Shown here: piece after piece, positions 1 to 57,748 of the stretch
Numbering within the stretch: position 1 is the first letter of the stretch
Layout of the letters: the number at the start of each line of letters is the position of its first letter
Virus record (IMG/VR): IMGVR_UViG_3300042332_001032
Coordinates: 1 to 57,748 of that record
Length of the DNA stretch: 57,748 nucleotides
Direction: 5' to 3' (one strand)
Origin: a virus
Lineage: Duplodnaviria; Caudoviricetes
Made by a program: the position numbers and the translations under genes
Notes under the pieces: generated by a model
What the model was told of the DNA's origin: nothing
Database searches by the model: none
The model's input: only the letters and a program-made list of their open reading frames with translations

Positions 1-191
1 TACTTGGTATCAGCATCCAAAAGGAAGACGGAGTCTTCCTTGCTACGCCACTGAAAGGTCTTTTCATTATTTGTTTTAGATCTATTTCCATTAAAGGGGT
101 TATTTTTATTTATCTTTTTTATTTATCTTTTGCAAGGCTGAGTTTCATCTGAGTGACTAAAGATCACTCAGCTTTCACTCAGTCCTGAAAT
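1..191 (-). mobile_element. Non-autonomous IS200/IS605-derived element A (5' part; truncated by window start)
   Basis: Reverse strand reads TTAC|ATTTCAGGACTGAGTG-AAAG-hairpin(CTGAGTGATCTTTAGTCACTCAG), near-identical to copies at 43848, 46120, 55175, 57579. Confidence 0.9.
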
Positions 192-274
192 GTAAGACCT
201 GGAGGTATAATAAGATCGCTTATATCTTTTGCATCTTTTTCAGTGTACGGTCTTCTATTGAATATATTTGACAT
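179..274 (-). pseudogene. 5' fragment of a gene interrupted by element A (MSNIFNRRPYTEKDAKDISDLIIPPGLT|FQD*)
   Basis: ATG overlaps the TAA of the upstream ORF (TAATG); the frame is open up to the TTAC junction and stops inside the element. Confidence 0.6.
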
Positions 275-630
275 TAGAAAGTACCTCCATCGAGATTAAA
301 CATATTAACCTTATCTGTACTTGCAGGTATAGTAAACGTTATTTGCTCAGTTGGATTATTCATAGTGAACATACTAAACGCGTCAGTGGTTAGGTCACTA
401 TCAATTACTTCTCTCCTGAGTAATAGGCTTCCGGAGTTAGTATTAATAAAGGTAGTGAGATCCTTGACATTAATAGTGCGTAATGCTTTTTGTATTTCGT
501 CTACATGGGTAGCAGTGAAGGGTATAGATGGTGGCTGGGGCACGAAGTCTAGAATTGGCGGTGGTACGTAATGAGCATCATTTGAAACACCACCGTAACC
601 TCCATAAGCTCCTGAGTAATTTTTACTCAT
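274..630 (-). CDS. Hypothetical virion protein, paralogous to the gp14 C-terminal extension
   Basis: 118 aa; PP..FTATH and terminal FNLDGGTF motifs shared with the gp14 extension. Confidence 0.7.
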   Translation of the reverse strand: MSKNYSGAYGGYGGVSNDAHYVPPPILDFVPQPPSIPFTATHVDEIQKALRTINVKDLTTFINTNSGSLLLRREVIDSDLTTDAFSMFTMNNPTEQITFTIPASTDKVNMFNLDGGTF

Positions 631-632
631 AA

Positions 633-696
633 CTAAAATTTTCCTCCATCTAAATTAAACAGATCATAATTACTGTCTTTTTTAATTTGCACGATA
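633..696 (-). pseudogene. Orphaned 3' end of gp14 (FIVQIKKDSNYDLFNLDGGKF*)
   Basis: Start-less frame just beyond the 419-bp cassette; aligns with the C-terminus of ORF 274..630. Confidence 0.65.
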
Positions 697-1112
697 AAAT
701 AAAAATTCAATCTAATCGAATGTTGCCATTCTAAATGAATCTAAAGCAAAATTAACTTTAGAATTCTTAGATTTGAATTTTCTGAAAACTGTTTCTTTCG
801 GAACAGAAACTCTATATTTCACTTTAAAGTTTTTTAACCAAGAATGTAACTCTTTCCAATCTTTGACTTCTGGTACTTCGGTTTGCTTCCATAGCTCCTC
901 TAAGTACGTTTTCGAAGGCAATTCTGGATAGAATTGTTTGTTTTTGGTTATTATCAACCTAAAACCTCTTTGTGCTATTTCGGCACTAGAAGCTAAAGGA
1001 TCTGGTAAATCTTTATGTAGAATATTTCCTATTGTAGAAGAATAAAATTGTTGATTTTTCATATAAGTTATTTATACGAATTTGTATTCAAATCAACATT
1101 CAGAAAATAATA
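694..1112 (-). mobile_element. 419-bp duplicated cassette, copy 1 (late promoter + 116-aa ORF)
   Basis: Near-identical to 23266..23684 with unrelated flanks. Confidence 0.75.
712..1062 (-). CDS. Hypothetical protein of the duplicated cassette
   Basis: 116 aa, preceded by TATAAATA; 3 substitutions versus copy 2. Confidence 0.8.
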   Translation of the reverse strand: MKNQQFYSSTIGNILHKDLPDPLASSAEIAQRGFRLIITKNKQFYPELPSKTYLEELWKQTEVPEVKDWKELHSWLKNFKVKYRVSVPKETVFRKFKSKNSKVNFALDSFRMATFD

Positions 1113-2020
1113 TCATCCTCTTCGTTTTCTTTAGTTTCAAGAGCAAATGTCTTAGATTCTTCATCAGTTTCGACAACCGTACTTGTCATTATGTTACCCA
1201 CATTTTGACCGAGGAAGAGGCTAGATGTATTATTTGAAGTTAGGATATTAGTTAATGTAGTATTGTGAGTAGCTGTAAAGGTCGAACTTGCTGGATACGG
1301 ATTACCGGGAGGTGGCTGCGGAGGTATAAAATGCCCTGCCATATTATTGCCATCAGTATCTTGATCGCTGTCGTAATAGTCGTATATACACTTCGCACTA
1401 TTATCTGCACTATCAGGGTACGGTTGAAATAGTTTTTCAGGGTTCTCACCACCAGATAAACGCCCGTAATCCCCGCCATCGTTAATCTGTATATTATTAG
1501 GTTCTGCATGCATACCAGGTTCGTATGAGTACTCCCAACGCTTACATTTTATATACCACACATAATGACCCATTAACGTATTCGTGAGCTCTAAATGCTG
1601 ATCATCGCGCTCTGTTATCTCATATATAGGAGCACCTCTAAACCCAGGTCTATCACCGTATCCACCAAATTCATGCATTTCAATAAGATCCCCGGCTTTA
1701 GGCTCTCTACCTGGACCGAGAGATTCAGAAAATGAAGATATATGCACGACTGCAGTCATGTCGCAATCAGCCATTATACCGAATTTTGAAAGCATTATAG
1801 AGTCATTTGTTATGTTTGTGAGCATTATCATCTCACCCACACTTTCAAAAGCCGACGTAGGGTCTTCTCCGTATATAAAATTATGACTAGTTAAGGTATA
1901 ACCGTTCGTGTAATATCTTATACTTGTACCAAAGTGCTCTATTTGCTCCCTCCACCACAAGCTAAAGTTGTTACGCTCATTTGCGTTTACATCTTTATTA
2001 AGATAACGTACCTTATTCAT
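1100..2020 (-). CDS. gp14: Neck protein gp14-like with C-terminal extension (truncated by cassette)
   Basis: Motifs IYGEDP, LSKFGI, PKAGDLI, CKRWEYSYE typical of T4-like gp14. Confidence 0.8.
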   Translation of the reverse strand: MNKVRYLNKDVNANERNNFSLWWREQIEHFGTSIRYYTNGYTLTSHNFIYGEDPTSAFESVGEMIMLTNITNDSIMLSKFGIMADCDMTAVVHISSFSESLGPGREPKAGDLIEMHEFGGYGDRPGFRGAPIYEITERDDQHLELTNTLMGHYVWYIKCKRWEYSYEPGMHAEPNNIQINDGGDYGRLSGGENPEKLFQPYPDSADNSAKCIYDYYDSDQDTDGNNMAGHFIPPQPPPGNPYPASSTFTATHNTTLTNILTSNNTSSLFLGQNVGNIMTSTVVETDEESKTFALETKENEEDDIIF

Positions 2021-2021
2021 G

Positions 2022-2504
2022 TTAATTTCCGAGATGCTTTGGTTTTTTAATCCATTTATTATAATACGGATGAAACACGTATTTATTTTTATCGAAATTT
2101 AATCTATTAACTGTTAATTGATAGTTAATAAAATGATTTGAATCTGTTAATTTTCTCTTATTAAGAGCTACTGTTGCGTTAATAAGACGTTCTTTTAATA
2201 CATCTTGTAAATTAGCTGTATTTAATTGCACTATGATATCAACAGTGCAATTACTTTCTGCATGTGGTAGTAGTACAGAGTCTACTATAGCGTAATCGAG
2301 TATTCTTGTATTCGTACCTATAGCTTCAATATCATTTAAATACTGTATGTCCCTCAATATATGCGTTCTCGCAGCAGGTAGTAGCTCAGGATCTCTGCTA
2401 TCTTCAAAAAATATAAAAACCCTAGGGTCAAGACTATTATCAGCAATAGGAATATGATGATATTTTAAATAGTTTTCTGTAAATATTTTTTCAAAGCGTT
2501 TCAC
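2022..2504 (-). CDS. Hypothetical protein
   Basis: ORF; start moved to the GTG after a TAAATA motif because the upstream part overlaps a terminator. Confidence 0.65.
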   Translation of the reverse strand: MKRFEKIFTENYLKYHHIPIADNSLDPRVFIFFEDSRDPELLPAARTHILRDIQYLNDIEAIGTNTRILDYAIVDSVLLPHAESNCTVDIIVQLNTANLQDVLKERLINATVALNKRKLTDSNHFINYQLTVNRLNFDKNKYVFHPYYNKWIKKPKHLGN

Positions 2505-2537
2505 TATAATATTTAAGCTCGTGTAATCTCTTTTTAC

Positions 2538-2574
2538 AAAAAAAAAAGCCTCATAACAAATATGAGGCTTTTTT
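2538..2574. terminator. Bidirectional intrinsic terminator
   Basis: A-tract GCCTCATA-loop-TATGAGGC T-tract. Confidence 0.85.
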
Positions 2575-2598
2575 AATATCAATATACTATTTCTTTAT

Positions 2599-2898
2599 GT
2601 GAACTACCGAACGACTAAAGATCGTTCGGCTTCAGAACATAAATGTTCTTTCTTTTTAGACACTTCATCGCTTGTGCTTTTAAATGAATTTAAAAGTCTT
2701 ATTTTAGCTCCATGTCTGTAATCGGCAGTTCCTGCCGATGAAACTCCGAAGTAGTTTCTTTGTGCCTTTGATTTACTTGGTATCAGCATCCAAAAGGAAG
2801 ACGGAGTCTTCCTTGCTACGCCACTGAAAGGTCTTTTTATTATTTGTTTTAGATCTATTTCCATTGAAGGGGTTATTTTTATTTATCTTTTTTATTTA
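2599..2898 (-). mobile_element. Non-autonomous element B: omegaRNA + right end, left end deleted
   Basis: Ends in GAAG-hairpin-TAGTTCAC; similarity to other copies stops at TAAATAAAAAAGATAAAT. Confidence 0.88.
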
Positions 2899-3686
2899 AA
2901 AAATTCACCAGGTTTAATGTCTGAAGTTTTAACTTTTAGATTCTTTGTATTTTGTAGTTCTGTATGACTCACATTTAATTTTTTAAGCTCTGGTTCGGCT
3001 TTACGTTTAATGTATTGACCGAGAGCGCTTTTTGGTTTTAAGTTACTTTTAACGACGTATTTCTGCTTCGTGTTAAAACCTGTACCTGATTTCATATTCT
3101 TCAACGGTACACCGTGATCTTCAACAGATTCTTTAACTTTATTTTCCGGTGCTTCTTCATTCCCCATTTCACCTTCAGTTGATTCTTCTTCAACCTCATC
3201 TTCTTCCTCAGTCGATTCTTCCCCTTCAGTTCCCTGAGCGTCATCTATTTTATTAAGAATATCGTTAAGAGAATCTACTACGCTACGTAAATCAGAAACT
3301 AGATCTGAAACTTCATCTTGCGTATTTTCAATTTCATCAGTCATCTCGTCTCCAGATGTAGGTACTTGAAAGTCCATATTGACGTTATTTGTAGGTTTAG
3401 CACCTTGTAGTTCCTCGTCTTCAAGGAGCGTAGATCTAAAGAGTGCTTCAAACGAATTAAAAGAGTCTGTTGTAAATTTCTTTTTATCTGTCGGGGTATG
3501 ACGTAGTTTAGCTTTTGAAGGACCGTCTCCTACAAGCTTCTTATCTTTACCGTTACCGATATCGAATTTTTTTGCTACGACGTTGTCTTTAGAGTGAGTT
3601 ACTTTCTTAGTAGCTTCTCCTCTTTTTTTGCCTTCCGAAAGAAGGATATCTTCATACGCGTTTGTTAGGTTAGAATTATTATTCAT
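2892..3686 (-). CDS. Hypothetical acidic/lysine-rich late protein (possible internal head protein)
   Basis: 264 aa; TATAAATA upstream; low complexity. Confidence 0.75.
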   Translation of the reverse strand: MNNNSNLTNAYEDILLSEGKKRGEATKKVTHSKDNVVAKKFDIGNGKDKKLVGDGPSKAKLRHTPTDKKKFTTDSFNSFEALFRSTLLEDEELQGAKPTNNVNMDFQVPTSGDEMTDEIENTQDEVSDLVSDLRSVVDSLNDILNKIDDAQGTEGEESTEEEDEVEEESTEGEMGNEEAPENKVKESVEDHGVPLKNMKSGTGFNTKQKYVVKSNLKPKSALGQYIKRKAEPELKKLNVSHTELQNTKNLKVKTSDIKPGEFFK

Positions 3687-3725
3687 AAAAGTTTCTATTT
3701 ATATTTATACTATCTCGTGGTTTTT

Positions 3726-5132
3726 TCACATCGTTTCCTTAAAAAACATTCCTGTAGTAGCAGCTCGAGAAAACCCGCTTTGACAAACAGGGGATATTAT
3801 TAAAGCTTTTTGTTCATTATACGGAGCAATCAGTATTTTACCGTTTTCGAGTACAGTGCCGCCAGCGTATTTAAAACTCGCACTACCGATAGTGGTTGAA
3901 AACAGTGTCGAATCTGATATAGGATCGTAGAACGCTACCTTCTGATAACCAAAAGGTGGCATACATACTCTACCATCTGGCATTAATATACCTGATCTAT
4001 ATTTTGATGGCCCTGCTGGATAAACACCACCTGCAACTGTAAAGCTATCTGTACCTGGGTTGTATATATAAGCTGAATTAGCGTTATACGGTACAAAAAA
4101 TACTCTACCATCAGATAGCATTACAGAGCCGCTAAAATCCTGATTACCGCTAAACGTAGTACCTAAACCAGCAAACACCAAATTGTACGGCGGATCTACA
4201 TAAACTTTTAATGCGAATAGTGAATTGTGTGGTGTTAAAAGTACATACGAACCATCAAGAGAGAGCTGTCCGCTATAGAAACTTTTCTTGTTTGGTGTTG
4301 TAAATTCCGCTCCCATTATTTCTTGCACAGTATCTGTAACAGGGTTGTATATAAGTGTACCGTCATTACGCTCATATGGTATAAGCATTATATTACCATC
4401 TTTTAAAAGAACACCTCCGTTATACGGTTGCGATAGACCTGGTTTTGATAAATTTATACTAGATCTAAAAAGATTATTCGTACCCGGAGTCCATATGTAT
4501 ATATAATTGTTTATACCAGGTAATAAGCATACTCTACCATCTGGTAACAAGCAACCATCTGCAAATCCCGATGAAAGCGGCACATCTGTAAATGAAAATG
4601 AATCTGTTACAGGGTCATATATTACCCCGTAAGTATACGAATGTGGTACAAAGAGAACTCTTCCGTCCCCTAATGTAACTACCCCGCAATGAAATGTAGT
4701 TGCTAGAGAAAACGATACTGTAAATCTCTGTAGATATGTTTCTGACCCTATAATAGGTGGGTTTTGATAAACTACACTTTGTATGTAGCGTAAAAAGTCA
4801 CTAGATTTTTTAACCTGCTGAGAAACATTATCTGGAGCAATTTCTTTATACAGCTGTTTATTATTGCTACCTATATGCCACAACGGACAGTATATTTCTG
4901 ATACATTAACTATGCCGCTTGTCGGGGCAACCGCTATACCACCGGTTACCTGACCGGTTAAAGTCGAATATACTCCACCACTACTCACGCTAGCAGCTTT
5001 ATTTTTAACAGTACACGCTGCATTATCTAGAGTATTGAAATTATCATTTATAGTGTTTAATGAATCTCCTATAATTTCATTCTCATCGATTAATTTAATT
5101 GTAATATCGCAATTTTTCATAACACTATACAA
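3726..5132 (-). CDS. Beta-propeller (kelch-like) repeat protein, putative receptor-binding protein
   Basis: Repeats G.LL.DGR.F..P.....IY.P; N-terminal IGDSL..IN.NF..L motif. Confidence 0.75.
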   Translation of the reverse strand: MYSVMKNCDITIKLIDENEIIGDSLNTINDNFNTLDNAACTVKNKAASVSSGGVYSTLTGQVTGGIAVAPTSGIVNVSEIYCPLWHIGSNNKQLYKEIAPDNVSQQVKKSSDFLRYIQSVVYQNPPIIGSETYLQRFTVSFSLATTFHCGVVTLGDGRVLFVPHSYTYGVIYDPVTDSFSFTDVPLSSGFADGCLLPDGRVCLLPGINNYIYIWTPGTNNLFRSSINLSKPGLSQPYNGGVLLKDGNIMLIPYERNDGTLIYNPVTDTVQEIMGAEFTTPNKKSFYSGQLSLDGSYVLLTPHNSLFALKVYVDPPYNLVFAGLGTTFSGNQDFSGSVMLSDGRVFFVPYNANSAYIYNPGTDSFTVAGGVYPAGPSKYRSGILMPDGRVCMPPFGYQKVAFYDPISDSTLFSTTIGSASFKYAGGTVLENGKILIAPYNEQKALIISPVCQSGFSRAATTGMFFKETM

Positions 5133-6501
5133 ATAGACCCGTTAAAAAATTCATCGAAAAATTACTCTGATGAAAGTATTTTAAATATTTAGCATTTTTA
5201 TTATCTCTTGGTGCAAAAAATACATCCCCGTTTTTAAGTACTATACCGTTTGAGTGAGACACTCCAGATCCGAGCTTGAGACCTGTATCGTGTAGTGCGT
5301 CTTCACGTGGATCGTAAATTTTTATAGTATTACCGTTAATTGGAGTTATGAGTACTCTACCGTCTGTTAATAAACAACCACCACAGCTCGTACCACCTAT
5401 AGGGTATACTCCAGAAGGTATAGTAAATGTATTAGTACTCGGATCGTAAATAGCTGCTTTACTGTTATTTGAAGGTACGCAAAATATTCTGCCATCGTCA
5501 AGCATTACACCACCTGAAAATCCACCACCATTAGGGAAGCTATATGTTAAAACGTAACTCAGTAACCTCGTATTAAAGTTGTATAAAGCGGCTGATGCAT
5601 GTCCTTGTGGCACTAGAAAAACATTACCGTTAGGTAATAGCACTCCGTCAGAAAACGAATTAACAACACCAGGATATATATTCGGAGACGTTGTATTTGC
5701 TCCTGTTTTAATATTGTAAGTTCTATCTATTAAACTATTATAAGGTACGTGGTATATGCTACCATTCGGTAATAATACCCCTTTTGAAAATCCTTTAGGT
5801 GTTAAATAATTACCAGCACTTAATTCCGTAGATAAGGTATGAGTACCTGGAGTATAAACTCTTGCGTAAATTGTATTATATGGAACAAAAAACACTCTAC
5901 CGTCAGGTAGTAGTATGGTACCGGAAAACGCTTCTATAACGTTTGGGTAACCGATACCAGCTGGAATTGGTGGCTTGTAAGCTGTACCCGTTTTTATATC
6001 GTATATAAGAGCATCTGTTAGTAAATTAGGACCGAGAAATATTCTATCATCTGGTAACAGCATACTACCGCAGAATTTATCAGTTTGGTTACCAAAATCG
6101 TAAGGCAGAGTTATTAAGCTCTCACAACCCGGTAAAGGTATATTACGCTCTGTTGTATCGCTTACGTGCTTTAAAAGATTGTTAAATTCTGCATACTGAG
6201 TAGATATATTATTACCTGGAATTTCATCATAAAGCATCTTACTAGTAACACCTGTCTGCCATTTAGGGCAAGTGTTTAAATCAATAGTAAACGTACCAGT
6301 TCCGTTACTAGATGCAGGTTGTAACGTAATTCCGTTACCAGGTATAACTCTACTGACTTTATTACCCAGCGTACCACTAAAAAAAGCAGATACGGTACAT
6401 AATGCTGTATCAAGGTTTAAAAAATTATCATTTATAACTTTACGTGACTCTGACAAGCACTGTTTACTATTTATCTGGGTTGTTAAATTACAAGAACTCA
6501 T
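5125..6501 (-). CDS. Beta-propeller repeat protein, paralog 2
   Basis: Same repeat and N-terminal motif. Confidence 0.75.
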   Translation of the reverse strand: MSSCNLTTQINSKQCLSESRKVINDNFLNLDTALCTVSAFFSGTLGNKVSRVIPGNGITLQPASSNGTGTFTIDLNTCPKWQTGVTSKMLYDEIPGNNISTQYAEFNNLLKHVSDTTERNIPLPGCESLITLPYDFGNQTDKFCGSMLLPDDRIFLGPNLLTDALIYDIKTGTAYKPPIPAGIGYPNVIEAFSGTILLPDGRVFFVPYNTIYARVYTPGTHTLSTELSAGNYLTPKGFSKGVLLPNGSIYHVPYNSLIDRTYNIKTGANTTSPNIYPGVVNSFSDGVLLPNGNVFLVPQGHASAALYNFNTRLLSYVLTYSFPNGGGFSGGVMLDDGRIFCVPSNNSKAAIYDPSTNTFTIPSGVYPIGGTSCGGCLLTDGRVLITPINGNTIKIYDPREDALHDTGLKLGSGVSHSNGIVLKNGDVFFAPRDNKNAKYLKYFHQSNFSMNFLTGLFV

Positions 6502-7865
6502 TATAGCTTATTAAATAGAGGATTCGTGATTGTGTTGGACGAGAAACCGTTATTATATGGTACAGATATTAACATACCGGATGTGCTGTTTCTCGGGTAC
6601 AACATTAGTCTATTGTTAACTGTAAGCGAGGAACCATAGTAATCTGATGCATTTATGTTTATATTAACGTCTTCGAGTGTATTATTAAAAGGATTATATA
6701 TGCCAGGAAACCCGGTATTAGCTGGCATAAGAAACACTCTGCCATCTGGAAGAAGAGTACCTGTTTCGTATGCCCCGCTGCCAGGGAATATATTACCTGT
6801 TGATGTTATAGCATCTGTAGCTGGATTGTAAATAGCAGCATATGTTGAATTATACGGTACACAGAATACGTTTCCATTTGATAATGTAACTGCGCCGCGG
6901 AACGCATCCCCTCCTGGTGCAGTATTGTTAACTGCAACCATGGCTGTGTTAGCAGCATTTAAAACCCAATAAGTAGTTGTATCGTTAGGTACAAAAAATA
7001 CTTTACGGTTATACGTTAAACAGCATCCATAAAATGATTTTAATGTATAAACAGCTCCTGCTCCAGTTGTTATAGGTATAGATGCTTGGGTGTTTGTTAC
7101 AGGGTTATATATAGCAACAGAGTTTGTATTGTATGGGCAAAGTAACACTCTACCATCTACGAGAAGCGTACCACCTAAATATGCCTGAGAGCCTGGATAG
7201 GTACCACCAGCGTTTGTTGTAAACCAATTTGCAGATTGTAATTCATAAGGTGTATAGATAACAGCACTTGTAGAATTATGCGGTATACAAAAAACTCTTC
7301 CATCAGCCATTAACACGCTACCCCAAAAGCTACTGGATGTAGTAGACGGAAACCCGACAAGTGGTGAGACACTCTCTGTAACACTATCATATATGTAAGA
7401 TGTCGTGTTATTTGTTGTACTAGGAAAAAATATTCTTCCGTCGTGTAAGTTTATACCGCCTCTAAAATAGTTACCTGTAGGAAAACCGTTAACTGTGTTA
7501 GTTACAAAAGATGCCTGTTCTTTTAAAATAAAATTCGACTGTACTACATCTGATAGATATTTTAAAAAACTAGTATCTTTACTAATAATTTCTGTTACTC
7601 TATTGGTACTTGTTTCATTATTAAGCGATTTTCTAGTACCGCCTACATGCCACACCGGTGGCATACTTTTAGAGAGTACGCTACCTGTAACGTTAATACC
7701 TGAACCCCCGAAAATATTATTAACACCAAAACTACTAACACCTCTTAGATAACCACTTAAGGTACAACTAACTGTTTTTAATTTAACAAAATTATCATTA
7801 ATCTTATCGAGAGAATCTCCGATAAAATCCGTAGCATTTATAGATTCTGTAAAACAAGTTGCCAT
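6501..7865 (-). CDS. Beta-propeller repeat protein, paralog 3
   Basis: Same repeat and N-terminal motif. Confidence 0.75.
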   Translation of the reverse strand: MATCFTESINATDFIGDSLDKINDNFVKLKTVSCTLSGYLRGVSSFGVNNIFGGSGINVTGSVLSKSMPPVWHVGGTRKSLNNETSTNRVTEIISKDTSFLKYLSDVVQSNFILKEQASFVTNTVNGFPTGNYFRGGINLHDGRIFFPSTTNNTTSYIYDSVTESVSPLVGFPSTTSSSFWGSVLMADGRVFCIPHNSTSAVIYTPYELQSANWFTTNAGGTYPGSQAYLGGTLLVDGRVLLCPYNTNSVAIYNPVTNTQASIPITTGAGAVYTLKSFYGCCLTYNRKVFFVPNDTTTYWVLNAANTAMVAVNNTAPGGDAFRGAVTLSNGNVFCVPYNSTYAAIYNPATDAITSTGNIFPGSGAYETGTLLPDGRVFLMPANTGFPGIYNPFNNTLEDVNININASDYYGSSLTVNNRLMLYPRNSTSGMLISVPYNNGFSSNTITNPLFNKL

Positions 7866-7867
7866 TA

Positions 7868-8626
7868 TTATTTGTAACGCATTATGTACGCTAGAGCCAT
7901 ATAAGGAGGTCTGTTTTCATGTGGTAAGCTGCCACCTTCATTGTTAATTGTAATATCAGTTGTTGCTCGATCAATAGAAAGTGTGTGACTGTGTTTTCCG
8001 TCAGTTTGTGTTTCACCCTCTCTTTTTCCACCACCATCATTTTGCCAGCCATCATCGCTTCCAGCAGTATCGCTATCTTCCCACGTACCTGTAGGAGGCT
8101 TAAACTTGTGAGAGTGTTCACTATCTGTAGAACTAGCTGACCCTGTATGACTATGACCTTGCCCGCCATTAGGCTCAGTAATACCGTGAGTATGTATAGG
8201 CATTTCTGGTATTGTTAGTTTTACAGAACTAAAGGCAAGTGAAGCAGTACTATTATATAAAGGCCCGAACTCTCTGTGTACATATGTTCCACCAGAACCA
8301 ACGACAAAGCGATCTCTTAGATCTGGTGTACCGTTGTTACCGTTACATAAGTGATAGGCACGGAGATCTATACCTTGCACTATATTTTGTTTACCTTTAC
8401 CGTCCAGTTCAAAATTAACTCCACCTAATACAATATCTCCGTAAAAATTTATAACCCCGTACAACGGTATAAGGAATTGTAATTGCTCGATAATTCCTTC
8501 TTGACCAGTTTCAAGAGAACAAACATAATTTTTCATGTTTGTAAAATTGTCGTTTATTATAGGTAATGAATTACCTATACATTCCTCTCTACTAATTTCT
8601 GTTATATTTGAAAGACATGCTGCCAT
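7868..8626 (-). CDS. Tail collar-domain fibre/baseplate protein
   Basis: LCNGNNGTPDLRDRFVVG, LTIPEMP.H.H, HSH repeats, HENRPPYMALAYIM. Confidence 0.85.
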   Translation of the reverse strand: MAACLSNITEISREECIGNSLPIINDNFTNMKNYVCSLETGQEGIIEQLQFLIPLYGVINFYGDIVLGGVNFELDGKGKQNIVQGIDLRAYHLCNGNNGTPDLRDRFVVGSGGTYVHREFGPLYNSTASLAFSSVKLTIPEMPIHTHGITEPNGGQGHSHTGSASSTDSEHSHKFKPPTGTWEDSDTAGSDDGWQNDGGGKREGETQTDGKHSHTLSIDRATTDITINNEGGSLPHENRPPYMALAYIMRYK

Positions 8627-8643
8627 ATTATTTTATTATTTAA

Positions 8644-10042
8644 GGTGAGTGGCTGAGAAATCTAGGCGATCTTTAGTCGTCTAGATGAATCAGCTAAAAT
8701 ATTTTTATAAATCTTAATATTTTTTGTAAAAAATACGTTCGTCTGAGATAAGTAATAATAGATGATCGGAAAAGTACAAGAACTAAAAGAGAACGAAATG
8801 CACAAAGCATTTAAGTTCCGTTTGCTTCCTACAAAGGAGCAGGAAGTTCTTTTGGCAAAGCATTTTGGCTGTTCAAGATTCATCTATAATCATTTTTTAG
8901 CTGAAAAACAGAAGCATTATTCGGAAAACAAAGAGACACTAAAATTCAATGTTTGTCAAAATATGCTTATAAAGCAGAAAAAGGACGAAGGTTATGATTG
9001 GCTTAAAGAAGTTAATTCTCAATGTTTAGTAGCGACATTGGTCAATTTAGAGACAGCATATACAAACTTTTTCAAGAAAAAATCTAAATTCCCTCGTTTT
9101 AAATCAAAAAAGAACAAAAATAGTTTCAATATTCCTCAACATGTTTCTTTGAAAGAACGTAACGTAGTTCAAATTCCAAAGTTCAAAGAAGGAATCAAAT
9201 TTGTTAAGCACAGAGAACTAAAAGGAGTTATTAAGAGCGCAACTGTTTCAAAGAATCCTTCTGGAAAATATTATATCTCTTTTCTTTGTGTTATAGAAAA
9301 ACCAACTAAACACAAAAAGACTGGAAAGAGCATCGGAATTGATTTAGGATTAAAGGATTTCATTATTACTTCTGAGGGACAAAGGTACTGTAATCCTAAG
9401 TTCACTAAAAAGTACGAGGTTAAGTTAGCAAGAAAACAAAGAATTTTAAGCAGAAAGGTAAAAGAATCGAAAGGAAGAGACAAAGCTCGTTTGAGCGTTG
9501 CAAAGGTACATGAGAAGATAACCAATTCTCGGAACGATATGCAACATAAAGTCTCCTCCAAGTTAGTAAGAGACTATGATCTGATTGCAATAGAAGACCT
9601 GAACGTGAAAGGAATGGTTAAGAACCATTGCTTAGCTAAGGCAATATCAGATGTAGCTTGGTCAAGCTTTGTGACCAAATTAAAATACAAAGCAGAATGG
9701 AACGGAAAAGAAGTGATTGTAATAGATCGTTTCTACCCGTCTTCCAAAACATGTAGTTGCTGTGATCACATCAAAGAGTCGCTTAGTCTCGATGAAAGGA
9801 CTTGGACTTGTTCTAAATGCAACACAATACATGACAGAGATGTTAATGCTTCGAAAAACATTTTAAGAAGAGCATTAGCAATTCAATCGGCAGGAACTGT
9901 CGATAACAGGAATGGAGCTAAGGTAAGACCAAAGGAGATCTCAAAGGTTTCTAGAGGCACTGGCGTTGAAGTTCTTAAAAAGAAGAATGGACGTAAGTAC
10001 ATTCTGAAGCCAGTAGGTCTTTAGTGTCTACAGGTAGTTCAC
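8644..10042 (+). mobile_element. IS200/IS605-family (IS1341-type, tnpB-only) element 1
   Basis: TTAA target, left hairpin with AAAT guide, tnpB, right hairpin with GAAG guide and TCAC end. Confidence 0.92.
8762..10024 (+). CDS. tnpB: RNA-guided endonuclease TnpB
   Basis: KAFKFRL N-terminus, RuvC GIDLG / IEDL / DRDVNA, CxxC..CxxC zinc ribbon; alternative start 8798. Confidence 0.97.
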   Translation: MIGKVQELKENEMHKAFKFRLLPTKEQEVLLAKHFGCSRFIYNHFLAEKQKHYSENKETLKFNVCQNMLIKQKKDEGYDWLKEVNSQCLVATLVNLETAYTNFFKKKSKFPRFKSKKNKNSFNIPQHVSLKERNVVQIPKFKEGIKFVKHRELKGVIKSATVSKNPSGKYYISFLCVIEKPTKHKKTGKSIGIDLGLKDFIITSEGQRYCNPKFTKKYEVKLARKQRILSRKVKESKGRDKARLSVAKVHEKITNSRNDMQHKVSSKLVRDYDLIAIEDLNVKGMVKNHCLAKAISDVAWSSFVTKLKYKAEWNGKEVIVIDRFYPSSKTCSCCDHIKESLSLDERTWTCSKCNTIHDRDVNASKNILRRALAIQSAGTVDNRNGAKVRPKEISKVSRGTGVEVLKKKNGRKYILKPVGL

Positions 10043-10062
10043 GTAAAGCTAAGATTAACTTC
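9885..10062 (+). ncRNA. Predicted omegaRNA of element 1 (scaffold + ~20-nt flank-derived guide GTAAAGCTAAGATTAACTTC)
   Basis: Scaffold from ATCGGCAGGAACTGTCGAT to TTCAC is conserved with compensatory changes across copies; boundaries approximate. Confidence 0.75.
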
Positions 10063-12222
10063 ATAGAACGCGTTTTTATGCGCTAAGCTGGTAAATGTAT
10101 TAGTGTTTGCTATTACCGTGTATGTTTGATTAGGTTGTAATAAGAACTTCGGTATTACGTGCTGTACGACATTCGCGTTTGATGCTGTGCATATATACGA
10201 ACCATTAAATTGAGGTGCTTGTTGCGGAGCTGTTGCTGTAGTGACAGCTGTTCCTTGATAGTAAACCGTAAATGCTTCTAATACACCTTGAGTTTGTACG
10301 GATTCACCATTTATTTTTAATGTTAAAACTGAAGGGCAATTTTTTGTAGTAATGTTAGCAGTCGCGGAGCCGAACATTGTTGTTATAGGGGATGTGCAAC
10401 TATCAGACATTTTATAACGTGCTTTAAGTTTATCGCTACTTATCACCCATTCAGATAGATCTGAATCTTGACCGAATGTAGTAGACCATGATACAGACGG
10501 CTTATCACAAATTACCTTATTTGCAAACGGTTCAACACACGTTGGATCGAAATAACTAAATAACGAGCAATAATTTTCCCACAAATAATTTATATTTCTA
10601 TTAACAACAATAGAGGTAACAGGTTCGTTTTGTCCAATAAAAAGCTCTTCTTTTTTATACTTTGGCGGTTTATACCCTTTACAATACGTACCATCGTATT
10701 GTAAGGTAGATCTGAATATCTCTATATTATCCCACATACGCTGAAAGGATTTATTATACACCCAATCCTGTATATACTCATCTTTATCGATCAATACCTG
10801 TTCGAGAGACCAAAAATTAGACGGTAGAGAGCTCTTTGTTGCTCTTTGTTTTAAAATGTGTACGTATTTGATAATTTTATCTCCGAATGTTACTAATGTG
10901 CTTCTAAACTCATCCTGATATATGCTGTTTATGTTTTCTACGCATTTTTTATCTTTAAATAAATAATCAAATTCAATACCAGTTCTTACGTATTTTCTTA
11001 CAAATGTATTATATGTTACATATATTATTTGCTTATTAAAGTTCGTGTTAATTTTTTTAGGTATCTGTGTTGTATCAATAGCGTATTTAAAAAGAAAATT
11101 ACCTGTGTAATCATACACTCTTATCGAGTTACTAGTTAATACGTGTACCTGATCAATTTCGTCAATAGCTACACTCAGCGGTGATACTAAATCACTGTCA
11201 ACAATGGTTGTTATCCAATTACCAGCAGGAGTGTAGCATTTAACACAATTGTTACCTGTATCTGTAACCCAGACGTTATCGTTGTTATCAATATGTATAT
11301 CATTAGGCTTTAAAAATTTATTTGTAGAAGCAATTGTACCGACTCCTCCCCATAAATTAAGCAACGTCCATGGTTTATTTGCAGTTACATCAAAACTATA
11401 TACAGCTACCTTACATTGCACGTTATCTAGCACGTATATATGATTAGCGCTATTTATCGCGATACCGCATATACTAGAAAACCGTACCACATTATCTATC
11501 GTGTATCGTACCCCTAATTGCGTAGACGTGTAATTAGATGAAAGCACGTAAAATGTCGTAGAGCGAGAAACGTAAAGTATATTGTCTCTAGAAGCAATAC
11601 CAGTATAAAAACATTTTTGTGTCGAGGAGCAATTACCGATAGGTTCGTAATAATCATCGATTAAAGGTATATTTACATTCCATATACCATCATCACACCG
11701 CGAACTATCATTACCGTCACAAGGTTCGGAGTTCCATATCTTTGCGTACTCGTTATTATCCCTTGTCATCTTCCATGTTATAGGTAATTCAGCTTTTGCT
11801 GTCGAACGCATCTCCCAATCCCAATCTGTACAGTATTTACCGAAACAGGATTTCTTAGTACACTCATGTCCTTGAAACGATAAGCATGGATCTATATCTG
11901 TACCAACACACTCTAAATCTTTCCACTTTACAACTCGAGGATTTGTTGCACTGCAATCAGTTTCACTCCAGTATATAGTTTTACAATTAAATTCGTTTTC
12001 AGGTAACGGCCCTAGCCAACCGTAGTACTCAATATAATCATAGAGCTGACAGTTTCTACTATCCAATTGCAAAAGACCGTTATGCATTACGCGTAACGAG
12101 TTATTGATATTATCTTCAACAGCAATTTCGTTAGGCATTATAAGACCAGTCTTATTACATGAAACTGGTAATTCCATACCTTTAGGAACACATCTTGTAA
12201 CGTCTATTAAATTGTTAATCAT
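10039..12222 (-). CDS. NHL-repeat virion protein
   Basis: KFLKPNDIHID..NVWVTDTGNN, PLSVAID NHL motifs; Cys/Trp-rich N-terminus. Confidence 0.8.
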   Translation of the reverse strand: MINNLIDVTRCVPKGMELPVSCNKTGLIMPNEIAVEDNINNSLRVMHNGLLQLDSRNCQLYDYIEYYGWLGPLPENEFNCKTIYWSETDCSATNPRVVKWKDLECVGTDIDPCLSFQGHECTKKSCFGKYCTDWDWEMRSTAKAELPITWKMTRDNNEYAKIWNSEPCDGNDSSRCDDGIWNVNIPLIDDYYEPIGNCSSTQKCFYTGIASRDNILYVSRSTTFYVLSSNYTSTQLGVRYTIDNVVRFSSICGIAINSANHIYVLDNVQCKVAVYSFDVTANKPWTLLNLWGGVGTIASTNKFLKPNDIHIDNNDNVWVTDTGNNCVKCYTPAGNWITTIVDSDLVSPLSVAIDEIDQVHVLTSNSIRVYDYTGNFLFKYAIDTTQIPKKINTNFNKQIIYVTYNTFVRKYVRTGIEFDYLFKDKKCVENINSIYQDEFRSTLVTFGDKIIKYVHILKQRATKSSLPSNFWSLEQVLIDKDEYIQDWVYNKSFQRMWDNIEIFRSTLQYDGTYCKGYKPPKYKKEELFIGQNEPVTSIVVNRNINYLWENYCSLFSYFDPTCVEPFANKVICDKPSVSWSTTFGQDSDLSEWVISSDKLKARYKMSDSCTSPITTMFGSATANITTKNCPSVLTLKINGESVQTQGVLEAFTVYYQGTAVTTATAPQQAPQFNGSYICTASNANVVQHVIPKFLLQPNQTYTVIANTNTFTSLAHKNAFYEVNLSFT

Positions 12223-13804
12223 AAAAATTTACTACCTTAATAATATTTGCAAACGTTTGTACTCTCACGCTACCATTAACTGTAGTTGTAGTAATATTTA
12301 ATGTTTTATATCCCGCTGTATTGTATATTTTTTTGAAATCTAAATACATACTAGCGCTCGTAAGAGTTTGTACGGTACCGTCTCCGTAATCAATTTTAAT
12401 ACTTAATAGAGAACTTATATTGGTAGTAAGGTTTTCGAATTTTACTTCTCTACCAGCTAAAACAAATCTATTAGGCGTGTATATTTTAACGTAAGGTGCA
12501 GCTCTAACAACAGCCGTTAAGGACTCGCATAACGTTGTACGCTTAACATTCGGAGTATAATTGATAAGATCAATACCTTGTTCGTAGAGCGAATTTAATA
12601 TTAAATCGGTGTAGTAAGCTGTAGTAGCATCTGGGCTAACTACCTCGGTGCCTTTATATAGCACTTGATGTTTATATTTTATATTACTATTAAACTCTGC
12701 TAGACTACTCTGAGGAGTATAGTTGCTACCAATGCCAGTCTGTACTGATGATAAATGAGATGTAAAAGCGGGGCATCTATCTACGTTATTTGCATAAGTT
12801 GTAGCTAGAATTGTTGCTTTATAAAAATCCGAGGATGGTGTACCGGTTAAAAACGTTTTAAATGTCGAAATATCTGTATCATATGTACTTGTTTTAGCGG
12901 GATTAGTACAGCTCGTTACGTATGCGCTCGGGGAATCAGTAAACAGTAAATACACATTACTCGTACCATCGCCACTCAACGCCTGGTATCCACTTGACAT
13001 TAACGTTTTTAAATATCTTTTATCTCCGTTAGCGGGTTGTACTTTAATTATATCGTTTATATCTGTTATTAAATGATTGGTAGCTGTAAAATAATTTATA
13101 GCACGCGGTTTTATAACAGTGTCAACTATATTAACAATTTCGCTATGTATTTGAGACATAGTACCCTGATCAGTAAAGAGTGTAATAGTATTAAAGACAC
13201 TTTCACATTTTATATCTTGGCAAACTTTCACATTTAGTATAGTGTCTTTTTCAAGAGAGAACGTGTAAGGCGATAAACCATCTTGAGAGTACTTTAAAAA
13301 ATACGGAAACTTATTAATTTCTGAACCTAAGGATGTACTAACTGACCAGTTTTTTGTAGAGAGGTTCCAAATTACATAATCTTTCTCACAACCACATAAA
13401 ACAGTTGTAGCGGTAATTGTAGAGGGTTGCACATGTGGTTCTTTTATCCATCTTTTTTCATACGAATTACCACACTTTACGTTTTCCCATGTAGAAGGTT
13501 TATGAGTAAACGTATTTAAAGGCATAGTTGCCGGGGATGAGCATCCTTTAAATGTTGACCATTTCCATGAAACCCCATAAGCCTCAACGCACGGATCTGT
13601 TAATGGAGTAGGTGTAACGATACCACCAACATTTAGTAGCGTTGTATAAAACAGCCCTTCAAATGCTGTAGGTGTTAGGTTGTGATAGAGATTAATAATA
13701 TTATCTCCTGCAGTAGACGTAATGTTATTCAGTGTGTCTCCGTTAAATGTGGTAACTGCTGATAGAAAATTATTAATACTATAGTTTCTTGTTATAGTTG
13801 TCAT
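12215..13804 (-). CDS. Virion protein with C-terminal PKD-like domain
   Basis: V.FEN....IDYGDG....IY...GYKT motif. Confidence 0.7.
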   Translation of the reverse strand: MTTITRNYSINNFLSAVTTFNGDTLNNITSTAGDNIINLYHNLTPTAFEGLFYTTLLNVGGIVTPTPLTDPCVEAYGVSWKWSTFKGCSSPATMPLNTFTHKPSTWENVKCGNSYEKRWIKEPHVQPSTITATTVLCGCEKDYVIWNLSTKNWSVSTSLGSEINKFPYFLKYSQDGLSPYTFSLEKDTILNVKVCQDIKCESVFNTITLFTDQGTMSQIHSEIVNIVDTVIKPRAINYFTATNHLITDINDIIKVQPANGDKRYLKTLMSSGYQALSGDGTSNVYLLFTDSPSAYVTSCTNPAKTSTYDTDISTFKTFLTGTPSSDFYKATILATTYANNVDRCPAFTSHLSSVQTGIGSNYTPQSSLAEFNSNIKYKHQVLYKGTEVVSPDATTAYYTDLILNSLYEQGIDLINYTPNVKRTTLCESLTAVVRAAPYVKIYTPNRFVLAGREVKFENLTTNISSLLSIKIDYGDGTVQTLTSASMYLDFKKIYNTAGYKTLNITTTTVNGSVRVQTFANIIKVVNFYD

Positions 13805-13809
13805 GCTTA

Positions 13810-15633
13810 TTATTCTAAATCTATATTAGTACCATTTTCTAGTTGTATACATGTAACAAAGTCTTCTAGCGCAAGACCTGCACACAAAACCGGTAGTGGC
13901 TGTAAACACGTACAGCAAGATAATGTACCGAAACCGAAAATATCCGGTCTACCAGAAGATAGATTCTGTACTAAGTTATTCCACATCGTAAACTTATCCA
14001 TGTTTACATATGCGTTATAGTACGGGACAGGGCCGCCGCCAGTTTTATAATTACCCATACCCTGAACGCTTAATAGATAATAACCATCAGTTAAACGAAC
14101 CGCCATAGAGTAAGAGGTACTCGTAGACATGCTAACCGCTGATACACCAGGTGCCAGGTTCCTTGCTACAAATGGAACAGGTCCGTACCCATAACTACCA
14201 CCGTCTCCTCTGTAACAAAGTATTCGTTTGTTTGTAAGAAGTACATAATGGAACTCGTTACTAGCACCGTCAACAAAATACTCTCCAGCTCCTAAAGGAA
14301 GACCTGGTAAAGTTGCTGGCGTATTAGAACGAGCAGTTAACCAACTAAAACTACCTAGATGTCTTGTACTGGTCGTTAACCGATATATCTTAGTAGGATC
14401 TGACTTAAGACATACAAAGCAAGAGTTTCCTGGATCTCCGATTTGAGCAAATAATATATCGCTATCATCTAAGTTTAAAATTTGTCTTGCTTCGTAATCA
14501 GCACTCGTATACGTGTCACTTCTCAATGTAACATGCCACACCGTGTCATCGTATTTGGCAACAATGCAGTCAGAGTTATGTGCTTGGTTAATTGCTACTA
14601 CTCTACTTACATTTGTTAATATAACCCGTGGCGGGTTATATCTGTTTCTCAAATCTAACTCAACGAGATCTCCGCTGGTTAATAAGACGACTTGGCAGTT
14701 TGTCCATGCATAAGATGACGGCATGAATATGTCTTTAAATGCATGTAAATTATCACTTATCCAAGAATAATGAAACGGCCCTCTCGATTTAATAGGATCT
14801 GTAGTATCTTCGGTATAGAATACGTTACCGTTCCGGAAAATAGCTGCCTGGTTATGGTTACCGGCACACATTCTTAAAATACCACTTAACCCGTAATACG
14901 ATATACCACCAAAAGAAGTGGTATAGGCGTAAGTAGTATAGCTTGAACCTACAATAGGGGCGTAATATGAGTCCTTATATTCAAGTGGTGCGTACATCAC
15001 ATCTCTATTAACGAAATTAAATGTATTCCATCTATACCCACCTTCTCCTTGTAACGTAAATCTATCGAGAAGATCCTGTCTTTTCGGTACATCTCCAGGA
15101 CAGCAAATCCTCGAACTTAAAGAGTTAACTTTATTAGCAAGGCCGCAATAAGTGCTCTCGAGACTTTTAAAGTTATTGATAATCTTTTGATAAGAATCTC
15201 CTATGTACTCATCTGTGCTTATACCATCGGTGTAAAAGCATTGCGGAGTAGTTACAGGTGTTAACATTGTCTTACCAATAGAGTGGTTAACGACAATAGC
15301 CGATAAAGATTTTATACTTGTTACAAGAGAACATGAAAGGTCGCTAAGTGTATTAAAACTTGAATTTAATGGTACCCTCGTATCCGTAACACATGTATTA
15401 GCAGGTGGTATACTTACTAGGTCACAATTGTTTATATTAGAATTAGATATACTACATTTCGGAGTTTCAGGTATTTTAAGTTTAGCTAGGGTAGCGCTTA
15501 AGGATTCGATTGTACCTAATATTTCACATGCATTAACATCTAGAATTTGAAAATTATCGTTAATCTTTCTTAAAGATGTGCCAAGATACTCGTAATCAGC
15601 GATTACTTGTGTTGATCTGTTACATGCGTCCAT
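13810..15633 (-). CDS. Putative tail fibre/receptor-binding protein
   Basis: Three copies of the G.S..KI..NF..L motif followed by a beta-rich domain. Confidence 0.65.
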   Translation of the reverse strand: MDACNRSTQVIADYEYLGTSLRKINDNFQILDVNACEILGTIESLSATLAKLKIPETPKCSISNSNINNCDLVSIPPANTCVTDTRVPLNSSFNTLSDLSCSLVTSIKSLSAIVVNHSIGKTMLTPVTTPQCFYTDGISTDEYIGDSYQKIINNFKSLESTYCGLANKVNSLSSRICCPGDVPKRQDLLDRFTLQGEGGYRWNTFNFVNRDVMYAPLEYKDSYYAPIVGSSYTTYAYTTSFGGISYYGLSGILRMCAGNHNQAAIFRNGNVFYTEDTTDPIKSRGPFHYSWISDNLHAFKDIFMPSSYAWTNCQVVLLTSGDLVELDLRNRYNPPRVILTNVSRVVAINQAHNSDCIVAKYDDTVWHVTLRSDTYTSADYEARQILNLDDSDILFAQIGDPGNSCFVCLKSDPTKIYRLTTSTRHLGSFSWLTARSNTPATLPGLPLGAGEYFVDGASNEFHYVLLTNKRILCYRGDGGSYGYGPVPFVARNLAPGVSAVSMSTSTSYSMAVRLTDGYYLLSVQGMGNYKTGGGPVPYYNAYVNMDKFTMWNNLVQNLSSGRPDIFGFGTLSCCTCLQPLPVLCAGLALEDFVTCIQLENGTNIDLE

Positions 15634-15648
15634 TATTGATTATTTATG

Positions 15649-15677
15649 TTGCTTGTTCCGGTTTCACCAGTTATGAT
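15649..15677 (+). promoter_or_regulatory. Sigma70-like promoter with GTTCC extension
   Basis: TTGCTT-GTTCC..17 bp..TATGAT. Confidence 0.65.
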
Positions 15678-15684
15678 ATAAATT

Positions 15685-16218
15685 ATGAACATTTTTGTTA
15701 CTAATGAAGACCCTATCGTTTCAGCAAGAGAGCTCTGTGACCAGCACTGCAGATCGAAAATGATGATAGAATCTGCAATTATGCTACAGAATTGCTTTAC
15801 AAACGAGCAGCTCAATGATGAACTGTGTCCTCGAACAAAGACCGGTAAACCTAGAAAATCAGGAAAAGGTTACGCCAAGCATCAATGTACTGTTTGGGTT
15901 AAAGAATCAAAAGAAAATTATATGTGGCTTGTTGAACATGCTTTGGAAATGTTTAATGAAAGAAATCATAGATGGCCAGGTTCAAATGAACATTTCACTA
16001 AGACATTTATAAAATGGTGTAAAGATAATAAAGATTATACTATACATACAAAAACAGCACTCACGCCCTTTACAGTAGCTATCAGTCAAGACAGTAAATG
16101 TCGTACAGTTATTAATAATTTTGATAATTTAGCAGTTACCGAACAATATAAACAATACATTAAGCACGATAAAGACTTTGCTACCTGGACGACAAGAAAT
16201 AAGCCTAGCTGGTATTGA
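15685..16218 (+). CDS. denV: Pyrimidine-dimer DNA glycosylase (DenV/Pyr_excise family)
   Basis: MNIF....P...A..LCD.H..KM..ESA.ML, H.CT.W, NY.WL..H. Confidence 0.8.
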   Translation: MNIFVTNEDPIVSARELCDQHCRSKMMIESAIMLQNCFTNEQLNDELCPRTKTGKPRKSGKGYAKHQCTVWVKESKENYMWLVEHALEMFNERNHRWPGSNEHFTKTFIKWCKDNKDYTIHTKTALTPFTVAISQDSKCRTVINNFDNLAVTEQYKQYIKHDKDFATWTTRNKPSWY

Positions 16219-16258
16219 TTTAGTAGATTAAGTATTAGGTGCACGTATAATTATCTTT

Positions 16259-17815
16259 ATGAAAAACGAAATTACTGCATTTCTTAAACAAGAATATAAT
16301 GATTCATTACGGTTTTTAAAACCGAAAATGTTCATTAAACGATTTGGTCAAGATGTGTACAATAATATATGCGATTTTACACTTTTTTTAGAACATTCTG
16401 TACCATTTTCAAGACGAGTTTATTGTTTTCTCAACGATATAAGCGCAACACCTCTCTGTAAAGTATGTAATAAGGAGGTGAAATATAATCATAACACAGG
16501 TTATCAAAAATATTGTTCGAATGCTTGTAGACTATCTGATATTAAAAACATACAAGATATTAAACGACAGACTAATATTAGAAAGTATGGAACAACAAAT
16601 GTACTTACAAGTGTGTACGGTAAAGCAAAAAAGAAAGAAACATGTATTGAAAAATACGGAGTCGATAATTATGTAAAAACAGACGAATATAAAAATAGAA
16701 TAAAAACAGGAGATATAACGAGAGTATACAATACTGAGAAAAATAAAATTGTAAGTAGAGAAAAATATTATAAATTACTTGCCGTAAAATATCCAACTCT
16801 TACTCCACTTTTTTGTGTTGATGAATATAGAGGTGCGAATTCATACGATATTGTTTACCCGTGGCAGTGTGTAACATGTAACAAAAAATTTGAGCACTGG
16901 ATTAATAATAATTACCCCATCTTATGTCCGTATTGTAAGCCAAAGGGTACGTATTATGAGAATGTACTTAAAAAATTTTTTGAAAAATATAACATAGAGT
17001 ATATTTTTCGAGACAGAAAAAAACTTAACAATCTTGAAATCGACTTTTATTTACCGGGGTGTAACTTAGGCATAGAAATTAACGGTTTGTACTGGCATTC
17101 TGAAAAAAATATTACAGATCGTAATTATCATTTTAAAAAGACAGAAGAAGCTTTAGCAAACAACATAAGACTTATTCAGATTTTTGAGGATGAGTTTTAT
17201 AGTAAACAGGCAATTGTATTCTCGAGATTAAAGCATATATTAAACTTGCAAACCCGTTCAATATACGCAAGAGAGTGTTGTATTGAATCAATTACTAATC
17301 ATGTGAAAAGTTTATTCAATGAAAAATATCATATACAGGGAGATGTTAATACGAGTATCAACTACGGGTTATATTATAAAAAGAGACTCGTAGCCGTTAT
17401 GACGTTCTCAAAGCTTAGAAAAGCATTAGGTAGTAATTCTGAAGAAAATGTATACGAGCTTGTAAGATATTGCACAGTAAAAAACTTTAACATAGTCGGG
17501 GGAGCTGGAAAGCTTTTAAAATACTTCTGTAAAAATAACAACGTTAAAAAAATAATTAGCTACGCTGATAGAAGATGGTCATTAGGTAGCGTGTATGAAG
17601 CCATTGGTTTCACGCGAGAAAAAATAACATCTCCTAACTATTGGTATACAAAAAATTACACTACTCGTTTGCATAGATTCAATTTTCAAAAACATCTTTT
17701 AAAGGGTAAATTAGACGTGTATGATGAAAACCTCACTGAATGGGAGAATATGAAAGCCAACGGCTATACAAGAGTGTGGGATTGTGGTCATTTAAAGTAC
17801 GTAATGCAGACCTAA
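16259..17815 (+). CDS. Hef-like putative homing endonuclease
   Basis: KYG repeats, EIDFY...IEINGLYWHS PD-(D/E)xK motif, C-terminal ELVRY/SYADRRWS/WDCG domain. Confidence 0.8.
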   Translation: MKNEITAFLKQEYNDSLRFLKPKMFIKRFGQDVYNNICDFTLFLEHSVPFSRRVYCFLNDISATPLCKVCNKEVKYNHNTGYQKYCSNACRLSDIKNIQDIKRQTNIRKYGTTNVLTSVYGKAKKKETCIEKYGVDNYVKTDEYKNRIKTGDITRVYNTEKNKIVSREKYYKLLAVKYPTLTPLFCVDEYRGANSYDIVYPWQCVTCNKKFEHWINNNYPILCPYCKPKGTYYENVLKKFFEKYNIEYIFRDRKKLNNLEIDFYLPGCNLGIEINGLYWHSEKNITDRNYHFKKTEEALANNIRLIQIFEDEFYSKQAIVFSRLKHILNLQTRSIYARECCIESITNHVKSLFNEKYHIQGDVNTSINYGLYYKKRLVAVMTFSKLRKALGSNSEENVYELVRYCTVKNFNIVGGAGKLLKYFCKNNNVKKIISYADRRWSLGSVYEAIGFTREKITSPNYWYTKNYTTRLHRFNFQKHLLKGKLDVYDENLTEWENMKANGYTRVWDCGHLKYVMQT

Positions 17816-17834
17816 GATACGATCCACTTGAAAC

Positions 17835-17870
17835 AAAAAAAAAGCTTTGGCGAACCAAAGCTTTTTTTTT
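17835..17870. terminator. Bidirectional terminator between the HEG and gp23
   Basis: A-tract GCTTTGG-CGAA-CCAAAGC T-tract. Confidence 0.9.
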
Positions 17871-17896
17871 GATTGTTAATATTACTGTTAACTGTA

Positions 17897-19339
17897 TTAG
17901 AGATAACGTTTTGCAGCGCCAGCTTCCATACCAACCCCAAGACCTTGAACAATCAAGAGATGGTAATATAGATTAGCCCCGAATATATGGTCGACTACCC
18001 CGTAGCGGGTCAAGAGACCAACACGTGGTGAGAAGTCATTCGGCGCGATGGTTCTCTGAACCATAACAGGAATGTACGGGCAGTACACGATTCCAGTATC
18101 GTAGAATTCGCTCCCCTTATAGCCTAGTAAGGCGTAGTCAGTTGTAGGACGTGTTTGTGCATAACCACCACCGTAGCCACCTTGCTGGGCTTCAGTACGT
18201 GTATCGCGGTAAATCTGGAAGCGACCACCAACTGAACCAACCTTAGCAATACCAGTAGGCGCAGTGTTGACGTTACCGGCAACAGGCATCCAGGTGAAGT
18301 TAGGAAGGGACTCGAGGATAGCGCAAACACGAGGAGTACCAATGATGAAGTTAGCTGCACCACGACGGTTACGGATAGCAACGCGGTTGGCTTCAACGAT
18401 CAAACGATTGTAGAAGTCACGAGCGCGCTCACCAGACCAACGGCCGTCAGCAGAAGCTGCATGCCAGATGGAGTAACCGGTGTCAAGACCAGCATTCAAG
18501 CAAGTCTGAAGCATACGAGCGATCATTTCACGGTCGATTTCGGCTTGAATTTCATACGACATAGCGTTTGTTAATTCAGCGTCAACGTCGATGCCGTTCA
18601 TGTTACGAAGATCTTGCTCAAGTTCAGTTGACCATTTAGCAGCAAGACGACGTGTACCAGCTTCAACAGCAGTTTTGCTGAATTCGAGAGTCATTTGAGG
18701 AATCTTCGAGGTCAATTCGAACTGACTGATAAGGTTAGCAACACCAGAGTCTTCAACAGCCATTGGGAACAAGGAGTTGCCTGTCAACTGAGCACTGGAT
18801 GTACCAGTGAAGGTCGTGTTGAGGTAGTTATAACCAATTTCTTTGCCTTGTGGTACACCGCCACGCAGAGCGTTGTTAAGTGGGTTAGTTGCTAGACCGT
18901 CACTACCATTAGTTGAGAGACCGAGAGCTGTGTCTTCGTATCTATAACGAAGAGCGAAAGCTAGGCCAACTGGACCTGACATGGGCTGTACACCAACGAT
19001 CTCATTAGTAATGAGTTCTGGGAATGTACGGCGAATCATCGGGATGAGGACCTTAGGTAGACGAGCGTCGTTAGGTGCATAGGTATCACTGTTCGGTACT
19101 GCACCGCCGAATTGTCCAGTAGCGGCAGAACCGAAGACTGATCCTGATGAACCAGCGATGTTTGATGCTTCAAAGCACCATTTTTCTTGGTTTTCCAAGA
19201 GCATAGCGGTGCTAAGGCGAATGTGATCGTTTGTGATAGGAGAAACTTTGTCTGAAGTGTAGTCCAAAACTGGAGCCCACTTTTCAACCAAAGATTCAGC
19301 TCTCACTTTATCAATATGTAGAAGAGGATTTTTATCCAT
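17897..19339 (-). CDS. gp23: Major capsid protein
   Basis: LLENQE, GVQPMSGPVGLAFALRY, ELEQDL, EIQAEIDRE, YCPYIP, F.PRVG..TRYG. Confidence 0.98.
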   Translation of the reverse strand: MDKNPLLHIDKVRAESLVEKWAPVLDYTSDKVSPITNDHIRLSTAMLLENQEKWCFEASNIAGSSGSVFGSAATGQFGGAVPNSDTYAPNDARLPKVLIPMIRRTFPELITNEIVGVQPMSGPVGLAFALRYRYEDTALGLSTNGSDGLATNPLNNALRGGVPQGKEIGYNYLNTTFTGTSSAQLTGNSLFPMAVEDSGVANLISQFELTSKIPQMTLEFSKTAVEAGTRRLAAKWSTELEQDLRNMNGIDVDAELTNAMSYEIQAEIDREMIARMLQTCLNAGLDTGYSIWHAASADGRWSGERARDFYNRLIVEANRVAIRNRRGAANFIIGTPRVCAILESLPNFTWMPVAGNVNTAPTGIAKVGSVGGRFQIYRDTRTEAQQGGYGGGYAQTRPTTDYALLGYKGSEFYDTGIVYCPYIPVMVQRTIAPNDFSPRVGLLTRYGVVDHIFGANLYYHLLIVQGLGVGMEAGAAKRYL

Positions 19340-19396
19340 AATTTAATTTTTTAGTTTGTTTAAGTTTTTAACTGCGTTTTTGTAATAAGAGAGGGC

Positions 19397-20425
19397 TTAA
19401 GATCTGAAAATTGCAGATTTGTCACCACGCGCCATTACGTTCAGGTATTCATTGACAGGTGAAGCGTCTTGCTCCGGTGCTGTAACGATACTCTCATTTG
19501 TTAATTGTTCATTTACTACCGGACGATCTGTTGACTCAACTATTCGTCTCGGTAAACTAGTCTCCTTTGCTGTTTCAACTCGTTCAGAGATCTCTCTCTC
19601 GTGCATATCAACAACATATTGGAAATTTTCCTGAATGTAATCAGGTGATTTTCCTCTAAGAAGTTTTGTTACATACTTTCTTGTAGGAGTAGGTAACTCT
19701 TTAGTTTTTTGCTCAAGTAGAAGGCTTGCCTCTACTTCATTTAATTTGTGATTGAGTTCGGTGTTAGTAGCGACAGCTTCGTTTAGTTCTTTTTTCAAAG
19801 AATCGATAATGTTCTTACCGTCTACGAGTGCTTCTTTTACTTCACCGTCGATGTAGGACTCGTCAATAGCGACGAGCTCACGGATTGCATCGAGGGTTTT
19901 CTTAGCTTGGATATTCTCCACGGCTTCGGAAATTTGGTCTTTCGGAACGATCTTTTCGAGGTAGAGATCGAGATAGCTAGAAACTTCATCAATCATACGA
20001 GTACGGAAACCTTCAGCCTCTTCATTAAGAGTAGTTTCGTATTTATTGATAACTTGTTTAAGTTTTTCTGTATGATCTTCATCGATCTTAGTAAGAACTT
20101 TTTCAAGCTTAGTTGTATGATCTGCGTCAATAGCTTCAACAAGTTTTTCAAGTTTTGCTGTATGATCTGCGTCAATAGCTTCAATGAGCTTTTCGAGCTT
20201 ATCGGAATGATCTTCGTCAACTTTTAAGAGAGCGGCTTCAACTTCGAGGTCAATTTTTTCTTGATGTTTTTCAGCTTGCTCAGTTAACTTTTCTTCAGTT
20301 AATTGCTCGGCTTTTTGAGTTGCTTTTTCTGTTACTGCTTGCTCAAAGGCATCGTATACAGCTGTTAGTGTATCCTCAGTGACGAGGTCTTTGAATTGTT
20401 CTTTAAGAATTTCTTTAAAGTTCAT
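19397..20425 (-). CDS. gp22: Prohead core scaffold protein
   Basis: Acidic coiled-coil, FEQAV and SYLD motifs, directly upstream of gp23. Confidence 0.85.
   Translation of the reverse strand: MNFKEILKEQFKDLVTEDTLTAVYDAFEQAVTEKATQKAEQLTEEKLTEQAEKHQEKIDLEVEAALLKVDEDHSDKLEKLIEAIDADHTAKLEKLVEAIDADHTTKLEKVLTKIDEDHTEKLKQVINKYETTLNEEAEGFRTRMIDEVSSYLDLYLEKIVPKDQISEAVENIQAKKTLDAIRELVAIDESYIDGEVKEALVDGKNIIDSLKKELNEAVATNTELNHKLNEVEASLLLEQKTKELPTPTRKYVTKLLRGKSPDYIQENFQYVVDMHEREISERVETAKETSLPRRIVESTDRPVVNEQLTNESIVTAPEQDASPVNEYLNVMARGDKSAIFRS
20063..20222 (-). repeat. Four 15-aa (45-bp) tandem repeats in the scaffold
   Basis: [VI]D[AE]DH..KL repeats; boundaries approximate. Confidence 0.8.
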
Positions 20426-20454
20426 AGTGTTATATTTATTTAATCAGGTTAGCT

Positions 20455-20601
20455 TTATTTTTTATTGCGCAGTGTATCGCGTACTTGGTTTTTAATTTTT
20501 TCAGCAACAATGACTTCTAAAGCTTTGTTAGCTGATGTATATTCCTTATCGATAAGACCACCGATAAATTCTTGAATTTTTAGTTTTTCTGTTTTTGTCA
20601 T
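20455..20601 (-). CDS. Small putative prohead core protein (48 aa, not in ORF track)
   Basis: MTKTEKLKIQEFIGGLIDKEY..A...L; lies between gp21 and gp22. Confidence 0.65.
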   Translation of the reverse strand: MTKTEKLKIQEFIGGLIDKEYTSANKALEVIVAEKIKNQVRDTLRNKK

Positions 20602-20602
20602 A

Positions 20603-21277
20603 TTAAATGGTTTTTAGAGTTTGAATAAATTTAAGAAGCGATTCTCTTAAAAAATTATCTTTGTCATGTTTAGGTAAAGTAGAGACAGTGTCATCTAGGT
20701 CCTTATACATATTACCTATACGCTCAAAAATTCTACCATCGTTACCAATTACCCATTCTCTATTCTCCATAACTGAATCAAGCATAGCATCTTTTACTGA
20801 AGGCTGATGGACGACATCAAGACAAATGAGATGAAAATTTGATACATGTTTTGTATCTGAGCTTTCTGCAATATTACCTAACCCGCGAGTTGATATACCC
20901 ATCTGTACACTGTCCTTAATGAGTGATTGTAGAAGCTTACCCATAGGTGTGTTAAGCACTTGAGATTTACCAACGAAGTAATTTCCCTGTTGTTTTAACT
21001 CAGTAATTAAATGACAAGCATTAACTGGGTTTACTTCAATAGATTGAGGATGATTCATTTCCCCGATTGCTCGTCTTGTACGAATCATATCAGATGTATA
21101 TCTATTAACCTCTTTAACCATTTCATCGAGTTTATATATACGACCGTTTTGATTTTTTTTCTCAGCCATCATAAACGGACCAGTAATAAAAATTTTCTGA
21201 TCTTCGTTAGAATTTTTTTCAACAATGAGGGTGTCAAGACCTTCATGACACTCCTCAACTAAAAATTTCATACCCAT
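20603..21277 (-). CDS. gp21: Prohead protease
   Basis: N.NGRIY, GEMNHP, TPMG, GISTRGLG, D.V..PS. Confidence 0.95.
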   Translation of the reverse strand: MGMKFLVEECHEGLDTLIVEKNSNEDQKIFITGPFMMAEKKNQNGRIYKLDEMVKEVNRYTSDMIRTRRAIGEMNHPQSIEVNPVNACHLITELKQQGNYFVGKSQVLNTPMGKLLQSLIKDSVQMGISTRGLGNIAESSDTKHVSNFHLICLDVVHQPSVKDAMLDSVMENREWVIGNDGRIFERIGNMYKDLDDTVSTLPKHDKDNFLRESLLKFIQTLKTI

Positions 21278-21351
21278 AAGTGAAATTATTTATTCTACTC
21301 AGCGTATTTTCCTCGGGGTTACCTCAAAATTCCTACATAATATCCATAAAT

Positions 21352-22299
21352 ATGCTTATGTTCACGTTTTTACTCGGGTTAGCTGCTTTACTTGTTGCAG
21401 GTTGTGCAGCGTATTTTTCAGTTCTCGGTATTGCTACTCTCTTTATAGGTAGTTACTACCAGGTAATGGTTATGGCTGGATCCTTAGAGTTCGGTAAACT
21501 AGTAGCTACTTCATATCTTTACCGTTACTGGAATAAAACAACATTTGTATTAAAAATGTATCTTATTATAGCGGTATTAACTTTAATGGGTATTACTTCT
21601 CTCGGTATTTTTGGATATCTTTCAGCAGCATATCAAGTAAACTCCAATAAAAACGAACAAATAGAACAACAGATTGTAATAATAGAGCAACAAAAACAAA
21701 ACTTTAAAAACGAAATAGACCAAGTACAAACTCGTATTGAAACTCTTAATAAGTCTCGAATAGAACAAGAGAAGCGTTTGCCTAATTTATCAAGTAAATC
21801 TGCAAAACCGATTTACGAAGATATACAAAGAGCAGGAGATGAGATAAAAAACCTTAATGTTCGTACCCAGCAATTAAACAACTCTTTAATTGAAAAGGAT
21901 AATGAAGTTATAGCACTTAAAACAGAAGCTGGTAAAGCAAAAGATATCGGTACATTTAAATTTATAGCTCAATCCTTTAATATGTCTCTAGATACTATTG
22001 TCAAGATTTTTATATTAATAATAGTATTAGTCTTTGATCCTTTAGCCGTATCTCTTGTACTTGCATTTAACGTTGCAACAAAAGGTAAGATCGTAAAAGA
22101 GCCTAATATAACACCTAAACCTCAATTAATTGAAGAACTAAAAGAAATTGAACAGTCTGTAGCAACAGTAGAGTCAGTAGCAGCAGAACCAGTAGCAACA
22201 GAACCAGTAGTTCCTATTGAAACAACCTCAACTATAGATCAAGACATTGTTGAAAACTTAAAAAAAGAAGTAAAGACTTTTTTAGGTAAAGCTCGCTAA
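21352..22299 (+). CDS. Membrane protein with coiled-coil
   Basis: AYFSV.G...LE.GKLV, ITS.GIFGYLS, VFDPLA; start after ATAAATA. Confidence 0.8.
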   Translation: MLMFTFLLGLAALLVAGCAAYFSVLGIATLFIGSYYQVMVMAGSLEFGKLVATSYLYRYWNKTTFVLKMYLIIAVLTLMGITSLGIFGYLSAAYQVNSNKNEQIEQQIVIIEQQKQNFKNEIDQVQTRIETLNKSRIEQEKRLPNLSSKSAKPIYEDIQRAGDEIKNLNVRTQQLNNSLIEKDNEVIALKTEAGKAKDIGTFKFIAQSFNMSLDTIVKIFILIIVLVFDPLAVSLVLAFNVATKGKIVKEPNITPKPQLIEELKEIEQSVATVESVAAEPVATEPVVPIETTSTIDQDIVENLKKEVKTFLGKAR

Positions 22300-22347
22300 A
22301 ACTTGCCCTACAAGTGCTTCAAAACATAAACCTTCATTTGTATTTAT

Positions 22348-22400
22348 ATAAATAAGGACTGAGTGAAAACCGAAGGATCTTTAGTCGTTCGGTAGTTCAC
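22348..22400 (+). mobile_element. 53-bp minimal element: left-end leader fused to right end through a single hairpin
   Basis: TTAT|ATAAATAAGGACTGAGTGAAAA-CCGAAGGATCTTTAGTCGTTCGG-TAGTTCAC. Confidence 0.88.
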
Positions 22401-22436
22401 AACCTTCATCCTTTTTCTTGAGACTGTAAGGCATAA

Positions 22437-22796
22437 TTAGAGTGTTATTTTTTGAGCACTATTTAAAACTGATTGTGGAAATTTTTCAGCCACAAAAGCT
22501 ACTCTTATACCATTGTTTTTACCTTGCAAGGCCCAACCGTAAAGAGAGTTAGCAACAGCTGTACTAAGCTTATCAACACCTTCAAATACGTAAACACCTG
22601 GGTCAGTTGGAGGTCTTAATAATTCCCACAGTTGCATTTTAGTAACATCATAAAATCTTTTTACAGGTAACCCTGCTTTTAAGAAATCTACAGACGCACA
22701 TAGCGATACTTTACCTTCAATCAGTAGTACGTTATTCTGTAAACGCTCTTCACAGAGTTCTTGTGTTTTCTTTATAATGTTTTTAAGGTCATTCAT
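22437..22796 (-). CDS. Hypothetical protein
   Basis: 119-aa ORF, TAAATA upstream. Confidence 0.65.
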   Translation of the reverse strand: MNDLKNIIKKTQELCEERLQNNVLLIEGKVSLCASVDFLKAGLPVKRFYDVTKMQLWELLRPPTDPGVYVFEGVDKLSTAVANSLYGWALQGKNNGIRVAFVAEKFPQSVLNSAQKITL

Positions 22797-22809
22797 ATTT
22801 GTATTTATG

Positions 22810-23265
22810 TTATTTAGCTAACCCCAGGTGTTTTTCTGTTAGAATTATAAACATTGAACCTTTTTTAGTAGCAAATTGCTGTGCTGCATCCCATTTAGCT
22901 CTATTCTTAACATATTCAGCTTGTCTTCTCAGTGATGATTTTATGTTACGAGTAGGTTTTGGTGGTATAGTTTGTACAGCAGGTTTAATTTCAACAAGAA
23001 ATTTTTTAAGGTTACCCTCTTTATCTCTCATTGTTATATTAAAGTCTACGAAGTATCTACTGATACGACCAGTTAAAGGGTTTTCGTAAGGGATTACAAC
23101 AGATTCAGATCCCCAAGAAATAATATTAGGATTGCTATCAAGGATTCTAGCCACAGATAATTCCCAGGATGATCTTAATAAGATCGGAAACGTACCCTTA
23201 TATTTTTCCGGAAATCGTGGTTGGAACACACTTTGTCTATACTTCTGAGTTCTTTTCTTGTTCAT
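22810..23265 (-). CDS. gp4: Head completion nuclease
   Basis: P..PEKYKG, RSSWE, WGSE, YFVDF, VEIKP, N.AKW.AA, F.ILTE. Confidence 0.95.
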   Translation of the reverse strand: MNKKRTQKYRQSVFQPRFPEKYKGTFPILLRSSWELSVARILDSNPNIISWGSESVVIPYENPLTGRISRYFVDFNITMRDKEGNLKKFLVEIKPAVQTIPPKPTRNIKSSLRRQAEYVKNRAKWDAAQQFATKKGSMFIILTEKHLGLAK

Positions 23266-23684
23266 ATAAAATAAAAATTCAATCTAATCGAATGATGACA
23301 TTCTAAATGAATCTAAAGCAAAATTAACTTTAGAATTCTTAGATTTGAATTTTCTAAAAACTGTTTCTTTCGGAACAGAAACTCTATATTTCACTTTAAA
23401 GTTTTTTAACCAAGAATGTAACTCTTTCCAATCTTTGACTTCTGGTACTTCGGTTTGCTTCCATAGCTCCTCTAAGTACGTTTTCGAAGGCAATTCTGGA
23501 TAGAATTGTTTATTTTTGGTTATTATCAACCTAAAACCTCTTTGTGCTATTTCGGCACTAGAAGCTAAAGGATCTGGTGAATCTTTATGTAGAATATTTC
23601 CTATCGTAGAAGAATAAAATTGTTGATTTTTCATATAAGTTATTTATACGAATTTGTATTCAAATTAACATTCAGAAAATAATA
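23266..23684 (-). mobile_element. 419-bp duplicated cassette, copy 2
   Basis: Near-identical to 694..1112; ends immediately before the gp4 ATG. Confidence 0.75.
23284..23634 (-). CDS. Hypothetical protein of the duplicated cassette
   Basis: 116 aa, TATAAATA upstream. Confidence 0.8.
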   Translation of the reverse strand: MKNQQFYSSTIGNILHKDSPDPLASSAEIAQRGFRLIITKNKQFYPELPSKTYLEELWKQTEVPEVKDWKELHSWLKNFKVKYRVSVPKETVFRKFKSKNSKVNFALDSFRMSSFD

Positions 23685-23689
23685 ACCTC

Positions 23690-24601
23690 TTATACAGGTG
23701 TTGTTGTAGGTGTCGGTGTTGGCGTAGGAGTCTCTGTCGGAGTCGGCGTCTCTGTCGGAGTCGGCGTCTCTGTAGGAGTCTGAGTTGGCGTCTCTGTAGG
23801 AGTCTGAGTTGGCGTCTCTGTCGGTGTCGGAGTTGGCGTCTCTGTAGGTGTCGGTGTTGGCGTCTCTGTCGGTGTCGGAGTTGGCGTCTCTGTAGGTGTC
23901 GGTGTTGGCGTAGGAGTCTCTGTAGGAGTCTCTGTCAGTGTCGGAGTTGGCGTCTCTGTAGGAGTTACTGTAGGAGTTGGTGTAATGGAAGGAGTTGATG
24001 TGAGTGTCGGTGACTGAGAAGGATATGCAGAAATTGGAGGTAATTTAAATATATCTCTACTGTACCCTAATATTAAAGAACCTGTATTAAAATAAAATAA
24101 TGTATATCCTTTATTATCTGATGCTGATAACGAAATACTTCCCCCCACATACACGCTATCACTAGAGGTAACGACTATATTATTGCTTACAGGGGAAACT
24201 GATATCATACACTGAGAAATATCAGTCGGTACAAAGGTATTAGTTACAGATACTACAGCAAAAGAGTCAAATTGTATGTCGAAGAAATTAACAGATGTAT
24301 CTACTATTACATAATCCCTATAACGTAACGCGCGTACAGTCTCATTATCTGTATTAACATATATATACGAAGGATCGTCTTGAGGTACACGCATATCTAC
24401 CCTGAAATAGATATCAGAATAACTAAAAATCTCTGCAGCTATATTTTTACCGTAATCAGATAATAACCTCCAGTCTCCCTCTGGTATTGTTGTATCAAAA
24501 CCACTATCTGATCTCTGTAAATCTACAGATAGAGCAGAAACAAAGGTTGAATATTTTGCTAAAAACTGCTTTACGCGTGTGTTTTTTTCTGTAGCTCCCA
24601 T
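23690..24601 (-). CDS. Virion-associated protein with Pro/Thr-rich C-terminus
   Basis: 303 aa ending in ~100 aa of TP(T/E) repeats. Confidence 0.8.
23693..24012 (-). repeat. Pro-Thr coding tandem repeat (TPTETP)
   Basis: Degenerate 18/24-bp units such as GGCGTCTCTGTAGGAGT. Confidence 0.9.
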
Positions 24602-24615
24602 ATAGGTATTACTTA

Positions 24616-24750
24616 TTAGAAAAACTTACTCAATACCGCATCTTTCACCTTAACGTCATCCATAAGATCGGCGTAACTTAATAATTCAGTGTATCTTTGA
24701 TATGTCTCCGTATTTACGTAATTAGGATCGTTAGGTTGTATGATTTGCAT
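24616..24750 (-). CDS. Small hypothetical protein (44 aa, not in ORF track)
   Basis: [11 protein letters not shown]...; ATAAATA upstream. Confidence 0.45.
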
Positions 24751-24805
24751 AATTGATACAGATATTTATGCAAACTGAAAGTGTTTTAAGAAGATGATTA
24801 GTGAA

Positions 24806-26029
24806 TTAACAAAAAGCGTTTAAAATATTTTGAGCAAACAAGAAAGCAGGAATAGTCAACACAGCTAAAGCTCCTAAAAAGAACATAGGCGGATTATTGT
24901 CCGCGTAGCTGCTCATTAGTTCTTTTTCTAACTCATCTTTTTCTTTTATACCTTGCTGCATAAAATCATCAGCATTTACAACCCCGTTACCGAATAACGC
25001 TGTACCTTTAATTTTACTGCGCACGTTAGCAACAGAAATTTTTGTAAGAGCTAAGGTGTATTTATGTACCCATAGCTCTCTAATTATATCTTTTACAGGT
25101 CTTTCGATATAACAACCCACTATACCATAGTAGCTTTGTTCTGGTATAGGTTCTGGTATAATTCTAAGAGTCTGTGATCTATTATCGAACCTAAAGTGAG
25201 GAGTCATAGCTAGAACTTTCGTTCTAGTATCAATAAACCCTTTTAACACTTCCCATGTTGTTAAATCAAAACCGAAGTTACCTAGCATATAACTTGAGTA
25301 GATTTGCTGTGACATAGCTTGCTCTAGAGTAAACAACGTATTAATACCTGTAGTTTCACCGTAATTAAACGAGAAGCAATCTACAACTTTTCTATAACTT
25401 GCTAAATCGACATCCCATCTCGGAAGATTGGTCATAGCAGAGCTTACACTACTAACTTGAGTAGTTGTAACACTACTTACCTGAGTAACCGTATTAACTA
25501 GAGTTTGATATTCATATGTTATTATAGCGGAAACAGGTATACCGAAACTGTCAGTTGATAATGCAACTTGAAATGTATCATCAGGGTCAAGGTTTAGTAT
25601 ACCAGTGATAAGAGTAGGATCTGCGATCATTCCAATAGGTACATATACAGATGTTAATGCGTAGCCGGGTATTTGAGATGTAACTGGAGTTACTACAGTA
25701 GTTGATACTGTAGTAAAAACCGTAGATGACGCCATTTCAAACGATGTATACATCTCTGGGGTAGTATTCACCATTGTATCTACCTTTATACCTGCTCCGC
25801 GAGTATATATCTTAGAATCAAACACCAAATATTCTTCAGTATACCCTGCCCATTTTGTAAAGTATTCTATAGCATTAGTTATGTTACTATAGAGCTGTTG
25901 ATCTGAAATTTCTATATTTACGAGCGGGTAACCGAGTTGATACTTCACTCTTTCAGCTAGCGTATCATACGACGTAACCTGTGGGTTAAGAGACGTACCA
26001 CCAATATAATTTGCAGGAAAAACAGACAT
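24806..26029 (-). CDS. gp13: Neck protein gp13-like
   Basis: LGYPLVNIEI..QL, WV.KY.LAL.K, K..G..L.G...N, E...LE.EL....PPMFF.G. Confidence 0.88.
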   Translation of the reverse strand: MSVFPANYIGGTSLNPQVTSYDTLAERVKYQLGYPLVNIEISDQQLYSNITNAIEYFTKWAGYTEEYLVFDSKIYTRGAGIKVDTMVNTTPEMYTSFEMASSTVFTTVSTTVVTPVTSQIPGYALTSVYVPIGMIADPTLITGILNLDPDDTFQVALSTDSFGIPVSAIITYEYQTLVNTVTQVSSVTTTQVSSVSSAMTNLPRWDVDLASYRKVVDCFSFNYGETTGINTLFTLEQAMSQQIYSSYMLGNFGFDLTTWEVLKGFIDTRTKVLAMTPHFRFDNRSQTLRIIPEPIPEQSYYGIVGCYIERPVKDIIRELWVHKYTLALTKISVANVRSKIKGTALFGNGVVNADDFMQQGIKEKDELEKELMSSYADNNPPMFFLGALAVLTIPAFLFAQNILNAFC

Positions 26030-26058
26030 GATATACGTATTTAGTCCGTCATACTCAT

Positions 26059-27948
26059 TTACTGCTGAGCAGGTGGAGGTGTTCCTTGAGCTGCTCCAGC
26101 CTCGGGAGGTGCTCCAGCTCCTGGTGCGCCTTGCTCTCCTCCAGGAGCCTCAGCTTCTCCTCCACCGAATTCAGGTATTTCTCCTGCTCCAGGGGCTTCT
26201 CCACCAGAAGAGCTAGAAGGTGAAGGTTGATTAGAGCCACCACCAAATCCTTCCGTACCACCTCCGCCTTCTCCTCCCATTTGCGCAGACGCAAGCTCTC
26301 TAAAATTCGGACCAGAGCCTTCAATTTGCTGTAACTCCCACTTAAGAGCAGCATCTTTTTTCTGCCACTCTCTATTTTCTTTCATTAACTCATCCGAGAG
26401 ACCGAGGTAATATTTTTGTGCATAAGACGGTGCAATTGTGTTACTATTTACAGCATTTGTGTAATTATTAAATTTAATTTCAAATAGTTCCTGTTCCCTT
26501 AACGCCATGAACGACGTAGGAATATTCAGTTCAACTATTAAATGCCTCTCTCTTATTTTATATTGCTTATAAAGACCTTTTAATTTAAGATGAGTAATAA
26601 ACGAATCCTTTATACCTGCTGCAAATTGTCGCTGTATACGTATTATAAAACGAGCAAACCTTAGTTCTTCTCTTGTAATCTCTTTACCGTCTTTAAATGG
26701 CGTATCTGCAGCCATGAATCTACCTAACGGTACTTTAAGTGATGTGTATAATTTTTTAAGAAAATAGTCTAACTCTTTTATTTCCCCTAAATTACCCCCA
26801 GAGGGTAGAGTCTCGACGTCGTTACCGTTACCTTGGGCGTCTTTTGTGAACCAGTATGCATCTAGCATAGACTGCGGATCATAGACATTTGTCACTCTAC
26901 CACCTGAACCTTGATTAGTATCAAAATTCTTTTTTGTCCAGTACGCTTGCATTAAGCGTTTTAAATACGCTTCAGCTTTAGGAGCAGGCATGTTACCTGT
27001 ATATACTTTAAATTTTAAACGCTCTGGTGCACGAACGAGTCTATATATAACAACAGAATCTTCGATGAGTGATATCAACCTGTACGCTCTTTTTGCATTT
27101 TCAATATACGGTAAACGTATTGTTTTAAACTCATTCCAAATACCAGAGTGAATATAGGTTACTTGAGTTTGTTGTAAGAAAAATACCTCTTCTTGATCTT
27201 TTTTATTTATAGTGGTAGAAGGCTCTTGTACTAACTTTCTTAATAAGAATCCCTTTACGCTTTCATTTTGAACGTTATTATAAACAGGGTTTATAATCTC
27301 TGTAGGCACGCTAACTATACCTATAATACCATACTCAGGATGATCAGTTTCAATAACATTCTCAAAAAACAATTCTCCATCTATTAAAAATTGACGAAAA
27401 TATTCCCATCCTTTATTTTCAAGATCAAAGATGCTAATAAACTTTTTAAATTCTTTTTCTATTGTATTTTTTACTTCTTTGGGAAATTCACCACGGAGCT
27501 GGAATGTAGCAATTTCATCGTTTTCGTCTTTTACTAAACATTCATCTGCGATTTCGTCAATACAGTCTGCAAGCTCTGCATAAGCAGCCATTCTACGATA
27601 ATCTTGTAATCTTCTACTTTTGTCTTTATCAATGCTTGCGTATACAAAACTCTGATAGTCCTTGTTTATTAAAATATTACCCGGTGCACCTGCTGTAGAA
27701 TCTTGCGGAGATTGCTCGTATTGTAGAAATATAGATTCATCTTGAACATGTTGCTCTCTTCTCGATGTTACTTGACGGAACACATCGTATTTCGGGTTTT
27801 TCTGTACTATACTATCAATTATTTGGTACGCGTAAGGTAGCTTAGAAACAAAACTACCAAGTAAACTGGTCGTAGGTGCTACCTGACTGCCAGATGAACT
27901 ACCAGTACCAGGTACTGCATTTGCATTTGTATATGGTCTATAAATCAC
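26059..27948 (-). CDS. gp20: Portal protein
   Basis: YR.MA, IEDSVVIYRLVRAPER, GNMP..KAE.Y, TLPSG.NLGE, ITREELRF. Confidence 0.97.
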   Translation of the reverse strand: MIYRPYTNANAVPGTGSSSGSQVAPTTSLLGSFVSKLPYAYQIIDSIVQKNPKYDVFRQVTSRREQHVQDESIFLQYEQSPQDSTAGAPGNILINKDYQSFVYASIDKDKSRRLQDYRRMAAYAELADCIDEIADECLVKDENDEIATFQLRGEFPKEVKNTIEKEFKKFISIFDLENKGWEYFRQFLIDGELFFENVIETDHPEYGIIGIVSVPTEIINPVYNNVQNESVKGFLLRKLVQEPSTTINKKDQEEVFFLQQTQVTYIHSGIWNEFKTIRLPYIENAKRAYRLISLIEDSVVIYRLVRAPERLKFKVYTGNMPAPKAEAYLKRLMQAYWTKKNFDTNQGSGGRVTNVYDPQSMLDAYWFTKDAQGNGNDVETLPSGGNLGEIKELDYFLKKLYTSLKVPLGRFMAADTPFKDGKEITREELRFARFIIRIQRQFAAGIKDSFITHLKLKGLYKQYKIRERHLIVELNIPTSFMALREQELFEIKFNNYTNAVNSNTIAPSYAQKYYLGLSDELMKENREWQKKDAALKWELQQIEGSGPNFRELASAQMGGEGGGGTEGFGGGSNQPSPSSSSGGEAPGAGEIPEFGGGEAEAPGGEQGAPGAGAPPEAGAAQGTPPPAQQ

Positions 27949-27988
27949 TATTTTTATTTATTACCACTATCTTGATATTTCAATTTAT

Positions 27989-29388
27989 ATAAATAAGGAC
28001 TGAGTGAAAACCCATAAGTCTTTAGCCTATGGGATGAAACTCAGCCAAAATATTTTTAAATTATTTTTCATTTTTACTCTAAAAAGTAAACCGTCTGAGA
28101 TAAGTATAATAGATGATTGGAAAAGGACAAGAACTAAAAGAGAACGAAATGCACAAGGCATTTAAGTTCCGTTTGCTTCCTACAAAGGAGCAAGAAGTTC
28201 TTCTGGCCAAGCACTTTGGTTGCGTAAGGTTCATTTATAATCATTTCCTCAGTGAAAAACAAAAGCACTTTTTAGAAAATAAAACCACACCGAACTTCAA
28301 TCAATGTGCAGGAAATTTGGTAGCAAAGAAAAAAGAAGAAGGTTATGAATGGTTAAAGGAAGTTAATTCTCAAGTTCTTATATCAACTTTAATGAACTTG
28401 GAGACAGCTTATGGTAACTTTTTTAGAAAAAAATCAAAGTTCCCTAAATTCAAATCCAAAAAGAATAAAAACTCTTTTCAAATACCTCAACATGTTTCTT
28501 TGAAAGAGAAGAACGTGGTTCAAATTCCAAAGTTCAAAGAAGGTTTGAAATTCATTAAGCACAGAGAACTCAAAGGAACAATTAAATCGGCTACTATCTC
28601 CAAGAATCCTACAGGTAAATACTACATTTCATTTCTTTGTGTTGTAGAAAAACCAACTAAGCACAAAAAGACAGGGAAAAGTATTGGAATTGATTTAGGG
28701 TTAAAGGATTTTATCATTACTTCTGAAGGACAAAGATATTGTAATCCAAAGTTTTTAAAGAAGTACGAGGTTAAGTTAGCAAGAAAACAAAGAATTTTAA
28801 GCAGAAAAGAAAAAGGATCAAAAGGAAGAGACAAAGCTCGTTTGAGCGTCGCTAATGTACATGAGAAGATAACCAATTCTCGTAACGATATGCAACATAA
28901 AGTTTCCTCCAAGTTAGTAAGAGACTATGATCTGATTGCAATAGAAAACCTGAACGTGAAAGGAATGGTTAAGAACCATAAACTATCTAAGGCAATATCA
29001 GACGTAGCATGGTCAAGCTTTGTGACCAAATTAAAGTACAAAGCACAATGGAACGGAAAAGAAGTGATTGTAATAGATCGCTTTTATCCTTCCAGTAAAA
29101 CATGTAGTTGCTGTGATCATATCAAAGAAAGCCTTTCATTAGATGAAAGAACCTGGACTTGTTCTAAATGCAACACAATACATGATAGAGATGTTAATGC
29201 TTCAAAGAATATTTTGCGTAGAGCATTAGCAATTCAATCGGCAGGAACTGTCGATAACAGGAATGGAGCTAAGGTAAGACCAGAAGTTGTTTCTAAAGCA
29301 ACTAAAGGCACTGGCGATGAAGTTCTTAAAAAGAAGGGTAGAAAATATGCCCTGAAGCCGAACGATCTTTAGTCGTTCGGTAGTTCAC
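27989..29388 (+). mobile_element. IS200/IS605-family (IS1341-type, tnpB-only) element 2
   Basis: TTAT target, left hairpin with AAAA guide, tnpB, right hairpin and TCAC end. Confidence 0.92.
28113..29372 (+). CDS. tnpB: RNA-guided endonuclease TnpB
   Basis: RuvC GIDLG / IENL / DRDVNA and zinc ribbon intact; close paralog of 8762..10024. Confidence 0.97.
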   Translation: MIGKGQELKENEMHKAFKFRLLPTKEQEVLLAKHFGCVRFIYNHFLSEKQKHFLENKTTPNFNQCAGNLVAKKKEEGYEWLKEVNSQVLISTLMNLETAYGNFFRKKSKFPKFKSKKNKNSFQIPQHVSLKEKNVVQIPKFKEGLKFIKHRELKGTIKSATISKNPTGKYYISFLCVVEKPTKHKKTGKSIGIDLGLKDFIITSEGQRYCNPKFLKKYEVKLARKQRILSRKEKGSKGRDKARLSVANVHEKITNSRNDMQHKVSSKLVRDYDLIAIENLNVKGMVKNHKLSKAISDVAWSSFVTKLKYKAQWNGKEVIVIDRFYPSSKTCSCCDHIKESLSLDERTWTCSKCNTIHDRDVNASKNILRRALAIQSAGTVDNRNGAKVRPEVVSKATKGTGDEVLKKKGRKYALKPNDL

Positions 29389-29408
29389 TGTTGTTTTGCT
29401 AGGTTCTT
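29236..29408 (+). ncRNA. Predicted omegaRNA of element 2 (guide TGTTGTTTTGCTAGGTTCTT)
   Basis: Conserved scaffold; boundaries approximate. Confidence 0.75.
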
Positions 29409-29446
29409 TAAACGTTTCGATGTATAAGCGCTTAAATATCTTTATT

Positions 29447-30151
29447 GTGAATAACAGCACCATTAATCAACTAAGACCGTTAGAACCAACATATACGCTT
29501 ATTGTACCTGTAGAAGAAGAGTTGCAACCCGGTATCTTTATCACCGGTAAAACAAATCTTTTTAACGCTATAGGAGTCGCGTTATTTGACACACTTCAAT
29601 CTGGATATTTAAAAGATGTAAAATCTGAAAAATTTACAACAGCTTTTGGTGATAGTGATCAATGGAATATAGCTGCTAATTACATTGCTGAGTATAGAGA
29701 CGAAATAGTAACTAAAGACTACTTATCTACCAATTATATTTCAAACGCAAGTGGTAGAGGTTATGGAGATTTCATCTTTGATAATATAACAGCTAATAGA
29801 TTTTCTACAGAAGATGGTAATAGTGATTTATGGAATGAAACTGCAGCATTTGTTCAACAAAATTCAACTCTAAATGTAAACACATATAACGCAAGCTACA
29901 CATTTACAGATTTAGATACAAATAAAGTACATCATTTTAATACCCCGTTCAATTCTTCCCTATCAGCAACTATACCTTCTGACATCTCAAACGGCTTTAA
30001 CGTAGCAATATTAAATACAGGAACAGGTACACTACAAGTTATAGCTACTAATTTAGCATCTACTGGTACTGTTATTACGCAAAGATATAGTGGAGCATTT
30101 ATTTATAAAGACAGTGATGTAGTTTACGCAGTAGGTAATTTAGAAGCCTAA
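29447..30151 (+). CDS. Hypothetical virion/fibre-associated protein
   Basis: GTG start after TAAATA; C-terminal GF.......GTG....YAVGNL beta domain. Confidence 0.7.
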   Translation: MNNSTINQLRPLEPTYTLIVPVEEELQPGIFITGKTNLFNAIGVALFDTLQSGYLKDVKSEKFTTAFGDSDQWNIAANYIAEYRDEIVTKDYLSTNYISNASGRGYGDFIFDNITANRFSTEDGNSDLWNETAAFVQQNSTLNVNTYNASYTFTDLDTNKVHHFNTPFNSSLSATIPSDISNGFNVAILNTGTGTLQVIATNLASTGTVITQRYSGAFIYKDSDVVYAVGNLEA

Positions 30152-30153
30152 TT

Positions 30154-32646
30154 ATGTCTTTTATTATAACAAAACAGTTACTACAAGGCATTTACGCATC
30201 AACATACCGTAAACCGGTTTTTGATAGAGAATCACTTACTATAGAGTATAATTTAGATCTTAATACAGATACTGATAAAAACACTATACATCTAACACTT
30301 GATAGCTTGTATACATACGATTTTGTTATTAACTGGGGAGATGATAGTATAAGCCGTATTACAACCTGGAACGATGAAAACACTACCCACGTGTATAGTA
30401 CTTATGGAGGGATAAAGACTATACAGATAAAAGGAGTTCTACCAAAATGGAGTGTAGATAAAAATAGAAATTCTGTTATTAGTGTTAAACGATGGGGTAC
30501 GAGTTTACAATACACGGATTATAGTTTTTCATGGGATGGTTGTAGTAATCTAGTATTTGACGCTACAGATTCTCCAAATACGAATTTAGTTAGTAATTTT
30601 AAAGGGGCTTGGTCGGGGTGTACGAGCTTAACAAGCTTTCCGAATTTTTATTTTGATAGTTGTACTGATCTTTCTTATGCCTGGGAAAATTGCATTAATA
30701 TAAAACAGCTACCGTATTTTTATACAGATTTTGTAATAGATTTTTCTTATACATGGGCAGGATGTACAAATCTAGAAAGTTTACCGTTTTATAACTACAG
30801 TAACGGAATTAATTTTAAAAGAACATGGTGCGAATGTAAAAAGCTTACGGAATTACCGGTAATAGATTTTAGTAATTGTGTGAACGTGGAGGGAGCGTGG
30901 GAGTCGTGTGAGTCGTTAATAACTCTATCTGCTTACAATCTCAATAACTGCACTAATGTCGAAAACGCTTGGAAAAATTGCACTTCTTTACAGACATTTT
31001 TCGAATTAAACGTACCGATGTGCTCAAGTTTCAATAGCGCTTGGGAAGACTGTATCTCTTTAATATTGATGCCAGGTATAACAGGTTCTGCTCTTACAGA
31101 GAGTTTAGAACATACATGGGACGGTTGTCAAAATATACAAGAATTTAGCTCTTTGGATTTTACACAGAACTGTACAAGTTTAAATTATACGTGGAGGGAC
31201 TGTGTATCGTTAAATTCGTTCCCTCTAATAGAAACAAGTAACTGTGTTACTTTTAATTCTACCTGGAAAAACTGTCAAACGCTTACAGAGTTTCCAGCAA
31301 TTAACACATCTCAGGCTGTTGAGCTTATAGAAGTATGGTCTGGATGTCAAAATCTCAAAACATTTCCGCAAATAGTCACAACTCAATGTAAGGATTTAAC
31401 AAACACGTGGAGTGGGTGCACCAGTCTTACTTCGTTCCCGCTTATAGACACGTTTAACGTTACAACTTTAGAATCAACGTGGTCTGGTTGCAGAGGTTTA
31501 ATACATTTTCCAGAAATTGATACAACAAACAATCAAAATTTTACTAACACTTGGCTCAATTGTAGTTCTTTAGTTTCATTTCCATCGAGTTTAATAACTC
31601 AGAATAACGAGACATTTATTAATACGTGGAACGGATGTACGAGTCTTACATCATTCCCTGTACTAGATTTTAGTGGCACTCATACTCTAGATGGCACATG
31701 GGCTAATTGTACATCATTGAGTTCGTTTCCTTTAATTAATACCTCTTTTGTAAATAATCTTAAGAATGCGTGGTATAATTGTACCTCCTTAATTAGTTTT
31801 CCAGAAAGTATATATACTCCCTTCTGTACTGATTTTACGAATACTTGGAGTCAGTGTACAAGTCTCACATCTTTCCCTCTAATAACTGTTGAGGGTACTA
31901 GGTCCCTTGTGGGTACGTGGTCACATTGTACATCGCTTAGTTCATTTCCTACTATTGATGTTAAAGATGTTTATCAGTTTATAGGTACCTGGGAAGGCTG
32001 TACAAGTTTAAAAGAATTCCTGATTACAGATTTTTCAAACGCACAGTCAATGTATAGTACATGGAAGGGCTGTATCTCGTTAAGTGCGTTCCCTAATATA
32101 AACGCTACGCAGTGTACTAATTTTTATGAAACTTGGGCTAATTGTACAGGGTTAAAGACGTTTGATTTTACAGATCACAATGGTACAATTTACACCGGTG
32201 CGTGGTCGGGGTGCACTGCTCTTACAGGTATTCCGTACTTTAACAGTCAGAATTGTACTGCCCTTGATAGAGCGTGGGAGAATTGTACGTCTCTGTTATC
32301 TATACCGGAGTTAATACTAACCAACATATCAACGCTCAATAGTGCATGGAAAAACTGCATAAACTTACGAGAGATACCGTCTATGCTTGTTGAAAACTGC
32401 GCCGATTTTACGGATTGTTTTTACGGATGTGTAAGCTTAAGTTCGTGCTCGTTTCAGAGTATAAGAGCGTCTATAAGCTTTAACGGGTGTAATTTAAATG
32501 TGCAGTCAATTATTGATATATTCAACAACCTAGACACTGTGGTATCTAGTCCTACTATTGACATCAGCAACAACCCTGGCACGAGCACCTTACAGTCAAC
32601 AGATATCTTAATTGCGACAGATAAGGGATGGAATGTTATTGCCTAG
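30154..32646 (+). CDS. BspA/DUF285-like leucine-rich repeat protein with N-terminal PKD-like module
   Basis: INWGD...H.Y, then more than 25 repeats of TW.GCTSL.SFP.I (~22 aa); ends A..KGW.V. Confidence 0.85.
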   Translation: MSFIITKQLLQGIYASTYRKPVFDRESLTIEYNLDLNTDTDKNTIHLTLDSLYTYDFVINWGDDSISRITTWNDENTTHVYSTYGGIKTIQIKGVLPKWSVDKNRNSVISVKRWGTSLQYTDYSFSWDGCSNLVFDATDSPNTNLVSNFKGAWSGCTSLTSFPNFYFDSCTDLSYAWENCINIKQLPYFYTDFVIDFSYTWAGCTNLESLPFYNYSNGINFKRTWCECKKLTELPVIDFSNCVNVEGAWESCESLITLSAYNLNNCTNVENAWKNCTSLQTFFELNVPMCSSFNSAWEDCISLILMPGITGSALTESLEHTWDGCQNIQEFSSLDFTQNCTSLNYTWRDCVSLNSFPLIETSNCVTFNSTWKNCQTLTEFPAINTSQAVELIEVWSGCQNLKTFPQIVTTQCKDLTNTWSGCTSLTSFPLIDTFNVTTLESTWSGCRGLIHFPEIDTTNNQNFTNTWLNCSSLVSFPSSLITQNNETFINTWNGCTSLTSFPVLDFSGTHTLDGTWANCTSLSSFPLINTSFVNNLKNAWYNCTSLISFPESIYTPFCTDFTNTWSQCTSLTSFPLITVEGTRSLVGTWSHCTSLSSFPTIDVKDVYQFIGTWEGCTSLKEFLITDFSNAQSMYSTWKGCISLSAFPNINATQCTNFYETWANCTGLKTFDFTDHNGTIYTGAWSGCTALTGIPYFNSQNCTALDRAWENCTSLLSIPELILTNISTLNSAWKNCINLREIPSMLVENCADFTDCFYGCVSLSSCSFQSIRASISFNGCNLNVQSIIDIFNNLDTVVSSPTIDISNNPGTSTLQSTDILIATDKGWNVIA

Positions 32647-33775
32647 AAAATACTTTAACCCCTGAAAGGAAGGGTGGGTTGTACGGTATGTGCGTGTTAT
32701 AATTGGGAGATGTAGGATCGTAGGGATTATACGTATTCCGGCGAGCGTGACTGATTAGTGTGCCGTATCCTGCCTGGTTTTCAACAATTATATCAATAAC
32801 ACCAGGGTTAGTTAAGTTGGAGACGCTAAATACGAGCTGATTATCATCAATCACGGTAAAGGAGCTCAGAGGAAGCTTTAAGGCGGTAAATGGCGAAAAA
32901 GTAGCAGAGAGTTTCGGGTTACTTGCAAAAGGTACTTGTAATACACCATCTACCGAACCTGAAAGATAAACGTTTTTTACACTAAAAAACGATGAACCAA
33001 AAAGGTTAATAATATTCGTTGAAGATGTTGGTACAGATAATGTATCTATAAATTTTGGTTGCGGGAAAGCAGACAATGTAATTCGCTTAGTATCGTCTTC
33101 ATTTAAAGATTCTAAAGAGTATTTTGATGTTAACTCATTAAGAGTTGTAAAATCTGTATTGATTGTTAGTATTTCACCCTCATCTTCTTTCGGGAATGAT
33201 TTAAATATCCAACCTTTTAAAGTGAAAGAAGTATCTGCTCGTACCCGAGCAACTGACGTTGCTTGTAATTCCATCGGGTAGTCGAAATTTATTGAACCAG
33301 ACCACTCTACTTTAGATCTAATCTCATGTTCTGGCATATCTGGAACTCTCCACGATATAACAAAATACGGATCACAATACGGTAAGAAGTTACTTATACA
33401 TTGATCCATATCGCTTTGATAACGTGTTAAGAAAGATACGTTTAGTGTTAGATCTATAGGTACAGGTTGTAGTAGCTTTTTCTTTTGTCTAGGATCTGTA
33501 GCCATATACGACGACCCAGCTATCTTATTAAACACTCTATTGCCATCTCTACTAATACCCCCTATGGAGACAGCAGCTACAGGTAATTGTAAGTTTTGAG
33601 CTCTATCACGTAAGTCATGTAATACACGCTGCTTTGGTGCGTATACGAAGCGTACCTTTATTTGATCTCTTGCGTTTTTATGTACATTATGTCTCTTTAT
33701 TATTATGTCATCCATCGCAGAGATGAACATAGTAACAAGTCTTTCAACTTCGAATTGAAAAGTATAACTTCGCAT
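32636..33775 (-). CDS. gp15: Tail sheath stabiliser/terminator gp15-like with C-terminal Ig-like extension
   Basis: F....DIII.R, V..VYAPKQR, LP, PVP......S.LTRYQ.D.DQ...NF.PY..PY, FTLKGWIF. Confidence 0.85.
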   Translation of the reverse strand: MRSYTFQFEVERLVTMFISAMDDIIIKRHNVHKNARDQIKVRFVYAPKQRVLHDLRDRAQNLQLPVAAVSIGGISRDGNRVFNKIAGSSYMATDPRQKKKLLQPVPIDLTLNVSFLTRYQSDMDQCISNFLPYCDPYFVISWRVPDMPEHEIRSKVEWSGSINFDYPMELQATSVARVRADTSFTLKGWIFKSFPKEDEGEILTINTDFTTLNELTSKYSLESLNEDDTKRITLSAFPQPKFIDTLSVPTSSTNIINLFGSSFFSVKNVYLSGSVDGVLQVPFASNPKLSATFSPFTALKLPLSSFTVIDDNQLVFSVSNLTNPGVIDIIVENQAGYGTLISHARRNTYNPYDPTSPNYNTHIPYNPPFLSGVKVFSRQ

Positions 33776-33807
33776 TTAGATATTTAGGTACAATACCTAA
33801 ATTTCTC

Positions 33808-34662
33808 TTAGTCGTTCATGTCTCTATATGGCGAACCTGAGAAACGAAAGTTTGGAGAAAGCTCTCTCTCAACTTCGCCTCTAGATATAACTCTATCGGT
33901 GTCTGTTAGATCTTCATCATCTATCTGATCTTCATCTTCTATAAAAGGTGTTCCCTCTTCTTCTTCTTTGCTCGTACTGTCAGATGGTAAAATAGCTTGA
34001 ATATTTTTTAATTTTGTAGCGGTTGACATGCCAACTAACTTACATAAATCTGTCCATTCAATATCTTTATCATCAGGTAAAGAGTTCCATGCAGGGTACA
34101 GTGCTCCCTCTTCTTCAGGTGTCACATCTTCAACTGGAAAATCTGCGGACTTAAAAAATGTCGTAATCTCGTCATCATCGATAGTAATTTTTTCCTTCTC
34201 TGGTTTCTCAATCTCAGCTACGACTTCGTCTGTAGCTGTATCTGCAACTTCTTCAACTTCCTCTTCTGTAGGCTCGCTGATTAATGCCGTACCTTTCTTA
34301 CCGCCTGATTTTTCATCAGTGATAAATCCAGCATCTTTCATGGCGTTATATACGACACGTGCTGCGTAAACAGCTTTTGTAGGATTAAGAGATGTGTGCG
34401 CAACAATCTTATCAGCTATTACCATTTTTTGAAAATCCTTATAAGGTAAAGGCGAATAATTGTTACGTGTCTGTAGATAATCAATTACACTATCAATAAC
34501 GCTTGCAACTTGTTGTGGCGTAATTTTATAGTTTGCGGTATCTGTGAATGTTGCAGGAGCTCTTTCACCTGCACCTACCCCGATACCGGGTTCGAGATTA
34601 ATAGGCATATCTTCAGATATGCGCTGTATATATTTATTATAAATGGTATCAAACTGTGTCAT
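33808..34662 (-). CDS. Hypothetical acidic late protein
   Basis: 284 aa, TATAAATA upstream. Confidence 0.75.
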   Translation of the reverse strand: MTQFDTIYNKYIQRISEDMPINLEPGIGVGAGERAPATFTDTANYKITPQQVASVIDSVIDYLQTRNNYSPLPYKDFQKMVIADKIVAHTSLNPTKAVYAARVVYNAMKDAGFITDEKSGGKKGTALISEPTEEEVEEVADTATDEVVAEIEKPEKEKITIDDDEITTFFKSADFPVEDVTPEEEGALYPAWNSLPDDKDIEWTDLCKLVGMSTATKLKNIQAILPSDSTSKEEEEGTPFIEDEDQIDDEDLTDTDRVISRGEVERELSPNFRFSGSPYRDMND

Positions 34663-34672
34663 ATGTGTTTAT

Positions 34673-34942
34673 TTATACAGTTTTGCTACTTTTATCAAAC
34701 CGTATATAGTTAAAATGTAGTGTTTTCTCGTACTCAGATAGTACGTCTTTCTCTACACACTGTAAGCACGGTTTATACATATGGTGTAAACTCACAAACC
34801 CGATATGACCTCTACCGTAACATTTTTTGCAACTGCTCCGTGGTCGTTTTTTAAGCGGTATTTCACCTTCCTGTATATTTTTTAACTCTACGTCTTTTAT
34901 TTCGTAAATTTCACCGCTATATGCATTAAAGATAGGTATCAT
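34673..34942 (-). CDS. Small zinc-finger protein
   Basis: CKKCYGRG...CLQC. Confidence 0.7.
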   Translation of the reverse strand: MIPIFNAYSGEIYEIKDVELKNIQEGEIPLKKRPRSSCKKCYGRGHIGFVSLHHMYKPCLQCVEKDVLSEYEKTLHFNYIRFDKSSKTV

Positions 34943-35316
34943 ATGTCTAGTATTGTAAGTTCAAGTATTTTATTATAATATTGCGAGGGCGAAACATTTT
35001 TAACAAACATTTTTTTCGCAGAATCTTCTTTTTTAGTGTCTCTTTTTGCTAGTGTTTTTATACGATAATCAAAATAACATAGCCCCTGAGAACGATGATA
35101 CTCAACCTTAAAGGGTATAGGTATTTCAAAATTTTCAGTTACGCCTTTATTGTTTTGTAAGGTTATATGTAAGCAATAATGTGCACGTTTAAATAGTATT
35201 AGCCTACCTTGCTTTATTGTTTTAGTACCAAGGGTAAACACTATTAACCTCTGTAAATTTTCTGCTAAAGGTTGTTCGCCTGGTATCATATCAAGTAATG
35301 TTGAATCTGGTTGCAT
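34939..35316 (-). CDS. Hypothetical protein
   Basis: 125 aa in a tightly packed operon. Confidence 0.7.
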   Translation of the reverse strand: MQPDSTLLDMIPGEQPLAENLQRLIVFTLGTKTIKQGRLILFKRAHYCLHITLQNNKGVTENFEIPIPFKVEYHRSQGLCYFDYRIKTLAKRDTKKEDSAKKMFVKNVSPSQYYNKILELTILDI

Positions 35317-35317
35317 T

Positions 35318-35701
35318 TTAGTTATTCATTAATCTTGCTTTTTCTGTACCCGACATAGGTAGTATTTTTTCTTGGAAATACTTCCAAAAATTATCTGCTG
35401 GTGTTGATTTAATTACAGCGACAACATCGACTGATTCACAAGATATCATTCTATAGTTTTGTAGTAGAATGTCCCATGTTACAATAAGGTTTTTGTGAGA
35501 AGGTGTATAATTCAGCGCGCCTGTAGGCGGTACGTAATTTAAAACTCTTTGACCAGAGTTAGACATAAGTAGTAGTTTATCGTTAGTACATAGCATTCTT
35601 CGTTGTGTACTATAGCCTTCTTTCATTATTCTCCTTGTAAATCTGAGCTCAACTACATGATTTAAAAGTAATACTGAAAGTGCCTGTCTACTTGCGCGCA
35701 C
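35318..35701 (-). CDS. SH3-like (DUF2693-like) phage protein
   Basis: V.L.F.......R.M.CT......VTWD....YR. Confidence 0.65.
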   Translation of the reverse strand: MRASRQALSVLLLNHVVELRFTRRIMKEGYSTQRRMLCTNDKLLLMSNSGQRVLNYVPPTGALNYTPSHKNLIVTWDILLQNYRMISCESVDVVAVIKSTPADNFWKYFQEKILPMSGTEKARLMNN

Positions 35702-36128
35702 TCTTCTTACTATCCTTTACATTTTGTTTAATGTTCGTATCTGTTTTCTGCACGCACACTCCGAAAATACGATCTTCATTAATAAACAAAATCTGTTTAC
35801 CATCCTGTCGTATCGAGCGAAGACCACGATCGCCTGGAAATATAAACGTTGCACCAGGAGTTCGAAGTGTTTTGTTTCTAACTTTCGGCCCTGTAATGAT
35901 AACTCTACCAACTCTCCAGGCTTTTTGATCCACTACTTCCTCAGGTATAAACAATCCGTTTCTCATTATTTCTCTACCATTACCTGCTATGTCTGCATAC
36001 TCTGCCATGATGACATCATCAAGGACTTCTGTAATTTCATAGTCTTCTGGTAGAGCTGCGTTACCGTATTGTTCAATTTCTACTAACCCTTTATTCTCTT
36101 GTGCAAGTGATGCTTGTTGTTCGTACAT
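35688..36128 (-). CDS. groES: Co-chaperonin GroES-like
   Basis: DDVI.....GLFIP.....GRV...GP.V....G.......FINE..IFGV. Confidence 0.8.
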   Translation of the reverse strand: MYEQQASLAQENKGLVEIEQYGNAALPEDYEITEVLDDVIMAEYADIAGNGREIMRNGLFIPEEVVDQKAWRVGRVIITGPKVRNKTLRTPGATFIFPGDRGLRSIRQDGKQILFINEDRIFGVCVQKTDTNIKQNVKDSKKSARK

Positions 36129-36133
36129 ATTTT

Positions 36134-36493
36134 TTAATTATTTGTTTTTCTATATAATTCTACTAGATTTGTGAGTTGAGTAATCTCTCTTACAGATAAC
36201 TCAGATGCTTGAGCGATCATTTTTATATTATCGTTTTCGAGTTTATCTTTTTTTACCTTTTTAATATATTTAAAATTCGGTAAACGTTTGAATTTAGGTA
36301 AAAGACATAACAGTAATTTATAATGCTGTTCCTTATCTATACCCGGTAACATATTAACGGTTTCGTTAATAGCTGTCGATGTAGACGATACACCGAATGT
36401 TAACCATCTATTAATAAGAAAAGGTATATACTCTTCTAGTGATAGATTATTATTTTTTGTTACTGTAAGAGATTTAAGATACTCAAATAACAT
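36134..36493 (-). CDS. gp62: Clamp loader small subunit
   Basis: LFEYL.S...K, Y.PFLINR.L, NE.N, KYIKK. Confidence 0.8.
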   Translation of the reverse strand: MLFEYLKSLTVTKNNNLSLEEYIPFLINRWLTFGVSSTSTAINETVNMLPGIDKEQHYKLLLCLLPKFKRLPNFKYIKKVKKDKLENDNIKMIAQASELSVREITQLTNLVELYRKTNN

Positions 36494-37080
36494 TATACAC
36501 AGACCTTGCTTGTACTTACAAAGATATCATGAATCATGTTATAAAACACGTTAATAGCATCTTGCATAAACATCTCAGTTTGCTCTTCTGTCAGGTTTGT
36601 TGAATAAGCAAAATCAGGTGCCCTACCGCCAGCGTTAATATTGATACCGGTATGAATAAGAACTGCATTATTAGTATGTGCAGCAATACTCACTGAAGCC
36701 TTCTTAGGTACTCCTTCCACTACAACCATCATATCATCCCCTTTTACAAAGCCATCAGTCTTAAGATACTTCGTGCACAATAACGAGCCAAGCTGTGCGT
36801 TATAGAGTCTTTGAAAACATACGCCGCCGAAGAGATCAATATCAGGAATCTCGATAATAAAGTTAATCGCTTGATCAGAATAGATATAGTCCTTGTTAAT
36901 TGAGTCTTCAAGGTCAATGAGATTAGCCTCAACGACCATAGGGGCAACAAATGCTACAATATTACCTTGCCTGTTAACTTCCTTCTTAAAGAACTTATAG
37001 CTAAAGCGTGACTTTAGGACCGACCCGTCATAATAGTTACACTCAGTTACTTCTTTTAGTTTTTCACGGTTTATTATCAT
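36493..37080 (-). CDS. DUF366-like protein (biotin/lipoate ligase-like fold)
   Basis: YDGS.L...F.Y, DLED....D.I.S, FQRL, GDD.....K.SVSIA, IHTGINI. Confidence 0.8.
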   Translation of the reverse strand: MIINREKLKEVTECNYYDGSVLKSRFSYKFFKKEVNRQGNIVAFVAPMVVEANLIDLEDSINKDYIYSDQAINFIIEIPDIDLFGGVCFQRLYNAQLGSLLCTKYLKTDGFVKGDDMMVVVEGVPKKASVSIAAHTNNAVLIHTGININAGGRAPDFAYSTNLTEEQTEMFMQDAINVFYNMIHDIFVSTSKVCV

Positions 37081-37089
37081 ATTTTTATT

Positions 37090-37782
37090 TTAGTTGTATT
37101 TTGAAAAATTGCTATACTCGTTTAAAAATTTTCTTGCATTAACTTCCCACTCTTTTGTTAGCATTGAATCACCTAACCCATAATGTATTACATTAATTGG
37201 CATTACACCTATGGAAACGTTTTCTTGTAAACATTCTATACAAAACGCAAGATCATATAGATGAAAATCGTAGTTTTTATTGAATCTCGCCTTTGTTTGA
37301 AGAATCTTTTCTACATTTACTGCTATAAACAACCCGTCTATGAGCTTCGCGTTACCTCCTGCCGGACCAAAAACTGTTGTAAATATAATATCGTTTTTTA
37401 TATGTTTGACTTCACCGACTCTACTATGCTCTTCTGTCATTAAATGCCAAGCGGGTGGTAAATTAGGAGCATTTTTAAACCTATTAGCACCCGCTAACCC
37501 CGTAACAACGTATGGTGATTTGTTGAGATGCTCTTGTAAGTAAAGTGTGTCAATAATAACATCATCGTGACAAAAAACAATAATTTGATTTTTATATTTG
37601 TCGATTAAAAACGTATTATATATCTCAGAAAGTCCTTTTGTGTTATCGTAAATCACAGATGCTTCTAGCTGATCTGTAGTGTACAGTTTTTTAAGCTTCT
37701 TAAGTGATTTCCCGAGAGGTCTTTTTTCAAAGTCGTTTTGATTTTTAGTTTTTGTACAAGAGACGATATGGATCTGTTTCAT
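37090..37782 (-). CDS. GT-A fold glycosyltransferase
   Basis: GL...YN, F.HDD, G.AG, IDGLF, FH.YD. Confidence 0.85.
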   Translation of the reverse strand: MKQIHIVSCTKTKNQNDFEKRPLGKSLKKLKKLYTTDQLEASVIYDNTKGLSEIYNTFLIDKYKNQIIVFCHDDVIIDTLYLQEHLNKSPYVVTGLAGANRFKNAPNLPPAWHLMTEEHSRVGEVKHIKNDIIFTTVFGPAGGNAKLIDGLFIAVNVEKILQTKARFNKNYDFHLYDLAFCIECLQENVSIGVMPINVIHYGLGDSMLTKEWEVNARKFLNEYSNFSKYN

Positions 37783-38420
37783 ATTATAAAATAAGGGCTT
37801 GTGTAATTAAAATCAGCTACTTCATGTAAAACTCTATCTTTACCGAGCTCGAAAATTATACCATCTCTTTCTATACAAACTGCACCAGGAAATTTAACTG
37901 ATGAGAACGAATCCTTATCTCGAAACAACGAAGAACCAGCTTTAATAAGGCTGAATTTATTATCTATAATATCAAATATCCAGCTTGTTAATAAACCTGT
38001 GTATTTACTATATACCTCAGATATATTCCCTCCGTTATTATAAAGATGATATGGTATAATAGAGCTATCGACATCGAACTCCACATGCTCTGGAAATTTA
38101 TTAAAGTTATTAATAATACCGTTGTGTGCTACATAATAGTTTTCAAAATTAAACGGATGAGTTGAATCATATTCCCATTCTCCTTGTATCACATTGGTAG
38201 GAGCTCTTGAATGAAACGCACAATACACGAGATCGTTTTGTTCCTTCTTAGAAAGCGTATCTTGTAATACCTCGTAATTAAACACTTCTTTTTGTTTGAG
38301 TATGAGGCTATCGTTCTTAAAAATAAAAATTAAACCTGAGCTATAATGCCCTCTCTCTAGACCGTTTTGGTATAGATCAAAAGCCTTAGTTAATGTTGGA
38401 GCACCACTAATTGAACACAT
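37779..38420 (-). CDS. Class II glutamine amidotransferase
   Basis: N-terminal Cys2, RG..S.G, HSRAPT, HPF, AHNGII.N, VDS. Confidence 0.9.
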   Translation of the reverse strand: MCSISGAPTLTKAFDLYQNGLERGHYSSGLIFIFKNDSLILKQKEVFNYEVLQDTLSKKEQNDLVYCAFHSRAPTNVIQGEWEYDSTHPFNFENYYVAHNGIINNFNKFPEHVEFDVDSSIIPYHLYNNGGNISEVYSKYTGLLTSWIFDIIDNKFSLIKAGSSLFRDKDSFSSVKFPGAVCIERDGIIFELGKDRVLHEVADFNYTSPYFII

Positions 38421-38422
38421 AT

Positions 38423-39151
38423 TTATATAATAGGCTTACAATTATATTTTTGCCAGTCAATATTAACACTATATGGTATTACATCCTCATATCCAGCTTC
38501 AATGAAGCCGCGTAAACGCGCTGAACAACTCGGACACTGACCACATGCTAGCTCTTCCCCGCTATAACACGTTAAGGTTTTAGATAAATCTGCTCCAAGC
38601 TCTATACCGTATTTTATAATATCTTTTTTAGACATTTCGATGAGCGGTGCTACAACCTTTATTGTGTTTAATCTATTAAGAGCTAACGTATCGTTATAGA
38701 TCTTAAGAAATGAGCTACACGCATCCCAGAAACCTGAAGTATCATCAGCTAAAGCAGCACCATAATACACCTCTAGAGCGCCAACAGATTCCGCATAACC
38801 TACAGCTATAGAAAGCATTACCATATTGCGGTTAGGGACATACGCTGCATTCTGCGGGTGACCAATTACTTCTTTCATTTTAGGTACATCAATATCTTTA
38901 TTTGTTAGTGCAGATGCAGATGCAAGTTCCCCGTAAAAACCTAAATTAACTACAGTATGTTTAGCTACACGTTGACCTTCTCCTACCCCTATGTTGGTAG
39001 TGATATTGATAGCACGCTCGATTTCATCCTTATGGCGCTGATTGTAATTGTAAGTTAGACAGTAAACCTCGTCACAATGCTTAAGGCAATGATAAAGAAC
39101 CACAGTGCTGTCTAACCCACCTGAAAAAACTACTACAGCTTTTTTATTCAT
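38423..39151 (-). CDS. queC: 7-cyano-7-deazaguanine synthase
   Basis: SGGLDS, Y.QRH..E, YVPNRN, T.TCY.G...CG.C.SC..R. Confidence 0.95.
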   Translation of the reverse strand: MNKKAVVVFSGGLDSTVVLYHCLKHCDEVYCLTYNYNQRHKDEIERAINITTNIGVGEGQRVAKHTVVNLGFYGELASASALTNKDIDVPKMKEVIGHPQNAAYVPNRNMVMLSIAVGYAESVGALEVYYGAALADDTSGFWDACSSFLKIYNDTLALNRLNTIKVVAPLIEMSKKDIIKYGIELGADLSKTLTCYSGEELACGQCPSCSARLRGFIEAGYEDVIPYSVNIDWQKYNCKPII

Positions 39152-39183
39152 CTACGAGTATTGTAAATGAATAATACTTTAAA

Positions 39184-39363
39184 TCAACGAGAAAATTGCT
39201 TTTTCTTTTGCTGTTTTTTATGCTTCCTGTATTCCCGTAATGTCATATTACAGGAAAGAGCGTTTTGTATCTCGCTTATTAATATTTGAACCTCAGCATT
39301 ACCATCAAAGCTAAGAAGATTAGCAAGCAAATCTTCTAGCTCTTGCTGCTGCTCTGTAGTCAT
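39184..39363 (-). CDS. Small hypothetical protein (59 aa, not in ORF track)
   Basis: MTTEQQQELEDLL...; fills the gap between two co-oriented genes. Confidence 0.5.
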   Translation of the reverse strand: MTTEQQQELEDLLANLLSFDGNAEVQILISEIQNALSCNMTLREYRKHKKQQKKKQFSR

Positions 39364-39369
39364 ATGGTA

Positions 39370-40665
39370 TTAATATGCCCCGACAGGTGTACCGTCGTCG
39401 TCATCTCCGTAACCGTCATTGTAACCACCCTCGTCCTCATCATCAGTATAGCCTTTCGAAGCCTCGATATCCTTCCACTCTTGTTTGTCAAAATCTTCTA
39501 GTTCGTGTTTTATATCTCTAACTAAAGAATCAATAAGAGCTTTAGCTTGGTTATTATTTTGAAGTATTGTGTGTAGTGCTTGTTTAAATTTATTAACAGT
39601 TACGCTTTTTTCTGTGTGAGATACAGGTAGTTGTAGAATTTTTTTAAAAACATCTGCAAGATATTCTTGATCATTTGTGTCAACTAGAGATTGCACTCTT
39701 TTCCATAATGCAGGGCCAATCATTATATCAAATGTTTCAGATTCAAGTTTATCTATATCTTTACGCGCCTGTAAATGCGCTGCATAGCTCTTAGCGTCTT
39801 CGACGTCAGCTGCAGAGTTTGCAATAAGCTCTAAAGCTGCTTTTATAATTTCATGAACAAGTACTGGGAAAATTTTACCTTGTGCTCTTATTACCGGTAT
39901 TCCGTGATCGTCTTCATCGATCTCATTAGCACCTAGTGGGCTTGCAGCTGCTCCTCTTTCAATACCTTCAGGTTGAACCCAGTAAAGAGTATCAACAATA
40001 TTCATGAATAATGCATATTGATTTGCAATACCTGGCTTGATTTGCTCTAATTCGGGTTGCACCATGCGGAAAGCGTCAAAATAACTAACACTCCCACCTT
40101 GAATCATCATGTTTGCAAATTTTCTCTTTAATTTCTCATCATCGAGGTTTAAAATTACATCTGCTATTTCAAGTTCTGCTTCTTCGTTTTGCTCATCCTC
40201 TTCTTCCTCTCCAGGTTCTTCTTGATTTGCATTATTATTACCTAAAAGATCGATAGACGGGTCACCAAGCAATACATCAAAAATGATTTCATTTTGATCG
40301 TATAATTCTTTTAATTTCTTAAACTGCGGTAAATCAAGAACAACCTGTACTGCTAGAGATTCTAAATAGTCTTTATGCTGAGCTTCGGCTCTTGCAAAGT
40401 CTCTAACCATACCAAATGCACTTTGTAGTACGGGGTATAGTTCGCTTTGGGTGTTGAATGTCTTACCAGTTAAGCGCTCAAGCTTTTTAATAACTTCCTT
40501 GTAGCGTTCAGAAGCGATATATTCTAAGTATCTCTGTTCATCTGTGGAAAGAGTGGGTAGAATTTCTTCTATAGACTCTTCTCCTCCTTCGATACGCCGT
40601 AATTTGTCAGGGCTAATGAAATTACGAATATCATCAAACGACATCGCTTCGTTAACTTTTTTCAT
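39370..40665 (-). CDS. Hypothetical acidic protein
   Basis: 431 aa; FPVLVHE..K motif. Confidence 0.8.
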   Translation of the reverse strand: MKKVNEAMSFDDIRNFISPDKLRRIEGGEESIEEILPTLSTDEQRYLEYIASERYKEVIKKLERLTGKTFNTQSELYPVLQSAFGMVRDFARAEAQHKDYLESLAVQVVLDLPQFKKLKELYDQNEIIFDVLLGDPSIDLLGNNNANQEEPGEEEEDEQNEEAELEIADVILNLDDEKLKRKFANMMIQGGSVSYFDAFRMVQPELEQIKPGIANQYALFMNIVDTLYWVQPEGIERGAAASPLGANEIDEDDHGIPVIRAQGKIFPVLVHEIIKAALELIANSAADVEDAKSYAAHLQARKDIDKLESETFDIMIGPALWKRVQSLVDTNDQEYLADVFKKILQLPVSHTEKSVTVNKFKQALHTILQNNNQAKALIDSLVRDIKHELEDFDKQEWKDIEASKGYTDDEDEGGYNDGYGDDDDGTPVGAY

Positions 40666-40668
40666 TTT

Positions 40669-40926
40669 TTATTTAGTATATTTGTTGAAAGTGGAGTTTA
40701 AACGGTTTAAGCGGTTTTTAAAAAAGCTAACCATTTTAGCGCTTGTCGTATCTTCAGCTTTTGGTTTTGGTTTAGTAAAAGGATTGTGCCCTGGTCTTTT
40801 AAAAGGATTAGGTTTTGTACGAGGTTGACTCGGAGCTGTTGGAGTAGCTGGTTTTACAGGGGTGATTGTTGTAGCCTCGTCAATATTTTGAAGAATACTA
40901 TTGATGGTTTTTTCGAATGATGTCAT
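40669..40926 (-). CDS. Hypothetical Pro-rich late protein
   Basis: 85 aa, TATAAATA upstream. Confidence 0.7.
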   Translation of the reverse strand: MTSFEKTINSILQNIDEATTITPVKPATPTAPSQPRTKPNPFKRPGHNPFTKPKPKAEDTTSAKMVSFFKNRLNRLNSTFNKYTK

Positions 40927-40977
40927 AATGAATAATATTATTTATACTCTTTAAAGAAAAAAATAAAAAAACAAATC

Positions 40978-41006
40978 TTGATAGTTCCTGCTATTTTCAC
41001 TATTAT
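40978..41006 (+). promoter_or_regulatory. Sigma70-like promoter with GTTCC extension
   Basis: TTGATA-GTTCC..17 bp..TATTAT. Confidence 0.7.
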
Positions 41007-41015
41007 TTTTAAACA

Positions 41016-41960
41016 ATGAACGTTATATCTAATACCACTCAAGGCTTCACAACAGTTTCTAAAGTCCAAATACCGGATACGTACTTTCGTCGATTCAAGA
41101 CCGGAAAAGACGAAATTGATGAGATTTTCGGAAAAGAAGGATTTATACCCGGTTCGACCTTTACCATTGCAGCACCTCCCGGGTCTGGTAAAACGACTAT
41201 TCTACTACAGACTCTCGAATTTCTACAGAACAGCGGTAAACAGACTGCTTATATATCAGGCGAAGAAACGGTACAGCAATTAGCTTTTACCTGTAAGAGA
41301 ATAAACGTAGAAAACGTAGCAGTAGCGAATATGACAGTTATTGAGGATGTATTCGATGCTGTTAAAGCTAACAAGATTGATATGATAGTGCTTGATTCAT
41401 TGCCCTCATTACGCTCGAGAGAAAAGATTCACGGCCGTCGTTTGGAAGAATATCTTTCAAATTATATTTGTTCGAAAGCTAAAGAACTTGAATGTGTGGT
41501 TGTTATTGTAATGCACATGACCAAAATGGGAACTTACAAAGGCACGACCCTTCTACCTCATTCTGTAGATTGTAATATTTTAATGAAATGTAATACCAAC
41601 GATATTAATATACGAGAGTTTAATGTCACAAAGAATCGTTTTGGTGCTCTTTGTGAAACTGCGTTCCGTATCACGTCTGTTGGCTTTGATTTTACCAAGA
41701 TCAATATAACCGATATTGAAGCTGATGTAATGAGTACTGAGCCTGTGAAGAAGAGCAAGACTCAGGAATACGAAGACACTATATACAACAGTATACAGCA
41801 AGAAGGTGGTATAGATCTTAAGGCAGCTACTCAGCTGCTGCAGTGCACCATTAAAGCTCAATGCACATTGCGCAATCTGACTATTAAAGATAAGATTGTT
41901 AAAAGTGGTCGCGGTCAAACTGCACTATGGACGCTTGCACCAGAACTAGAAACAGTCTAA
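41016..41960 (+). CDS. radA: RadA/Sms-like RecA-family ATPase
   Basis: TG..E.D..F, PGSGKTT, YISGEE, LDS, H.TK.G..KG...L.H.VD, KNRFG; lacks zinc finger and Lon-like domain. Confidence 0.85.
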   Translation: MNVISNTTQGFTTVSKVQIPDTYFRRFKTGKDEIDEIFGKEGFIPGSTFTIAAPPGSGKTTILLQTLEFLQNSGKQTAYISGEETVQQLAFTCKRINVENVAVANMTVIEDVFDAVKANKIDMIVLDSLPSLRSREKIHGRRLEEYLSNYICSKAKELECVVVIVMHMTKMGTYKGTTLLPHSVDCNILMKCNTNDINIREFNVTKNRFGALCETAFRITSVGFDFTKINITDIEADVMSTEPVKKSKTQEYEDTIYNSIQQEGGIDLKAATQLLQCTIKAQCTLRNLTIKDKIVKSGRGQTALWTLAPELETV

Positions 41961-41972
41961 GTATCTACTACT

Positions 41973-42110
41973 ATGCTTAATACAGTACAAAACGGTAAAG
42001 GTTCAAAACCACGACCTGTAGATACTAAGAAATACAATGACAATTTTGATAGTATTAAATGGTCGAACAGCAAAGACAAGAAAAAACCAGCTACAAAAAA
42101 GCTAAAATAG
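41973..42110 (+). CDS. Small basic phage protein (45 aa, not in ORF track)
   Basis: GKGSKPRP.....Y.DNFD.I.W motif. Confidence 0.7.
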   Translation: MLNTVQNGKGSKPRPVDTKKYNDNFDSIKWSNSKDKKKPATKKLK

Positions 42111-42153
42111 CACTGGTGCGCTGAAAGTTCCGTAGTGTCTGATTAAATACTAC

Positions 42154-42357
42154 GTGAGGGTTCCACTTAATATAGTTTACATCGGTTATACTTGTTCTGT
42201 TTTCATAGATAACAGAACCAATAGTGTGTCTATATCTATAGTAGAATCATCTACTAAGAATAATAAAAACACAAAGAAACTCTTAAAAAAGATTTATTAT
42301 TACTTACAGGCTGAAGGTTTTATTGATTACGATACTGAGTACGAAGAAGGTTATTGA
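42154..42357 (+). CDS. Hypothetical protein
   Basis: GTG after TAAATA; YL..EGF motif. Confidence 0.6.
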   Translation: MRVPLNIVYIGYTCSVFIDNRTNSVSISIVESSTKNNKNTKKLLKKIYYYLQAEGFIDYDTEYEEGY

Positions 42358-42836
42358 TTCATCACTGAGTCATATTCTGCTACCTTTGTAATATTGCCGA
42401 GACTATCTGAGCAGATAGATATCTTACTAAACATCCACGGGTCAAACGTGTGACCTTGGCAAGCTAGATCATATAGTTTTTTTGCGTTAGACGCAATACT
42501 ATATAAATCTGTTTTTATCATATCATTATGCTCATTATCAGTATTATTTGTAGATAATGTTAATATGGCTATAGGCGTTGGAGATGTTTGTGTAACTGTA
42601 TTAGTAGGTTGAGCGTTATTATCGTTATCTTCTACAGAATCGACGTTACCTATGGTATTACCTGGGTTTCTTGGATCTCCGTTTCCGCCATCGCCTTGCA
42701 TTCTATCTTCTAGGGTTTCTGCTTCATGATGATCGTCAGGTTGCCTAGGTACAACTTTATGAGATACATTTTTTATTTTTTGTAGAGCTGAAATATACGA
42801 TTCATATACACCTTGAACATCTTTATCATTAAGCAT
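42351..42836 (-). CDS. Hypothetical protein
   Basis: 161 aa; M.K.DL..I...A..L.....W..SKI motif. Confidence 0.7.
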   Translation of the reverse strand: MLNDKDVQGVYESYISALQKIKNVSHKVVPRQPDDHHEAETLEDRMQGDGGNGDPRNPGNTIGNVDSVEDNDNNAQPTNTVTQTSPTPIAILTLSTNNTDNEHNDMIKTDLYSIASNAKKLYDLACQGHTFDPWMFSKISICSDSLGNITKVAEYDSVMNQ

Positions 42837-42899
42837 AATATTAATTATTCTAAAACGAAGAGGTTTCTCAGATATCTGATTAAATAATTTAAAATCTAT

Positions 42900-43847
42900 A
42901 TGGGATTAGAGTACACTAAACAACCACAATTTTTTGAAAATAGCGTTACCGTACAAGGGGCACTATCTAGCGTACAGCTACAAGCTAATGCGTTTATAAG
43001 CAGTACAGCTAGAGTTACGGAAATATCAGCTGTTTCATTATCAGGTACTTTTTACGGAGACGGTACAAAGCTCGAGGGTGTATTTAGTAATCAAAGCACT
43101 ATAAACGCTTTTCTAACAAGTCTCTCATCAAAGCCGTTTTACCCGTCATTGTCTGTAACATCATTTTCAGCAAATAATGTATTTGCTGTTAGCGGTATAT
43201 TCATGAATATAGCTGCAACATCTCTTTCAGGTACGTTTTACGGAGATGGTACAAAGCTAGCTGGTGTATATTCCTCTCAAGGTGCAATTAATACATTTGT
43301 TGTAAACAGCAGCGCAGATTCTAAACTAAACTCTCTTTCAGCAAAATTTATAAACACAGAGTATGTAGGTAATCCGCTATTTAGAACACTCTCCTCATCT
43401 GTAATAACAACAAATACCTTAAACAGCGCAACAACGTTCAGTGGAGTGTATTACGGAGATGGTAGAAACCTACAAGGTATCTTTGCAAATCAAAATGTTA
43501 TAAACTCAACAGTTGCTCAACTCACAGGAGACGCTGTCGTGAGAACGCTCTCAGCAGTAAGTGGCACGTTTATAAACATCTCTGCAACTTCTCTTTCAGG
43601 TACATTTTATGGTGATGGGTCAAATCTACTAGGTGTTACAACTGGTGGTAGAAGATTTTTTTATGAAACTATAGGTAACGATACATACACCTATTCAGGC
43701 TCTACACCATTTTACACAACTTCACCAAGTGCTTCGGCGTGGAAGATTGTTAAAGTGCAATATAGCTTAGATGGAGGAGTGGTAGGGCTAAGTGCAAGAA
43801 ACAACGTACCATGGACAAATAGAGCAACTCTTATATATTACCCATAA
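42900..43847 (+). CDS. Fibre-like repeat protein
   Basis: Four SG..YGDG..L.G repeats. Confidence 0.75.
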   Translation: MGLEYTKQPQFFENSVTVQGALSSVQLQANAFISSTARVTEISAVSLSGTFYGDGTKLEGVFSNQSTINAFLTSLSSKPFYPSLSVTSFSANNVFAVSGIFMNIAATSLSGTFYGDGTKLAGVYSSQGAINTFVVNSSADSKLNSLSAKFINTEYVGNPLFRTLSSSVITTNTLNSATTFSGVYYGDGRNLQGIFANQNVINSTVAQLTGDAVVRTLSAVSGTFINISATSLSGTFYGDGSNLLGVTTGGRRFFYETIGNDTYTYSGSTPFYTTSPSASAWKIVKVQYSLDGGVVGLSARNNVPWTNRATLIYYP

Positions 43848-44200
43848 GTGAACTACCGAGCGACTAAAGATCGTTTGGCTTCAGAACATAAATGTTCTTT
43901 CTTTTTAGACACTTCATAGCCGTTGCTTTTAAATTGCTTTAAAAGTCTTATGTCAGCTCCATGCCTGTAATCGGCAGTTCCTGCCGATGAACATCCATAG
44001 TATGTTCTTTTTGCCTTTGATATACTTGGTATCAGCATCCAAAAGGAAGACGAAGTCTTCCTTGCTACGCCACTGAAAGGTCTTTTCATTATTTGTTTTA
44101 GATCTATTTCCATTGAAGGGGTTATTTTTATTTATCTTTTGCAAGGCTGAGTTTCATCTGAGTGACTAAAGATCACTCAGCTTTCACTCAGTCCTAATAA
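43848..44200 (-). mobile_element. Non-autonomous omegaRNA-bearing element C
   Basis: Both end hairpins present; right end abuts the TAA of 42900..43847; left junction uncertain by ~4 nt. Confidence 0.9.
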
Positions 44201-44211
44201 ATAAAATTACC

Positions 44212-44580
44212 ATGGAACAAGTCATTTTTAATTTAATCCGATTACAAAACCAATTTCGTATTTTACACTGGCAGACTCAAAGCTACGCACAACACAAAGC
44301 ATTTGGTGATATATATGACGCATTAGATGGTCATATTGACACTCTGGTTGAAGTACACCAAGGCAAGTACGGTAGAATCATATTCAACATGCCGTTCAAT
44401 ATAGAGTTAGTAAATTTCGATGATTTCGATATGACTTCTGTTCTCGAAGAAGCTACAGATTATCTTTCTACTGAATTTGGTAGTAACTTAGACGATGTTA
44501 AAGATACAGATTGCTTGAATATAAGAGATGAAATTTTAAGTGAACTAAATAAATTAAAGTATCTCTTAACACTTAGTTAA
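44212..44580 (+). CDS. Ferritin/Dps-like protein (DUF5856-like)
   Basis: HWQT.SYAQHKA....YD.L...D.LVE..QG, NIRDE......KYLLTL. Confidence 0.85.
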   Translation: MEQVIFNLIRLQNQFRILHWQTQSYAQHKAFGDIYDALDGHIDTLVEVHQGKYGRIIFNMPFNIELVNFDDFDMTSVLEEATDYLSTEFGSNLDDVKDTDCLNIRDEILSELNKLKYLLTLS

Positions 44581-44586
44581 GAGATA

Positions 44587-44862
44587 CTAAATTTCAAAGT
44601 ATTCTGCATTTATAATTTGCTTAGGTTCTTGTAATGTGATGATATGATACAGATCATCATTGTTTAAACAGCTTTCTATATAGGTATCAAAATTACCTGC
44701 ATACCCTTTACTTTTGTGATCTAGGTATTGAGACTCATAAAGCTTATCAATTGCTTTATCTAGTATACCTACTGTAGTGTTAGTTTTTAAGCGAACATAA
44801 ACCGTACCGTCAATTGCTTTTGAGTATAGAATAATGAGGTAGTCTTTCATCAGGTGTATCAT
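44587..44862 (-). CDS. Hypothetical protein
   Basis: ORF trimmed to first ATG. Confidence 0.6.
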   Translation of the reverse strand: MIHLMKDYLIILYSKAIDGTVYVRLKTNTTVGILDKAIDKLYESQYLDHKSKGYAGNFDTYIESCLNNDDLYHIITLQEPKQIINAEYFEI

Positions 44863-44954
44863 ATATCTTATGCTGTTTCTTAGAGTTAAACAAGCTAAAA
44901 AAAATTCATTTTTCTTTGTTGAAATTATCTTGTCTGGGCGTATTATACCTAGTA

Positions 44955-45491
44955 ATGAACGATGATATAGCAAAAGTTCTTTACCATGAATCTACCATTT
45001 TAAGCAGATTGGATGAACTTGCTCATTTAATAACTGAAGATTATTCTGATAAAGAATTTACTGTAATTTCTATTCTAAATGGTAGCTTTATTTTTATGGC
45101 TGACTTGCTTAGAAGAATACAATTACCTTTACAGGTTGATTGCTGGAGTGTGTCAAGTTACCATGGTACAAAATCATCTGGTAGTATTAACTTTAGACAA
45201 CACGAGGTAGCAGATGTTTCCGGTAGACATGTACTCTTGTTAGATGATATTTTAGATTCCGGTCTCACACTATCAACAATAAAGAGTAAACTTTTAAATG
45301 AAAAGAATGCAAAGAGTGTAAAGAGTTGCGTTTTACTTTGTAAGAATGTTGTTCGTAAAGCAGAGGTAGAAGCTGATTATGTAGGGTTTAAGATCAATAA
45401 TGAATTTGTAGTTGGCTACGGTCTGGACTACAATGAACAGTACCGTAACCTCCCTTACATCGGAGTATTAAAAGAAGAAATTCACAAGTAG
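44955..45491 (+). CDS. hpt: Hypoxanthine phosphoribosyltransferase
   Basis: LNGSFIFMADL, VSSY, VLLLDDILDSGLTL, FVVGYGLDY...YRNLPYI. Confidence 0.96.
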   Translation: MNDDIAKVLYHESTILSRLDELAHLITEDYSDKEFTVISILNGSFIFMADLLRRIQLPLQVDCWSVSSYHGTKSSGSINFRQHEVADVSGRHVLLLDDILDSGLTLSTIKSKLLNEKNAKSVKSCVLLCKNVVRKAEVEADYVGFKINNEFVVGYGLDYNEQYRNLPYIGVLKEEIHK

Positions 45492-45535
45492 TAGTTGCTT
45501 TCTTAAAAAAAGATTTTAATATCAAAAATGTAGTT

Positions 45536-45790
45536 ATGAAACATATTGTTGACTCATTTACAACAACTCAAGGAAGAATAGTAACAACAAAAACTCTTTT
45601 GAATGTTATTCGTAGAATTAAAAACGGAGAAGATGACAGAGAGATTATTAACGAAGAGTTATCTGATATTCCTGTTGATGAAGAAAGAGACGTTGACGAA
45701 GCATACGAAGTCATTGATTACTGTCAAGATAAAATAGAACAAGAAGAACTTGACTATCTTATAGAGCACACTAAACACATTAAAAATTAA
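45536..45790 (+). CDS. Hypothetical protein
   Basis: 84-aa ORF with upstream TTGCTT..TAATAT-like promoter. Confidence 0.65.
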   Translation: MKHIVDSFTTTQGRIVTTKTLLNVIRRIKNGEDDREIINEELSDIPVDEERDVDEAYEVIDYCQDKIEQEELDYLIEHTKHIKN

Positions 45791-45805
45791 TTTTTATAAC
45801 CAATC

Positions 45806-46063
45806 ATGAAAGACAAAGCAAAAAAGCAAAACAAGGCAAGCAGCGAAACATACAGCATCACCCGTAATGTTATTAAGACACCCGGGCACACTGCTCGTAA
45901 GACATCCAAGCTCGGTAACACGATGCGCATGTTGAACATTGGAGACGGGTTTACATACCCGTTTGCAAAGTCCTCTAACGTACACCGTGCAGCTCGTAAC
46001 TATGGTTACGAAATGGCTACCCAACGTACCGAAAAAGGTATCTTGGCTGTTCGTTGCGCCTAA
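45806..46063 (+). CDS. Small basic protein, possibly DNA-binding
   Basis: 85 aa; L.IGD.F....V..AA......G...VR; followed by terminator. Confidence 0.7.
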   Translation: MKDKAKKQNKASSETYSITRNVIKTPGHTARKTSKLGNTMRMLNIGDGFTYPFAKSSNVHRAARNYGYEMATQRTEKGILAVRCA

Positions 46064-46077
46064 TATAAAAACAAACA

Positions 46078-46112
46078 AAAAAGCCGAGATCATAAAGATC
46101 TCGGCTTTTTTT
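46078..46112 (+). terminator. Intrinsic terminator
   Basis: GCCGAGATC-loop-GATCTCGGC-T7. Confidence 0.9.
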
Positions 46113-46119
46113 ATTTTAT

Positions 46120-46479
46120 ATTTCAGGACTGAGTGAAAGCTGAGTGATCTCTAGTCACTCAGATGAAACTCAGCCTTGCAAAAGATAAATAAAAAAGATA
46201 AATAAAAATAACCCCTTCAATGGAAATAGATATTTTAAATTATATAAAAAGACCTTTCAGTGGCGTAGCTAGATTAATTTCTATAGGATGCTGATACCAA
46301 GCAAATCAAAGGCAAAAAGAACATACTATGGATGTTCATCGGCAGGAACTGTCGATTACAGACATGGAGCTGACATAAGACTTTTGAATTCATTTAAAAG
46401 CAACGGCTATGAAGTGTCTAAAAAGAAAGAACATTTATGTTCTGGAAGCCGAACGATCTTTAGTCGTTCGGTAGTTCAC
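46120..46479 (+). mobile_element. Non-autonomous omegaRNA-bearing element D
   Basis: TTAT|ATTTCAGG...TAGTTCAC, 360 bp; between terminator and ligase promoter. Confidence 0.92.
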
Positions 46480-46487
46480 AAAAATAC

Positions 46488-46516
46488 TTGCTAGTTCCTA
46501 CTGCTTCTAGTATTAT
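46488..46516 (+). promoter_or_regulatory. Sigma70-like promoter with GTTCC extension
   Basis: TTGCTA-GTTCC..17 bp..TATTAT. Confidence 0.7.
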
Positions 46517-46530
46517 AGTCTGACAATTAT

Positions 46531-47652
46531 ATGACACTACCAACACTTTTCAGCAGAACATCGACAGGAGCCGTACAAACTTGGACTATTGAAACTGAAG
46601 GTGACAAATACCGAACAGTCTTTGGTCAAGTGAACGGCGCTATCCAAACTACAAATTGGACGGTCTGTCATCCGACAAATGAAGGTAGAGCCAATGCAAG
46701 GAACGGAGAAGAACAAGCCGTTTTTGAAGCTAAAGCTCTCTGGAAAAAGAAAAAAGATTCTGGATGCTTTGAAGATATAAAAGACATTGATACGTCTTTG
46801 TTCACCGAGCCTATGCTCGCTAAGAAATATGAAGATTATAGTAGCGAACTAGCATACCCTGTCTATTCATCTTCTAAGTTAGATGGAACTAGGCTTGTAG
46901 CAAGAAAAGATGGCCTGTATAGCAGGAATGGTAAAAAATATGCAAGCGTTCCTCATATCCAGGAAGCACTTAAACCGTTCTTTGATCAGTATCCAGAAGT
47001 TATTCTAGACGGAGAGTTATATTGTGATAAGTTTGCAAATGACTTTAATGCTATCTGTTCACTAGTAAAGAAAACAAAACCAACAGAAGAAGATCTAAAA
47101 GCTAGTAAAGCTGCTATACAGTATTGGATTTATGATTGTGTGGATGTTAAAAAGAAATTTACAGAACGTTATAGGATTATTAAAAGTGCAGTTTCTATCT
47201 GCAATAACGAATCAATTTGTCTTGTAGAATCTACAGAAGTTAATAGCGATAAACACCTTAACGACCTTTACGAAGAGTATATTCAGCAAGGCTACGAAGG
47301 ACAAATGGTACGAGTTGATAAACCATATGAAATGAAGCGTTCTAAATATCTTCTCAAGCGTAAAGAGTTTCAAGACAGGGAATACGAAATTGTTGGAACC
47401 GTGGAAGGTGAAGGCAACAAAACTGGAATGCTTGGCGCTTTTGTTCTTAAAAACGATAACGGTTTATCGTTTAATAGTAATATCAAGGGTACAAGGGAGT
47501 ATCTCCAGGAGCTCTGGAGTGATAAAGATAAGCTCATTGGTAGACTTGCTACAGTAAAATATTTTAATCTTACCCCAGTTAATGAAGATGGGAGCGGCGG
47601 AGTTCCGAGGTTCCCCTACGTTATTAAAATTCGAGAGAGCTTTGACGTTTAA
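46531..47652 (+). CDS. lig: ATP-dependent DNA ligase
   Basis: PMLA, KLDG, LDGELY, YEGQM, RS..LLK.K, PRFP. Confidence 0.95.
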   Translation: MTLPTLFSRTSTGAVQTWTIETEGDKYRTVFGQVNGAIQTTNWTVCHPTNEGRANARNGEEQAVFEAKALWKKKKDSGCFEDIKDIDTSLFTEPMLAKKYEDYSSELAYPVYSSSKLDGTRLVARKDGLYSRNGKKYASVPHIQEALKPFFDQYPEVILDGELYCDKFANDFNAICSLVKKTKPTEEDLKASKAAIQYWIYDCVDVKKKFTERYRIIKSAVSICNNESICLVESTEVNSDKHLNDLYEEYIQQGYEGQMVRVDKPYEMKRSKYLLKRKEFQDREYEIVGTVEGEGNKTGMLGAFVLKNDNGLSFNSNIKGTREYLQELWSDKDKLIGRLATVKYFNLTPVNEDGSGGVPRFPYVIKIRESFDV

Positions 47653-47681
47653 GAGCTTAAATATAAAGGTATAGTCAATGT

Positions 47682-47767
47682 GGGTAGTTAATCTAGACGG
47701 CTCTAGACCTAGTCTTGAAAACTAGCGGTACCAGGAATGGTATGGGGATCGACACCTCAGCTACTCG
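47682..47767 (+). tRNA. tRNA-Ser(TGA), atypical 8/4 fold
   Basis: Acceptor GGGTAGTT/AGCTACTC, D-stem TCTAGA/TCTAGA, anticodon loop CTTGAAA, long variable arm, T-arm GGGG-ATCGACA-CCTC. Confidence 0.8.
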
Positions 47768-47789
47768 GTTCTTCAGCATAAATACCTTT

Positions 47790-47975
47790 ATGACTTTTAA
47801 AGAATATATAATTGAAAAATCTATTCACGACCCAGTACGTCCCGGTATTCTTAAAAGACAAATTAAAGGTAAGGTAACCTGTAGTAAAGCTAGAGCCTTA
47901 AAAGCTAAACAAAAGAATAAAGGTAACAATACAGCTAAAGCAGCTCAGAGATTTATAAATTACAGACATTGTTAA
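47790..47975 (+). CDS. Small basic late protein
   Basis: ATG after ATAAATA; RPG.LKR....TC.KA motif. Confidence 0.7.
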   Translation: MTFKEYIIEKSIHDPVRPGILKRQIKGKVTCSKARALKAKQKNKGNNTAKAAQRFINYRHC

Positions 47976-47986
47976 TAAATATATAC

Positions 47987-48730
47987 ATGACAAATCATGT
48001 ATATTATGTATATAAAACAATAAACAAACACAATTCAAAATATTATATCGGGGTACATCGTACTAACAATATAAACGACGGGTACATGGGATGCGGTCAT
48101 TATAGAGGTCGTAAGTTACGAGAAAATCTTGACACAAGACTTTATAGAGCGTTCCGTAAATACGGGGATGATGCGTTTACAACAGAAGTATTGTATATAT
48201 TTGAAAATGAGATTGACGCATATAATAAAGAAAAAGAATTGATTGATATTAAAGACAAAAACTGTTATAATGATAAACCAGGTGGGATAGGAGGATTCCA
48301 CCCTGACACGAATAAAGGTAGAGTTTTTACAGAGTCAGAAAGAAAAAAAATGAGTGAAGCTGCAAAAATACGCTCAAAACGAATTCTTCTACAGACTGAC
48401 ATATTAAAAGAGCACGTTAAGAACAGAACCGGTAAAACTTATGCTGAAATTTACGGTGAAGAAAAAGGTAAAGAAGTATCACTGAAGCGATCTAAATCCC
48501 TTACAGGTAGAAAGCTATCTGATGAACATAAACGTAAAATGAGCATAAACCGCAAAGGTAAAGACTGCGGTAAGAGTAAAGGTAGAGTGCAAGTTTGGAA
48601 TAATATAACAAAAAAAGGCATGAAAATACCGAAAGATGTTTTACAAGCAGGATTGAAAGAAGGTAACATAATTGAACAACTCTTTGTGAAAGATAAATTC
48701 CATAAATTTAAATTTTCAAAGATCAAATAA
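47987..48730 (+). CDS. GIY-YIG homing endonuclease with NUMOD3 repeats (Seg-like)
   Basis: YVYKTIN....YYIG, Y.G.G, KYG...F, YN..PGG.GG, SDEHKRKMS. Confidence 0.9.
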   Translation: MTNHVYYVYKTINKHNSKYYIGVHRTNNINDGYMGCGHYRGRKLRENLDTRLYRAFRKYGDDAFTTEVLYIFENEIDAYNKEKELIDIKDKNCYNDKPGGIGGFHPDTNKGRVFTESERKKMSEAAKIRSKRILLQTDILKEHVKNRTGKTYAEIYGEEKGKEVSLKRSKSLTGRKLSDEHKRKMSINRKGKDCGKSKGRVQVWNNITKKGMKIPKDVLQAGLKEGNIIEQLFVKDKFHKFKFSKIK

Positions 48731-48851
48731 ACTATCATTGCTAATCGACATAAATAAATGAGTGATAGATTTACTAATACTACTTGGAATTATTTTAGGT
48801 ATTCTTTGATATAATGCTGGCTTATTGACCTGTTGTACTTATAATATAGGT

Positions 48852-49004
48852 ATGTCAAATAGATATTATTTTGGTCTCTTCCTTGCAACAGTACCATGGA
48901 CAGCTCTTACATTATCATATAATACCTGGCTTGGAGTATCTTTGCTCCCAGTCCAGATACTCGGTTTGTTCTTAATGCATAAATTTAGCAAAGATAAAGC
49001 CTAA
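48852..49004 (+). CDS. Small membrane protein (50 aa, not in ORF track)
   Basis: MSNRYYFGLFLATVPW...; two hydrophobic segments. Confidence 0.55.
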   Translation: MSNRYYFGLFLATVPWTALTLSYNTWLGVSLLPVQILGLFLMHKFSKDKA

Positions 49005-49020
49005 GAGCTTTTTTTTGTTC

Positions 49021-49092
49021 TTGCTAGTGCCTGCTTCTGGGCATAATATAGAAGCATAATAACGACAGCATCTGTTGTTAAATGATCTTTGA
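49021..49092 (+). promoter_or_regulatory. Promoter followed by hairpin and boxA-like antitermination signal
   Basis: TTGCTA-GTGCC..17 bp..TAATAT; hairpin 49060-49080; TGATCTTTGA 49083-49092. Confidence 0.55.
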
Positions 49093-49119
49093 TAGTCTTG
49101 ATAGAATTTTTTAAGATGG

Positions 49120-49887
49120 TTAGGAGCTGACATATAGCTCGGGTACATCCGATGTACCCGTGGGTTCGATCCCTTCTCCTACTTTCTTTAAGCGGAGTTT
49201 ATGTTCTATAATCTCTATAATAATATTAAAAAACTTTTGAGATGTTTCGATTTTAAAATATTTTTGTTGTGATGTATCAATGATACAGAGCTCAATACCT
49301 TTTTCGACACAAGCTTGAAACTTTCTTTTATCGTTATTTTGAATCTTTTGCAGTTGATTCGGACCGTAAATCGGTTCGTAGTGAAAAATACCATTTAGTT
49401 CAAATGCTATATTTAATGATGGTATATAAAAATCTAACTCAGAATTAATAGCGTCTTTGCGATTAAAGTGTATATTCAAATCCGGATATTTTAAAATTAA
49501 CTGTTCTTCTAACCAAATTTCTAATTTAGATCTACGTGTACCACGTGTCTTATGAGTGTTATTGTATGTCGCTGAACATGTACTACTACAAAAACGGTTT
49601 ATATTTTTTTTAAGTAAAGACGCTTTAACATATATTTCTTTGTTACACATAGTACAATTCTTAGTAATACCGGTTCTGTTATTATCACTTAAACATTTTC
49701 TTGTACAAAAATCTTTAGTATTCTCATTCCAATTCCATTTAAGCACATCTTTACTAAACAAAAACGCTTTACAATCCATTATTTGTCTTTTTGTTTTTAA
49801 ATACTCCGTATTACAATAATCGCAATTAACAGGTACTATGTCTTTACCTTTTAATTTGATAAACTCTTCTTTAGAAATTTTAATCAT
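49120..49887 (-). CDS. Putative PD-(D/E)xK homing endonuclease with zinc-ribbon repeats
   Basis: CxxC..FCS..C motifs, SKLE, ELDFYIPSL.IAFELNGIFHY; ATG after ATAAATA. Confidence 0.8.
   Translation of the reverse strand: MIKISKEEFIKLKGKDIVPVNCDYCNTEYLKTKRQIMDCKAFLFSKDVLKWNWNENTKDFCTRKCLSDNNRTGITKNCTMCNKEIYVKASLLKKNINRFCSSTCSATYNNTHKTRGTRRSKLEIWLEEQLILKYPDLNIHFNRKDAINSELDFYIPSLNIAFELNGIFHYEPIYGPNQLQKIQNNDKRKFQACVEKGIELCIIDTSQQKYFKIETSQKFFNIIIEIIEHKLRLKKVGEGIEPTGTSDVPELYVSS
49121..49183 (+). pseudogene. Degenerate tRNA-like sequence
   Basis: GGGTTCGATCCC T-arm and two hairpins, no canonical cloverleaf. Confidence 0.4.
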
Positions 49888-49959
49888 ATATTTATTTATG
49901 CTAAAAAACCGGTTTTCGAATCTCTCCGCCTCTTCCAAGTTTTTTTAGTGAAGTAAATA

Positions 49960-49987
49960 TTGCTAGTGCCTAAAAAGCTAGTATAAT
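49960..49987 (+). promoter_or_regulatory. tRNA-cluster promoter
   Basis: TTGCTA-GTGCC..16 bp..TATAAT; near-copy at 50420-50447. Confidence 0.65.
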
Positions 49988-50007
49988 ATTTTTTAGAATT
50001 TTTAAAT

Positions 50008-50089
50008 ACACCCGTATCACCACCGCCTTCTAAGCGGTCGTTAATCGTGTAACTGGAGTATGTGCGTTCGAGTCGCACCGGGTGTACCA
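50008..50089 (+). tRNA. tRNA-Arg(TCT)-like RNA lacking a D-arm
   Basis: ACACCCG/CGGGTGT-ACCA, ACCGC-CTTCTAA-GCGGT, GTGCG-TTCGAGT-CGCAC. Confidence 0.75.
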
Positions 50090-50100
50090 TTTTTATATAA

Positions 50101-50182
50101 GGGTAGTTCGGATAGTGGCAATTCCGGGAGACTGTAAATCTCTTGCCTTTCGGCTTCGCTGGTTCGAGTCCAGCACTGCCCA
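50101..50182 (+). tRNA. tRNA-Tyr(GTA)
   Basis: Cloverleaf, loop CTGTAAA, long variable arm. Confidence 0.92.
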
Positions 50183-50210
50183 GATCTTTTTAGCTTAAAT
50201 AAAATTATAC

Positions 50211-50312
50211 TGCGGGTTACAGTTCTGGGAACTGAGGGGTCTCATAGAGTTGCTTTGCTGAGGCGATTCTAGAAGCCTCTTTAGGAGAGTTCGATTCTCT
50301 CACCCGCTACCA
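50211..50312 (+). tRNA. tRNA-Met(CAT), initiator-like, with 27-nt insertion in the anticodon loop
   Basis: T1:T72 mismatch, encoded CCA; removing 50247-50273 restores GGGGT-CTCATAA-GCCTC. Confidence 0.8.
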
Positions 50313-50326
50313 TTTTTCTTTTAGAT

Positions 50327-50398
50327 GCCAGTATAGCACAGTGGTAGTGCAATGCTTTTGTAAAGCATGGGTCGGGGGTTCGAATCCCTCTACTGGCT
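50327..50398 (+). tRNA. tRNA-Thr(TGT)
   Basis: Cloverleaf, ATGCT-TTTGTAA-AGCAT. Confidence 0.92.
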
Positions 50399-50466
50399 GA
50401 TTCTCTTCTTAAAAATATCTGGCTAGTGCCTAAAAAGAATCTATAATAAGAAACATAAATTTAAAC

Positions 50467-50550
50467 GGTCGAGTGGCGAAATGGCGAAACGCAAGGGACT
50501 TAAAATCCCTTACATTAGAAACACTGTGGGTTCGAGTCCCACCTCGACTA
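50467..50550 (+). tRNA. tRNA-Leu(TAA)
   Basis: Cloverleaf, AGGGA-CTTAAAA-TCCCT, long variable region. Confidence 0.92.
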
Positions 50551-50573
50551 GTTTTCCTTACAATAACCAAACC

Positions 50574-51233
50574 TTGATCTCCTACAACAAATCCTATTTT
50601 CCGAATACTGAGTTTATCTTCGCACTCTCCGGGGGTATTGATAGTGTAGCTGCTTGTCATCTTCTAAAGAAGAAAAACTTTAATTTCATTGCAGTACATG
50701 TCAACAATAAATTCATTGAACAAGATGATGATATTGCTGAAGATGTTCAAAGGTTCTGCTACAAAGAAGAGATTCCGCTCCGTACTATTATCACTAAAGA
50801 GAAGTATGTTAAAGGTAGCAAAGAAGACTTTTGTAGAAACGTACGTTATAAAGCTCTAAGAGAGTATGCAGTAAGTCAAGAGGTTGATTTCATTTGCACG
50901 GCACATCACTTAGATGACTGTGTAGAATCGTACTTCTTAAACTTCCTTAAAGGGCATACAGAGTTTGTACCGATTCATTTTTACTGCAAATATCCAGAGG
51001 CTACAATCTTTCGACCATTTTTACTGAATAAAAAGCTTGAGTTTGCCTCATATGCAGCCCATAATAACCTCACACAATACGTTAAAGAAGATGAACTAAA
51101 TTCTGATTTAACGCTTATGAGGAACTGGACTAGAAAAGTAGTTCTTCCTGTAATTGATAAGAAGTATAAAGGTTTGCATAAAGTAGTTTTCAAAAAGATG
51201 AAGAATCATTTGGATAGTGTAGTGAAAGAGTAA
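50574..51233 (+). CDS. tilS: tRNA(Ile)-lysidine synthetase (catalytic domain only)
   Basis: ALSGG.DS, E...R..RY..L, TAHHLDD..E, RP.L...K, D..N......RN..R; probable TTG start downstream of tRNA-Leu. Confidence 0.9.
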   Translation: MISYNKSYFPNTEFIFALSGGIDSVAACHLLKKKNFNFIAVHVNNKFIEQDDDIAEDVQRFCYKEEIPLRTIITKEKYVKGSKEDFCRNVRYKALREYAVSQEVDFICTAHHLDDCVESYFLNFLKGHTEFVPIHFYCKYPEATIFRPFLLNKKLEFASYAAHNNLTQYVKEDELNSDLTLMRNWTRKVVLPVIDKKYKGLHKVVFKKMKNHLDSVVKE

Positions 51234-51246
51234 GTAATTTTTATAA

Positions 51247-51324
51247 GCCTGTGAAGCTTAAGTAGTTATAAGCACCTGTTTCATAAACTGGAGATAGTGG
51301 GAGCATGCCCCACGACAGGCACCA
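51247..51324 (+). tRNA. tRNA(CAT), probably Ile2 (lysidine)
   Basis: GCCTGT/ACAGGC-ACCA, loop TTCATAA, atypical T-loop; adjacent to tilS. Confidence 0.75.
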
Positions 51325-51360
51325 TTTAAAAAGATGCATTGTAAGAGTAGTTTATATACC

Positions 51361-52407
51361 TTACAATGCATCTTTTTTTCTTTTCCAATTATTAGGAATC
51401 GGTATTCCCATATCTTCCATAGCAAATTTTAAAAATCTATCATACCCTCCCAATTCTTTAAAACCTAATACTCTACCAGTTCGGGACTTTGAATACTTCT
51501 TCTCTATACATTCTACAATAAGGTCTCTTTTAGAGATAAAAAAATTAACTAATGTACTATTATTTCTTTCATGCTGCCTCCAACAATCATCGCTACAAAA
51601 CTTCTTACCATAGCGTTTATAAGGTATATTAAAAATATTACCGCAATTTATACACTCTCTCGTAAGTTCTTCTTGCGACACCTTAGTGTACTCAATAACC
51701 GGTAACACTGAAAGATCGATCTTACAATCACGAACTCTCTCTTCAATACGTTGCTTTATTAATTCAAAATAAGGTATCCCTAATTCGTTCTTAAAACCTG
51801 TCATTCTAGAAACATCTAATACATGTAGCTCTATGTTATTATTCTTGCAAAATTCTGACTTTTTTGTATCATTTGCAATTGTACATTTAAATACTTTTTC
51901 GCCGTGTATTGGTTTGTAATGATGTATACCATTTATTTCAAATGCTAACTTTAAGGATGGTATATAAATATCTAATTCTAAATCAGATCCATTCTCGGTT
52001 CTATCGTTAAAAAGCATTTTTAATGTCGGAAACGTTTCTTTTAAATTCTTTTCAATAAAATATTCAATTTTAGATTTTCTAGTACCGTGTGTTTTATGTT
52101 TATTGTTAAAAACTGCACTACAAGACATTCCACAAAATATATTACCTGGGCGACCTAAACGTTTTTGCTTTCTTGAAAATGTTAATTTACCGAAAGAATC
52201 TTTATATTGTATAATAGTGTTACATTGCTTACATGTCAGAGGAGCTTTTAGATATTCAGCTTCAACGATTGTCGATAGTTTTTTAGAGCCACATACATAC
52301 TCAGGTTTATGTACAACGCTATGAGAATTAAGAGCTCTTTTTGAATTAAATGTTTTATTACAGATTTCGCAACAAAACTCGTTATAAGTATTATTATATA
52401 TTTTCAT
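51361..52407 (-). CDS. Putative PD-(D/E)xK homing endonuclease with C2H2 and zinc-ribbon motifs
   Basis: CEIC...H...H, SKIE, LELDIYIPSLKLAFEINGIHHY; paralog of 49120..49887. Confidence 0.8.
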   Translation of the reverse strand: MKIYNNTYNEFCCEICNKTFNSKRALNSHSVVHKPEYVCGSKKLSTIVEAEYLKAPLTCKQCNTIIQYKDSFGKLTFSRKQKRLGRPGNIFCGMSCSAVFNNKHKTHGTRKSKIEYFIEKNLKETFPTLKMLFNDRTENGSDLELDIYIPSLKLAFEINGIHHYKPIHGEKVFKCTIANDTKKSEFCKNNNIELHVLDVSRMTGFKNELGIPYFELIKQRIEERVRDCKIDLSVLPVIEYTKVSQEELTRECINCGNIFNIPYKRYGKKFCSDDCWRQHERNNSTLVNFFISKRDLIVECIEKKYSKSRTGRVLGFKELGGYDRFLKFAMEDMGIPIPNNWKRKKDAL

Positions 52408-52421
52408 GTTTGTGTTAATTT

Positions 52422-52492
52422 TTAAGAGAGGACAGCTAGCTGTTTGTGTCTAGTTTCTTTAAAGGTACGAACTTTAAAGATTACTCTCTTAA
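52422..52492 (-). other. Structured 5' leader of the HEG
   Basis: 9-bp closing stem TTAAGAGAG/CTCTCTTAA enclosing two hairpins, between TAAATA and the ATG. Confidence 0.5.
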
Positions 52493-52562
52493 TATATTTA
52501 TTTCAAAAAGCTAATTTTCACTATTGACATCTTCCATTACACAAAATAAATAAGTTTTATAT

Positions 52563-52644
52563 TCTCCGTTAGTAGAATGGTAAATACACCCGACTGTTAA
52601 TCGGGAGCTGAAAGGCACTCTTGGTTCAAGTCCAAGACGGAGAG
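52563..52644 (+). tRNA. tRNA-Asn(GTT) with long variable arm
   Basis: TCTCCGT/ACGGAGA-G, CCCGA-CTGTTAA-TCGGG, variable arm GCTGAAAGGC. Confidence 0.88.
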
Positions 52645-52686
52645 AATTTCATCTACCTTTCCTTTTCCCTAGGTGGATTTCTTTCC

Positions 52687-52715
52687 TTGCAGGTTCCTCA
52701 ATAAGAACCTATACT
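52687..52715 (+). promoter_or_regulatory. Sigma70-like promoter with GTTCC extension
   Basis: TTGCAG-GTTCC..17 bp..TATACT. Confidence 0.65.
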
Positions 52716-52723
52716 CTTTAACA

Positions 52724-53452
52724 ATGAAAGACATGGATACAGGAGAAGCTAAACGCCGAGCTGAATGGCTAAATGAACACCGAGCCCCAAAAGACTGGCT
52801 CATTGTCACGGAATCTGAGATCTCTTCTGCTCGTACAGAATTTTCAGCAATTGAACGCGAATGCGGTAATTTAAAGGTACTACTAGCACAAAAAACTACA
52901 CAATACGAAATTGCACAAAAAGAGCTAGCTTTTATAAAGTCTAAGTGCGCTGAGGCAAACTTCGTATTTCTGGACGATCTTTCAAGTGAAGCAGGACACC
53001 CTGAAGAGGTTTTAGCTTTTATCAAAGGAGATGTGAAATTGAGTGAGAAATCAAAACCAGATTTTGCAACTGTATTAGAATTTGAGTCAGTGCAAAATCA
53101 AATTGAAGAGTTAACAAAGCTTTTGCGAGACACTGAGTATACGCTTGATGAGGTTAGAAAACTTCGTAACGGAGACAACAAGCTAATTCAATGTCTCGCT
53201 GAAGGTGCTGGTATTAAAATAAACTGCGATCCTAAAATGTTAGGAGTTGGGTGGGAGCAGTTCCATGATGGGGTAATGCTCTTAAAACGCGAGCGCGACG
53301 AGTTACGGGAGGCGTTGGAGCACATTGTTGAATATTGGAACCGTGATGAGAACGAAACGAGTATGTCAGATGCTCTGTGGCACATTATCCAAACGGCGGT
53401 TGATGTGCTACACGCGACAAAACCTGACCGACTCAAGGAGGGAGCGAAATGA
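52724..53452 (+). CDS. Hypothetical coiled-coil protein
   Basis: ORF trimmed to the ATG after the promoter. Confidence 0.7.
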   Translation: MKDMDTGEAKRRAEWLNEHRAPKDWLIVTESEISSARTEFSAIERECGNLKVLLAQKTTQYEIAQKELAFIKSKCAEANFVFLDDLSSEAGHPEEVLAFIKGDVKLSEKSKPDFATVLEFESVQNQIEELTKLLRDTEYTLDEVRKLRNGDNKLIQCLAEGAGIKINCDPKMLGVGWEQFHDGVMLLKRERDELREALEHIVEYWNRDENETSMSDALWHIIQTAVDVLHATKPDRLKEGAK

Positions 53453-53691
53453 AAGTATTTAGGTTGTGCTGGCAAGGTTGTTTTAGTCTTCCTGGTTACG
53501 GACCACACTCTGGAACTCTAATCTTGATCGGGCTTATCATCTTAGGAGCTCTTACCAGGGCACAAGATGGAGTAGAAAAGTCTCTTATTGGTGCAACAAT
53601 AATGGCTCTGTTCTTCGGGCCTATATATTCGATAGGGTCTTACGACAGAGCAAAATCTTATTATAAACAGCTCAAGGAGGATAAAAAATGA
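53449..53691 (+). CDS. Small membrane protein
   Basis: AGGAG RBS, ATGA overlap, two hydrophobic segments. Confidence 0.7.
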   Translation: MKVFRLCWQGCFSLPGYGPHSGTLILIGLIILGALTRAQDGVEKSLIGATIMALFFGPIYSIGSYDRAKSYYKQLKEDKK

Positions 53692-53933
53692 AAGGACCAG
53701 TAGAACCAGATTACAGTTGCCCGATGATTGATAGTGCTATTGAAGAAATTGAAAAAGCTAGAAAAATTCACGATAAATTACGAGAATGGGGTAAGTGGTG
53801 GCAAGAGCCATATGATGACTTGCAAAAAGAAATGAACACTGCGCTCGAAGAAAAAAATGATTATATTGATCTTCTTAAAGAGAGGATTGTAGAGCTTGAA
53901 AAAGAACTTAGCTATGTCAAACTTTCTGTTTAA
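53688..53933 (+). CDS. Hypothetical coiled-coil protein
   Basis: AGGAGG RBS; CP.ID.....LR.WG motif. Confidence 0.75.
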   Translation: MKGPVEPDYSCPMIDSAIEEIEKARKIHDKLREWGKWWQEPYDDLQKEMNTALEEKNDYIDLLKERIVELEKELSYVKLSV

Positions 53934-53938
53934 TATAA

Positions 53939-54121
53939 ATGAAAGACAAATACTATCTAAAGACTATTCCTTGCGTGCATGTTGGAAAAGGTGAATGGGT
54001 TCCAACAGACAGAGTAGAGTTTGTAGACCTCCCTGAAGATCCTCAGGGCTACGATCTCATGACCTTTATCTATGAAGGCAAAGAAATGCAATCCCGAGTT
54101 GCTTCCCAGCCTGTTTATTGA
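53939..54121 (+). CDS. Hypothetical protein
   Basis: 60-aa ORF. Confidence 0.6.
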   Translation: MKDKYYLKTIPCVHVGKGEWVPTDRVEFVDLPEDPQGYDLMTFIYEGKEMQSRVASQPVY

Positions 54122-54130
54122 AAATATTTA

Positions 54131-54159
54131 TTGCTAGTTCCTCTAGCAACCCCTAATAT
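54131..54159 (+). promoter_or_regulatory. Sigma70-like promoter with GTTCC extension
   Basis: TTGCTA-GTTCC..17 bp..TAATAT. Confidence 0.7.
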
Positions 54160-54169
54160 CAATCCTGCA

Positions 54170-54406
54170 ATGAAAACCACCAACACCACAGTCGACCTTG
54201 ATAGTGAAAAGTATTCAAAGATTCTTGATTCTCTTACGTTCGATGATCTGCTATATGAAATCTCTTGCTTGAAAGAGATTAATGAGAAAACAGCTCGCAA
54301 CGAATTTGAAATTACAATACAACACCTTGTAATGGCTGCTCGCAATAGTTTTGAGTGTAATCTCAAGAACATTGTCGAACACGTGAACAGCGTTCGCAAA
54401 GAATAA
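54170..54406 (+). CDS. Hypothetical protein
   Basis: ATG just after the promoter. Confidence 0.65.
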   Translation: MKTTNTTVDLDSEKYSKILDSLTFDDLLYEISCLKEINEKTARNEFEITIQHLVMAARNSFECNLKNIVEHVNSVRKE

Positions 54407-54619
54407 TTCTCGACCTGTCCACAATCAAATAATACTATGCAAATTGAACACGAATACAAACTCTTCCCTTTCACTATTACCATTGATGATGGTTATGGGG
54501 TAGACTAGCATTTGTTTTTGAACGAATAAATTGGCACTGCTGATACACCCGAAGCAAATGCAGTCTTTTTTTTAAAATAATTCTTGACGTTTCCTCAAAC
54601 AATATCTAATATCTAAACC

Positions 54620-54976
54620 ATGACAAACAAACAAATCAACATTGCAATCGCGCTATCGCGCGGGTGGACTGACTGCGTATTTGTAGAATCTCTCAAGCTA
54701 ACAAAAGGCTTTCCGCCGCCGAATAATCCCCCGATTTACGGCACATATGAAAATGGGATGGCCCAACTTCCAGACTATTGCAACGACCTCAATGTAATAC
54801 ACGGAGCGGTAATGACTCTGCCAGAAAACAAGCGAATATTATACGGAATGTATCTTGCTTCGATATGTGGGCATATGACTAAAAAAACCGTGGGGTTGTG
54901 GCACATATCCATAGCAACTGCTCGTCACCGCGCCGAGGCTTTTCTAAAAACAATCGGAAAATGGGAGGAAGCTTGA
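54620..54976 (+). CDS. Hypothetical phage protein (QIN.AIA..GW / PDYC.DLN / ATA..RAEAFL type)
   Basis: Recognisable small phage-protein motif pattern; promoter TTGACG..17 bp..TAATAT upstream. Confidence 0.75.
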   Translation: MTNKQINIAIALSRGWTDCVFVESLKLTKGFPPPNNPPIYGTYENGMAQLPDYCNDLNVIHGAVMTLPENKRILYGMYLASICGHMTKKTVGLWHISIATARHRAEAFLKTIGKWEEA

Positions 54977-54977
54977 T

Positions 54978-55187
54978 ATGCTTGAAATAAAAAACGGAAA
55001 CGAGACAATTACAATATCCAGCCAATCCGATTGTATTGCAATTGTGCACAGGGTTTATAGCCCGTACAAGGATTTTGCTGAAACAACAGCGTTTGCAATC
55101 GACAAAGAAGACTTGTTGGACATATTAAGACCGTATGCAAGATTAGTTAAAAACGAGCGCAATGAGGTATCTACATTTCAGGACTGA
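54978..55187 (+). CDS. Hypothetical protein (last codons supplied by element E)
   Basis: 69 aa; GGAGG RBS. Confidence 0.65.
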   Translation: MLEIKNGNETITISSQSDCIAIVHRVYSPYKDFAETTAFAIDKEDLLDILRPYARLVKNERNEVSTFQD

Positions 55188-55542
55188 GTGAAAGCCGAAG
55201 GATCTTTAGTCACTCAGATGAAACTCAGCCTTGCAAAAGATAAATAAAAAAGATAATTTAAAATAACCCCTTTAATGGAAATAGATCTAAAACAAAACAA
55301 CAAAAAGACCTTTCAGTGGCGTAGCAAGGAAGACTTCGTCTTCCTTTTGGATGCTGATACCAAGTATATCAAAGGCACAAACTAGTTACTATGGAACTAG
55401 ATCGGCAGGAACTGCCGATTACAGGCATGGAGCTGACATAAGACTATTAAAGCAATTTAAAAGCACAAGCGATGAAGTGTCTAAAAAGAAAGAACATTTA
55501 TGTTCTAGAAGCCGAACGATCTTTAGTCGTTCGGTAGTTCAC
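55175..55542 (+). mobile_element. Non-autonomous omegaRNA-bearing element E
   Basis: CTAC|ATTTCAGG...TAGTTCAC|ATG; removal restores an ATGA gene overlap. Confidence 0.92.
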
Positions 55543-55731
55543 ATGACAACAACTGAATACGATTTAATGTGCTGCTTTGAACAAGCGCATGATGCTCTAG
55601 TAGCAGCTGCAAGGATTGCTCATCTTGAAAATCATCCAGAGGCTACAGCAATCTCCGAGCTCATTGATACACTAGAAGACATTGATTTTAAGGTATGTGA
55701 TAAGGTATCATATAATGAAGGTAACAAATGA
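55543..55731 (+). CDS. Hypothetical protein
   Basis: True ATG directly follows element E. Confidence 0.65.
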   Translation: MTTTEYDLMCCFEQAHDALVAAARIAHLENHPEATAISELIDTLEDIDFKVCDKVSYNEGNK

Positions 55732-55913
55732 CACAAGACAGAATCAAGCAAAGAGCAGAAGAACTTAAAGTTATTTATATGAACGCTGGGGTTGATCCGA
55801 TCAGCAGATGGGAAATCCGCATTTCGCTCGGAGGGTTAGCAGACTTCTATCGCATCTACGACAAAGCAACCAAAGAAATCAAAGAACTGGAAGTAAACGA
55901 AGAAAACTGGTAA
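55728..55913 (+). CDS. Hypothetical protein
   Basis: 61 aa, ATGA overlap. Confidence 0.65.
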   Translation: MTQDRIKQRAEELKVIYMNAGVDPISRWEIRISLGGLADFYRIYDKATKEIKELEVNEENW

Positions 55914-55920
55914 ATAAATT

Positions 55921-56823
55921 ATGAGTAATCAATTAGACGGCATTGAGCCAAACGACATCATCAAAAAAGTAACGGGAAAAATCACCAAACTTTACAAAAC
56001 AAGAAGTGTAAACACAAAATATGGTGAGAAGAACTTCCAAGATGGAGAAATTGAAATCGACGGAAACGCTTACAAAATAACTTTTTGTAATAATGAACAA
56101 AAAGATTCAGTAAAAAATAGAACTGTAACTTTGTCTTCAACTCGCGGTAAACAAGGGTTGAATGGAGTTACATTTGCCGAAGAAAAATACGAGAACAAAG
56201 AAGGTAAGCAGGTTTGCAATCAAGTCATCAAGGTTTCAGTTTCGGCGAAAGTTGAATACGATGGCGCGAGCGAAGAACCTCCTCGTGTTGCAGCATCTGC
56301 CCAGCTTAAGAGTATCGTAACCGATAATCCAGAGCAGGCATTGGATGAGATCGTTGAGCTTCACCAATACATAGACTCCTTGGTTCGCATGGCATACCTT
56401 GGAAAGATCACAGACGAAGAAACCCTTGGCTCATATGTCTCATCGGTCTTCATTGAAGCTAACCGCAAGGGTATTCACTACTCGACCAAGGCCGAAGCAC
56501 CGAAGAAGGAAGAGACTGTCGAGGTAAAGGAAGAACTTAATCCCGACGACTGGGGTTCAGCCATCGTCCCATATGGATCACAGAAGGGAAAGAAGCTGGC
56601 AGAAATTGGCAAGCCTCGATTGATTAAATTGTATCATTATTATTGCAACTTGAATTTCGGTGAAGGAAATTTCACGACTCCATTTTCTAAGTGCGTAAAA
56701 AAAGCAGCAGAAGATCTTTCAATATCTGGCCCGATCAATCCCGGCAATCTGCATTCATATAAAGGTGCTAATATGTCAATTGACGAAGAATACTCAGAAA
56801 TAGCAGACGACATTCCATATTGA
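55921..56823 (+). CDS. Putative single-stranded DNA-binding protein
   Basis: OB-fold-like N-terminus and acidic DDIPY C-terminus. Confidence 0.6.
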   Translation: MSNQLDGIEPNDIIKKVTGKITKLYKTRSVNTKYGEKNFQDGEIEIDGNAYKITFCNNEQKDSVKNRTVTLSSTRGKQGLNGVTFAEEKYENKEGKQVCNQVIKVSVSAKVEYDGASEEPPRVAASAQLKSIVTDNPEQALDEIVELHQYIDSLVRMAYLGKITDEETLGSYVSSVFIEANRKGIHYSTKAEAPKKEETVEVKEELNPDDWGSAIVPYGSQKGKKLAEIGKPRLIKLYHYYCNLNFGEGNFTTPFSKCVKKAAEDLSISGPINPGNLHSYKGANMSIDEEYSEIADDIPY

Positions 56824-56826
56824 TTC

Positions 56827-57098
56827 TGTTCTCCCCAGAACACCTAATTTAATTTATGAAAACCTACAAATTCAAAAATGGTGTGGAAATATCCCCGCGC
56901 AAACAACCATGTGGTGCGTTTTACGCTATAGGTGAAACGCATATCGAAGAAAATAAGGTTTTCGATGTGCTTCAAAACGGAAAACTTCTCGCAACGGCGG
57001 AAACATGGGATCAGGCAAAAGACATGGTATTCAATATTATATCAATGATAAAGCATTCCGATTTGACTAATTAACCTTGTTCTCCCCAGAACACCTAA
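56827..57098 (+). repeat. 21-bp direct repeat TGTTCTCCCCAGAACACCTAA (56827-56847, 57078-57098)
   Basis: Exact intergenic copies, each a TGTTCT/AGAACA hairpin. Confidence 0.85.
56856..57074 (+). CDS. Hypothetical protein
   Basis: 72 aa between the repeats. Confidence 0.65.
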   Translation: MKTYKFKNGVEISPRKQPCGAFYAIGETHIEENKVFDVLQNGKLLATAETWDQAKDMVFNIISMIKHSDLTN

Positions 57099-57107
57099 CC
57101 TAATAAA

Positions 57108-57386
57108 ATGAAACCAAATCCAAATTACAAATCATCGCCACCAGCAATACTTGAATTGCATCATGATAATGATTTTGGACTGATGGCAACTGAAACCCGA
57201 TCAGTATATTACGATAAAACAATAGCAGAAAAATGTTATCAAAGATTACTAAGAATTGGTAAGCTTAAAAAACTACTTGAGCAATGTGATTTTTGGCTCG
57301 CTCACCTTGAAGATTATACTAAAGGAAAAGCTGGTGATGAAATTACACAGCTTCGTAGTAAAATTGAAACAGAATTAAAACATTAA
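57108..57386 (+). CDS. Hypothetical protein
   Basis: 92 aa. Confidence 0.65.
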   Translation: MKPNPNYKSSPPAILELHHDNDFGLMATETRSVYYDKTIAEKCYQRLLRIGKLKKLLEQCDFWLAHLEDYTKGKAGDEITQLRSKIETELKH

Positions 57387-57404
57387 CCTAAACACAAATA
57401 CAAC

Positions 57405-57602
57405 ATGAAAAAGAAACCAGAATTAGAATTGTTCAGCCCGACTCAAGAGGGAATCATTGTTCCTCTGTCAAAATACCTAAAACAAATGTCCGAGTTCGCT
57501 AAAACCGAATGGCCGGGCATCAACATTACGGAATCAAAAATCAAGGAAATCTGGAAGTTAGTAGCTTCAAATATTTACATTTCAGGGCTGAGTGAAAGCT
57601 GA
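57405..57602 (+). CDS. Hypothetical protein, 3' end interrupted by element F
   Basis: Frame crosses the TTAC junction and stops inside the element. Confidence 0.55.
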   Translation: MKKKPELELFSPTQEGIIVPLSKYLKQMSEFAKTEWPGINITESKIKEIWKLVASNIYISGLSES

Positions 57603-57748
57603 GTGATCTTTAGTCACTCAGCTTTCACTCAGCCTTGCAAAAGATAAATAAAAAAGATAAATAAAAATAACCCCTTTAATGGAAATAGATCTAAAACAAA
57701 TAATAAAAAGACCTTTCAGTGGCGTAGCTAGATTAATTTCTATAGGAT
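57579..57748 (+). mobile_element. Non-autonomous element F (5' part; truncated by window end)
   Basis: TTAC|ATTTCAGGGCTGAGTG-AAAG-hairpin; interior matches element D type. Confidence 0.9.

What the first reader, a model, noticed from the sequence alone, without database searches (positions are those of the whole stretch)
50211..50312. Initiator-like tRNA-Met with a 27-nt hairpin at the canonical 37/38 intron position
Seen: the insert forms an 11-bp stem (TAGAGTTGCTT/AGGCGATTCTA) that borrows the last anticodon base and position 37. It is too short for a group I/II intron, and I see no bulge-helix-bulge. Known: 37/38 is the archaeal/eukaryotic protein-spliced intron site. Inference: an intron removed by an unknown phage nuclease and ligase, or a masked tRNA that blocks an anticodon nuclease or homing endonuclease.
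Basis: partly seen in the sequence, partly recalled or inferred. Interest (0 to 1): 0.7.

Follow-up and report, generated by a model that had tools for sequence, protein, structure and literature searches.

The report
Hairpin mini-intron in phage tRNA-Met
A freshwater phage's initiator-like methionine tRNA gene is interrupted just after its anticodon by a 27-base hairpin that belongs to a small, conserved family of similar inserts in other phage tRNA genes, and no known bacterial or phage splicing mechanism accounts for them.

Summary
Window 50211-50312 is a complete tRNA cloverleaf (CAU anticodon, unpaired 1:72, A11:U24, encoded CCA) with a 27-nt hairpin inside the anticodon loop. Uninterrupted orthologues in 9 other viral contigs define the insert exactly. 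Its placement is ambiguous, 36/37 or 37/38, so "canonical 37/38" is not established.

The insert is not unique junk. I found three more solid cases: the same tRNA-Met in another phage (30 nt) and tRNA-Thr(UGU) in two phages (29 and 32 nt). All share a G-A-G/U-U-C hairpin base, and the upper stem changes on both sides while staying paired (31 of 32 cells paired). Removing one nucleotide before GAG through three after UUC restores the uninterrupted loop in 4 of 4.

It has no bulge-helix-bulge motif and is not a group I intron. Identical DNA occurs in two other lake studies.

The tRNA cluster is full of homing endonuclease genes. A zinc-finger/Vsr-like family lies within about 1.2 kb of 3 of the 4 interrupted genes.

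Best reading: a protein-spliced mini-intron tied to homing-endonuclease conflict. It may be cut RNase III-style and sealed by the T4-type RNA ligases this lineage encodes. Splicing itself is untested, because no RNA data were available.

The parts
50211..50245 (+). 5' exon of the initiator-like tRNA-Met: positions 1-36, ending with anticodon CAU
   Evidence: Aligns base for base with uninterrupted orthologues (G001, L010-L017).
50246..50272 (+). 27-nt insert (mini-intron) in the 36/37 register; equally 50247-50273 in the 37/38 register
   Evidence: This is the only stretch absent from the 9 uninterrupted orthologous contigs.
50247..50269 (+). Hairpin core running from the conserved G-A-G to the conserved U-U-C
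   Evidence: Of 1000 shuffles of the insert, 1 folds as well. The base triplets are shared with L008 and L104.
50273..50312 (+). 3' exon: A37 to A73 plus the encoded CCA (50310-50312)
   Evidence: It is 97% identical over 37 nt to the G001 orthologue.
49962..49987 (+). Promoter-like motif upstream of the co-oriented array (odd tRNA-like element, Tyr, Met, Thr); one of three copies (49023, 49962, 50422)
   Evidence: There are 3 matches and 0 expected in 100 shuffles.
49120..49887 (-). Free-standing homing endonuclease: zinc fingers plus a Vsr-like nuclease domain, 255 aa
51361..52407 (-). Paralogue of the zinc-finger/Vsr-like homing endonuclease
47969..48730 (+). GIY-YIG/NUMOD3 homing endonuclease
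50327..50398 (+). Uninterrupted tRNA-Thr(UGU), next gene downstream; its orthologues in G007 and G008 carry the related insert

Best explanation
The locus is a functional gene for a phage initiator-like tRNA-Met, interrupted by one member of a small family of 27-32-nt hairpin mini-introns. These introns sit immediately 3' of anticodons that end in U.

Shown here:
- The insert is real and is absent from orthologues.
- It has homologues in tRNA-Met of a second phage and in tRNA-Thr of two others.
- The family keeps a G-A-G/U-U-C hairpin base and an upper stem that changes on both sides while staying paired.
- The exons keep every stem intact.

Inferred:
- At the DNA level, the insert splits the highly conserved anticodon-arm sequence in a tRNA cluster crowded with free-standing homing endonucleases. 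It may therefore act as an immunity or co-mobilised element, as ORF-less group I introns do in collaborative homing.
- At the RNA level, the intron zips the anticodon loop into a rod of roughly 20 bp and is removed by proteins.
- The geometry that works in all four cases is a cut 1 nt 5' of GAG and 3 nt 3' of UUC. That leaves a 2-nt 3' overhang, the RNase III signature, with 3'-OH and 5'-phosphate ends in the anticodon loop.
- The T4 Rnl1/Rnl2-type ligases encoded by this phage lineage could seal those ends directly.
For: Real insert:
- There are 9 uninterrupted orthologous contigs against 2 interrupted ones among the 11 with the 5'-exon pattern.
- Only these 2 carry an anticodon-loop insert among the 84 matches to the 3'-end pattern.
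- Identical DNA occurs in two other lake studies.

Family:
- L008 tRNA-Met carries 30 nt.
- L004/L103 tRNA-Thr carries 29 nt.
- L104 tRNA-Thr carries 32 nt, and both of its ends resemble the window insert.
- A strict motif scan of 1.82 Mb gave 3 hits against 0 in the reversed control.

RNA-level selection:
- Over 8 stem levels in 4 sequences, 31 of 32 cells are paired. Both-side changes occur at levels 1, 4, 5, 7 and 8, and G-U pairs are retained.
- The exons of window and L008 differ at 3 of 72 positions, and 2 of these form a compensatory D-stem pair.
- T, D and anticodon stems vary while staying paired across the 44 parsed family members.

Excision rule: it restores the uninterrupted loop in 4 of 4.

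Ligases:
- An Rnl2-type ligase (PF09414) is present in 6 of the 8 related records searched. That includes all 3 other contigs with solid inserts (G004, G007, G008); it is absent from the window fragment.
- An Rnl1-type ligase (PF09511) is present in G005, G006 and G008.

Endonuclease context:
- PHROG matches are to homing endonucleases.
- The predicted fold matches Vsr, I-Bth0305I and AbaSI.
- The family lies within about 1.2 kb of 3 of the 4 interrupted genes and is absent from the uninterrupted G001 and G006.
- A homologue also sits beside a group I-interrupted tRNA-Leu in L003.
- Collaborative homing is described in PMC3984707 (passages read).
Against: - There is no RNA evidence at all. All 23 runs that hold the sequence are DNA, so splicing is pure inference.
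- The ligases also occur in relatives without inserts, so their presence is not specific.
- None was found in the window fragment, which is about 27% of a genome.
- No phage RNase III was found in 0 of 5 fragments.
- The 2-nt-overhang rule relies on junction ambiguity. It may simply reflect common ancestry of four homologous inserts.
- The insert is rare: 2 of 84 family matches, and 3 solid cases among roughly 700 tRNAs scanned.
- G004 has no recognisable endonuclease next to its interrupted gene.
- The endonuclease family sits beside tRNAs in 69 of 80 loci, most of them uninterrupted. Adjacency is therefore weak evidence.
- The L103 hairpin alone is no more stable than shuffles: 648 of 1000 fold as well.
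- Pairing between the intron tail and the anticodon is only partial.
Confidence: 0.42

Rival explanations
1. The insert is never removed. The gene is either an insertion-inactivated tRNA, tolerated because the host supplies initiator tRNA, or a non-decoding tRNA-like RNA. In the second case it could act as a decoy or masked substrate for anticodon nucleases. The benefit of the insert would then lie only at the DNA level, as resistance to a homing endonuclease.
For: - Reviews list no enzymatic tRNA splicing for bacteria. PMC4033280 names only group I and II introns there (passages read).
- The insert is rare and patchy.
- No splicing enzyme lies in the fragment.
- The anticodon is base-paired inside the rod.
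- Degenerate tRNA-like genes do occur beside these endonucleases.
Against: - All four interrupted genes keep perfect cloverleaf exons.
- The hairpin shows both-side compensatory changes and retained G-U pairs, which argues for selection on the RNA.
- The same intron family occupies the same loop position in two different tRNA species.
- The gene sits in a promoter-driven tRNA array and encodes CCA.
Confidence: 0.33
2. It is an archaeal/eukaryal-type intron, cut by an EndA-family splicing endonuclease at a bulge-helix-bulge motif and joined by RtcB.
For: The intron lies next to the anticodon, is short, and pairs partly with the anticodon. The 37/38 placement is formally allowed in the window.
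Against: - No bulge-helix-bulge can be drawn. The loop nucleotides 32-35 do not pair with the intron's 3' end in the required register (read directly).
- L008 excludes 37/38.
- EndA (PF01974) was found in 0 of 5 fragments and RtcB (PF01139) in 0 of 5.
- The promoter motifs, the TilS-like gene and the tmRNA of a relative all point to bacterial hosts.
Confidence: 0.04
3. It is a self-splicing or ribozyme-derived element: a remnant of a group I intron, or a minimal ribozyme, that still splices, perhaps with help in trans.
For: - Relatives carry true group I introns in tRNA-Leu(UAA).
- The upstream exon ends in U in the 36/37 register.
- The window insert ends in G in that register.
Against: - At 27-32 nt it is far below any catalytic core.
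- No Rfam family matches.
- The terminal G is absent in the three relatives in the same register.
- There is no internal guide sequence complementary to the exon end.
- Its ends bear no resemblance to those of the tRNA-Leu introns.
Confidence: 0.03
4. It is an artefact or a misreading: either an assembly error, or really a tRNA-Ser(AGA) with a 29-nt intron at 29/30 as ARAGORN prints.
For: ARAGORN's intron-mode output.
Against: - Identical contigs occur in two other studies.
- Orthologues have an uninterrupted CAU loop and identical exons.
- A Ser tRNA would need a long variable arm, which is absent (established knowledge).
Confidence: 0.01

Closest known systems
[quoted passage not shown]
   Same: An endonuclease-free insert interrupts a highly conserved gene segment next to a free-standing homing endonuclease gene. 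Its distribution among relatives is patchy. In relative L003, the same endonuclease family sits beside a genuine group I-interrupted tRNA-Leu.
   Different: The insert is 27-32 nt with no ribozyme core, so it cannot self-splice. The endonuclease target is untested. One of the four loci has no endonuclease nearby.
Group I introns in bacterial tRNA anticodon loops (tRNA-Leu UAA, tRNA-fMet, tRNA-Ile CAU, tRNA-Arg CCU)
   Same: They sit in the anticodon loop after a U, in bacterial-type tRNA genes including initiator tRNA, and are mobile and patchily distributed.
   Different: Size is about 200-250+ nt against 27 nt. There is no P1-P10 architecture, no Rfam match and no conserved terminal G.
Archaeal/eukaryal protein-spliced tRNA introns
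   Same: They are short, adjacent to the anticodon, and pair with part of the anticodon loop. Removal must be by proteins.
   Different: There is no bulge-helix-bulge. The common register is 36/37 or measured from the hairpin, not 37/38. The host context is bacterial, and no EndA or RtcB was found in the fragments.
Intervening sequences of bacterial 23S rRNA excised by RNase III (recalled, not checked in a paper here)
   Same: A hairpin-shaped insertion sits in a stable RNA of a bacterial system. The helix is long enough for RNase III, and the geometry is compatible with 2-nt 3' overhangs.
   Different: The rRNA fragments are not religated. A tRNA nicked in the anticodon loop would need sealing. 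Those intervening sequences are also several times longer.
'Enigmatic introns' in tRNAs of Lak megaphages (bioRxiv 10.1101/356790; passages read)
   Same: These are phage tRNA genes with non-group-I inserts near the anticodon. The inserts are conserved across samples, some alleles lack them, and the mechanism is unknown.
   Different: The phage lineage and habitat differ. At least one Lak intron is large enough to look like a tRNA. Their sequences are in a supplementary table I could not open, so relatedness is untested.

Membership tests
Bacterial initiator tRNA (tRNA-fMet) | CAU anticodon in a 7-nt loop | tested here: inconclusive
   The loop is CUCAUAA only after the 27 nt are removed. As encoded, the loop is interrupted.
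Bacterial initiator tRNA (tRNA-fMet) | No Watson-Crick pair at 1:72 | tested here: met
   The window has U1:U72. Of 44 parsed family members, 32 have U:U and 6 have C:U. The classical pair is C:A (recalled).
Bacterial initiator tRNA (tRNA-fMet) | A11:U24 in the D stem | tested here: met
   The window has A11:U24, as do 32 of 44 parsed family members.
Bacterial initiator tRNA (tRNA-fMet) | Three consecutive G-C pairs at 29-31:39-41 | tested here: not met
   G29-C41 and G30-C40 are present, but 31:39 is U-G. It is therefore 'initiator-like', not a proven initiator.
Archaeal/eukaryal BHB tRNA intron | Bulge-helix-bulge motif at the splice sites | tested here: not met
   The fold is a continuous rod with one 1x1 mismatch and one 1-nt bulge. 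The required 4-bp helix between positions 32-35 and the intron's 3' end cannot form.
Archaeal/eukaryal BHB tRNA intron | EndA-family endonuclease and RtcB or Trl1 ligase available | tested here: inconclusive
   PF01974 was found in 0 of 5 records and PF01139 in 0 of 5. All records are fragments, 10-58% complete.
Group I intron | Catalytic core recognised by RF00028 | tested here: not met
   No match in the window. The same model scores 50.1 bits on the tRNA-Leu intron of L003.
RNase III-excised intervening sequence | Double-helical substrate of about two turns, with cuts staggered by 2 nt | tested here: inconclusive
   The rod is roughly 18-20 bp. A 2-nt 3'-overhang excision restores the mature loop in 4 of 4. 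Cleavage itself was not tested.
Collaborative homing pair | Free-standing homing endonuclease gene beside the interrupted gene | tested here: met
   This holds for window, G007 and G008, that is 3 of the 4 solid loci, and not for G004.
Collaborative homing pair | Endonuclease cleaves the uninterrupted allele at the insertion site | not testable with these tools
   This needs a cleavage assay.

The most novel reading that the evidence does not exclude
These hairpins are a new class of protein-spliced tRNA introns in viruses of bacteria. They would be excised by a double-strand-specific RNase at a fixed distance from a conserved G-A-G/U-U-C hairpin base and resealed by phage T4-type RNA ligases. 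That would give those long-puzzling ligases a housekeeping substrate. The introns would spread between different tRNA genes (Met and Thr) in partnership with Vsr-like homing endonucleases that target tRNA anticodon arms.
Probability: 0.27. Interest if true: 0.9.

Novelty: new variant of a known kind. Interest (0 to 1): 0.68.

Why it matters
Reviews state that bacterial-type tRNA genes carry only self-splicing group I or II introns (PMC4033280, passages read). A conserved, structured 27-32-nt insert cannot self-splice. Yet here it sits in otherwise intact tRNA genes of four phages.

If it is removed, an enzymatic tRNA-splicing route exists in a bacterial system. That would suggest a natural substrate for phage RNA ligases beyond repairing anticodon-nuclease damage. 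If it is not removed, phages keep deliberately masked or sacrificed tRNA genes as a cost of homing-endonuclease warfare.

Either way, the four aligned cases give exact predicted cut sites, so a direct bench test is possible. The finding also matters for annotation: default tRNA finders miss these genes or misname them. ARAGORN called this one Ser and the Thr case Asn.

Tried and rejected
- **RNA evidence.** No RNA holder was listed among the 23 runs. I laid four DNA runs only, and no joint skipped the insert.
- **First pattern scan.** It forced an A after CAT and found nothing.
- **Protein-anchored searches with the TilS-like neighbour.** They gave only 3 viral and 2 metagenome loci.
- **blastn against named phages.** It gave only tRNA-sized matches. 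None of the 30 rows shown, of 166, covers the Met gene.
- **Other copies of the insert.** There are none in the window or the loci.
- **ARAGORN at lowered thresholds.** It produced hundreds of false 'introns': variable arms and fused neighbouring tRNAs. I dropped this route.
- **Brute-force hairpin deletion plus ARAGORN.** Most extra hits were chimeras of adjacent tRNAs, or deletions of D or variable arms. These were discarded on inspection.
- **Not counted as solid cases.** L076 is a class II tRNA with a 32-nt GNRA hairpin but no uninterrupted orthologue. L039, L013, L135, L177, L178, L191 and L204 have irregular anticodon regions.
- **MAFFT alignment of the four arms (A2).** It put the Thr introns one column out of register. 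I therefore counted pairs by script in a register anchored on the hairpin base, not with the pair-count tool.
- **Sequence search of solved structures with the endonuclease profile.** It found only zinc fingers. The fold search was needed.
- **Gene-content comparison of intron-bearing and intron-free contigs.** Apart from the endonuclease family, it found only a phosphoribosyltransferase gene in 3 of 4, which I take as unrelated.
- **Hammerhead, RegB-site, RNase P/Z, dif-like and IS200/IS605-end readings.** I considered each from the sequence and dropped it for lack of the defining motifs. This was inference only, with no tool test.
- **Literature searches.** Searches turned up no paper describing short hairpin introns in phage or bacterial tRNAs, other than the Lak preprint.

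Full report
**What the record is**

The window is the whole held record: a 57,748-bp virus contig with 35.9% G+C. CheckV rates it about 27% complete. Near-identical DNA occurs only in lake and freshwater metagenome runs. Positions 49000-52700 form a tRNA cluster.
- Default ARAGORN finds Tyr, Thr, Leu and Asn.
- Rfam adds a second CAU tRNA at 51247-51321 (33.9 bits). It lies just after a TilS-like PP-loop gene.
- A promoter-like motif occurs three times, at 49023, 49962 and 50422, and nowhere else. None is expected in 100 shuffles.
- The finding lies 224 nt downstream of the second copy, in a co-oriented array.

**The observation**

The stretch 50211-50312 reads as a full cloverleaf.
- The acceptor stem has 6 pairs plus an unpaired U1:U72, followed by A73 and an encoded CCA.
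- The D stem has 4 pairs and includes A11:U24.
- The anticodon stem has 5 pairs.
- The T arm has 5 pairs and a standard loop.
- The anticodon loop holds 27 extra nucleotides right after CAU.

ARAGORN in intron mode returns a tRNA at exactly these coordinates. Default ARAGORN and the Rfam tRNA model miss it. The MFE fold is the cloverleaf with the anticodon arm prolonged into a rod. It scores -44.1 kcal/mol, z = -3.95, and 0 of 200 shuffles fold as well. The insert alone forms an 11-pair hairpin with a 2-nt 3' tail, and 1 of 1000 shuffles is as stable. Contigs from two other studies cover the insert with no differences, and no contig skips it. So the DNA is real.

**Orthologues define the insert**

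The 3' exon matches the 124-kb relative G001 at 97% over 37 nt. There the gene is uninterrupted, with the same acceptor, T arm and variable loop, and it is followed by tRNA-Thr(UGU) as in the window.

A 5'-exon pattern found 10 IMG/VR contigs. Counting the window, 9 are uninterrupted and 2 are interrupted: the window and L008. A 3'-end pattern gave 84 matches. Again only these two carry an anticodon-loop insert, while three others have long extra arms in the variable region.

Across the 44 parsed members, T, D and anticodon stems vary while staying paired. U:U or C:U at 1:72 occurs in 38, and A11:U24 in 32. This is a widespread phage family of initiator-like tRNA-Met. One initiator mark is missing, because 31:39 is U-G rather than G-C.

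ARAGORN's own label for the window gene, Ser(AGA) with a 29-nt intron at 29/30, is ruled out by these orthologues.

**Where exactly the insert sits**

Comparison with the uninterrupted sequence leaves several possible placements in each case:

| Case | tRNA | Allowed placements |
|---|---|---|
| window | Met | 36/37 or 37/38 (an A flanks both ends) |
| L008 | Met | 35/36 or 36/37 |
| L004/L103 | Thr | 34/35, 35/36 or 36/37 |
| L104 | Thr | 35/36 or 36/37 |

The only register common to all four is 36/37. "Canonical 37/38" is therefore possible for the window alone but is not supported by the family.

**It is a family**

- L008 (contig G004) has the same tRNA-Met with a 30-nt hairpin.
- L004, whose IMG/VR copy is L103 (contig G007), has the tRNA-Thr(UGU) orthologue with a 29-nt insert. 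ARAGORN mislabels it Asn. The Rfam tRNA model spans it at 58.1 bits.
- L104 (contig G008) has tRNA-Thr(UGU) with a 32-nt insert, spanned by Rfam at 52.3 bits. Its first six and last several hairpin nucleotides match the window's insert.

I anchored the four hairpins on their base triplets: G-A-G paired to U-U-C, or U-A-G to U-U-A in L103. Over eight stem levels, 31 of 32 cells are paired. Levels 2 and 3 are invariant (A-U, G-U). Levels 1, 4, 5, 7 and 8 show changes on both sides. With only four sequences this is suggestive, not statistical proof.

A strict motif scan over all 1.82 Mb held found three loci and none in the reversed control. The motif required an anticodon stem, U33, the hairpin with its triplets, and a purine at 37. 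A brute-force deletion scan over about 830 kb and roughly 700 tRNAs found no further clean case. The phenomenon is real but rare.

The window and G004 otherwise share only one gene. The insert-bearing phages are therefore not close strains of each other in the parts we hold.

**What it is not**

- **Not bulge-helix-bulge.** The loop and the intron tail form a near-continuous helix.
- **Not group I.** There is no Rfam hit, no guide sequence and no conserved terminal G. The same Rfam model recognises the genuine tRNA-Leu(UAA) intron of relative L003 at 50.1 bits.
- **Not a repeat element.** The genome holds no other copy.
- **No splicing genes in the fragments.** EndA, RtcB and RNase III genes were each found in 0 of 5 lineage fragments. 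All of these are partial genomes.

**A regularity that suggests a mechanism**

In each of the four genes, I removed the piece running from one nucleotide before the G-A-G through three nucleotides after the U-U-C. This restores exactly the uninterrupted loop. Because the first removed nucleotide faces the nucleotide just after the U-U-C, the excised hairpin would carry a 2-nt 3' overhang. The two scissile bonds then lie two base pairs apart across a helix of about 18-20 bp. That is the geometry of RNase III products (established knowledge, recalled).

Such cuts leave 3'-OH and 5'-phosphate ends in the anticodon loop. T4 Rnl1-type ligases seal that substrate without end-healing (recalled).
- Rnl2-type genes (PF09414) are present in G001, G004, G005, G006, G007 and G008.
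- Rnl1-type genes (PF09511) are present in G005, G006 and G008.

The ligases also occur in insert-free relatives. The rule itself could be a by-product of common descent. I therefore hold this mechanism at low-to-moderate confidence.

**The neighbourhood points to homing-endonuclease conflict**

- ORF 47969-48730 is a GIY-YIG/NUMOD3 homing endonuclease.
- ORFs 49120-49887 and 51361-52407, both on the minus strand, are paralogues with zinc fingers and a C-terminal nuclease domain.
  - They match PHROGs annotated as HNH or homing endonuclease.
  - The AlphaFold model of the 49120-49887 ORF has mean pLDDT 86.5. It best matches the Vsr-like nucleases AbaSI and PvuRts1I, the homing endonuclease I-Bth0305I, and Vsr itself. 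Probabilities are 0.99-1.0 and target-normalised TM is about 0.53-0.54 for the latter two.
- In an all-against-all comparison of six contigs, this family occurs in the window (twice), G007 and G008. It does not occur in G004 or in the insert-free G001 and G006.
- In G008 the gene lies about 140 nt from the interrupted tRNA-Thr. In G007 it lies about 1.2 kb away.
- A 60%-identical homologue sits beside the group I-interrupted tRNA-Leu of L003.
- The family is large, with 4626 homologues, and it lives in tRNA clusters. Of the best 80 IMG/VR loci, 76 have a tRNA within 3 kb and 69 within 600 nt.
- This mirrors collaborative homing, in which a free-standing endonuclease targets the site that an ORF-less intron interrupts (PMC3984707, passages read).
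- Adjacency is weak evidence, since most tRNAs beside these endonucleases are uninterrupted.

**Literature**

[quoted passage not shown] The Lak megaphage preprint reports "enigmatic introns" in phage tRNAs and suggests they may be common in large phages (10.1101/356790, passages read). Seven full-text searches found no description of hairpin mini-introns of this kind or of their splicing.

**Verdict**

The locus is one of four solid examples of a conserved hairpin mini-intron in phage tRNA-Met and tRNA-Thr genes. Whether and how it is removed remains open.
- I put about 0.4 on a spliced intron tied to homing-endonuclease conflict. RNase III plus Rnl is the most concrete and testable version of that reading.
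- I put about 0.33 on an unspliced, sacrificed or masked tRNA.

Noticed in passing
window 50008-50090 (+): An odd tRNA-like gene with a good acceptor stem, T arm and encoded CCA. It has no D arm and a 23-nt extra region, and its anticodon-like loop would read UCU. ARAGORN and Rfam both miss it. It matches, at about 76% identity, a feature annotated 'tRNA-TERM' in Salmonella phage 7t3 and unannotated DNA in other ~340-350-kb enterobacterial phages.
   Followed up: partly
window 49100-49184 (+); G008 19305-19391; G007 47925-48008: The 3' end of each zinc-finger/Vsr-like endonuclease ORF runs antisense into a CAU tRNA or tRNA-like gene. In G007 and G008 these are 84-87-nt tRNA-Met genes with a long extra arm. 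In the window there is a degenerate version that ARAGORN calls only at an 80% threshold.
   Followed up: partly
window 50574-51233 (+) and 51247-51321 (+): A TilS-like PP-loop ATPase (PF01171, E = 5.9e-31) is followed directly by a second CAU tRNA with an unusual T loop. This is probably a phage-borne tRNA-Ile2/lysidine pair. The gene order is conserved in relatives L001-L004.
   Followed up: partly
L008 3709-4163 (-): The phage contig carrying the second interrupted tRNA-Met encodes a full-length tmRNA immediately downstream of it (Rfam 103.5 bits).
   Followed up: no
L003 5026-5312; L002 5701-5987; L017 6456-6798; G004 17681-17965: Relatives carry tRNA-Leu(UAA) genes with 189-257-nt introns inserted after U34 and ending in G. 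The L003 intron scores 50.1 bits on the group I model. The window's own tRNA-Leu(UAA) is uninterrupted.
   Followed up: partly
L127-L206 (80 IMG/VR loci): The zinc-finger/Vsr-like endonuclease family is almost confined to tRNA clusters: 490 tRNAs lie in 508 kb around it. Several neighbouring tRNA-like genes have irregular, expanded anticodon regions. One of them, L178 3728-3850, contains a GAG...UUC hairpin.
   Followed up: partly
L076 9520-9646 (-): A class II tRNA, possibly Leu(UAG), has a 32-nt, 13-pair hairpin with a GTAA loop right after the anticodon. It begins with the same few nucleotides as the window insert. No uninterrupted orthologue was found, so the splice register is uncertain.
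   Followed up: partly
L030, L039, L087: Some members of the initiator-like tRNA-Met family carry 11-16 extra nucleotides forming an extra arm in the variable region.
   Followed up: no
window 46531-47652 (+): An ATP-dependent DNA ligase (PF01068 plus an OB domain) lies 2.5 kb upstream of the tRNA cluster. It is also present in G008 and L016.
   Followed up: no
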